Below, piece by piece: positions 1 through 64,000 of a stretch of 64,000 bases of DNA. The notes under the pieces are model-generated. The model ran no database searches. It saw only the letters and a list, made by a program, of their open reading frames with translations, and was not told the origin of the DNA. Each line of letters starts with the position of its first letter. Position 1 is the stretch's first letter. A program made the position numbers and the translations under genes. This DNA comes from Octopus vulgaris (Eukaryota): the NCBI GenBank assembly GCA_951406725.2, contig OX597823.1, positions 94,240,001-94,304,000 on the forward strand. Reading direction: 5' to 3'.

Positions 1-531
1 AATGTGTGTTTATGCTGAACACCTGTTGTCCGGCGAAGGAAGAGTATGGCTGTCGACTGAGTCAATTGTAAAAATTGACCCACCGGAAGTTTTAACAAAC
101 GAAGGTAAGAATTGTTCTCTCACGGTTGTAGCAACAGCGAAAGAGGCAGTATGAAGACTAGGATAAAAGGGATTAAGACAGGCAACTTTATCTCCGGCCA
201 CGATTTACGATCATTTTTTACCCTTCATTTGAAAAGGAAGTTGTGGCTGGAGAAGAGGTGTCTGTCGGAGAGTATGTTCAAAAAGAGATGGAAGCATGCT
301 GCACGAGTGTTGTGCGTGCAAGAAACCGTGTGAATAAGTTATAAAAGAAAAACAAAAAATGGTACCAGCGATAGATTGGGATTTGTGGGGTCGGAGCGTG
401 GCCTGATCATCGCTATATTTGTGTTGTCTTTGTATTGTTAATTTCATTCGATTTTTTAAATATTTTATATAATTTTTATATTCATATTTAATGAAAAATC
501 GTAGCGCATTACTGATCCCAATCAGTTGTTT

Positions 532-785
532 TGTCCATTTCTGTGTTTGGCCCCCTGTGGGCAATAAAGAAATTGGTATTTCGTCTACCGTTACGTTCTA
601 AGTTCAAATTCCGCCGAGGTCGAGTTTGCCTTTAATCCTTTTGGGGTCGATTAAATAAGTACCAGTTATGCACTGTAGATATTGGATTTTAATCAATCCA
701 TGGTCGATGTAATCGGCTTAATCCCTTTGTCTGTCCTTGTTTGTCCCCTCTATGTTTATCCCGCTGTGGACAATAAAGACATAAA
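532..785 (+). mobile_element. Fragment of tRNA-derived SINE group A (core ...gcctttcatcctttcggggtcgataaattaagtaccag...)
   Basis: B-box-like agttcaaattccgcc followed by the core shared with many copies in this window. The core resembles the Meta/Nin-type SINE central domain (from recall). Confidence 0.8.
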
Positions 786-2774
786 AAGGTCATAATACTA
801 GCAGCAGAAAAGACAGAGAGAAGAAATAGCACACCTGTGGTCGAGAAACTACAACGAACCTGTGAGCGATTTTATGCTAATCACACCATTTTTTTTTAAT
901 GTTGTCCATCATTCTTTTCTACTCTAGACACAGGGCCCATGTCGTCCATTATTATAAGTGAAATGTTCTCGAAATAGCAAGTATATCCTCCGATTATGAA
1001 TTGCAAATTCACATGATACCGAATTTAAGAAATATATATAATACATTCACGAATTATTAGTGTTGCTCCAGGTGAGATTTGATCTCAGCTAACCAATCTG
1101 ACGTAACTACAGAATCTGTCCAAGAAAGTAGCTTCAAATTCTATCGTTTTGTGTCAAGTATTTAACTGATAGAGATACAAATTACAAATGTCTACGAAGG
1201 ACCAGAAATTTGGGGTTTATGAAGGTTGAATTATATTTGGCTTGACTGGCACTTAATTGTCGCTCCCAGAAGTAGGAAACGCAAAGTTGACGTCAAGTGT
1301 ATTTGAACTTCGAATGCTAACTGTTGAAACGAACACCGCAAAACAGTTTGGTTCTATGATTTATCGATTCTGCCAATCCATAACGTAAAAGAAGGAGTTG
1401 GTCTAACTGAAGTTCAGGGTCACATGTCTGTGAAGATATCTATAATCTGTGAAATGGAATGTCATCCAAATTTAATGGCCCCAGAAGTGTAAAATCACAA
1501 CCAGTCTCAACGCTAGAATTTGAAATCAAAACCTATGTGAAACTAACTACACACCACAAGGTGTTAATTTCACTACTGATTGTGATAAAGGTCTTTAATC
1601 TGCATAATGGTAACAAAGAACACTGTACGCTTACAATACGACATAACGCAAATATTCACACAGACATATGAATATAGTTTTACACAAACAATATTTTAAA
1701 ATAAAGATCTTTGAACAAATTTTATAAAACTATTTTATTTTATTTTAGTTTTGTTATTTAAAAATTTAATGGTCAAATTTATTGATAGTGGAATATAGCT
1801 CCTGTGAGGAGAGGAAATCAAGTTCTTGTGATGGTTAAATGCAAGAATACAGCATACACCATGTAGGATGTGTTATCTTTGATCTTTAAACGGCTTCGAT
1901 ATGTTTTTTCCCTTCTCTAGTCACCGTTTGTGAACCTCGTTGAAGAACACTTGTCTATGTTTAAAAATATCTACCAAAAAACAATGCCAAAAAAATCACT
2001 GTAGATCAAATTTTAAAACATTCCCATAAAGAACATTAATGAGTCGAGAATGGCAAATTTAGAAGGCCTATAGAAATATATGAGAATATTACAAACTGAC
2101 TTTCAATTCAAAAAAACCTTTTTCATGATAAAGGGTGAAAAAAAAAAATACGTCATTTTTTACTGCTTTGTTGTTTTAAATAAATTTGTCGCTGGAAGTA
2201 ATAAATTTTTCGAGTCATGTCTTCATAAAAGTTCTTTCATGTGTTATCAAAATAGAAAATGGATTTTTTCCACACTTTTTTCTCTTTTATTTAACTTTTT
2301 TGGCGTTTAAATGTACCAAAGATATGATATACTAAGCAGATTTTATATACCTGATTTAATGCTAAAATTTTGCCAAGTGCACAAAACTTTCATAAACACA
2401 TACCAACATATTAAAATAAAAGGTGACAAGATTCTGAAAAGCATGTTAATCTTTTATATAAAGCTCTGTAGGCACATGAAATATATTTCTAAATATTATA
2501 TATACATACATAAATATACATATATATGTATATATATATATATAGGTATATATGTGTGTATGTATGTATCTATGTATAAATTAATAAATGAAATTAAAAA
2601 TAGGTTCCAAAGAGAAGGAATAAGCTATTCAGTGATAATCGAAGCATCTTAAAAGATATTCAGTCCCTCCTTCATGAAAATGCTTTCTCTCAGGCAGCCT
2701 TTCCCCTTCTCTCTCACACTTTTCCTCTTAAAATATCGCTTTATCTCTCTCGCTTTTTATAATATATCTCTTGT

Positions 2775-2806
<32 letters not shown>

Positions 2807-3835
2807 TCAATTTTAGTTTTATGTAGAGCAGATAAGGCACACAATTCACCTACATCAATCATTGTCACCCAACTTTTATAAAGAATATTTATTCCGATCC
2901 TACTTTCTGCTTCAAGTAATACTTTAAAGGAGATAATGGTCGTCGGTTTTATGAGAGAGAAGATCTAATTTCAACCCTTTAAATCTAAACCACTTTTCTC
3001 ACAGACAAAACAAAATGCCTGCTTTTGTTGATAGAAAATTGGTTGAGGAACAGATCTACTGAAACATATAATATCATGCTAATGATATTGTTGCCAACTT
3101 GCTCATATCTGCTACTGCTACTACTATTTTTCCTGTACCATTACAGCTAATGATAAACGTCCTTTACTTTCGCCTACTCCTAATTTCTTCCTACCGTTAT
3201 GACTCCCAACATTAATCTCAACATTTTTCAAAATTTACTCAAATATAATATTGTTTCTCCGTGGATGTAAAAAGATTTGTATTTTCAACACTACCGTGTT
3301 ACCCTCGTGCTATAAAATATCGTTTGGAATATGCGTTGGACCATGTAGGTAAAATCAAATAATATTGTATAGATACAATATGTTTAATACTTTTGTTCGT
3401 TGCATACATAAAATTCATTCACATGAAAATACAGTAATGGAACAGAATATCATTAAAGTATTACGACATCACTTTAATTGATAGTTAAACTGTAGTAAAG
3501 TTGTTTATAACATAATTATCGAAAAAAGACGAGGAACATATTTTAGTTAATCATGTTTTTATCAAATAAATGTTTATCTTGAAAATTAGAGTATATTTCA
3601 TTATTTTGTAATGGAACCAAGAAAGAATATTGTACGTGTGCTAATATTACTTGATATTATACACAACCGCAAATATTGCTTTCCAGTGTTAACGAGTAAT
3701 ACTCTAGTGTTCAATATAAGCTAATATTTTAATCTGTGTACACTGAATAAGATTCTTGGGAATAAAACAATAATTTAAAATCCATGTTATCAACTAGTAA
3801 AGTATAAGTTTGACTTTATTTCAGTATTAGAAGGT

Positions 3836-4203
3836 GGTGCCACACCGTCGGTTGCGACGACGAGGGTTGATTCGATCAACGGAACAGCCTGCTCGAGAAA
3901 TTAACGTGCAAGTGGTTGAGCACTCCACAGACATGTGTACCCTTAACGTAGTTCTCGGGGAGATTTAGCGTGACACAGAGTGTGACAAGGCTGGCCTTTT
4001 GAAATACAGGTACAACAGAAACAGGAAGAAAGGGTGAAAGTTGTGGTGAAAGAGCACAGCAGGGTTCACCACCTGCCGGAGCCTCGTGGAGCTTTAGGTG
4101 CTTTCGCTCAATAAACATTCACAACGCCCGGTCTGGGATTCGAAACCGCGATCCTACGACCGAGAGTTTGCTGCCCTAACCACTGGGCCATTGCGCCTCC
4201 ACG
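3836..4203 (-). mobile_element. tRNA-derived SINE group B with 9-bp TSD
   Basis: Minus-strand head ggaggcgcaatggcccagtggttagg...ggtttcgaatccc carries A and B boxes. TSD ttagaaggt at 3827-3835 and 4204-4212. Homologous copies at 8355, 39917 and 58168. Confidence 0.88.
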
Positions 4204-4204
4204 T

Positions 4205-5493
4205 TAGAAGGTACATTCCAGATGTTTTGAGACTTTTTCAGGAGAGACATTTAAAGCAGCAAAAAGCGTCAGTCAAAGTAGGATCTTCTGACTTTAATCC
4301 ACTTGTATCGCTTCAGCCATTTTCTAAAGGCACCATGGAACTCTCCAGAGTGAAGATGTCCAGAACCCTTGCCGTGGCCCCTAAGCTTCTCTTTCAACCA
4401 AAAAATCAATGAAAACAAGGCCTGGAGTATAGCGAAAGCTAGGGAAAACCAATTTAGGTAACCACTTCTGTCAAGTAGCTGGTTACCAGGATGGCATTGT
4501 GGACTGGTGCATTGTCCTGGTGCAGGTGCCATTTACTCAAGTGGAAGAGCTCAAACCTTTCGCAACGAAATTTCCCTCATGAACTCCCTCAAAAGTACCA
4601 CAAAGAAATTTGTATACCGTTTGGCCAGAGGGAACCCATTGTATGCAGATTGTGCCCTTGCTGACAAAATAGGAGATCATCATGATCTTCCCAGTGGACA
4701 TGCTTTTTCTTGCCTTTTTCGGTCTAGGGGAGCCAGGATGCTTCCATTGCTCATTCTGTCTCTTGGTCTCTGGTCCATAACAGTAGACCCAGCTTTCGTC
4801 ACATGTTACCAGAGACTCAAGCACTCTTGGATTAGAGGTAATGAGTTCAACCATCTCCCCGATGCCACCAACCCGTCTTTCTTTCTGTTCATCACTGAGT
4901 ACCCAGCGAACGCACTTTGCACAAATGTTGCGCCCGTTTAGATCTTTATAATTAAATCGATAGACAGTTGTCACAGCAAATCCATTCTCTATGCTTATTG
5001 TCTTCATAGACACGAGACAGTCTTCATCCAGAAAACTGACTTTCCTCAAAAAATTTGATTCTCTAAGGCCTCTCTTCCTCTCACATCCCTCATCTTCTCT
5101 CATCTCCTCTCTGCCGTCCTTGAACCACTTGTGCCAGTGAATAACATTTATTTGGCTCATGCAAGTTAATCCATAATCAGTCTGGAGAATTTCATAAGCT
5201 TCTGAAGCGTCTGAGCCAAGTTTAACACAAAATTTTATTGCAGAGCGAGCTTCCGAATCGTCTTCACGTGCTGACTGCATTCTGTTAAATAGTCAGCTGT
5301 GACAAGCAGTGTTTAGTAGTGTATGTGTGTTCAATGTGTTGTTTCAGCTGTCTCATTCGATTTGGAATAAACAAAAGTTGGTGGCAGGTCAGCTTATTAC
5401 ATGTATAGTAATTATATACTAAAATTACAATTTTCTTAGACAGTTATATTTGCTTCTCCTAAAATTTTCTGAAACCTTCTGAAATGCATCTCG
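4205..5493 (-). mobile_element. Decayed mariner (DD34D-type) DNA transposon
   Basis: Degenerate TIRs (tagaaggtacattccagatg...ttcaggagag versus reverse complement tacgagatgcatttcagaagg...ttaggagaag) enclose a transposase ORF. Confidence 0.8.
4440..5280 (-). pseudogene. Mariner transposase pseudogene
   Basis: ORF 4537-5280 has an N-terminal HTH (AIKFCVKLG...WHKWFKDGRE), VTCDESWVYCY (first catalytic D) and WKHPGSPRPKK. The second-D motif WHLHQDNAPVH is in a shifted frame. The YSPDLAP/third-D region is not recognisable. Confidence 0.88.
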
Positions 5494-5544
5494 TATTCTG
5501 CGTGTACTGATGCAAGTTTAAAACAAATAATAAAAGGGTAAGTT

Positions 5545-5795
5545 ACTGTTTCCAGTCTTAGGGACTCAAAGGGCCGGATGCCAGGTTTTCATGGTAGATA
5601 AGTGACTGAAATCACAACCCCCCCCTCTCAACGGGACAGCACTCCGTCACAGCTTTACTCATTTACAGATGAGTAGACTCGACAAATGTGAAGTGAAGTG
5701 CTTAACTGCAAAGCACAAGACAGCGCCATCTCCGGGAATTGAAACCACGATCTTCCGATCGGGGATGCAACATCCAAACCACTGTGACACCGCAC
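5545..5795 (-). mobile_element. Decayed tRNA-derived SINE with a different 3' tail
   Basis: Minus-strand head gtgcggtgtcacagtggtttgg...ggtttcaattcccgg; body similar to the other group-B copies. Confidence 0.6.
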
Positions 5796-6371
5796 TTTCA
5801 TTTTCAAACAAGCAGGGCATCACCAAAACAGGCAGGTGGCGTGCCAAGCTTTCTCTAATCATCGCCTCGTCTGAAAATAACCACCAGCATGTGATTGATA
5901 ACAAAGCAACAGTCAACAGAATGTCATCTTTGATATGAAGTTGTTCATAAGGGGATGTGTTGGTTATCTCTTTGAACGGGAAATGACAATATCCTGAAGG
6001 TTGGCTTTAAAGGAGCGCGATTGGCAAAGAGAAAAAGAATAGGAGCAATAATCACTTATTGAAAATCAATGTTTATTGAACTGGAATCGTTGGGCAAAGG
6101 GGCGGATAGGGATGATGTGGACATAAACAATGCATAAAACAACGGCGAATCGCTAATAATTATAGAGAAGTGTTATAGAAGCTTTATATTGAGTTCTGTG
6201 AAAATCATTAAACGAAAGATAGAGAGAAAGAAATAGAGAGAGATGAGAATATCAACGGAATATAACGATGTGCAATATAGGTGTACATTAGGGAATCGTA
6301 ATATCGCCAACATCCAAAAGGGTCGTATACATTAGAAACAAATAAGATAACCACAACTACTACTTAAAAAC

Positions 6372-6658
6372 TGGTACTCCGTCGGTTGCGACGACGAGTT
6401 CCAGTTGACCTGATCGACAGAACGGCCGGCTAGCGAAATTAACATGCAAGTTGTTTACCCTCCACGGACATACGGGTTCTTAACGTAATACTCAAGAAGA
6501 TTCAGCGTGACACAGAATATGACACGGCTGCTGAGTGGATTGAGGTAACGTGAAATTAAGTGCCTTACTCAAAGACTCAGCGTGCCGCTGGGAATCGTTT
6601 TTCACGACCTTACGATTGTGTGCCGAAAACCCTGACCAATAAGCCACGCGCCTTCACA
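6372..6658 (-). mobile_element. SINE group B copy
   Basis: Tail ctccgtcggttgcgacgacgag shared with the 3836 copy; head gaaggcgcgtggcttattggtcagg on minus. Confidence 0.75.
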
Positions 6659-6845
6659 GTTACCATAAAAAATGCATAAAAAGGACGACATGCTAATAAT
6701 TATAAAGAAGATTTATAGACGCTTCATACAGAGTTTTGTGAGGATTATTAGACGAGAGACAGAAAGAAAGAAATTGGGAGAGATGAGAATAACAACGGAA
6801 TATAACGGTGTGCAATACGAGTGTATATTATATAGCCATAATATC

Positions 6846-7483
6846 ATTTTCTACCCTAGGCACAATGCCTGAAATTTGGCGGGAGGGGCCAGTCGATTAG
6901 GTCGACCCCAGTACGCAACTGGTACTTAATTTATCGACCCCGAAAGGATGAAAGGCAAAGTCGACCTCGGCGGAATTTGAACTCAGAACATAAAGACAGA
7001 CAAAATACCTATTTCTTTACTACCCACAAGGGGCTAAACACAGAGGGGACAAACAAGGGCAGACAAACGGATTAAGTCGATTACATCGACCCCAGTTCGC
7101 AACTGGTACTTTATTTATCTACCCCGAAAGGATGAAAGGCAAAGTCGACCTCAGCGGGATTTGAACTCAGAACGTAACGACAGACGAAATACCGCTAAGC
7201 ATTTCGCCCGGCGTGCTAACAGTTCTGCCAGCTCACCGCTTTACGAAATACCTATTTCTTTACTACCCACAAGGGGTTACACACAGAAAGGACAAACAAG
7301 GACAGACAAACGGATTAAGTCGATTATATCGACCCCATTGCGTAACTGGTACTTATTCAATCGACCCCGAAATGATGAAAAGCAAAGTCGACCTCGGCGG
7401 AATTTGAACTTAGAACATAATACAAACGAAATACCGCAAAGCACTTCGCCCGGCGAGCAACCGTTTCTGCCAGCTCACCGCCT
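6846..7483 (-). mobile_element. Concatenated SINE group A copies (three core units, two tRNA heads)
   Basis: Three copies of ...cgaaaggatgaaaggcaaagtcgacctcggcggaatttgaactcag.... Heads ggcggtgagctggcagaa end at about 7240 and 7483. Confidence 0.88.
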
Positions 7484-8230
7484 TGATATATAACCAACCT
7501 CCAACAAGTCCGTATACTCTGCAAGTAATACGATCATTTAGCAATAAGAACAAATAAGATAACTACTACTACTACAAAAATTGTAATAACACAACTACTA
7601 TCACAGCCCCTACTACAACCGATAACACCAGCATTGGCAATAATGCAATCCAAACTAAATAGATTTAATTCGACGACCATAGAAGGATAAAATGTGTAGT
7701 CAACTTTTGCACGATTTGAACCTAAAACCTACTTACGAACTCACGACAATAAATCCACCACGCAATTAATTCTGCCATTCACCACTTTTCTAGGTAACAC
7801 TAATAAAGTGATATTGTTTATAACATAGGCATAAGGCCAGATATTTCGGAAGAAATTTATAGCTTAACGTATTGTTTCTGAAGATGCAGCTGAGGGATTA
7901 ATAAATTTTCCGGTGTTTTAATGACCTCTGAGTGGCTCATTCCTCTCCTTTGAAATTTTTTTTTTTATTATTTCATTTAGTAATTTATTAAATATGTTTT
8001 ATTGATTTTTGTTTCGAAATTTAGGATCAGAGATTGTCTTGCGGCTCGAGTTTAGTGCTAATGCCATCTTCAGACGAGAATTATAAGACTCGATTCGTGC
8101 GACAAACTCTCCGATTCAATTTCAAAGTAAATAAAAATCATATGTCCTCTGCAAGATGTGTTGAGCACTCGTCTCTCATTCGACCACCATAAACTAACGA
8201 ATGTATGAACAGAGAGAGGGTTACATACAT

Positions 8231-8318
<88 letters not shown>

Positions 8319-8354
8319 GTATATATGTATATTTATGCGTTTATATATGTGTAT

Positions 8355-8654
8355 ATCACCGTGATCTCCGTGACCGACCAGGCTATCAGATGTTGCTACA
8401 CATCGCTGGTCACAATACGCTTCGCATTATTTTAGCTTTCATATGGCTAAGCGAGAAAGCCAACAGAAGAAAGAGTGAGAGAAAGTTGTGGCGAAAGAGT
8501 ACAGTAGGGATCGCCACCAGCCCTTGCCGAAGCCTCGTGGAGCTTTTAGATGTTTTCGCTCAATAAACACTCACAACGCCCTGTCTGGGAGACGAAACCG
8601 CGATCTCACAACCGCGAGTCCGCTGCCCTAACCACTTGTCCATGGCGTCTCCAC
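8355..8654 (-). mobile_element. SINE group B copy inside a (TA)n/(TG)n tract
   Basis: Head gtggagacgccatggacaagtggttagggcagcggactcgcgg. Tail ...ctgatagcctggtcggtcacgg is shared with the 58168 copy. Confidence 0.85.
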
Positions 8655-8663
8655 ATATGTATG

Positions 8664-8712
<49 letters not shown>

Positions 8713-9388
8713 GTATATATAAGTGTGTATACATATACATGCATATCCACACACACAAACACACACACACACACACACATACACACGCCTATAGTAGAAA
8801 AGATTATTATTGTTGTTGTTACTGTTGTTTTTGCTGCCGTTGTTATTGTTGCTTTATTTCTTATATTTACAGATTAACATCTTTTTGAGGAATCGTGTCA
8901 CCTTGTTTTTAATATGTCGTTGCGTGGTTTCAAAATTTTTGTACACTGGACAAAACTTTTTGCATTAAATCAGATATATGACAGCTGCCTGATACATCAT
9001 ATATTCGGTACATTCAAACGAAAAAACGAAAAGACACAAACAAAATATCCATATTCTGCTTTGATAACTTATCACATGAAATGACATTTACCAAGACATG
9101 TTCCGAAAATTTTATTTCCTTTCGCCAGAAATCTCTTTAACAGAATATCGACTCCAAAGCGCTAAATGTGAGAATTAACTTCAGTGGTCGTTGAACTTGG
9201 ATTATCACTAAGATGTAAACACCAGCAAGGTATTTCACAAATCCCTTTACTGGTTTAAATGCAGAATCTGGAATGATGACTTCATTAAATATTGCAACGA
9301 ATTCAATACGACTCTCTACCGCACACAAATCTGCTAACAACAACAACAACGATGATGATAATGATAATAATAATTATTATTATTATTA

Positions 9389-9520
9389 TTTCTTTACTGC
9401 CCACAAGGGGCTAAACATTGCCAGGAGGGACAAACAAGAACAGACAAAGGGAGTAAGTCGATTATATCGACCCCAGTGCGAAACTGGTACTTTATTTCTC
9501 GACCCCGAAAGGATGAAAGG
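9389..9520 (-). mobile_element. SINE group A fragment
   Basis: Matches group A core and tail (ctttactgcccacaaggggctaaac...cgaccccgaaaggatgaaagg). Confidence 0.75.
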
Positions 9521-9561
9521 TAATAATAATAATGATAATAATAATAATAGTAATAATAATG

Positions 9562-9614
<53 letters not shown>

Positions 9615-9761
9615 AAATAATAATAATAATAATAATAATGATAATAATAATGATTAATAATAATAATAATAATAATGATAATAATATTAATAGTAATAAT
9701 AGTAATGATAATAATAACAATAATAATAATAATAACAATAACAATAATGATAATAATAATG

Positions 9762-9797
<36 letters not shown>

Positions 9798-9829
9798 GAT
9801 AATAATAATGATAATAATAATGATTAATA

Positions 9830-9905
<76 letters not shown>

Positions 9906-9930
9906 TAATAATAATAATCATAATAATAAT
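9521..9930. repeat. (AAT)n microsatellite array with variant units
   Basis: Directly visible; about 400 bp. Confidence 0.97.
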
Positions 9931-10274
9931 AAACCGGACATAGGTTTAATTGAGAAAGAAAACAAACTATGCTGGATCATAGATGTAGCATGTACAGCTG
10001 ACAACAAGGTATGCGATAAGGAAGATAGAAAAGTTGAGAGATATGACAGGTTAGCTTGGGAAGTTAAGCAGTTGTTGTCGATGAAAAAGGTAGCAGTAGT
10101 ACCAATAACTGTCGGAGCCCTGGGAGCAGGGAGTAAAAATGCTGAGAAGTGCATGCAAACAAATAGGGGCTGCAATAAGGGTGGAGCACTTGCAGAATAT
10201 AACACTGCTTGGACCGCTCGAATACTCTGTTAAACACTGTAGTACATCTCCAGCGTTAGAAGCTGTGCAAAGAC

Positions 10275-10342
<68 letters not shown>

Positions 10343-10550
10343 TGATGATGATTAATAGTAATAATAATAATAATAGCCCCTTTTCCATGTTCTTCTTGAG
10401 ATTTTGAGCACTTGCAGAAAACAGCACTGCTTGGAACCGCTCGAATACTCCGGAAGGTGATCGAAAATTAAGAGGTGTTACCTTAGTTCACTGGGAGTGA
10501 ACAGCTGACACTGCAGTACATCTCCAGCGTTAGAAGCTGTACAAAAGGCA
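9931..10550 (+). mobile_element. 5'-truncated R4/Dong-type LINE (restriction-like endonuclease end) with a partly duplicated 3' tail
   Basis: Translation KPDIGLIEKENKLCWIIDVAC...KVERYDRLAWEVKQL...VVPITVGALG is the PD-(D/E)xK RLE domain. The tail gagcacttgcagaa...gtacatctccagcgttagaagctgt occurs at 10184-10270 and again at 10406-10550, each followed by (AAT)n. Confidence 0.85.
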
Positions 10551-10619
10551 ATAATAATAATAATAATGATGATGATGATGATGACAATAATAATGATGAT
10601 GATAATAATAATAATACTG

Positions 10620-10674
<55 letters not shown>

Positions 10675-10684
10675 AAATAATAAT

Positions 10685-10890
10685 GAGGAGGAGAAGGGTA
10701 GACGAGGTGGAAGAGGAGGTGGAGAAGGTAGAGGAGGGGGAGGAGATTGTGGAGGAGGAAGAGGAGGGGGAGATTGTGGAGGAGGAAAGGAGGGAGAGGT
10801 GATTGTGGAGGTGGAGGAGGAGGATATTGTGGAGGAGGAGGAGGATGGGAGATTGTGGAGGAGGAGGATATTGTGGAGGAGGAGGGGGTA
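10685..10890. repeat. Purine-rich (GGA)n-derived minisatellite with a recurring gagattgtggagg unit
   Basis: Directly visible. Confidence 0.85.
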
Positions 10891-10894
10891 GAAA

Positions 10895-11306
10895 AGTAAC
10901 GATACTCTGGGACTAGACGGATCATGTAATCGAACACGGTCGTCCGGATATTGTCATATCAGAGAGATAAATACTGTCAGATCCTATGAATGTTGTGAGT
11001 AAAGAGGTTGGAAAAAAATCGCCAAGTACTCTGAATTGAAAATGGAAATGGTAAGACTATGGAATGCGAAAGGGTAATGTAAAAGTGATACCAATGGTGA
11101 TTAGAACGTTGGGTTCCATCCCATTGAAACTTCAAAACTTCTTAAGGCAACTGGAAATCCCATGCAAGAATGATGTCTTGCAAAAACTAGAGTTATTGAG
11201 CACGTCGCACATCTTAAGGAAAGTATTATCTGTCTGAGGTCCTTGTTGGTGATTTGACAGATGACTAAAGACTCCGATGCATTGTTACCTACACTGAGTT
11301 ACGAAG

Positions 11307-11307
<1 letters not shown>
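10895..11307 (+). mobile_element. Second R4/Dong-type LINE 3' fragment
   Basis: Frameshifted ILWD..DHVIEHGRPDIVI...KIAKYSELKMEMVRLWNAK..VKVIPMVIRTLGSIP...LLSTSHILRKVLSV*, ending in (AAT)n. Confidence 0.8.
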
Positions 11308-11375
<68 letters not shown>

Positions 11376-11536
11376 TGTATTGTGCGAAGATATTTCGCTA
11401 CTGCCTCTGCCACATTCCCTCCCCAAGCTTCATTCTTTTATACTTCACTCGCCCCAGGATACTGGGTTGACCTCGGAAAGTGACTGTAACAAACATGCAG
11501 ATTAAAAGAAAAACAATGATAATAATAACAATAATC

Positions 11537-11589
<53 letters not shown>

Positions 11590-11591
<2 letters not shown>

Positions 11592-12088
11592 GTGTTATCA
11601 TGTACATTGTTTTTGTTTAGTATAAAAGAAGGACTACAGCAAATATTCCTCTCAATAGTGCAGATTTGCTTGTCAGTTGTTTGACCATAACCAGTTGACC
11701 ATGTCCCTTAGTGGCTGACGATATGTGCATCTCTGATCATGAGCAGAAGTAGTCGGGGAGCGTCAGAGCCATGTGTTGAGAGGGATTCTTTGGGGTTTGA
11801 ATAATTTACCTCTGGAAACATGGGTGTTTCATTCAACATCCTTAAACAATCCTTATTCAAGGACCTTTTGAGTGGGATGGGCTATTCGACCTGAAGAAAA
11901 TTCTAACTGGGCCCCACCTGCAAGGTCATGTGCTGTTTATCTTGATATGAGATCACGATGTCGCGCACACATGGTTGTGATGCATGTGTCTAGTGTACCC
12001 TTATCAGACAGGTAGTCATGATGGGTATACTGGGCTTCGTATATTTTACCCCAATGTCACTTTGATGTCATGCACTGCTCTCTCACTC
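11590..12088 (+). mobile_element. Unclassified ~540-bp non-coding element in (AAT)n, truncated copy
   Basis: Colinear with 14911-15454 but lacks its first ~50 bp. Ends ...ctctctcactc-(AAT)n. Confidence 0.8.
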
Positions 12089-12102
12089 AATAATAATAAT
12101 AA

Positions 12103-12164
<62 letters not shown>

Positions 12165-12599
12165 ATGTATAACAACAACAAACGCTAACGAACCCACCGG
12201 TATGCTAATCCTCTATTTCTTTATTTGTTTTCTTTTTCCTTTTTCTATAATGTTTGCAGTAAAATATTCTCTCTGCATGAGTTACTCGTTAGGTTGGGAT
12301 GTAGGCACATGTATAATGCATTTGTATTAATGCACATATAAATACGTGCCTATATGTAAATATATGCCTACATATAAATATTAGTTTTAATATGCAGATG
12401 TGTGTCTGTCAGTTAGATAAATAGAGAGAGAGAGAAAGAAAAGGAGGAGAAAAGATGGGAAATGTATATATTTTGTACGTATGTGATTTATTTGGAGAGC
12501 AAACTGCAAATATGTAATTTTAATAAACAGACTAGTAGGTAAGTTTTCAATAATTCTGAAGGACGATTTAAAATCTATTTATTCTGAACAGAAGATGAA

Positions 12600-12605
12600 T
12601 ATTTA

Positions 12606-12659
<54 letters not shown>

Positions 12660-12666
12660 GGGAATG

Positions 12667-12697
<31 letters not shown>

Positions 12698-13364
12698 TAT
12701 ATTATATATATATATATGCCTGTAGTCATACCTACGTATGTGTGTGTATATCTAATTATATAAGTGTATGTTTATGCAAAGATATACTTATACACAGACA
12801 CATGCATACGCATACACTCACATACACAATTGTATGTGTGGGCATGTGTACATATATACGTATACTGATATTTATGTATATATCTATATGTGTATACTTG
12901 TGTGTGACTGTGTGAGTGCATGTGTTTACGTACACGCTTAGGCATTTAGGACGTATATGCACGTACACACACACACATGTATTTACACACCAAACACATA
13001 CACACACACAAATATATACACATATGTATATATATGTAAATATATATATATATAATGTCCGTGTATGCATACATTTATAAATATATGCGTATGTGTTTAT
13101 ATGTGTATAAATGTATGTATATGCATACACATTACAGAAGTAATTATATACACTCACATACACATACCTGTACAATCAATAATACAAACACATATGTGAG
13201 TATATCTGTGTATGGATGGGTACATGTATGTATCTGTGTGCGTATGTATGTACATATACATGTATATATATCTATAGATACGTATACACATGTATACATA
13301 TGTATATATATAATAATATAAATAATATATATGTATGCATATATACATACATGTACATACCTAC

Positions 13365-13397
<33 letters not shown>

Positions 13398-13680
13398 TGT
13401 ATGTATGTATGTATGTATGAATGTATGCATGTATGTATGTATGTATGTGTGAGTATTTCAAACTATCTGAAGCCACCAAGAGTATTAAACTTATATTTAT
13501 ATGGAAATAAAGTCCTCGCTGTTGAGTTTGTTGCTTGCAGTAAGCTACAGATATCTTTCCATTTACTCACTAATGTATCTATAAAAATACTAATTTTATG
13601 CTAATTTTTATTAAATTTTATAAAAATATTTTTAAAAATCATATTCTTTATTTTCTTACGATCACCGCTTAAACGCTTAA

Positions 13681-13763
<83 letters not shown>

Positions 13764-13774
13764 TAGATAGATAG

Positions 13775-13815
<41 letters not shown>

Positions 13816-13843
13816 CATCTATACATACATATATACATATATA

Positions 13844-13885
<42 letters not shown>
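12600..13885. repeat. Compound (TA)n/(CA)n/(TATG)n low-complexity tract
   Basis: Directly visible; source of spurious Y/I/C/V-rich ORFs. Confidence 0.95.
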
Positions 13886-13890
<5 letters not shown>

Positions 13891-14237
13891 TATTGTTCTT
13901 TTCAGTCTGTTAAATATATTTAATATTTTGCTCGGTGTTTTAGCATCATGTGTAAATGATAATAATGCAGATGAGGAGGAGGGGTGGAGAAGAAGAAGTA
14001 GGAGAAGATTGAGGGTGAGCCTTAAAATTCAAGTCATCACTTATCCAAACCCCTGCCTAATATGCCATTTATTCCTTACATTATATAAACCACTTAACAC
14101 ATGTAGACAATATTCTACTTATTTATTTATTTATTTATTTAGTGGGTTTATTTATTGTTGTAACACTCCGTTTCTTAATTAAAACAGTCTCTTGTACTGA
14201 ACATAATAACAACAACAACAAAAATAATAATAAAAAT

Positions 14238-14289
<52 letters not shown>

Positions 14290-14292
<3 letters not shown>

Positions 14293-14492
14293 GTTTCAAA
14301 TCTTGGGACAGAGCCAGCAATTTCAAGGGAAGTGTAAATCGATCGTATCGATCCCAGTATTCAACTGGTATTTGTTTTATAGCACCTAAAATGATGACAG
14401 GCAAAATCGACCTCAATGGAAATCAGAAGGTAAAGACAGACAAAATGCTGCTAAGCATTTTGCCCGGCGTTCTAATGAATTTGCCAGCTCAT
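14290..14492 (-). mobile_element. Decayed SINE group A copy
   Basis: cgatcccagtattcaactggta...aggcaaaatcgacctc...gcattttgcccggcg...tgccagctca. Confidence 0.7.
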
Positions 14493-14493
14493 T

Positions 14494-14494
<1 letters not shown>

Positions 14495-14592
<98 letters not shown>

Positions 14593-14623
14593 CACAATGA
14601 TAATAATAATAATAATCACAATG

Positions 14624-14712
<89 letters not shown>

Positions 14713-14719
14713 CACAATG

Positions 14720-14787
<68 letters not shown>

Positions 14788-14794
14788 CACAATG

Positions 14795-14850
<56 letters not shown>

Positions 14851-14910
14851 CACAATGATAATAATAATAATAATAATAATAATAATCACAATGATAATAA
14901 TAATAATAAT
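14495..14910. repeat. (AAT)n array punctuated by a recurring cacaatgat variant
   Basis: The aatcacaatgat unit recurs six times within the array. Confidence 0.95.
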
Positions 14911-15454
14911 AAATGCCCTGATGCTGTACCAGGCTGTGGCTCTCGTGGCATAACTTATTGGAAGTGTTATCATGTACATTGTTTTGTCTTGGTATAAAAG
15001 ATGGGCTACAGTAAATATTCTGCTCAATACCACAGATTTGCTTGTCAGTTTTTGATCTTAAGCAGTTGAGCATGTCCCTTAGTGGCTGACGATATGTGCA
15101 TCTGTGATCACGAGCAGAAGTAGTGGGGGAGCATCATAGCCATGTGTTGAGATGAATCCTTTGGGGTTTGGATAATTCACCTCTGGAAACATGGGTGTTT
15201 TGTTCAACATTCTTAAACAATCCTTATTCAGGGACCTTTTGAGCGGGATAGGCTACTTCACCTGAAGAAAATCCTAACTGGGTCTCACCTGTAAGGTCAT
15301 GCGCAGTTTATCTTGATATCACTATGTCTTGCACATATGGTTGTGATACATGTGCCCGGTGTACCTTTATCAGACATGTAGTCATGATGGGTATACTGGG
15401 CTTCATATATTTTACCCTAGCGTCACTTTGATGGCCTGCACTGCTCTCTCACTC
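14911..15454 (+). mobile_element. Unclassified ~540-bp non-coding element in (AAT)n, longest copy
   Basis: Starts aaatgccctgatgc, ends ctctctcactc, flanked by AAT repeats. Homologous to the 11590 and 31497 copies. Confidence 0.82.
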
Positions 15455-15749
15455 AATAATGATAAAAGTATATAATTCTAAGAATAATATCCCCAGCACA
15501 GAGTAGAGAGACTGTTCGTTCTCGTCGAGCCTAATTCTTCGTTATAGTTCCCAGTCGCCAAAACTTGTTATTCGTTTGATCCACAAGGTGAAGGTTTGTC
15601 AAGAAAGAACTGTGGAAGGACGTGCCTGTGAATGCGCGACTGCCCCTGATCATTGTTGAAGAATTTCCATAAATGCCGTGACCTAATAAAATATAGCATC
15701 TAGCTCACCACTTTAATAATCTCTATGTACAGCACTACCTTTCCATCCA

Positions 15750-16072
15750 CTGGCACTCCGTCGGTTATTACGGCAAGTATTCCATTTGATCCGATCAACA
15801 GAACAGCCTGCTTGGGAAATTAACGTGCAATTGGCTGAGTACTCCAGAGACGCGCGAGCTCTTAACGTAGTTCTCAGAGAGATTCAGCGTGACACAGGAT
15901 GTGACCAGGCTGGCCCTTTGAATCGCAGGTGCAACATATTTATACTAGCTGAATGGACTAGAGAAATGTCAAATAAATTGTCTTGCTTAAGGACACAGCG
16001 CACCACCCGGAAATCGAACTCACAACCTTTCGATCGTGGTCCCAATACCTTTAATCATAAGCCACGCGTCTC
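15750..16072 (-). mobile_element. SINE group B copy
   Basis: Tail tggcactccgtcggtt...aacagcctgct; head agacgcgtggcttatgattaaagg...gagttcgatttccgg. Confidence 0.78.
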
Positions 16073-16722
16073 TACATTTACAACCTCTATACACAGCACC
16101 ACTTCAATTTTTTTCATATCCACCACCTTTAGTCAAATGTACTGTGCTTACCATTCCTCACAGTGAATTCTCTACACTACAACCTCCATCATCCCACTTT
16201 ATATTGCATCATTTATTACCCATAATGCCTCTCTATGATTCTCCTGACCCACACTCTGCTCTTCCTCAATTAATATATATTCAGACCACGCCACTTTCTC
16301 CAAAGCAGAAATGTCTCACCCCTCAATCAAACCATACATTAAGGCTCAATGAGAAAACCTCTACGTTGTCCCTGGACGGAATTTTGTTAGGAGATAAATC
16401 CCCCATTAAGTCAATCCCCACAATCAGACACTGGGTAATGAAGTTCTGAATTTTGATGGCATTCAAAAAAGAAATCGGTATTTTATTTTTGGCTGGACTG
16501 CGCTTTGTCATAGATCTATTCAGTCAGGGATGATGCCAGGGTTTAAACAACAGTGTTAGTTATGACTCTACTTTAATGTAGGGCATTCTTCACAGACGAC
16601 CGCCTCCATTGAAACAAACTTTACCGGTCACTACTTATTTATAACTAACAACACATAATATATTTCGTTTTTGGATTTGGTTTGCAAGATTGTTTATATG
16701 AGTTCGTGTGTTGAAGCATATT

Positions 16723-17149
16723 CTGTTGTGTCTGGGGAGAGTCATTTTCTTTTTGTGCCTTACACTCACCGTTAAAGTTTCTACTTTTTTTTCTTATTTT
16801 TATTGTCCTAAAATTTTTATTGCGTATTGCAACCTTTTCAATAGTTTTGACTCTGTCTGTTATTTACACTGCATTCCCTTTTGTTTCTGTATGTAAGCAT
16901 ATAGATATGTAAATAAACAGATCAATATACAGACGGATAGATATATATACTATATGAACAGATACATATGGATCCACGGATCCACACACATATAAAGATG
17001 CACATCTATACATACAAACATGGTACATAGTTGCATAACACAAGATGCAATGAAAAGTTTAGGACAATAAAAATAAGAAAAAAAGTAGAAATGTTGTCGG
17101 TGAGTGTAAGGCACAAAAAGAAAATGACTCTCCTCAGACACAACAGAAC
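16723..17149. repeat. Inverted repeat, ~110-bp arms, ~200-bp spacer
   Basis: ctgttgtgtctggggagagtcattttctttttgtgccttacactcacc...cttatttttattgtcctaaa (from 16723) is mirrored by tttaggacaataaaaataag...ggtgagtgtaaggcacaaaaagaaaatgactctcctcagacacaacag (to ~17149). Confidence 0.85.
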
Positions 17150-17246
17150 ACCTAATATAATTTCTAGAGGAGGAAACTCCACATGCTATAACTTTCACTC
17201 AATCTAATTCTACCGACCACCAACAACTTGCAAACACCACATACTA

Positions 17247-17795
17247 CGAGGGTGAGTCAAAAAGTAATGCCGTTTTGTTTAGGACAGGTATAATTACCAA
17301 CACAGGAACATGTATCATACATCAAAATGAAGCTGGTCCTCTGTGGATCACATCCCTACTTCTCAACGTAGTCATCGTTTCTCTCAATAGCAATGTTCCA
17401 CCTTCGAATGAGAGCATGTATCCCTGCCACGTAAAATGCTGTTGACTGTTCTTTGAGCCACTTCTTCACTACAGTTTTCCCTTCCTCATCACTGGAATAG
17501 TGTTTACCTCTCAAATCCTCTTTCATGGGGCCGAAGAGATCATAGTCTGACGAGGAAGTGAAAACTGTGGTGAAGAAGTGGCTCAAAGAACAATCAACAG
17601 AATGTTACAAGGTAGGGATACATGCTCTCATTCAAAGGTAGAACATTGCTATTGAGAGAAACGGTGACTATGTTTAGAAGTAGGTATGTGATCCACAGAG
17701 GACCAGCTTCATTTTGTATGTATGATACATGTTCCAATGTGTTGGTAATTATACCTGTCCTAAACAAAATGGCATTACTTTTTGACTCACCCTCG
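17247..17795. mobile_element. Fold-back non-autonomous mariner made of two inverted 3' ends
   Basis: TA-flanked TIRs cgagggtgagtcaaaaagtaatgcc / ggcattactttttgactcaccctcg. Arms 17247-17491 and 17548-17795. Minus translation SDYDLFGPMKEDLRGKHYSSDEE...GIHALIRRWNIAIERNDDYVEK is a mariner C-terminus. Confidence 0.92.
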
Positions 17796-17874
17796 TAGTA
17801 CCACCATTCAGACTCACACACATACAAGTACGCATGCGCGTGCGCGCACGCACACGTACGCACACTCCATATTA

Positions 17875-18063
17875 GTAGGAGGGGCAAGTCGATTACGTTA
17901 CCCCCCCCCCCCACAACTGTTCAACTGGTATTTACTTTCTCAACCCCAAAAGGATGAAAAGCAAAGTAGACCTCGGCAGAATTTTAACTCAGGAGGTAAA
18001 GACGGACGAAATGCCGCTAAGCATTTTGTCCGGCGTGCTAACCATTCTGCCAGGTGGCCGCCT
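17875..18063 (-). mobile_element. Decayed SINE group A copy
   Basis: caactggta...aaggatgaaaagcaaagtagacctcggc...gcattttgtccggcgtgctaacc. Confidence 0.72.
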
Positions 18064-19244
18064 CGACTCCATAGACGATGCTTCAACTCAAACAAGCTTT
18101 ACATATTTTTATCTCCAATCACACAAGCTCCAGTTTCCACAAGCTTCCCCAAAACACAAACAAAATATACTTCTTCGACTCAACGTAACGATACCGCCAT
18201 ATTACCTCACTCCGTATATTTCATCCTCAACAAATTCCACATATCTTTACTTCCTCTCAAATTAATTCCATATCTCTCTACATCATCTTAAAACACTTCT
18301 CCTACTGCTACTCGCCTCGATTTTACCTACTCTTACCACAACCTTCACCCAACGAATCTTAAAAGACCTCTAGCTCCACTCAAATTTCAACTACTGTTAC
18401 TCAAATAATCTCCCTAAGTGACTAAAACGTGTCAACATAAGAGTACCCCGGAGTCATGATCTGGATGCGGCCCGGCTACCTTAGAATGTAAGGCGTTAAG
18501 GGCCGAAGCACTTGCCTGAGGAAGGGTTTCTTCTCTGAAGACCTCCTGCTGTTCAGCTCCGTTAAAGGTTTCCTTCCACTGAAACTCCTCTTCGGTTTAC
18601 CTACTCGTAGAACAACCTCGACTCAAGGAACTTCAAACAAATCCTACCATCACTCAAATTCCATATCGCACTACCAACACTCACACAACCTCAATATATC
18701 GCAAAAACTCCACCCAAAATTTATACACCAAACCTCCGCCATTAATTCCGTATAAAATTGCCTCCATTCTCACAAACCTTACACAACACAATCGCTACTC
18801 GAACCAACGTCCTATACGTTATCGCGATTGCCTCCACCACCCCAGCACCCCGCTGCCACCGCCCCTGACACTATCGCCGTCACCGCCACTTCAATTATCA
18901 CTATCTCAGCGCAGACGCAATTTCTACTGAAAAGAAATATTAGTCAGAAAAGTTTATAGAAAACTAATTAGGCTTGATACCTACTTTTTCAGTGATTAAT
19001 TCTCAACTATCTTTATTGAGTGGAAATATCTATAAGAATAGAGATAAAAACCTTTGTTCATGTGTTCTTATGTGTGTGCACGCGTGTGTGTGTGTGTGTG
19101 TGTGTGAGTCTGTATGTGTGTGGGTGTGTGTGTATAGCTAGAGATATATAGATGTATAAATCTATTTCGGTGTGATTATATTCGAGGAAGAGAACGCGTA
19201 TTCGATGAGACTTTTTTTCCATAAATCGTTGACGTAAATTATGT

Positions 19245-22250
<3,006 letters not shown>

Positions 22251-22464
22251 AAATATCTAAACAGACGATGCAATAACAACTTTGAAGAGTGTAAAGTGAA
22301 GGTGGGGTAAAGAAAACAATTAAAGGAAACCAGATTGAACCCCCATCGCTACCCCCATCTACCCACAAAAAAACTAAAGAAAAATACTTTTAAAAAGCCT
22401 CATGGAATATAAATAACCTAACTAGAAAGATTTTTTTCCTCCCTGTTTGTGATAAAAAAAAATC

Positions 22465-23346
<882 letters not shown>

Positions 23347-23618
23347 TCATCTTTTTTGTTGGTGTTGCTTTTGCCTTTTTCATTTTTATTTTTATCTTTA
23401 TTTTCCTTGTTTTTTTTTGTCTTTTTTTTTTCTTTTTCCTCTGCGAAAAGTCTGGCGCTTGAATTCTTACATTTCTATTGTGTATAAATTGCAAAGTTCA
23501 AGATTGGTATCAGAAATAAATAGAAAACGAAATATCATTTAAGGCGAAGAGAAGGCGATGATATTCCTCAGTCGATTTCATCAACACCACAGCCATAATC
23601 ACCAACACCAACATCATC

Positions 23619-23672
<54 letters not shown>

Positions 23673-24062
23673 GCCACCATTTTCATCATCATCCTTAGTT
23701 GTCAACTATATCATTGCTTTAGCTTCTATTTGTTTTTGTTTTATTTTTCTCTTTCGTCACTGGGACCACGGGAATGCAAAACACCATTGCAACACTAGAG
23801 CATAATAGTAACTTTCTATTTATCTTAATCTTGCGTTAAATTTGATGTGGAGCCCAATGTTCTCAGTTCTAAATTCGCTGCTCAACTTCTCGAGTTCACC
23901 GCAACGTCTCACCAAATTATTCTAACTCTGAAAATTACCATTTTTAAATCTCACAATGAGAGATATTCAGCAATAGTACTTTGGAGTAAAGATTGTTTGT
24001 GATCATAACATGGCAAACCTGGTTTAGGACAAATGTTGCTGTAATTTAGCCCCAAGTGACAA

Positions 24063-25179
24063 GTATTTCGTCAGCCGCTACGTTCTAAGTTCAAATTCCG
24101 CCGAGGTTGACTTTGCCTTTCATCCTTTCGGGGTCGGTTAAATAAGTACCAGCTACGCACTGGGGTCGATGTAATCGACTTAATCCGTTTGTCTGTTCTT
24201 GTTTGTCCTCTCTGTGTGTAGCCCATTGGGAGTAGTAAAGAAATAGGTATTTCGTCTGTCTTTATGTTCTGAGTTCAAATTCAGCCGAGGTCGATTTTGC
24301 CTTTTATCCTCCCAAGTTCGATAAATTAAGTACCAGTTGGGTACTGGGGGTCGATCTAATCGACTGGCCCTCTCCCCAAAATTTCGAGCCTTGGGCCTAG
24401 GGTAGAAAAGGTAATACCCACCATAGCCTGGGGTGGAGAGCATAATTTCTTTCTTGTATCTTCATGTTTTTTATTAACCTTTGAAATCGGAGCAACTTTT
24501 CTGCCACACCCTGTATATACATTCTCTGCGGCACAAAACTGCAGCACAAAACTAGAAGTTTTGAGTGGAGTGGAAGACACTTAACTCGATCCCAGTGCTC
24601 AACTGTTGGTTATTCTATCGATCTTTAAAGCATCAAAGGCAGAGTTGGCCTCGGCGGAATTTGAATCGAAAGCGGCAGAATAGTCAGTAAGCCTACTGAC
24701 CGGCATTTTGACGGTCAAAACTGTCAACACGCCAGTTTAAAAGTTTATATGAAATGAAAACTAGAATACTTACCTTCAAAACTTAAGGAATATAATTGGA
24801 ATATCGAAGTTGTAATAAAACTCTTAGACAGGAGTAAAAGTAAAAGAATTGCTATTATTTCCATGGGACAGAAGGTTAAACATTACACTCCTTCGCCTAA
24901 AGTGAGAGTGACGAATGTATCTGTGGCAAACGACTGCTAAATCAGCAATTCGCTATTTTGGCGTATATACTTTGATTTGTTTTTGGTGGTAAGTAGCTTA
25001 CTTACCAACCAAAAATGCCCTGTTGATGATACTGAAATTCCAATGAAGGAGTCTTGGACCTAGGTTAGAAACCAGCTCTTTCTCTATTGGCAAGAAATCT
25101 TGAAATGAACTGAATAATGACATACAGATATACATACATGAATATATGTATATACATGCACGCATTCTCTCTCTCTCTA

Positions 25180-25239
<60 letters not shown>

Positions 25240-25991
25240 TATACAAGTACACATATATAATACAGACCTATACGTATGCATACGTATACATAATATATGC
25301 ATACGTATAGGTCTGTATTATATATGTGTACTTACCTTCCAGTCGAGAGATTCCCACGCTATTATCCTTCTCTTCTCCACTTTTGCCCGGCCCCACCTTG
25401 AATACTGCTGTCCACTGTGGTCTCCCTACACAAAACAAAATATTATGAGAATTGAAGCTCCCCAAAGGTCAATCACAAAAAAGATAGATGGCATGTCAGA
25501 CCTTGACTACTGGGGTAGACTAGAGAAGCTGAAATTGTATTCACTCCAACGACGCCGTGAACGCTACATTATCTGTATGATGTGGAAAATATTCCATCAG
25601 CACTGTCCGAATGATGTTGGCATCACCTTCAAAATGCATCCAAGGCTTGGACCACGTGCCATCCGTCCACAACAATAATCTAAATCGCATCACATAACGA
25701 CAATACGGCACAACTATTTCACCTCAATTGGACCCGCTCTCTTCAACATTACACCAGGACACGTCAAAAAAGAAACTGACCACACAAAATTCAAGAAGTC
25801 TTTGGACAAATTCCTTCAAACAGTACCGGACAAACCACCCACACCCGGATATGTCTCCGCAAACAATAACTCTCTGCTCGAATGGGCCTTGGTGCCCAAA
25901 TCCTGAACTGAAAGACTTCGCCAGGTGGTGCTATTAAGTTAGACATGGCCTGGGCCAATACTGGCCAAAAACCTTTCTAAGTTATTCTAAG

Positions 25992-26078
<87 letters not shown>

Positions 26079-26474
26079 CACACATACACACAAATATATA
26101 TATATACATATATATGTAATATGTATGTACGTATGCATGTATTCCTTTACTTCCTTATACAGGTTTCAGTCATTTGACTCTGGCCATGCTGGAGCATCGG
26201 CTTAAAAACTTTATATATACATTTTTGAAATAGAACTTGGGCCTGCTTAATTCATTTCCCTTTTGACAGATCATTCTTTATTTTTGCTTCTAATCCCACA
26301 GCGTGGGGACAAGCCAACATGACGCAGTTTCCGGTGTAGTCCCCGAGATCCTGACCAGGCACAGATTGTACAGGTTTTCATTATTAAGTTCATATCAGGC
26401 TTCTTATATGAAATCGCTGACTTCATACATACTCACACACAAAAATACATACATGCACTCGCGCATATATCTTT

Positions 26475-26524
<50 letters not shown>

Positions 26525-26560
26525 TATAGGTCTGTATTATATGTGTGTACTTGTATATGA

Positions 26561-26635
<75 letters not shown>

Positions 26636-27706
26636 ATGCGTGCATGTATATACATATATTCATGTATGTATATATGTATGTCATTATTCAGTTCATTTCA
26701 AGATTTCTTGCCAATAGAGAAAGAGCTGGTTTCTAACCTAGATCCAAGACTCCTTCATTGGAATTTCAGCATCATCAACAGGGCATTTTTGGTTGGTAAG
26801 TAAGCTACTTACCACCAAAAACAAATCAAAGTATATACGCCAAAATAGCGAATTGCTGATTTAGCAGTCGTTTGCCACAGATACATTCGTCACTCTCACT
26901 TTAGGCGAAGGAGTGTAATGTTTAACCTTCTGTCCCATGGAAATAATAGCAATTCTTTTACTTTTACTCCTGTCTAAGAGTTTTATTACAACTTCGATAT
27001 TCCAATTATATTCCTTAAGTTTTGAAGGTAAGTATTCTAGTTTTCATTTCATATAAACTTTTAAACTGGCGTATTGACAGTTTTGACCGTCAAAATGCCG
27101 GTCAGTAGGCTTACTGACTATTCTGCCGCTTTCGATTCAAATTCCGCCGAGGCCAACTCTGCCTTTGATGCTTTAAAGATCGATAGAATAACCAACAGTT
27201 AAGCACTGGGATCGAGAGTTAACTGTCTTCCACTCCACTCAAAACTTCTAGCTTTGTGCCGCAGAGAATCTATATACAGGGTGTGGCAGAAAAGTTGCTC
27301 CGATTTCAAAGGTTAATGAAAAACATGAAGATACAAGAAAGAAATTATGCTCTCCACCCCAGGCTATGGTGGGTATTACCTTTTCTACCCTAGGCACAAG
27401 GCTCGAAATTTTGGGGAGAGGGCCAGTCGATTAGATCGACCCCCAGTACGCAACTGGTACTTAATTTATCGAACCTGGGAGGATAAAAGGCAAAATCGAC
27501 CTCGGCTGAATTTGAACTCAGAACGTAAAGACAGACGAAATACCTATTTCTTTACTACTCCCAAGTGGCTAAACACAGAGGGGACAAACAAGAACAGACG
27601 AACGGATTAAGTCGATTATATCGACCCCAGTGCGTAACTGGTGCTTAATTTATCAACCCCGAAAGGATGAAAGTCAAAGTCGACCTCGGCGGAATTTGAA
27701 CTCAGA
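24063..27706. repeat. Large inverted duplication (arms ~24085-25282 and ~26525-27706)
   Basis: Unique sequence such as cattacactccttcgcctaaagtgagagtgacgaatgtatctgtggc is mirrored exactly as gccacagatacattcgtcactctcactttaggcgaaggagtgtaatg. ORFs 24180..24443(-) and 27347..27610(+) are near-identical. Confidence 0.96.
25334..25993 (+). mobile_element. 5'-truncated CR1/L2-group LINE 3' end
   Basis: RPHLEYCCPLWSP...IEAPQRSITKKIDGMSDLDYWGRLEKLKLYSLQRRRERY is typical ORF2 C-terminus. 3' stem-loop, short repeat ttctaagtta x2, then (TA)n. Confidence 0.9.
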
Positions 27707-27888
27707 GCATTTCGCCTGGCGCGCTAACGTTTCTGCCAAATCACCGCCTTAATGGTGGGAACTACCTGATACAGAAAAAGAAATGTATTTCTATGAAGTT
27801 CAATAAATGACAAGTTTTTTTCATGCAACATCATGTGTTTGTGTTTTTTTTACCTTCGAAATTGGGGCAACCTTTCTTCCGCATCCTG
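27277..27888. mobile_element. Tc1/mariner-type MITE interrupted by a SINE
   Basis: TA-flanked imperfect TIRs cagggtgtggcagaaaagttgctccgatttcaaagg / ccttcgaaattggggcaacctttcttccgcatcctg. Confidence 0.8.
27374..27751 (-). mobile_element. Dimeric SINE group A with 8-bp TSD
   Basis: TSD atggtggg at 27366-27373 and 27752-27759; tRNA head plus two core units. Confidence 0.88.
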
Positions 27889-28127
27889 TATTAATGCCTC
27901 TTTTATACTCATTAACGTGCCTCGGTTATATTCCTGCAGAGAGCTTTGGGTGCAATTTTGCCATGTCTCGTAGGAAGGTAAATATCTTGTCGACATTTTG
28001 AGCCAAGCAATGACAACGTGGCTAGTTCTTTTCTTTTGTTTCACGTCACATTTCAGAATTTCAGTAAAAAGGTTTGATAGATAAAGTTCTTTATTTTAAT
28101 CTGTTACTTAATAAGGTTAAAAGGTGA

Positions 28128-28462
28128 AGAGCCCCTTCGGTCAAGAATGCCCATGAGATTGCACCTAAAAACTTCCCCTCTGAGGTACAAGTGCGGGCAA
28201 GATTGTTTCTGGAAGGGCAGCAGTCGCCCTTAAATACCAGCTTCACCTCTCCACGCCACTGATGTTAACCAAGAGAAAGGCAAAGGGGCCGATACAGCTT
28301 GGTAGCATTGACGACGCAACTCATTTCTACACATGAGTGAGCTGGAGCAACGTGAAATAAAATGTTTTGCTCAAGAACACAACACACAGCCAGATTCTGG
28401 AATCGAACTCACCACCTCATGATTGTGAGCCGACGATCTAACCACTGAGCCATGCTCCTCCA
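28128..28462 (-). mobile_element. tRNA-derived SINE, group B variant
   Basis: Head ggaggagcatggctcagtggttag...gagttcgattccag; body homologous to the 41382 and 56935 copies. Confidence 0.82.
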
Positions 28463-28935
28463 CAATTACTTGGTAGCTACCTAACTTTTCTGAATAATAC
28501 AGGTAATAATACAAGATAATTTTAATGTATCTCTAACAAGTCAAAAGATAGATTACTATGTTTAACATTATGGCTGACACCTAGCTTTCTAGTTACGTAG
28601 CCAGACAACAATTCCTCTTGAAGTAGATCTGTTGAGTTTCTTTGGCTTTCATTCGCTCGGTGTACGGCAACACAGACTACCTGAACATTTGGAATACTTG
28701 TAAAGTAGCGCTTAACAAACTCTCCGTGTTATTTGCCCTTTGCAGCACATGCGTAGTGTGTATACGTATGTAACCACACACACACACACACACACACGTA
28801 TATATATATATATGCGTGTATATATATATATATATATATATATACGTGTGTGTGTGTGTCTGTGTCTGTGTGTGAGCGTTTGTGTAAGTGTTTATGTGTG
28901 TATGTAAATATACGTATGAGTACGTGTGTATGTAT

Positions 28936-28970
<35 letters not shown>

Positions 28971-29220
28971 AATATATGCATATGTATATGTATGCATGTA
29001 CATATGAATGCATATGAATGTATAAAGAGTAAACAAGAGTGGAGTTAATGTTTTAGGTATAAACATTATCAATATATATATATATATGGATGTATAGTGT
29101 TTTGTGCGTTTGTATATATATATGTACATATGTTATAAGCATATGTATGGACATGTTTATGCATATGTATGTACATATATATATATATTTATATATATAC
29201 ATATATACGCATATGTATTT

Positions 29221-29269
<49 letters not shown>

Positions 29270-29839
29270 TACATATACATGTTTGTGTGTGTGTGCGTGC
29301 GTGTATGTATACATCTATGTACATATATATATATATATGTATGTATATATATATACACATACACATATCATTGATATGGGAAGTAACGAAAATTAGAATG
29401 TAGTTTCAAAAATATGAAAAAAAAGAGACAAAATCAAAACAACATTCTTAAATTTAAAATCTTTCTCATGTTTGTTTTTGTTTGTTTTTTTTTCCTGCAA
29501 TTTCTTTCCTTTATTTTACTGAACACATCAAAAACAAAGAAATGTCCATAAAATGATACGTAGATAATAGAGATGGTTATATAAACACTAAACTAAATTC
29601 AAAACTTTATTTCAAATATTGTATTTTAAAATTTATCAAGAAGACTGAAAAATGACAACTAAAATCTAAAGTGTGTAACAAAAACAACAACAAAAGAAGA
29701 AATAGGATTGAGATATTAAAATTTAAGATTATAAGCAAGAGCGTTCATAAAATTAATTTTTTTCTCGAAAATCATAATTGTCTTTCATATTTCTAATGTG
29801 CTTGTAGATATCTCTAGTTTTTCATCTTTTGACTGGTTC

Positions 29840-29841
29840 CA

Positions 29842-29926
<85 letters not shown>

Positions 29927-29955
29927 CATTATTATTATTATCATTATTATTATTA

Positions 29956-30046
<91 letters not shown>

Positions 30047-30122
30047 CATTAATATTATTATCATTATTATTATTATCATTATCATTATTATTATCATTAT
30101 CATTATTATTATTATCATTATA

Positions 30123-30154
<32 letters not shown>

Positions 30155-30200
30155 TATTGTTATTATTATTATTATTATTGGTAGTAGTAGTACTACTACT
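29840..30200. repeat. (ATT)n/(ATC)n microsatellite array
   Basis: Directly visible. Confidence 0.96.
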
Positions 30201-30671
30201 ATCATTATTATTACTAGAACTTCTACATCCACTTTTACCACTACTATTACTATTATAGCTTTTACGTTATTTTAGTTGTCAGAGATGTTCTCTTGAGGTT
30301 TGGTGACATCAAGTCTCCTCAAATCTGAAGAATCTTTCTTGGGATTGTTGCTGAATATTAAATGGCACAATGGCACAATGGCACAATGCCACATTCCTAC
30401 AGGTCGATAATATGACTTTCAATTCCAATATCCTTCAGGATGTTGTGCCAAAACCCATCACTTACCACAGGAATAGTCTTACTCTTTTACACTCGCTTCA
30501 GCTCTTGCGTTTTGTCCTCATATTAATTTTCTCAATCTCTTTGTTATTCATTCTGTGACCAGGAGGCATTACGATGTATTACTCTGTACTTCTTGCCTAC
30601 AATAACCATATTTGATCTCGTTACTTCAAAAGCAAGAAAAGTCTTTAAGGAAAAATCCCAGCGTTGTTAAA

Positions 30672-30747
<76 letters not shown>

Positions 30748-30769
30748 TTATTGTTGTTATCATTATTAA

Positions 30770-31410
30770 GACAGTAAGCTAGCAGAATTGTCAGCACGCG
30801 GCGAGCAGGCAGAAACGTTAGCACGTCGGAGGCAATGCTTAGCGGTATTTCGTCTGCCGCTACGTTCTGAGTTCAAATTCCGCCGAGGTCCACTTTGTCT
30901 TTCATCCTTTCGGGGTCGATTAAATAAGTACCAGTTACGCACTGGAGTTGATATAATCGACTTAACTCGTTTGTCTGTCCTTGTTTGTCCTCTCTGTGTT
31001 TAGCCCCTTGTGGGTAGTAAAGAAATAGGTATTTCGTCTGCCGTTACGTTCTGAGTAAAAATTCCGTCGAGGTCGACTTTGCTTTTCATCCTTTCGGGGT
31101 CGATAAATTAAGTACCAGCTACGCACTGGGGTCGATGTAAACGACTTAATCCCTTTGTCTGTCCTAGTTTGCCCCCTCTATGTTTAGCCCCTTGTGGGCA
31201 ATAAAGAATTAAGAATTGTTAGTACGCCGGAGAGAATATTTAGCGACATTTTGACCGTCTTCATGTTCTGATTTAAAACTCCACCGACGTCGACTTTCCC
31301 TTTCATCCTTTCGGGGTCGATAAATCAAGTACCAGTTGAGTACTGGGGTCGATGTAATCGACTTGCCCCTTACCCCAAAATTTCAGGCTTTGTGCTTATA
31401 GTAGAAAGGA
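30770..31410 (+). mobile_element. SINE group A concatemer (duplicated head, three core units)
   Basis: Core tttcatcctttcggggtcga at about 30900, 31085 and 31300; ends gtagaaagg-(ATT)n. Confidence 0.88.
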
Positions 31411-31429
31411 TTATTATTATTATTATTAT

Positions 31430-31463
<34 letters not shown>

Positions 31464-31496
31464 CGTAGTAGTAGTAGTAGTAGTTGTTGTTGTTGT

Positions 31497-31912
31497 GAGT
31501 GGGAGAGCAGCGCATGACATTGTAGGGTGGGCTTCAGTTAGGATTTACTTCAGGTCGAGTAGCCCATCCCGCTAAAAAGACCCTGAATAAGGATTGTTTA
31601 AGGATATTGAACGAAACACCCATGTTTCCAGAGGTGAATTATCCAAACCACAAAGAATTCCTCTCAACACATGGCTATGATGCTCCCCCACTGCTTCTGC
31701 TCGTGATCAGAGCTGGACATATCGTCAGCCACTAAGGGACATGCTCAACTGGTTAAGGTCAAACAACTGACAAGCAAATCTGTGGTATTGAGCAGAATAT
31801 TTGCTGTAGCCCATCTTTTATACCAAGACAAAACAATGTACGCGATAACACTTCCAATCAGTTAAGATCAGAAGCTACCTGAGCCACTGCTTGGTACTGC
31901 ATCAGGGCATTT
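31497..31912 (-). mobile_element. Third copy of the ~540-bp AAT-associated element, internally deleted
   Basis: Reverse complement of 14911-15454 with both termini present and roughly 140 bp missing near its 3' end. Confidence 0.82.
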
Positions 31913-33029
31913 ATTATCATTATTATCATTATACGTATTAACTCCTTCGATTTTATTCCAACCGGTCGCTTTTGAGCGCAACACCAACCTCAGTGCTCGG
32001 AAATACTCCATCCTCAGTTGCTCTTTCATTTCTTTCTCTATTATCTAGTTGGACACCAATGTATTTGTAGTATAACGGTGAATGACACCGCTTTTATAAG
32101 GGTGTTTAATCTTATTTATATGGTTTCGACTTGGAATAAATAATAAATATATTTTATTTCTTTAGTAGGAATCTATCTTCATAAACCCGTCACTCATAAC
32201 TTGATTATAAGTAATATCACTATACATAAATTTTAACTCAAGTTACATAAACGCCGTAGTAAAAATATATACGTCAAGACGCTTAACAGACATTTTGAAC
32301 GTGCATGTATGTTGAAGATAAATAAGTTCGTGTTCTTTTTCACCGCTATAAAAAACAGTTTCATAGTTTCAAAAATAAATTTCAATAACAGGTTGAGGAA
32401 AATGAAGGAAGAGAAATTATTTACTACACTAGTTTATTTATGTACATTTGATATTTACAATACATTTAGAAGTCGGAGAAAATTTGTCGTAGAGAGTTAC
32501 GACCAACAAATACTATCATAAGTGTAGTGAAGTCTAGTGATAACCAACGGGCACTGGTGTGAGTGTCGTAGGGTCGAGTAACAACCAACGATCACTGATT
32601 AATTCTCCAAAAATCAGGGCTTTTATAACAGCTCATACCTGAATTCTAAGAACCATATTTCGTGAAAGATTTCTCTTTGACGAAAGTTTACAATTCAAAT
32701 ATGGGCAGTAATTTTAACCAATGGGAAACTAACAATTATACTTGTTCGGGCAGCATGACCATTACGTCATATTACCGCCTTTTACGACTTGCTACAGTAA
32801 CCTTCCGTCTCAATTTGCTTACTCAAGCTACTGAAGCTTCTATATGGTAATCCTATCCCTGCTAGGAGCTGTACCTTGCCTCTTTTTGGGTACTGCTTTT
32901 AGTGTTCCTTTCTTCAGCCAATCGCACCTATTTTTTCTAGCAACTTCTGTTGTGGCTGCAAGGAATTGATTGTGTGTTGTCCCTTCTTACGTAATTCTTC
33001 ACCGTGTCCTATTTGATTTTGCTTTGTAT

Positions 33030-36000
33030 TTGCACGCGTTGACTCCAAATCTCACCCACAGACCTCAAGAGACAACAAGCTAGAAGTTCAAGTTGGTCTT
33101 ATGACTAGGGTGCCGCATATTTGGTTTTGCACAGAGCATTGTTCTAGAGAATGTCTGGCAAAACAAGTAAGATAGAAGTTTCTTTTAAACGTGATTTGAT
33201 TATAAGATAGCAGTGTCATGTTAAGATGACAGTAAAACGTGCTTGCTATATATATACAGTTAAAAATATCTTTGACACTGTTTACAGATTAAAATGTCTT
33301 ATGTAGCATATGGGCAGTTGCCATGAGCACTAATTTTTGAATGTCTTTCATTTCTGGATTTCCTGGTATCCGGGACAGGTAGCAATCAGCACCTTTTGCT
33401 ATCATTCCCAGGGCACCAATGACAACAGGTATTGTTTTAGTCTTCAGGTTCCACATTTTGCCAAATTTTATTTCGATATCTTTATACTTGCTCAATGTTT
33501 GGTAGGTCTTGACAGATACGTTTATATCGATTGGGAACGTCATATCGATGAGGTGGCATGATTTTTGTCTGAAATCCTTCTGGCCTATTTGCATCTATCT
33601 TTCTGTCAGTTTCACCAGGAAAATTCCAAAAGAGTGAGATGTGGCAATTTTTAAGGTAATTTGTGTTCCCGTCAGTTCTTATCATGAGGCAAGTAAAAGT
33701 TTTGCAATTTACCCAGTCAATATACTGTGCTACTCTATCATACCTGTTGAGATACTCTGCAGGTGCAAGAAGACTTCACATGGAGACAACGTGAACACTA
33801 GCTTCATTTTGTTGTTTGCATACACGACAAGTTGGGCTACTGCCGTTCTTTAATATGCTGGCCTGGTAGCTCCTTGTACGTAGGCATTGATCTTGGGCTG
33901 ATATGATAAACATTTTTGTTTCTAATTTTAAGCCAGAAGACACTAACCATTGATGGGTAAGGGTTTTGTCAATATCGGCATTATTATCTCTCTTTGCGCA
34001 TTTGCCATTGAGAGGTTTTTCTTGTCATTTATCAGTAAGAATATCTAAGGCAGCAGTCTTAGCACGGGTTTTCATACTCTACTTTTTCTGCGCTTGTTTC
34101 TAGTACCTCTAATTCTAGAATTTGTATTTGGAATTCACTTAGATATTCCTTTCCTAGATTTGTTACTGAATATGATGCTTTCTCGTTTCCATTCTTTGAA
34201 ACACGTTTTAAAAAGTTTTAACATACAGTCATCAGAGTTTTTCAGGTATGTGTCCAGGCCGATTGTGGCAATCTTCTTTGTTAATTCCAGTTGTAAAAAT
34301 CCAAGATCACCCTCTTTTCTTGATAGGTAAAGTCGTTCTATATCTGCCTTAGGGTGGTACATTCTATGCATTGTCAACAATTTTCGTATTTTTCTGTCAA
34401 GATTACATATTTCAGTAATTGACCAGTTGATGATAGTGAAACTGTAATTCACGACTGGTATGGCTAAAGTATTGATCACTTCGAGCCTTTTCTTGCATTC
34501 AGCTCTGTCTTCAGTATTGCTCTCACCCTGCGATAACATTCTCTCCTGATCATTTCCCTCATCACTGAATGTTTGATCCCATCACCTTCAAATACCCCCT
34601 AGGTACTTGCAGCTCTCCGCTGGTTCTAATTCTTTTATGACATTCTGCTGGTTGAGGTTAACGTTAGAGGTTTCTGTCGTAGATAAAGGTAGCTTTTGCA
34701 CATTTATCGAGGCCAAATTGCATCCTGATGTCATCACTGAATTGTTTAACAATCGCTAGTAAGCCCTTGAGTTGTTGGTCATTTTTTGCAAAGAGCTTTA
34801 AATCATCTCTGTAAATGAGATGATTTATATTTTTATTAAACATTTTATAGCCATATTGTACATCATCGAGCAATTTCGAGAGAGGTATTAAGGCTAAACG
34901 GAAGAGGAGTGGTGATAGAGAGTCACCCTGGAAAATGCCACATGAAATTCATATATCTCCAGCATTGAGAGATTCATTGTCACTGTTCAAAGTCAGTGTG
35001 GTTCTCCATGATCTCATACTTACAGACAAGAAGTTTCGCGGAGTAGGTGCTATTTTATACATTTCCAGGCATTTCTTAATCCAGCTACGTGGTAAACTTT
35101 CAAAAGCTTCTTGTGTCGTTTGTGACAATCTTATTGATGAGTTGCTGATTTTTACAACTATAGGCGTCACGTTTACATCCTTTTTGCTCATTAGGGAATT
35201 TGCCACTTACTATTAAAAAACTATGGGTTATATTCAGCCAAGACAAAGTTAGCATTTTATACGTTGTTGTTAAGCAGGTTATGGATCCATAACTTTTTGG
35301 TTCATTTGTTTCTTCATTTTTCGGTATTAGGAATGTAACACCATTAACTAACCACGATGGAATCATACTAGGTTGTTGTAAAACATTGTTGTAAAATTTT
35401 GTTACCAGTTCATGGCTCTCAGAAATTAGGAATTTTATCTTTTCCTTGACTTCCTGAGAGCCGTCTTACATCCTCTACCTTGATACTCTCCCACTTTTGC
35501 TCTTCTAAGGAGTCTAAGTCAGTAGATTTTCTATTTCTCTACTGTAACTGGTATTTTCCCTATCTTCCTGTAAAACTTTTGGGGGTTATTTTTATACATG
35601 TTGTCCTTGAAGAATCTAATGCGCTTTTCATTCCTTGCTATGCGGGCAGCTTTAGCACATACCTTTTGCTTGATGGTTTCTATGGTGGCATCAATGTCAA
35701 ATATGGTTTCCATATTATATTTTTTTCTTTAAAATTCGGATTTTTGTTGGTTTGATAGTCTCATCAAACTTAAGGTTTTTAAACATTCTATGTCAGATCT
35801 AAGTAGCTTAATTTGGTGTTCAATACGCTCTTGCCAAGAAGGCTTTTTGTGGGAATGTTGTCGTTTTTTAATCTTTTCACCACATAGAATCGTTGAGATT
35901 TTCGCGAATGCATAGTACAGGTCGTTGAGATTTGTAATACCAACATCATTACCTTAAATTATATCCTTAAGTGCAAGGCGGATTTTTACCAATTACTTTC

Positions 36001-36075
36001 AGGTTTCGTTTAGAATTGCGAATTTTTGGGAGTTTCGCGTTCATTCAGACTTGTTTCTTTAATTTTCAGCCATTC
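33030..36075 (-). mobile_element. Decayed R4/Dong-type LINE (RT, CCHC knuckle, RLE), 5'-truncated
   Basis: Frameshifted pieces: GVTFLIPKNEETNEPKSYGSITCL, FPNEQKGCKR, GIFQGDSLSPLLF, HLIYRDDLKLFAKND (YxDD), INTLAIPVVNYSF, YHPKADIERLYLSRKEGDLG, ANRP, YKDIEIKFGKMWNLKTKTIPVVIGALG. The 5' end abuts (ATC)n/(ATT)n. Confidence 0.93.
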
Positions 36076-36171
36076 AATCATGATTTGCTTTATCATCATC
36101 ATCATCATCGTCGTCGTCATCACCATCATCATCATCATCATCATCATCATCATTATTACTATTATTATTAC

Positions 36172-36226
<55 letters not shown>

Positions 36227-36704
36227 TCTCTCTCTCCCTCTCCCTCTCTCTCTCTCTCGTGAAAAGTGAATTGAGAGAGAGAGTATGTAAGATTAAAAGA
36301 GTTGTGTTATATTTGCGACAGAAACCGTCTGAGGATATATTATGATTAAACTGTGTTTGTTATTATTCTTTAAAATTCTTTGAAATTTTAGAAATGACAT
36401 GTATTTTTTTCCTGGTCGAAATAACAAGATAAATGAGAAATTGAAAAAATAAATAAAACAAACACTGTAAGATGTATTTTCTGAGGATATTATTTGTGGT
36501 AACTTCCCGTCAAAGAGTTTTGCATTCTATTTCAAGTGTTAATATCTTTATACATGACTAGAGAGAGAGGGGTAGACAGACATAGAGGAAGAGAAAGTGA
36601 GAAACGAACAGACAGAAACACAGACAGACGGACAGAGTTAGAGAAACAGGTGGATAGACACTTTTATACATACACACAAACATACAACCAAACAAACAAA
36701 AATA

Positions 36705-36807
36705 CCCTGCTGTTGATGTAATTCCAATGAAGGAGCCTTGGACCTAGGTTAGAAACCGGTTCTTTTCTCTGTTGGCAAGAAATCTTGAAATAAAACTTAC
36801 AATAATG

Positions 36808-36812
<5 letters not shown>
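36705..36812 (+). mobile_element. ~105-bp retroelement terminus followed by (TA)n/(TATG)n; further copies at ~25018-25124(+) and ~26680-26785(-)
   Basis: Shared ttccaatgaaggagYcttggacctaggttagaaaccRg...ggcaagaaatcttgaaat...aataatgacataca. Confidence 0.65.
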
Positions 36813-36884
<72 letters not shown>

Positions 36885-37040
36885 TGTATGTGTGTATATA
36901 TATATGTATGTATGTATGTGTGTGTATATATATGTATATATATATGTATGTATGTATATGTGTGTATATATATGTATATATATATATGTATGTGTGTATA
37001 TATATGTATATATATATATATGTATGTATGTATGTATGTG

Positions 37041-37073
<33 letters not shown>

Positions 37074-37076
37074 ATA

Positions 37077-37585
37077 CAGGGTGCGATGGGTAAATTGCCA
37101 ACATTTTATAGTTTTAATTTCGCGCATGTACATTGTTTGTTTTTGTTTTTTTATTTTGTTTACTACACAGGATAGTAGGGTCAGTTGCGCACTCCGATCG
37201 AACATGCTTTGGTTTTTCTCAGATGTGAAAAATTTCTGCCAAAGTCAGATGGTGAATACACAGAACAACCGTTGGCTTGCTGTGTCCCCAAAACCTACTG
37301 AAATTGATAAATATCAAACGTCCAGGCAACATCATGATGTTTGGAGTGATCACTAGTGATGCCTCCATTCATCGTCCCACACGGCCTCACACTCAACACA
37401 GAGGCCTACATCAAGGGCCTGGAGGAGGTAGTGCTGCCCTGGGTCAACAGGGTGGCTGCTGCAAGACCCTATGTCTGGGAACAGGACTTTGCACCATGCC
37501 ACACAAGTAGGAGAACCCAGTCATGGTTGTGAGACAATTTCTGCGACTATATCATCCCTAACAGCTGGCCACTTAACTCCCCATA
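37077..37585 (+). mobile_element. Internally deleted Tc1/mariner-superfamily element (maT/DD37D-like transposase remnant)
   Basis: TA plus cagggtgcgatgggtaaattg terminus. Frameshifted WFFSDVKNF...QNNRW, IMMFGVITSD, YIKGLEEVVLPW...YVWEQDFAPCHT, WPLNSP. Confidence 0.8.
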
Positions 37586-37589
37586 CTTA

Positions 37590-37800
37590 TCAGTAACTAA
37601 CGCTTGATTCAACTCCTTACACTGTCAAGTGGTCCATAATCACCCACACCAAGCCTTACAGCAGCTATGATAACAAGTGTGACCTCTGCATAGCCGAGGT
37701 CATGGTTATTTTGCAATCCACGGATTGTCCCAGTGAAGCCAGCGGTATAATAGTCACCTGCGGACATCGGTCACTAAATCAATTCTCAAAATACCAATAA
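37590..37800 (+). pseudogene. Penelope-like element endonuclease C-terminal remnant
   Basis: YTVKWSIITHTKPYSSYDNKCDLCIAEVMVIL...IIVTCGHR fits the recalled PLE pattern Y.IKW.I...PY...C.LC..EK..I...CRH. Confidence 0.65.
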
Positions 37801-38599
37801 TTACAACCCCACCACGCTCTTTTCTCCCCTTTACCTCCATACTTGTCTTCCTCTTATCCACCCTCTCACTCCCACTATATATAAACAATGTGTCGCCCCT
37901 TTAATTCCTTGATTGTCAGTTACAAATATCTCTCCGTATTTTTCCTTATCATCTAAATTTTTTCTCTTTCCTTTTATTTCAACTCCCCCCTCCTACTCCC
38001 CCCATCCGTAAACTTACAAGTACATTCACCTCCACCACTTCATACCTCGGTTTTTTTTTGTTTTGTTTTTTATAATACCACTCCCTTGCTAATTTCTTTG
38101 ATTCAACCAAAAAAGCCCTTTAAATACCAACAGTCAAGTAACCGTCCTTGAATCGCTCACTCTACCTTGCTTTCTTCGTACACACTTTCTTTTTCCCCAA
38201 CACCCAAAAATATTTCTCCACCCTCTTCCCTCCTAATTAGCTTTTCTTCAAACACCCCTCCCCTCACTTAAATTCTGTGATTGAGCCAAAACAGCTCTAT
38301 TATTTATTATCATTCACCTGACTTTGCTTAAATTCCTCGTTCCTCTCACTCCCTTATATTTTCTTCTTTCTTCCCGTCTTCTACTACTTATTTCTCCCTA
38401 CGTTTATATATTCCTCTCCTACTCTGCTCTCTACACATTCGGATTGTACCACCGACGAGGTTTCAGGACATGCTGGCAGTGTACTACTAACCATCGGCAA
38501 TGTCCTGTTCTTCGTCTTCTGTTTTTTTTCTCCCTTGTGCTACGGGAGGGTGTAGTTCCTCCGCTCCCTCAGCTTCCCTCCTTCCCGCAGCTTTGGGGT

Positions 38600-38830
38600 C
38601 CTTCGGTGGGCAACCATTGTTACCCACCTTCTTTTTTCCCTTTTTTCGAGGAGGTCTCCACCTCCTCGACTGCCTCCATCTCTCCCTCCAAAGAAGGAGG
38701 GGGCGCTACTTTAATTAACTGCTCCAGGAACCTACTTTGGTCCTGGGTACAGTTCTTCTTAATATGGCCCGATTCCAAGCACAGGTGACATTTGGTGGGG
38801 GCATCCCTCAGGTATCACTGGGTACCTGCA
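38600..38830 (-). pseudogene. Gag-like/LINE ORF1 remnant with CCHC zinc knuckle
   Basis: Minus translation CHLCLESGHIKKNC (CX2CX4HX4C), preceded in a shifted frame by VIPEG.P. Confidence 0.6.
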
Positions 38831-39002
38831 ACCGGCCATCTTCAGAAAATCTAGAAATACCAAATCTTTATCGGCTGATTGGGTCCATAGGCTCAAAACC
38901 GCTTTTTACCCCACCCAATCAACCGCCGGCAACAATTTCACATTTAAAAGCCTGGGCCCACTTCCAATCAGACCCCGGCGGAGAGTATCCTTTATCCACT
39001 CC

Positions 39003-39167
39003 GTATAGTAAGTTGCTTGCTTACCAACCACATGGTTCCGGGTTCAGTCTCACTGCGTGACACTTTGGGCAAGTGTCTGCAACTATATCCTCGGGCCGAC
39101 CAAAGCATTGTGAGTGGATTTGGTAGACGGAAACTGAAAGAAGCCCGTCATGTATATATATATGTGT

Positions 39168-39259
<92 letters not shown>

Positions 39260-39465
39260 TTGTGTGTGTGTGTCCCCCAACATCACTTGACAACCGACGC
39301 TGTTGTGTTTATGTCACCAACAACTAGCGGTTCGGCATAAGGGACCGATAGAATAAGTACTAGGCTTACAAAGAATAAGTCTTGGGGTCGATTTGCTCGA
39401 CTAAAGGCGGTGCTCCAGCATGCCGCAGTCAAAAATGACAGAAACAAGTAAAATAGTAAAAGAGT
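39003..39465 (+). mobile_element. SINE group C (CORE-like domain, internal (TG)n, CR1-like tail)
   Basis: gggttcagtctcactgcgtgacactttgggcaagtgtc...; tail aaggcggtgctccagcatg resembles the LINE tails in this window. Confidence 0.82.
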
Positions 39466-39626
39466 AACTAAAAATTGCGCATAGAAGCAGAGAAAGAGAG
39501 AGAGAGATGGATAAAGGGAGAAAGGCAAACACATCTCTAAATACGATGAGCCACATGATATTCTCAAAACCGTATCTTAGTAGAAAACAGAATATCAAAT
39601 ATTAACATCTAAAATACACACAGACG

Positions 39627-39675
<49 letters not shown>

Positions 39676-39916
39676 TCACATATGGATAAACAAATTGAAA
39701 ACGGAATATATTTTTTAAATCTATAAAAATATTGGATTTAAAAATTTAAATTTTTATTATTAAATAAAATACATTTTCAGTAATTTTATCTTTTAAAATT
39801 GTAAAAAAAAATCAGAAAACCACAATTAATGATTTAAATGGTAAAGGAATAAATAATGGGCGTTTTATGGATATATTTTTAGTGGTGGAAATTATGCTTT
39901 ATTATTACTCTAATTG

Positions 39917-40274
39917 GTGGCACTCCGTCGGTTGCGACGACGAGGGTTCGGAACGGAACAGCCTGCTCGTGAAATTAACATGGAAGTGGCTGAGCACTCC
40001 ACAGACACGTGTACGCTTACTGCAGTTCGCGGGGAGGTTTAGTGTGACAAGGCTGGCCCTTTGAAAATACAGGTACAACAGAAACAGGAAGGAGTTAGAG
40101 AAAGTTGTGGTGAAAGAGTACAGCAGGGTTTGCCACCACCCCCTGCCGGAGCCTCTCGTGGAGCTTTATGTGTTTTCGCTCAATAAACACTCACAATGCC
40201 CGGTCTGAGAATCGAAACCGCGATCGTACGACAGCGTGTCCGCTGCCCTAACCACTGGGCCATTGCACTTCCAC
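39917..40274 (-). mobile_element. SINE group B copy
   Basis: Colinear with 3836-4203; flanked by attactct on both sides. Confidence 0.85.
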
Positions 40275-40874
40275 ATTACTCTCATGATATCGACGTGAAT
40301 CACAACTATATTTCTATGTTGCTAAAATAAGTATAAACACAGTGTGATAATGGTCTAACGCAACACCCCAACACTCTATGGAATATTCTGGATTGATTTA
40401 AATGCATTAATTTACATTTTTTTATTCCTGCTGCCAATATGCGGGCGATATACGTTACATGAATGATATAAAGAAATTCCGTTATTCAAACATGGACGAA
40501 GGTACATAAGCACGCACGCACGCTCGCACTCGCACATACACACACACGCGCCTTCACATATATGCATAGACGCACACAGATGCTCATGTGTTTTTGTTTT
40601 TTTATTTTTGGAAGTTTACAAATAAAAATTATATTTATAGTTAACGTATTTTATTTAATACTCTTTTTAATTTTTTTATAGAATATTTAATTAAATTTAT
40701 TTCGATGTGTGTGCATTTTTAATGTGTTCCATATATTTATTTATGACTTTATGGATATATATGCACCCACCCACCCACAGACACACAAACACACTCACAC
40801 ACGCATGCACACACACAAACACACAAACATATGTATAAATACATACGCGTTCGCACACAGATGTATATATATAT

Positions 40875-41127
40875 TCACACACACACAAAGCACACACAAA
40901 GCACACACAGACACACACACAAAGCACACACAGACACACACACACACAAAGCACACACAAAGCACACACAAAGCACACACAGACACAGACACACACACAA
41001 AGCACACACAGACACAGACACACACACACAAAACACACACAGACACACACACAAAGCACACACAGACACACACACAAAGCACACACAGACACACACACAA
41101 AGCACACACAGACACAGACACACACAA

Positions 41128-41175
<48 letters not shown>
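40875..41175. repeat. (CA)n-derived minisatellite (cacacacaaagcacacacagaca units)
   Basis: Directly visible. Confidence 0.9.
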
Positions 41176-41176
<1 letters not shown>

Positions 41177-41381
41177 GTGCATTCACATTGATAATTCCCA
41201 TATCAATGCGAGAGGGTTATCCCTGTAAGAACCCGCATGAAATGAATGAATAAACCTTCTCTCTCACGTATCAGGTGCCTGTAGTATGGTTCTTACCACT
41301 TCTTCCGGAATCACCGACTAAAATTTGATAAATATATATACACATACATGCATCTGTATGTGTGTGTGTGTGTGTGTGTGT

Positions 41382-41690
41382 GAAGGCGCATAGTTCAGTG
41401 GTTAGAGCGTCGAGCTTACGAATGTGAGGCTGCGTGTTGTGTTCTTCAGCAAGACAGTTTATTTCACGTTGCTCCAGTTAAGTCGGCTGCAGAAATGAGT
41501 TGCAATGTCACAGGTGCCAAGCTGTATCGGCCCCTTTGCCTTTCCCTAGGATTATATCGGTGGTGTGGAGAGAGGAGGCTGGTATGCATGGGCGACGGCT
41601 GGTCTTCAACAAACAACCTTGTTCGGACTTGTGCCTCGGATGGTAACTTTCTAGGTGCAATCCCATGGTAATTCGTGACCTAAGAGGGTC
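41382..41690 (+). mobile_element. SINE group B variant
   Basis: gaaggcgcatagttcagtggttagagcg head; body homologous to the 28128 and 56935 copies. Confidence 0.8.
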
Positions 41691-41694
41691 TCCT

Positions 41695-41728
<34 letters not shown>

Positions 41729-41729
<1 letters not shown>

Positions 41730-41963
41730 CTAGAGTTTACGAAAAAAACAAAAGACGAAGACAGGTGGTGTACAAAACAAACAGATGTATTAGTATAACG
41801 CTCAGGAATAGAAAAAGTATTTTACGTTTCGAGCCTACGCTCTTCTACAGAAAGGGACACAGAAAAAACAGGGAGAGGAAAAAAAGGAGAAAAAAAACAA
41901 AGAGAGGAATAAATGTGTGTAGTGGCTAACGATCTATCATGGCGACTGATAGATCGTTAAAAT

Positions 41964-41967
<4 letters not shown>
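41729..41967 (-). mobile_element. Short (TA)n-embedded block, probably Penelope-derived, with a degenerate hammerhead and a terminal hairpin
   Basis: Minus strand ctgtaga-a-gagc-gtag-gctc-gaaa-cg-ta at 41850-41823. Perfect 13-bp hairpin 41927-41959. (TA)n on both sides. Confidence 0.6.
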
Positions 41968-42033
<66 letters not shown>

Positions 42034-42035
42034 TA

Positions 42036-42335
42036 AATCCTTAAATCCTTAAAAATATTTCAGCCCGAAGGCTGCGGTGAGGTAGGTTCATCTGGGACCC
42101 CCGACAAGAAGAGATCCAGTTTAGTTTTAAAGAAACCCACATCCACACCATGCAAGTCTCTCAGGCATTTAGGGAGGATGTAAAAGAGCTGTGGTCCTCT
42201 GAAACCAAAGCTGTTGCAGTATCTTGTCCTGTATTTTGATGGTGATGTTGGAATCTTTGGCACCATGCAGTTGAGGTAACTTTGAATGCCAAAGTTTGGG
42301 ACAAGACCCTCCAGGACTTTCCAGATGTATATCAC
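42036..42335 (-). mobile_element. CR1/L2-group LINE 3' fragment
   Basis: VIYIWKVLEGLVPNFGI...NSFGFRGPQLFYILPKCLRDL...FKTKLDLFLSGVPDEP; tail repeat tttaagga x2. Confidence 0.82.
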
Positions 42336-42372
42336 CACATGTATATATATAATTATAGTTATATAGTTATAT

Positions 42373-42598
42373 ATGGGATTGGTGCATGATTATTGCAGCT
42401 TTTTGTCAACAAATTTTATTCAACAAAAACAAAAACATCTTTAAATGATTATTTCGGAGCATATTCACCATCTACTTCAATTACTGCTTCCTATTTGCTT
42501 GGCAGACGGTCAAACCGTCATTTAAAGATGTTTTTGTTAAATATTGTTATTGTTTTTGTTAAATAAAATTTGTTGAAAAAATTATGTACCAAACCAAT
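42373..42598. mobile_element. Small mariner-derived MITE
   Basis: TIR-like gggattggtgcatgatt / aattatgtaccaaaccaata, with extended internal inverted repeat. Minus remnant RLPSK*EAVIEVDGEY is a mariner C-terminus. Confidence 0.7.
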
Positions 42599-42608
42599 AT
42601 ATATATAT

Positions 42609-42774
42609 ATAGCTGAAAGATTAAAATTAATCAAAGTATGTCAACCTGCTGGAAATAAGTCAAAATTCTTATTTAAATCACCAAAATTTGGGCGTTTTAA
42701 ATAGGTTTTCACTGATATTTCCAGTGGTGGACATACTTATTATGTCCTTTGATTAATTTTAATCCTTCAGCTAT
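42609..42774. repeat. 166-bp imperfect fold-back hairpin
   Basis: Terminal 28 bp match 27/28 in inverted orientation, and pairing continues inward to ccaaa-a-tttgg. Confidence 0.82.
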
Positions 42775-43517
42775 TTAATGCTTTTGGGGGTGGCCTGCAA
42801 TCGCCTATATATGTAGAACGATCAGAACGTCGACCATCTTTAAGTGAAAAGTCTCCAGAATGGAATTTTTAAAACCATTTCTGTGTGAGCCTCAGCAGCT
42901 TTCTTGCCTTTACGGAAATAAAAAAGCAAAATATGGAAAAATGTTCGTTTTTGCACTCCGTGTTAAAACTGACGCTGAAGTGACAGCTGTAAACAAAATT
43001 ACGAGCAATTTACTTCTAAAGTTAGCTAAGAGTAATAGCTATCAAATGTCAGAAGGAAAAAAATGATAACAATGACAAAAGTCATTCCAAAAAGCTGTAA
43101 ATCTATCTATTTGCGAAAAACGAAATTAGTTCCTTGCCAACCCAATATATGTTGATTATTTGAGTCTGTTGGTGTATGTCAACCGATCAACATATAGGTT
43201 TCTCAATGTCCTTTCGCCTTGATGATATTTTGCTTTAAATCTTCAAAATGCAAACTTGTTTTATTCTATATGTTTGTTATTTTAACTGGGTGTAAACTGA
43301 AACAATTGTAGACAATGTTGATTAACAAATTAATTTATATCTATTAAATCTCTCCATTTTCTTATTTAATAAAATTGTGTGTGTGTACATATATAACACT
43401 AGCTGAATAGCCTGCCGTTGCCAGGCAATTTTACAATAGAATATCTTATACAATTTTTTATTTCTTCTATGTCAGAGCATACCATCCCCGACAGAGAGGC
43501 ATGTTGCAGTTTTTCGC

Positions 43518-44301
43518 CAACATTTCTAGAGAGTGTGCTGCCAAGGTAGGTAAACTTACGAAGGTGATGAATTTTCTGGGACATCCATACTTCGCCAAGA
43601 TTCTCCAGAGACCTTCTCTACAAACGGTATCAAAGGCCTTGGTTAGGTTGATGTAGGTGGAGTAGAGGTCGACGTTCTGCTCCCGACACTTCTCCTGCAG
43701 CTGTCTATACCATGTCGATAGTCCCACTATCTAGGACTTTGCTGACAGAAATGACATGAAGAATTTCTATGACAGCATGAAGGAAGTTTACGGCCCTACT
43801 ACTGCAAGAACACTGTCTCGCCTCCTTAGTGCTGACGGGGCAACACTGATCACCGACAAGGAAAATGTATTAGAGAGATGGTCTGAACATTTCGACAGCG
43901 TCCTGAATAGGCCTTCCACCATCAATGGTGAAGTCATCGATGGGCTACCTCAAGTCCCCGTCGAAGAGTCAATGGACGCTGAACCAACTTCGGAGGAAAT
44001 TCAGAAAGTATGCCGCTTACTGTCCAGTGGCAAAGCACCTGGTCCGGACGGTATGACCAAAACAATTCACCAGCTATTTCAGTTCATCTGGATGCACGAG
44101 ACAGTGCCTCAAGACATCAAGGGCGCCTCCATCATCCACCTCTACAAGTGAAATGGAAACCACCATGTCTGCGACAATCATCGCTGAATTTCACTGCTGT
44201 CCATCACAGGTAAGATCCTGGCTAGAGTTTTGCTCAACCGCCTCATTACACACCTAGAGCAGGGTGTCCTACCTGAGACCCAGTGTGGCTTCCAGAAAGA
44301 A
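43518..44301. mobile_element. RTE-clade LINE fragment with internal inversion
   Basis: 43733-44301(+): MKNFYDSMKEVYGP...SGKAPGPDG...ISLLSITGKILARVLLNRL...LPETQCGFQKE. 43728-43518(-): GTIDMV..RQLQEKCREQN...NLTKAFDTVCREGLW, then FTYLGSTLS. Confidence 0.9.
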
Positions 44302-44338
44302 TCCAAGGTGGGGTCGAGCAAAAGTAGAGAAAAGAGGG

Positions 44339-44377
<39 letters not shown>

Positions 44378-44399
44378 ACTCACTAAACAAATTGAAGGC

Positions 44400-44845
44400 A
44401 TGGCTGCTCTCGATTATTGGGACCGTCTTAAAGCCTTGAAACTCTACTCTCTCCAGCGCCGCCCAAGCGACCTGAACATTAGTTTCAAGGTTCATCCAAG
44501 ACTGGGACCACAGGCCATACGTTCCCTGCCCAATTCAGGATCACAGTATATAGACACACTGCAACATAATTTCTTTTCCTCAACAGGCCCTGCCCTATTT
44601 AACATTGTCCCGAAAGAGATCAAAGAGGAAAAGGATCCCATCAACTTTAAACGGAGTCTGGATAGATTTCTTCAATGAATACCGGATAAGCCACCCATAA
44701 TTGGATAAAACTCACCCAACAAAAACTCTACTTGAATGGACCATAATACCACAAAACATGACTTAAAAAGGATTTAGATAATCCTATCAGGTGGTGCTAT
44801 TAAGTTAGACATGGCCTGGACCAATCTTTGGTCGAAACATATCTA

Positions 44846-44849
<4 letters not shown>
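44400..44849 (+). mobile_element. CR1/L2-group LINE 3' fragment related to 25334-25993
   Basis: LDYWDRLKALKLYSLQRR...GPALFNIVPKEIK; shared 3' motif caggtggtgctattaagttagacatggcctgg; ends in (TA)n. Confidence 0.88.
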
Positions 44850-44886
<37 letters not shown>

Positions 44887-45210
44887 GCGATAAAGTATTG
44901 AACACTGAAACGTATTACAGCTAACTGTTCACTACAACTAGAAAAGAAATATAAAATGCCACAGATATATATATATATATATATAAGTTATGTATGATCT
45001 TTCATAAACGGATATATGTGCATAACCACGTACATATATGAATGTTAGTAAATGTATTAGAGACTTGATACAAAATTCATGATAAAAGCTCTTTTCCAAA
45101 ACTTTTCTTGTTATTTTGCTGAAATAATTAATATATTCATGCATTTACTGAAATTTGCATATGAGTGTGTATGTATGTCTATGTGCATGTCTTTTTATGT
45201 GTGTGTGTGT

Positions 45211-45241
<31 letters not shown>

Positions 45242-45289
45242 TAATAATGTGCCTGTCTGCAGTTCTCTATGTATAAACAATACACATTG

Positions 45290-46745
<1,456 letters not shown>

Positions 46746-48110
46746 ATATATCTCATGCTTTCTATTCACCAACTATCAAACAAAAACAAAAATCAAAGCA
46801 GAACAAAAACCATTCGTATTTTCCGTCTTTTTTTTTTTTTGCATATATCCTTGTTATTTCATTTGTTTATTTCTTTAATTATTTATTTATTTTCGAAAGG
46901 AAGAATATTTCCATCTCTTTTAGTTTCCATCATCTCATCTCTATCGATGTATTTGTTTGTCATCAAATATGTGATATGCAATATTGGAATCGGGAATTCA
47001 GATTTTAAGTGGAATTGCTTTTGGTATCTTTTATTTCATCCCTGTTGTTTGTTTTATACGGTTTTGTTTTTGTCCGGTGGTTGTTGCCTTTCATTATTTT
47101 GTTGAGGTTTTTTTCTCCAACTTCTATGTTTCCGTGTATATGTGCGTATTTGTGTTTATTTGAGTGCGTTTGTGTGTGGAGGTGTTTTATTTTGGTTTTT
47201 TATTAGTCTATGGAATGGAGAGGCGGAAAGGTTTTCAACAGAGTTCTTCACTCATGCCCAATGGGGACTTTTTTTTTTGCCCATATTTAGTAATTCAATA
47301 CTTTCATATAGCATTGGTTTTTATCCTGAAACAATTTATTTTGTATATATATTTATATAATAAAGCTATATATTTATACATTTAAATGGGTTTCTTTTCT
47401 GTTTTCGTTTTTGATTTGTTTGTATTTTTTTTTCACCAATGATGTTTATTCAAAATGGTGTGGAACGAAACCAACATCTGTTGTGCAATAGAATCCTTCT
47501 AGCACGGAGCCAAATTCCTCATTTGAAAAAACGTTTAAATATTTAAATGCTTACTATCAGCATCCATCTTATCAAACAAAATTATAGCCGTTTGCTCCGT
47601 TAAATCATTTTCTCCAGTATTTCTATGGTTTATACCGAAATTTGAAACACTAAATTTTCAATAAACTTAGTATTAATAGAAATAATTATCTTTGAGTTGT
47701 ACTAATGAGATATAAAGACCTGAATCCTGAATCTACAGTTAATGCAGAAAAAGACCGCGTAGAATGTATAACTTAAGCTAGATTTGAACATTTTCTGTTT
47801 TATAATTCAAGGCTATCAAAGCAGATGGAAGGAAGATCCTGTTTAAAATTTTAGCTCTGAATACTAAATTTTAAATGGGTTCGAACTTTCACCCTCTGCT
47901 TTAAATTGGGCATTAAATAATTACTTCTAACTCAACGTCTTCAACACACAAAAAGACAAGTAAATAGTTCGTTTATTTCGAGATAATTGTTCAACAGGAA
48001 GGCAGACTGACACGACACACATACGTGTGTGTGTGTGTGTGTGTATAAATTTATGCATACAGAAATATATATATATACATATGTGTTAATATCACTTTTA
48101 ATATTTACAC

Positions 48111-48141
<31 letters not shown>

Positions 48142-48294
48142 GTAAGACAACAAAATAATTAAAGAGACCTTGATATCATGTAAATAGAGGAATTTATCTG
48201 TAAATATATGTGACAATTATTCGGTAGCCATGATAAAACTCCATATTTATATATATATAATTACATATTTATATGTTAATATCTATTTTAATTA

Positions 48295-48715
48295 AGGCGG
48301 CGAGCTGGCAGAATCGTTAGCACACCAGGCTAATGAGGTCAATAAAGAAACATGTAACCAACTGAGGTAGTTACCAGCCGATGTATGTCCCTTAACAAGC
48401 AGGGCTCGTATTTTAACACTCAAATCATGCAATCTTCTTAATTGAATATAGGAAGAATAAGGACGTGTTGTAACCTTGAGCAAGACACTTTGTTTTTCGT
48501 TACTCCAGTCCACTCAACAGGCAAAAATGAGCCGCAGCTGTAATTTAAATGGCCCTACTTGTCACATTTTGTGCCCCGTTTAATTTTCATGAGAACTACG
48601 TTTAGGATATGCGTGTCCGTGGAGTACTCATCCACTTGCACGTTAATTTCACGAGCTGGCTGTTCCGTAGATCGGATCAATTGGAATGCTCGTCGTCGTA
48701 ACCGACGGAGGTCCA
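48295..48715 (+). mobile_element. SINE composite: group A head followed by a group B body and tail
   Basis: aggcggcgagctggcagaatcgttagcac head at 48295; tail ggctgttccgtagatcggatcaa...cgtcgtcgtaaccgacggag near 48660-48710. Confidence 0.6.
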
Positions 48716-48844
48716 GTGTTGGAAGGGTTTATTTTTGAAACGTTTCCTCTCGAGATCTAATCATCTTCTCTATCCTGAGTCAAAGATAGGAGGAATCGCT
48801 TCCATCCGTTTCAATAACGTTTCTCAATTTCAGTTAAAGACAAG

Positions 48845-49420
48845 CACAGGCATGATGGCTGTGTATTTAAGAAATTTACCTCCAGCCACGTGCTTTTGGT
48901 TTTGATCCTACTGCCTGGAGCCTTGTTAAACTGTTTTTTATATCCCTCGGCCGAACATGGTTTTCTGAACAGATTTGCTCAATGGAAACTGTAGAAATCC
49001 CGTCGAGCACAGATACACACATACACACATACACACATACACACATATACACATACACACATATATACACATGCACATGCATATATGTATGTACGGGCAT
49101 ATGTCTGTATGTTTGCATATATGCATGATTGAACGTGTCTATGAGTGTGTGTGTGTGTGCGTGTGTGTCTGTGTATTCGCTCACTTCGTTCACATCTTGT
49201 CTTGACGTTATGTGCAAGTTGTAAATAAGCACCACCGTCATTCAACTGGTGTCCTTTGTTTCCGATATTCTATGAAAATATATCCGGCCATGAGGAAATA
49301 TTGTTTTCCATGGATGCAAGTTAAGATTGACAACAAAAAAGGCATCTGGCCATACAAAATCTTCCTCAGTATAATCTGCCCGATCTATGTAAACATGTAT
49401 AAGTGAATTTTAAAAGATGA
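48845..49420 (+). mobile_element. Decayed SINE group C copy
   Basis: atggctgtg...cagccacgtg...cctcggccgaac...atggaaactgtagaaatcccgtcg, internal microsatellite, then body. Confidence 0.6.
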
Positions 49421-49869
49421 TCGTCATCACCATTAGTATTATCAGTATCACCATCGTTTCAACTTGTTATTGAGCTTTTCCAGCTCTATTCTCTTTCTCA
49501 ACATCTGACCTACAAAGCTTAGTAATCTAAAGCTTTATTTATTTCTCTATCATAGTGAGTAGGTATGTTGTGTGTTTCTGCTCTTAAACGTATATTCTGT
49601 TTATAACCTTTTTTTTTCAATCAACATCATCCACAATTAATAAAGGCACACTAAAGCCTTTCTGAGTCACATATCATTGAATAGACAGAATATTGTGCAG
49701 TTACAATTGAATTCTAATGGGTAGATTTGACTTATGCTTAAAGGAATATTTAATTCTATAGCTTAGAGCTTAACGTGTGGCAAAGTCTCCTATACAATTA
49801 CGGCTACCTTTAAAGCTGTCTCTATTGACAGCTTGTGATATTTCTGTTTGAGGATTAACAGAAATTCTA

Positions 49870-50640
49870 ATCGTCTATATACAATCATAAAAAACAAATC
49901 TAGGTACCAGCGTTAGAAGAATAGCATCCTATATATACTCGGACAAAAAAAAAATATTTAATTACACGTCTCTCTGTTATAATGATGTGCTGAAGAAAAT
50001 CGAATTTGAAGAGAAACCGGAATGAATACAGTAATGGAATCCATAGAACAAAAATAAAAGCGAAAAACCAAAATAATCATTTGGTTCAAACTTCCCTTTA
50101 GCATTGAAATAGTGTCTAACGCAGCTCAATATTTTCTAGCGTTTATCAAAAATCATTTCTCCAGCATCAACACATACCACAAGCTATTCAGAATAAAAAA
50201 CATGGTAACAGATAACTTTAATTTTCTTTATGGGAAACATCAGCATTCTTATAGCTGGAAGCAGAGAATTACTAACACACATGGAATTGTACCAGCCACT
50301 AGAATGCAATTGAAGCAACACAATAGCCTGCCATTTCAATTGCATGCGTCTTACAAAAGCATAAGTGTATTGAACCAAATATCATCCGAAAATAGTATTC
50401 AGGGGAATAACACAGGTCTCGCGAAAATTGTATTTCAGGGCATCATTCAAAAACGACAAATCGAATTCTTCTGAAATGGAAATAAAATAAAAGATCGCGC
50501 AGACTTTTCCAGGTTGTGTGGGTTGAAGGCGAATATAACATACACTTCAGTAAGTTTTCGAATTTGCCATTACCTTAATGATCAAAAGATACCTTGTCTG
50601 GATGAGAAATGAAATTCTCATATAAAGGTCTTCTTAGATA
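49870..50640 (+). pseudogene. Penelope-like element remnant (RT thumb/linker plus GIY-YIG region)
   Basis: YNDVLKKIEFEEK..., KRKTKIIIWFKLPFS...FLAFIKNHFS..NTYHKLF and ECN*SNTIACHFNC..L...VY match the recalled PLE linker IIWFNPPFS...FL.LI.KHF...YHKIFN...CNC..CPL..CL. Confidence 0.75.
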
Positions 50641-51053
50641 CTAGACAAATAGGATATCCCTAACAGAATCCTCACAATCTACAGGAAGGGTAGAGTTCTA
50701 CATATTACAGGAACTAGCTGACACCGAAATACCATATGAAGATGGTTACAAATTCTAGGAGGTAATCAAGAGGGAGAGGGAGAAGGGGAGAGAGGGAGAG
50801 AAAGACGGAAAGAGAGACTAGAGTCATGCCTCTTCATCTTAAGATAAATTGAATTTTGGATAAGGTAGAGATGAGATATTTCTCGATATTGAACTCGTTG
50901 GTCACATCTAGTGTTGCGGCTAAACAAAAGTTACATACAGATAGACAAAATAGATAGATAGATAGACAGAGAGAAAGAAAGAGAGAGAGAGAGAGAGAGA
51001 CAGACTGGCAGGCAGGCATATAGATGGATAGATAGATAGGCAGAGCTATATAC

Positions 51054-51113
<60 letters not shown>

Positions 51114-51584
51114 GCGGGCAGACAGACAGGCGGGCAGATTGGCAGGTAGGCGGGCAGATTGGCAGGTAGGCAGGCAGATAGACAGACAGGTTATATTGTC
51201 TTCTAGCAAGACGATCCTCTTCCTTGCAATGATAAAGATATGCGTATGAAATAATGGTGTGCGGATTCTTGGAAGTTATAATTACTCAGCGAGGGGTACT
51301 CTACTAGCTACCCATCCAGCCGAAGTTCACTGTCATGTTTGTGTTACCAATTTTGACCCTCTGCAAAATCCCAAATTTTATTTAATTTGCTTTGTGGGAG
51401 CAAATGTTTTATTGAAAGTGTATCTTGTAATTAAATGCTCAAAATATGAGAGTAGAAAAACAGCCAACAACTGATGAAGGGTCGTTCTTTATGTTGTATG
51501 TCTTGTTTTTGTTTTCCATTCGTGTCTTTCGTTGTTTGAAAAAATAGTTTATATTCCATGTACTCGTGCTTCGTATATATATAT

Positions 51585-51691
<107 letters not shown>

Positions 51692-51854
51692 AGAGTAAAC
51701 ACATAAATGTGAAACAAGGTGGAAAAAAGAGTACTCAAATACCAGTGATAGAGTAATATGCTTTATTTAAAGCAGCATAAAATTCAACAAAACCTTGAAT
51801 GAATTTTCTGCTGCTTTAAATAAAGTATATATGTATATATATATATATATATAT

Positions 51855-52395
<541 letters not shown>

Positions 52396-52499
52396 GCACA
52401 TATGTGTGTATATGTGTATATATGTATGTTTGTATGCACCGGGTTACAGGTGTACGTAAGCAAATAGAGGATTCAACGTGAACCTCTAACTGCCATTTT

Positions 52500-53110
52500 C
52501 CAACACCAAAATCAAATCTCGTAGCACTCCACAGTTAACACGGTTAATACAACTGTTTCTTCTTAACGTCAAGTCAACTCATGCCAAACATTCGCTGTTC
52601 TTATAGAGAAACATTTCTTAATTCATCGCCACTTCAGAAAACTTTTAAATACAACCTGTTTAAAATTCACCTATAGCTACGCTCTAAACATGAACAACAT
52701 CGCTACGCGTAGGCCAAGGGAATCGCCTGAAGCAAGTTGCTCGTGCAGAAATATCAACGAATTTCCGCTCAGTCAATCGTGTAATGTTGAATCCATAGTA
52801 TAAGAAGCAGAATGCACCTTTACGAAACTGAACCAATTGATAGAGTGTAAAAATACATAGGAATATTTGAAGGCAGATTCTTGCAACATTATTTCAAACA
52901 TTCTTCGTCATTCAAATATTTGGAAGGCAGAATCTCGCAATTTTATCAAGCTACAGTTAGTGACTAAAGTAACACAACACCGATTATAATATTAAATAGT
53001 ATCCTCAAATAAATTAGACCCTATATAAATAACAGAAAACGTGCAACACTTGTAAAAATCAATAAAGCCTCATATTTAAGAAAAAACTAATGCTATGGAG
53101 AACCATATCG
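52500..53110 (+). pseudogene. Second Penelope-like element remnant with GIY-YIG motif
   Basis: FAVLIEKHFLIHRHFRKLLNTTCLKFTYSYALNMNNI, SCSCRNINEFPLSQSCNVESIV*EAEC, then KYIGIFEGRF in a shifted frame. Confidence 0.75.
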
Positions 53111-54523
53111 CTAAACCTGAACTTTTTCTGAAATGCCGACAATTTGATAATTACCTACTGAAATCCTAGAAATTTACACAATCACCATATTAAACTGAGC
53201 TACAGTGAACTATCAGCCACACAACTATTTTACTTGATACATTTCTTCTTACTTTCTTTACTTTTATGTATATCAAGAATTCGTTTATCTAACCCTGCAA
53301 TCTAAACCTTAACTGTTACAGTCGGACTTTAAAACAATGCCTTACAGTCTGACTTCTAAAACAATACCTGTGAACAGAGATCCACTCTACTATTGTGATT
53401 TTATTACATATATACATTTCCATCTTCAATGTACTGCAAGCCATTTCTATCACCTAATTTACTTATATATCGATTGATTATATTATTATATTATACAGCT
53501 TTGCATTCTTTTCTCTTACCTTCCTCTTCGAACTACGTCATCCCTGCTACCGCACCATCTCCATTCCTTTCACCTTTCCCATTTCGTTCTTTTCCTTGTT
53601 TTGATTTTATTCCGAAATAATTTTCATCTATCTCATTTTTTTTTCTTTGTTTTGGTATATCAAAGTACTTGATGAACTCATATATCATTCTCATATTCGT
53701 GTTATTACTTAGAAATAACCATAGCCTGATATTTCAGTGTGCAGAAATACACACACAAACACAAACACAGACACACACACACACATTTCTTTCCTTGTTA
53801 TCTTTATGTGTGTAAGCATACGTGTAGGTGATCGTATCCGTATGCGTTTGAGCCCGAAATATATTTTCTTCGATTTTTTTTCACTTGTAGAATTAGTGCC
53901 TTTTTCTTATTTCATTTTCGTTTTTATCTCTTGGGATACCTTTTCATTTCCGAACTGCCATCTATTGTTTATCGGTATGTATGGGAGAAGTGTGTGTATG
54001 CATGTGTGTGTGTGTGTATTCTACTTCTTAAAGCCTCGACACTAGCACAGCAGTGGTGTCAGCCACGATCATCAACCACATCTCCCTACGACTACAAGTG
54101 ACAACCACAAATCCAAGCGCCTTTCGTATGAGCTAGACTTACGATTTTAAGGTCAAGTTTCTATTCTCAAATCTATCGGAAAATTGTTTTTTTAAGCAAA
54201 AGACAGTCGGGTCAGCTGAAAATGAGTACATGAAAATGGCGGTTAAGACTTCGACGGACTGGCATCTCGTTTAGCTGGTGAGTCTTCTACTCAAAGTATC
54301 ATAACAGCTCAGAACCAGTGTAATCTCAGCCCAAATAAAGTTCTGGGTTTATTTCAAACTTTTATATACACATAGATTTTATGTGTGTGTATGCGTGCGT
54401 AAATACGCAACTATACAGGGTATGCGGGGGGGGGAGAATATACATACATAGGCGCAATTATGCGAATAAACATATGTATCTTTAGATATACACATATAGC
54501 TACATGCAACAATGGATAGATAT

Positions 54524-54592
<69 letters not shown>

Positions 54593-54848
54593 AAGATAAA
54601 TAGGCAGACAGACAGACAGATAGATATCTATCTATCTATGTGTGCATCTGCAAGTATATGTACATATATATCTATGTGTGAGGTATATTGATAAATATTT
54701 ACATATACGTATATTAGTACATATTCATGCCTGTGAATATATATATGCATATATGCATTTCGTATATATACATATCTATACCTATATATACATATATACA
54801 TGTATAAAAATATGCTTATATATGCATATACATAATATATGTGCTTAC

Positions 54849-54889
<41 letters not shown>

Positions 54890-54927
54890 TTTCTATACAT
54901 ACATACATACATACATACATATACATT

Positions 54928-54975
<48 letters not shown>

Positions 54976-55254
54976 GTTCGAATGTACACACACACATATA
55001 TATATCATATTTATTTACTTCTAATGACATTTTTTCACATATTTAATTTATACCATATTGTTTTCGCTGCTGTTGTTTTTCCTAATATTATTATTGTCTC
55101 CGTCTACTTTTATTGTTGGCTGCTACTGCTCTTTCTGTTGCTGATGCCACAACTACTACTACTACTACTACTACCACCACTGTTAGTGGTGTTTGTGATC
55201 ATTTCAGTGGTTCACTTTACATTTTTAACATTTTTCCTTTTCATTTTGTGATCA

Positions 55255-56275
<1,021 letters not shown>

Positions 56276-56934
56276 TGTTTTAGCATTATCATTTTGTTTT
56301 AATATTATCGTTATTACTGTTACATTATTAATATTATTGTTATTGTTATTACTAATATCATTATTATTGTCGGTTATTTCAATTATTGTTATATTTTTGT
56401 TATATTTTATTAACGTTCTATCAAAATTGTTTCAATGAAATTTGGTGTAAAAAAAATCTAATGAGAATCATAAATATATAATTGAATTTTTTCACGATTT
56501 GTTTTTTTATTTTTGTTTGATTTTATTTATTGTCCAAACTTTAAGGGAAATAAATAAATATTTTTATCTCCGAAAACTTAATTTTTGGTTTGTATTTTCT
56601 GATGCATGAGTGATTGATTAAAATTTTACAAAATAAAAAAAAAAAAATTATAAAATTTTACATAAATATTTAAAAGAAGTAAAAATCAGATATTTGATTC
56701 TATCAGGAAAATAACTTTGTAATGGAGTTGCTAAATTTTGTACTTTGTGATTTCATGTTCAAATGCTATTTATGGTTAAGAATTTAGAATTATTTCGGTT
56801 TTCTGGGAGAATATTATATGAGGACGATAATGCTCTCCTAAGGATAATTCGGGGATATATTAATCAAACCAGCTTATATAGAAAATGACAGTTTGGCCGA
56901 AATCTCTAAGAATATGGTCATCCAGGTAATATCT

Positions 56935-57265
56935 ATAGAGTATCCATGGCTCAATGGTTAGAGAGTCGGGCTCACAATCATGAGGTAGTGAGTTCGATTC
57001 CCGGACCGGATTGTGTGCTATGTTCTTGTGCAAAACACTATTTCATGTTGTTCTAGTTCACTCAGCTGTAGAAATGAGTTGCGACGTCACTGGTGCCGAG
57101 CTGTATCGGCCCCTTTGCCTTTCCCTTCGGCAACATCGGTGGCGTGGAGAGGAGAGGCTGGTATGCATGATGACTGCTGGTCTTCCATAAATAACCTTGC
57201 CCGGACTTGTGCCTCAGAGGTGAAATTTCTTGGTGCAATCCCATGGTCAATCATAACCGAAGGGG
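56935..57265 (+). mobile_element. SINE group B variant
   Basis: tggctcaatggttagag (A box) and gagttcgattccc (B box); body as in the 28128 and 41382 copies. Confidence 0.85.
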
Positions 57266-57349
57266 TTTTTTTTACCACTCAATATGTTGACACTACGCTT
57301 CTTCGATTGATATTTCAACACAATAGCTACAAAATATATATACCCTGTC

Positions 57350-57745
57350 AACATTTAGGCTGTGAGGTAAAAAGCTTGACTCCCAACCTCATGGTTCCAG
57401 GCTCAGTCCTGCTGCATGGTACCATGGGCAAGTGTCTTCTACCTCGGACCTACCACAGCCTTTTAAGTGGAATTGGTAGACGGAAACTGAAAGAAGCCTG
57501 TCCTATGAAGATATGTGTGTGTATATGTGTGTGTATATGTGTGTGTATGTGTTTGTCCCCGCCACCGATTGACAACCAGTGTTGGTATGTTTACGTCGCT
57601 GTAAGTTAGCGTTTATGCAAAAGAGATCTATAAAATAAGTAGCAGATTTAGAAATATAAGTGCTGCGGTTGATTCATTCGACTAAGAATTCTGCAAGGCG
57701 GTGCCCCAGCATGGCCGCAAGTCTTATGACTGAAACAAAAGGAAA
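57350..57745 (+). mobile_element. SINE group C copy
   Basis: Colinear with 39003-39465; tail aaggcggtgccccagcatggccgca. Confidence 0.78.
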
Positions 57746-57861
57746 AGTACTCAGTCATTCGGTTTATTCAATCAACCAAGTCAATATCTACACATAGTAT
57801 CCATGTTGTGACAATGTTTAACGTGTCAATACGCGCACACACACACACACACACAAATATA

Positions 57862-58060
57862 TATTCTTGCACTTGTTTCAGTTATTTGACTGCAGCCATG
57901 CTGGAGCACCGCTTTTAGTCGAAGAAATCGACTCCAGGACCTATTCTTTCTAAGTCAAGAACTTATTTCATCGGTGTCTTTTCCCGAACCGCTAAGTTAC
58001 GGGAACGTAAACACACCAACATCTATTGTCAAGCGATGGTGGGAAGACAAACACAAACGC
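57862..58060 (-). mobile_element. SINE group C 3' half
   Basis: cttgtttcagttatttgactgcagccatgctggagcaccgc is the reverse complement of the group C tail. A matching 5' part lies at ~58622-58740. Confidence 0.75.
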
Positions 58061-58104
58061 ACAAAGATATACACACACACACCCATATATACATACATAT
58101 ATAC

Positions 58105-58167
<63 letters not shown>

Positions 58168-58173
<6 letters not shown>

Positions 58174-58468
58174 CGGGACCGACCAGGCTATCAGATATTG
58201 CTACACATCGCTGGTCACAATGCGCTTCGCATTGTTTTAGCCTTCAAATGACGCCACCCCGCTGGCTAAGTGAGCAGGCCAACAGAAGAAAGAGTGAGAG
58301 AAAGTTGTGGCGAAAGAGTACAGCAGGGATCGCCACCACCTCCTGTTGGGGCCTCGTGGAGCTCTAGGTGTTTTCGCTCAATAAACACTCACGACGTCCG
58401 GTCTGGGAATCGAAAACGCAATCCTACGACCGCGAGTCCGCTGCCCTAACCACAGGGCCACTGTGCCT
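58168..58468 (-). mobile_element. SINE group B copy nested in the group C internal microsatellite
   Basis: Colinear with 8355-8654. Confidence 0.85.
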
Positions 58469-58624
<156 letters not shown>

Positions 58625-58771
58625 CGGTCTCCTTTTAGTTTCTGTCTACCAAATCCACTCACACGGCTTTGGTCGGCGACACTTGCCCAAAGTGTCACGC
58701 AGTAGGACTGAATCCGTAACCATGTGGCTGGTAAGCAAGCTATATACGTATGTATATATATATATATATTC

Positions 58772-58819
<48 letters not shown>

Positions 58820-58913
58820 AATTATTATCTCTAGTCTTTTGTAGTTACTGTATCAGTTGAGTATACAAATAGATTATGCGCTTCTTTCTCGGGGATGGAT
58901 CAAACTTATGGAT

Positions 58914-58957
58914 TCATCTCTGACGAGAATTCGATAAAATTCGAAAATCGATTAATG
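58914..58957 (+). ncRNA. Minimal type-I hammerhead ribozyme motif (weak stem I)
   Basis: CUGACGA (58920-58926), stem II gaauu/aauuc, GAAA (58943-58946), palindromic stem III AAUCGAUU, cleavage triplet UUA. Confidence 0.6.
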
Positions 58958-59550
58958 TTCTTCTTTAATCTACACATAAGCTACTAAATTAACCCTATTT
59001 ATATTCGTACTATATAGGTTACAATATCTACACAAAATATTCATGTTGTGACCAGGCGATGACCATATAAACATACTGATGCTGTATTCTCAATTTCAGT
59101 TTTGATTTAGTAAAATTTAAAAAATCATTTATGCATCAGAAAAATGCAAAACAAAGATTAAAATTCCGGAGATTAAAAAATTATTTCTTTCAAAAGTTTA
59201 GCCATATGCAATATGAAAGAAAAAGAAACAGATAAAGACAAAATGTGAAAAAATTCGAAAGGATATTTATGCTTAGAGTTAGATATGTTTGCGTTAAATT
59301 TATGCACTGTATTTGAAAACACTATTTCTTCTCCGTGTCAGGTATCCATCCTATCAACATCTATTATACTCATTATATAAAACCACATATTCAACAAACA
59401 TTTAAACACTAGAAAGGTTTCTATCTAAGCAATGTGTACAACCATTTTCACCATGAAATATGCTTGAGGCGTATTCGAACATACAAGAAAGCCATGCACT
59501 GTGTTTTGTTATGAAGGAAATTTCTTGTTGTAGACAAATATGTGTATATT

Positions 59551-60151
59551 TAGCGCTGGATTAACCATTAATCATAATAATCACGTGCTCAGGGCATCAT
59601 AGGCAGTGGGAGCACCACAGAAATAGTAAATTGTTTACGGCACAAAAGAAATCACTTTAAACTTGATAAAACAATTTTCCAAGTAGTGTATATGATCGGA
59701 AATATAATTTCAACGTGTTAATGGCAGCAAAGTACGGATTTGATCAAAGACTTAACAATTAGAAAAAAATTATTATTATTATTATTATCATCATCATCAT
59801 CATCATTATTATTATTATTATTATCTTTCAGGTCACTGCCTGGAATCGAATTCGGAATCTTGGGGTTAGTAGCTCGCGCTCTTAACCACTACGTCATATA
59901 CTCGTGGGCATATGGCGTAGTGGTTAAGAGCGCAGGCTAGAAAAAAGTAAAAGAAAGCTTTTGAAATATAAAGTGGCAGCATAAAAAGATAAAATAAACA
60001 TTTCTTTCTTATCTTACTCTTTTGTTTCATTTTGAAAAACAAAAAAAATCATTTTATGACTTATTATTGTTTAAATTTTGAATTACATATATATGGTGTC
60101 ATCAAAATCTTTTAAGTGGATAAGGTCGCAATGGGTCTTAATCCGGCCCTG
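59551..60151. mobile_element. hAT-like MITE
   Basis: Termini tagcgctggattaa / ttaatccggccctg (consensus cagggccggattaa). 8-bp flanks tgtatatt / tgtatagt match 7/8. Confidence 0.55.
59829..59939. other. Head-to-head palindrome of a tRNA-like sequence
   Basis: Minus tRNA-like 59903-59829 (A box tgacgtagtgg, B-box-like gaattcgattcc), mirrored by gggcatatggcgtagtggttaagagcgcaggcta at 59906-59939, 2-nt loop. Confidence 0.75.
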
Positions 60152-60155
60152 TGTA

Positions 60156-60700
60156 TAGTAATCCCTCACTTTAAGAGGACCTGCTTCACGAGACCCCCGG
60201 TTTACCGGTTTTATTTTTCAAGCACAAGATGCAAATGTTGAAAGAAGTGCAAAAGTTCTTACCACCATAACAAATGCTTCATATTGATACAATCTTACCG
60301 AGAAATTTACAGAGAAGGAAATAACTCTCTAAGCAAACAACTCTAAGCTTGATTTTTAAAAAGAAATCTACAAATCTGTCTACGCGTGCTTGTGAATCGG
60401 CGATCGCGTCTACAAGTGATGGTGTGCGCGATTCTACTGCCTGTTTAAGTGATTCAGAAAACGATTATAATTTTTTTATTATTATAAATGATCTTGACAT
60501 TCTTTTTACTTTACATAAAACATTCTTTATATTCTACTGTTGTTTTATTGCCCTTTATTTACGAGTATTATAAATTGTATCGGTAAAATATTTTTCTAGG
60601 AACGATTTACAACTATACGAAATTATTGCTTTGTTTTACGAGTTTTTACTTTACGAGCGGTCTCCGGGAACAAATTAACACGTATAGCGAGACATTACTG
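60156..60700. mobile_element. Pogo/Tigger-like non-autonomous element
   Basis: TA-flanked imperfect TIRs tagtaatccctcactttaag / cgtatagcgagacattactg (CAGT-type ends). Confidence 0.5.
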
Positions 60701-61034
60701 TATATATATCAAGCCATCTTATGGAGCCGCCTAACCAGAGTGTGGGATGCACGTATTTCGGGGTGGTTATCTCCTCTTCAGTTACAGAGGCCGGAAAGGC
60801 AGACGCTGCGAACTAACACAAAAGACAAATCCATCTTACAATATTCCCATCACCATTCAATGATTGGTTGCACTATTCATCGTCTCGCCGTAACCAAAAT
60901 ATGGAGTGACAGCGCTAAGCGGTGGCGTGCACAAATACAAACTTGTTACCAGTTCAATACATATTTGCTGTCAACATCTACACACTGCTTTTGCTGTCAA
61001 CACGTCGACATCGTGTATAATAAGTCAACATATC

Positions 61035-61254
61035 TGTTTCTTTATTGCCCACAAGGGGCTAAACATAGAGGGGACAAACAAGGACAAACAAACAGATTAA
61101 GTCGATTACATCGACCCCAGTGCGTAACTGGTACTTAATTTATCGACCCCGAAGGGATGAAAGGCAAAGTCGGCCTCGGCTGAATTTGAACTCAGAACGT
61201 AACAGCAGACAAAATACGGCTACGCATTTCGCCCGGCGTGCTAACGTGCTAATT
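61035..61254 (-). mobile_element. SINE group A with 12-bp TSD
   Basis: TSD agtcaacatatc at 61023-61034 and 61255-61266. Confidence 0.88.
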
Positions 61255-61656
61255 AGTCAACATATCATCGAACTATACTTGGTGATTTTAAACTCAGGAG
61301 TCTTATTGGTTTGATTTAGTTCAATGCAAATTTATCCTGAAGAGTGTTTGTCTGAAACTCAGAGCGATATATTTTGACTGTGATTCCATTTCATTGAGTG
61401 CTGTTTCGTTTGACTTGTGACAATTGATCAACCACTCAAATGTGTCTCTGTGTGTATAAATACATATATACGGAGCCTATGGAGTAGATTACATGACAAG
61501 CGCTAATTTAGCCGTTTCTCTGTAAACAAGATAAAATGGCGAACAACCTGAATCGATTTTCGAATCTTGTTGGATTCTCATCAGAGGTGTCTGCATCGGT
61601 TTGACCAATCCTAGATGCACAGAGAGAGAGGGGGGAGAGAGAGAGAGAAAGAACGA

Positions 61657-61725
<69 letters not shown>

Positions 61726-61864
61726 TGGAAAAGAGTGACAGACATATTTATCTCTCTATATTACAATATTACGCAGTCAATTGTTTGATGTTTGCTGATC
61801 AGAGGTACATATTATTGACTGATAAAATTTTTATAGACCATTCAGACACAAACTTGCGCACGCG

Positions 61865-61924
<60 letters not shown>

Positions 61925-62349
61925 TCAATTATACACATGAACACAAACACACATACGCTAACACGGACACGCCACCGCCGCCAGTACTGCACCATCACCA
62001 CTGTCACCACCCGTAGTTGTTGCTCTATCTTGAAGCTTTCTACAATAAAGTATATAGTCAAAACTCTATGTGGACGCACAACTTGCAGGAAATAGCAGCT
62101 AAACTTCGCTCCAGTCACTTACTGCTGCCTTCAGAAAGTAATATTGAATAAAAGCATTCTAAAGGATTCATGAGATGCAATGGTCATTGCTAGAGTGGCT
62201 TTTAGTCATAACTAACTTGAAACAGCTAAAATTAAAAATAATGAGGCACAAGTGGAGTTGTGGAGTAAGACGTCTGCTCCGCAGCCGCATAATTCCAGGC
62301 GAGTCAAGTTAGGCAAGTTCCTTCAACAATATATATATATATATATATA

Positions 62350-62512
62350 AGCGCAGGAGTGGCTGTGTAGTAAGTAGCTTGCTTACCAACCATATGGCTC
62401 CGGGTTCGGCCCCACTGCGTGGCACCTTAAGCAAGTGTTTTCTACTATAGCCTCGAGCCGACCAAAGCGTTGTGAGTGGATTTGGTAGACGGAAACTGAA
62501 AGAAGCTCGTCG
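62350..62512 (+). mobile_element. SINE group C 5' half
   Basis: gcgcaggagtggctgtg...ccgggttcggccccactgcgtggcacctt...ggaaactgaaagaagctcgtcg. Confidence 0.8.
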
Positions 62513-62927
62513 TATATATGTATATATGTCAAAAAACGAATAACGTGGTACATGTACGGTATTAGTAGACGGTCAGGGAAGGAAAGAAAGGTGGTTTAAT
62601 GTTTCGAGCAGACGCACTTCTTCTAAAAGAGAGGAAAGTCCAATAGAAATGGAAGACAAACGAAAAAAAATCACCAAAGATTATATATATATATTTGATG
62701 AGTGTGTATGTATGTGTATAGACTCGATATTTTGAATGTTCAATTTTGAATACTGTTGGATTTTACTCATAATGTATGGGAATCTTACATGTAAACCATT
62801 TTGCCTAAAAAATGGACCTACAAGTTCAATATCCCTACATATCCCACATCTATTTTCTTTCCTCCACCTCACATTCTATTTTGTATCCTACCTAAATTAA
62901 CTATGACTTAACTATCCTCTCACACCA

Positions 62928-62973
62928 TCTCCGATGAAGGGATATAATGAATATCCTGGAAACAGCTGTAAGA
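62928..62973 (+). ncRNA. Minimal type-I hammerhead ribozyme motif (C4 variant)
   Basis: Stem I ucu/aga, core CCGAUGA (62931-62937), stem II ggauau/auaucc, GAAA (62959-62962), palindromic stem III ACAGCUGU, cleavage triplet GUA. Confidence 0.65.
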
Positions 62974-63141
62974 CCTATCTATAAATTTTCTAAAATCTAC
63001 TCAGCCTTGGTTTTTTTTATCTCATTACGAAAAAAATTTATATATATATATATATAGACATATATGTATATACACACATATATATGTATGTATATGTATA
63101 TATATATATATATATATTATTCATATATATATATATATATA

Positions 63142-63212
<71 letters not shown>

Positions 63213-63259
63213 GTGAATTGAAGAAATGGAGCTGAACGCAGATTGAACAGAAATCGTTT

Positions 63260-63353
63260 TATTTCATTCTACACGTGTTTCGAAAGGCACAAATTACCAA
63301 AATCCGATGGAATAATGGGACCATATTGTGTCTTTCTCTTCAGGAAGAAAATA
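63260..63353 (-). ncRNA. Type-I hammerhead ribozyme, mirror copy
   Basis: Exact reverse complement of 63509-63602 within the left arm. Confidence 0.82.
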
Positions 63354-63508
63354 GAAATCCGTTGGAAAAACAAAAACAGAACAGAGGCGGAGCAGCCACC
63401 GGTTCTCAACATACACTGATAAACAGTTTCGCCATGGGCTCTTAGGAGCATAGTTCGATTTGTTTTTGCTCCGCCTCTGTTCTGTTTTTGTTTTTCCAAC
63501 GGATTTCC

Positions 63509-63602
63509 TATTTTCTTCCTGAAGAGAAAGACACAATATGGTCCCATTATTCCATCGGATTTTGGTAATTTGTGCCTTTCGAAACACGTGTAGAATGAAA
63601 TA
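63509..63602 (+). ncRNA. Type-I hammerhead ribozyme, canonical core
   Basis: Stem I uauuuucuuc/gaaugaaaua (9 of 10 pairs incl. G-U), CUGAAGA (63519-63525), stem II gaaagacacaa/uugugccuuuc (10 of 11), GAAA (63581-63584), palindromic stem III ACACGUGU, GUA cleavage after 63592. Confidence 0.82.
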
Positions 63603-63810
63603 AAACGATTTCTGTTCAATCTGCGTTCAGCTCCATTTCTTCAATTCACCAATAATGTTCTAATTTCAATTATCCGCACCAACGCACGGTTGCAACACCA
63701 TATGGTTATACCTCCAACCGTGCTGTTTTACTGCTGTGATTTTTGCTACTAAGGTATCGGTTAAACTTTTGATTAATCTACTACAAGATTATTCATCTTT
63801 CTATTTCACA

Positions 63811-63848
<38 letters not shown>

Positions 63849-63869
63849 CATATATATATGTATGTATAT

Positions 63870-63928
63870 CATTAAAATCCTTTAAAATGTTTAAGCACGA
63901 AGGCCGCGGCCATGCTGGGGCACCACTG
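63870..63928 (-). mobile_element. Very short CR1/L2-type 3' tail
   Basis: Minus cagtggtgccccagcatggccgcggccttcgtgcttaaacattttaaagga resembles the tail at 42036 and the group C SINE tail. Confidence 0.6.
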
Positions 63929-64000
63929 TATATGTATATTTATTTATATTTATATATATATATGTATATATATATTTATTTATATATATATATATATGTA

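Follow-up and report, generated by a model that had tools for sequence, protein, structure and literature searches.

How does a pair of nearly identical arms in opposite orientation, each bearing a hammerhead ribozyme motif, come to lie among TA repeats in the genome of Octopus vulgaris? Such a palindrome is found near one end of the window, the whole 64,000-nt stretch of DNA that was analysed (contig OX597823.1, assembly GCA_951406725.2). The inverted arms at 63206-63394 (189 nt) and 63467-63656 (190 nt), the one indel that is their sole difference, and the 72-nt spacer between them had all been described in an earlier note on this DNA, and all were confirmed. The boundaries given there hold for the inverted repeat but not for the extent of the insertion, since the spacer and another 158 nt rightward to 63814 also belong to it.

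The whole insertion, 63206-63814, is flanked on both sides by (TA)n target tracts (63039-63207 on the left and 63815-63869 on the right) and consists of a head-to-head pair of fragments, both 5'-truncated, from the end repeat (pLTR) that belongs to an autonomous Penelope-like element (PLE). Counted from the ATG of the element's ORF, the piece on the minus strand (63206-63394), here called the short-end arm, spans -393 to -204, and its 3' end merges into the (TA)n tract. The piece on the plus strand (63395-63814), the long-end arm, spans -465 to -46 and takes in both the spacer and the 158-nt tail past the inverted repeat. The two arms meet at 63393-63396, where they overlap by 2 nt of microhomology, and the spacer exists because the longer arm extends past the reach of its partner. 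A recent insertion had been proposed, and this was borne out by the right (long-end) arm, which is identical to a full-length unit (locus L082) at all but one of its 420 positions (419/420). The locus itself is one ordinary product of the element's insertion process.

A Penelope-like parent element

A pattern taken from the spacer led to the parent element, which occurs as tandem 3,624-bp units, each with an 895-codon ORF that is open at five distinct loci on one contig after removal of duplicates. The genome search for an adjacent Penelope ORF or for tandem arrays, as the earlier note had suggested, was rewarded on both counts, as arms of longer copies continue into the reverse transcriptase (RT) ORF and the 3.6-kb coding units stand in tandem. 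It is almost certain that the locus derives from a PLE, and this part of the proposed origin is supported, but the non-coding or retrozyme-like unit that went with it is not, because the arms are pieces of a coding element and their junction is specific to the insertion. Traits of PLEs found here include tandem and partial-tandem copies that form pLTRs, an inverted truncated copy, a one-sided tail, and a hammerhead in the pLTR. The predicted fold of the 895-residue protein (pLDDT 72.8) has telomerases as its top Foldseek matches (E 3.8e-09), and sequence searches of Pfam and PDB with this protein gave no match naming it. C-terminal motifs of a putative GIY-YIG endonuclease align with those of homologues and with the description of Hydra elements; no domain-specific profile or fold match was obtained for them. 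A sister family encodes a protein with 72% identity to the product of the 895-codon ORF.

Judged by its motifs, the parent element appears to be Hydra-like rather than a strict member of the Hydra clade. With that clade, which includes Hydra-1_Obim (PMC8557442, in the part of that text available), it shares the DKT motif, similar RT motifs by eye, CxxC and CxH around a conserved E and N with no CCHH (again by eye), insertion into (TA)n, a CUGAAGA hammerhead, and an aquatic invertebrate host. It differs from the clade, as described in the same partial text, in reading RWL at the position of the RWK motif (the sister family does so too, and most aligned homologues keep RWK), in carrying a long low-complexity insert in place of the CxCX5C linker before the endonuclease, in size (895 residues versus about 700, and a 3.6-kb unit versus less than 3 kb), and in a different hammerhead with a longer stem II, and the family is distinct from Hydra-1_Obim. 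The CxCX5C linker is absent from both the 895-residue protein and the sister ORF (L293:2714-5434, minus strand), and it is present in 14 of 15 aligned homologues, the fifteenth being a partial protein. The low-complexity stretch that replaces it is one of two long disordered inserts in the ORF (residues ~490-563 and 635-770; L082:6161-8860, minus strand), and N-rich linker inserts have been described in rotifer PLEs (PMC3846280, available text). The linker was proposed to aim insertion at (TA)n, yet the element and the sister family, both without it, both insert into (TA)n.

Two further observations concern other elements. The stretch at window 37618-37713 has a weak match to the endonuclease end of the 895-residue protein (34% identity, E 0.006) and is perhaps an old relative, and next to the tandem array (L083:4520-6460) two ORF pieces from an RT-like element unrelated to this one point in opposite directions and form another inverted pair.

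Hammerhead motifs and their predicted folds

A hammerhead motif is present on each strand, as had been reported, at 63509-63602 on the plus strand (CUGAAGA from 63519, predicted cut 63592/63593) and, as its mirror, at 63260-63353 on the minus strand (CUGAAGA from 63343, predicted cut 63270/63269). The plus copy, which is assigned from sequence, an Rfam scan, covariation, and folding, comprises stem I (63509-63518 with 63593-63602), the core (63519-63525), stem II (63526-63536 with 63570-63580), GAAA (63581-63584), and a palindromic stem III (63584-63591). Its classification as type I with a short palindromic stem III, of 2 bp, is supported. The lengths given for stem II (11 bp) and stem I (10 bp) are correct, but perfect pairing is not found, as a single A-C mismatch interrupts stem II, and stem I contains one C-U mismatch as well as one G-U pair. 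Similarly, AATAAA does lie near the cut but not straight after it, being located at 63599-63604 within the 3' strand of stem I; element copies run ~57 and ~215 nt past AATAAA and then straight into (TA)n, and it is not their end point.

The proposed check against Rfam Hammerhead_1 gave a weak match in a scan of 181 nt (14.8 bits, E 0.69, with the gathering score of 34 not reached); the 45-position model cannot accommodate the long stem II. Over 5 kb, the Rfam scan gave no hammerhead match and just hairpin-driven microRNA matches under the gathering score. A pattern of core plus stem III has 2,082 matches genome-wide versus 0 for the reversed control, so that the motif is not a chance occurrence. 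The expected conservation among genomic copies was found in the form of a conserved core, three stems, and compensatory change: in a sister-family alignment of 16 rows, 95% of cells at eight core-proximal pairs are paired, and double-sided changes fill 26 cells versus 8.0 in shuffles (reached in 0 of 500), the 16 rows being related to each other. The number of pairs with double-sided change, 4 versus 3.6 in shuffles, is not above the shuffled level among these 16 related rows.

As a monomer, stem III has a predicted probability of 0.02, a folding prediction that fits the dimer-dependent PLE hammerheads described in the accessible part of PMC4209133. By analogy with other PLEs, in which this is established, the ribozyme of the parent element probably acts as a dimer or with the help of protein. 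In stem II (63526-63580), an A-C mismatch or a bulged C is kept four to six pairs from the core (loci L293, L294, L295, and L301), across sister families with otherwise differing stems, and possibly marks a tertiary or protein contact. At least three further diverged families in the same genome (L294-L304) share the hammerhead core and the palindromic stem III but differ in stems I and II. Two more hammerhead-like motifs in the window are minimal, stem II being short and stem III palindromic, and lie at 58908-58960 on the plus strand (core 58920; no Rfam match) and at ~61543-61596 on the minus strand (core 61584; Rfam HH9, 13.8 bits, E 0.77). They are unrelated in sequence to the 63206-63814 family and are probably remnants of other Penelope-like families.

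A long hairpin had been anticipated to compete with ribozyme folding, and such competition is indeed predicted. Whichever strand is read through, the RNA would fold into a hairpin of 189 bp, with a predicted probability of 0.0 for stem II, and the predicted minimum free energies of the read-through RNAs are about -404 and -408 kcal/mol versus -7.3 for the hammerhead fold. The idea that the arrangement acts as a switch between self-cleavage and double-stranded RNA is not supported, as this predicted gap of several hundred kcal/mol would give a one-way lock and no toggle. An RNA starting at 63425 is without the antisense arm, and for it stem II is predicted at 0.56 and stem I at 0.0.

A hotspot of arm junctions at the predicted cut was considered as a genomic proxy for cleavage and was not supported after controls. 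The pattern matches that are junctions amount to 12 of 17 at -267 (11 insertions), 3 of 3 at -250, and 20 of 26 at -288. Symmetric joins occur in 5 insertions at the cut versus 17 in the stretch just upstream, where the pattern was wider, and 10 of these 17 fall on two 8-nt palindromes. At the present locus, both arms span the uncut site, so the template was uncleaved there, and the ribozymes would appear to be passengers in the insertion process.

Arm pairing and the template RNA

The layout of this locus recurs throughout the family. A 23-mer has 1,226 exact matches, and the first 100 of them along the genome fall into 61 clusters, 60 of which were examined, the 61st being a tandem array. 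Two head-to-head arms are present in 47 of the 60 clusters, and all 47 combine an end near -45 with an end near -204; the 13 clusters without a mixed pair consist of 12 single arms and one arm with an odd partner, and like-end pairs number 0. Across all loci collected, including selected sets, the 123 distinct junctions comprise 112 mixed, 1 short-short, 0 long-long, and 10 complex cases, and in the sister family 19 of 20 junctions are mixed, at homologous sites. The arms thus have two fixed ends about 160 nt apart: among anchored arm ends, 52 lie at -49 to -45 and 52 at -210 to -198, and both continue into (TA)n. In the window, these positions correspond on the plus strand to a putative outer start zone of reverse transcription at 63811-63815, where long-end arms stop, and a putative inner start zone at 63650-63662, where short-end arms stop.

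Of 44 simple junctions, 22 have the short-end arm extending further 5' and 14 the long-end arm, and in the remaining 8 the 5' ends of the two arms fall within 20 nt of each other (1.8 expected). In 8 of the 44, the long-end arm stops short of -204 and the arms do not overlap. Because the arms are not nested, neither can be a general copy of the other. Microhomology from arm overlap at the junctions is mostly 1-7 nt, and the position of the junction differs between insertions. The same junction, -435 joined to -92, was seen at L134, L137, and L140, on different contigs, and could reflect either a favoured microhomology or the copying of one insertion.

One position stands out among the 5' ends, as 61 arms have -435 as their first position, preceded by a base that differs from the reference and is G in 45, A in 12, and T in 4. 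At three other sites, G was found at 5 of 35 junctions, versus the 45 of 61 at -435 (Fisher p 1.3e-8). When 30 of the 61 matches at -435 were inspected, 29 were true junctions, and among 22 G's inspected by eye, 13 are not explained by the partner arm and 9 could come from it. Long-end and short-end arms alike carry the extra G: a script assigned 10 cases to the former and 12 to the latter, and of those 12 one can be seen to be long-end and another is ambiguous. In L1 and SVA, it is accepted that an untemplated G shows the cap to have been copied (PMC4859970, partial text). We infer that the element produces a capped sense transcript that starts at window 63425 (-435, plus strand), in an initiator-like context, and that an arm of either type can be a primary cDNA. 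The long arm of the present locus begins 30 nt upstream of -435, so its template was probably the 3' repeat in a transcript of greater length. Just past the putative start lies a three-codon upstream ORF (63434-63445, plus strand), which is also conserved in the sister-family alignment.

Sequence variants bear on where the two arms came from. Recurrent variants are found in both arms in 68 cases and in one arm in 10 (87% shared versus 16% with shuffled partners), and arm divergence is 0.31% within versus 1.39% between insertions. Singleton variants number 45, with 28 in one arm only and 17 in both, the latter indicating that some later conversion or rare sources contribute. The shared recurrent variants and the mostly one-sided singletons point to a common source rather than wholesale conversion, and a common source does not imply one molecule. 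That arm ends sometimes coincide was weighed as proof that one template molecule had been used, an argument weakened by the symmetric joins borne by palindromes and by the lengths of the arms, which show no overall correlation (rho 0.22, p 0.15, at the 44 simple junctions).

A candidate 5'-UTR intron, with a donor-like site at -106 (window 63754 onward; L082 ~5250-5330) and an acceptor-like site near -28, is kept in the sister family; the outer priming site would fall within it, which could explain the retention of the intron. No spliced joint for this candidate was seen in the contigs of four public RNA runs, which are of uncertain type and give coverage without joints, uninformative on starts, ends, strand, and cutting. 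Among the public runs listed, 19 of 24 contain at least half of the sampled words, and all are contigs.

Models of insertion

We consider it likely that both nicked strands of the target primed reverse transcription at two fixed sites on a sense RNA. The putative GIY-YIG nuclease of the element would nick both strands of (TA)n, after which the two target 3' ends would act as primers at separate places, about -45 for one and about -204 for the other. Both cDNAs would extend toward the 5' end of the RNA, each stopping independently or at the cap, and would then be joined through short microhomology. That both primings come from a single RNA molecule has, in our estimation, an even chance. A broader rule for PLEs, put forward with slightly less than even confidence, is obligate paired priming, in which a dimer of the protein would bind a single capped sense RNA at two fixed sites and give one site to each nicked strand, every complete event then yielding one long-end and one short-end cDNA.

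The closest biochemical parallel is the anole PLE protein, PAc (Poseidon of Anolis carolinensis), which in vitro cuts and extends both strands from two internal start sites that bound the tail, with an AT-rich target and uncut RNA as template, as in the present family (PMC11167929, available part). The start sites of PAc lie inside the ORF, whereas those proposed here lie upstream of the ATG. The same partial text gives no difference in start sites between the strands and neither assigns one site to each insertion end nor explains the inversion, and with equal start sites on the two strands, strict one-of-each pairing is not predicted by that work alone.

A variant that shares the probability of this explanation has the two primings on two separate RNAs from one active source locus, one per protein subunit, and we hold it as a tentative but substantial possibility. 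Two RNAs would accommodate arms that overlap in template position, for which a single RNA would need strand displacement, as well as the uncorrelated arm lengths, and the shared variants need just a shared source locus. They sit less well with the excess of coinciding 5' ends, which is also seen away from start and cut sites (4 of 40 within 5 nt versus 0.4 expected, with one insertion mis-paired in that set), and strict one-of-each pairing would be easier if one RNA presents both sites. A different origin of the arms is offered by self-priming, in which one cDNA or antisense RNA folds at a palindrome and copies itself, and a nuclease trims the second end to give the tail. Self-priming on an antisense template is the published model for head-to-head pLTRs in rotifer PLEs, with a sense template left open (PMC3846280, in the text available), and it accounts both for the palindromes favoured by symmetric joins (10 of the 17 just upstream of the cut site) and for variants common to both arms. 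A folded-back copy must, however, sit inside its template, which does not agree with short-end arms that are the further 5' at half of the simple junctions or with the 8 of 44 in which the arms do not overlap, and the G added at one fixed start, in arms of either type, indicates that the template was a capped sense RNA. Self-priming is an unlikely origin for these arms, and it may account for a minority of the symmetric cases.

The earlier proposal, in which a Penelope- or retrozyme-like unit without coding capacity alternates, through its hairpin, between cutting itself and forming double-stranded RNA, draws on a locus that encodes no protein (no match to the 895-residue protein nearby), on two intact motifs, and on the very stable hairpin that read-through RNA would form. 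We judge it very unlikely, since junctions that are specific to each insertion mean that the palindrome is not copied as a unit, and since the energy gap gives a lock. The retrozymes described in the available text of PMC7229834 and bioRxiv 10.64898/2026.07.22.740005 (metazoan, non-LTR) share with these arms a type-I hammerhead, a 2-bp stem III, a palindromic loop, and a link to pLTRs, but they are head-to-tail arrays of short non-coding units, whereas the arms here are a head-to-head pair from a coding element and the sole arrays seen are of 3.6-kb coding units. Each junction being a one-off product, there is no sign that the twin-ribozyme arrangement is selected. Palindromes beside microsatellites are hard to assemble. 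An assembly artefact, or arm identity from later gene conversion, is nevertheless highly improbable, as the arms are asymmetric and differ by an indel, 112 loci with distinct junctions, as well as the sister family, show this layout, and the 28 of 45 singleton variants confined to one arm argue against conversion. Units of ~450 bp with near-perfect arms and TA flanks at many sites resemble a MITE-like DNA transposon with long terminal inverted repeats that inserts at TA. This reading, to which we give next to no credence, was refuted, as the apparently fixed size came from the query used, one arm runs ~160 nt further to (TA)n, the ends are asymmetric, the centres differ per copy, and longer copies continue into the RT ORF.

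Priming from both nicked strands at two fixed sites, the explanation that we favour, can be compared with L1 twin priming, in which the second primer anneals at variable sites and the two parts are mostly non-overlapping; here, unlike in L1, both sites are fixed and the arms usually overlap. What the two would have in common is the use of two primers to give an inverted 5' part and the extra G that marks a capped template (PMC4859970, partial text). Inverted pLTRs and opposite-strand hammerhead pairs are already known, and the value of the present data is in the insertion statistics. Inverted-pLTR insertions of EN+ PLEs, as given in the available parts of PMC8557442, PMC3846280, and PMC2377424, have the same partial tandems, inverted 5'-truncated copy, one-sided tail, hammerhead in the pLTR, and simple-repeat targets, and in Schistosoma PLEs, opposite-strand hammerhead pairs lie ~100-700 bp apart (PMC4209133, available text). 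Against the published PLE insertions in those partial texts, the tail is ~160 nt here versus 30-40 nt, and both fixed ends lie upstream of the ATG here and inside the ORF there. One-of-each pairing and counts of cap-type G were not found in the available portions of the PLE literature on inverted pLTRs, and no published twin-priming or cap-G account for PLEs was found by titles and abstract openings, with most subscription work, including key early Penelope papers, outside this coverage.

The origin of inverted PLE ends is described as an open matter in the accessible parts of PMC8557442, PMC3846280, and PMC11167929. If the rule of obligate paired priming is true, it would account at once for the tail, for the inverted pLTR, and for ribozyme pairs placed head to head, and would replace the model of antisense self-priming, and this family would follow the rule with a spacing of 160 nt and without the zinc-finger linker thought to aim insertion at (TA)n. 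PLEs are the closest mobile relatives of telomerase, and the hundreds of near-identical insertions in this genome discriminate between models of how they insert. They also point to the putative RNA sites involved, namely, the start at -435 and the priming sites at -204 and -45. For the host, many such insertions would yield long perfect hairpins under read-through transcription, and these may be substrates for RNA editing or silencing.
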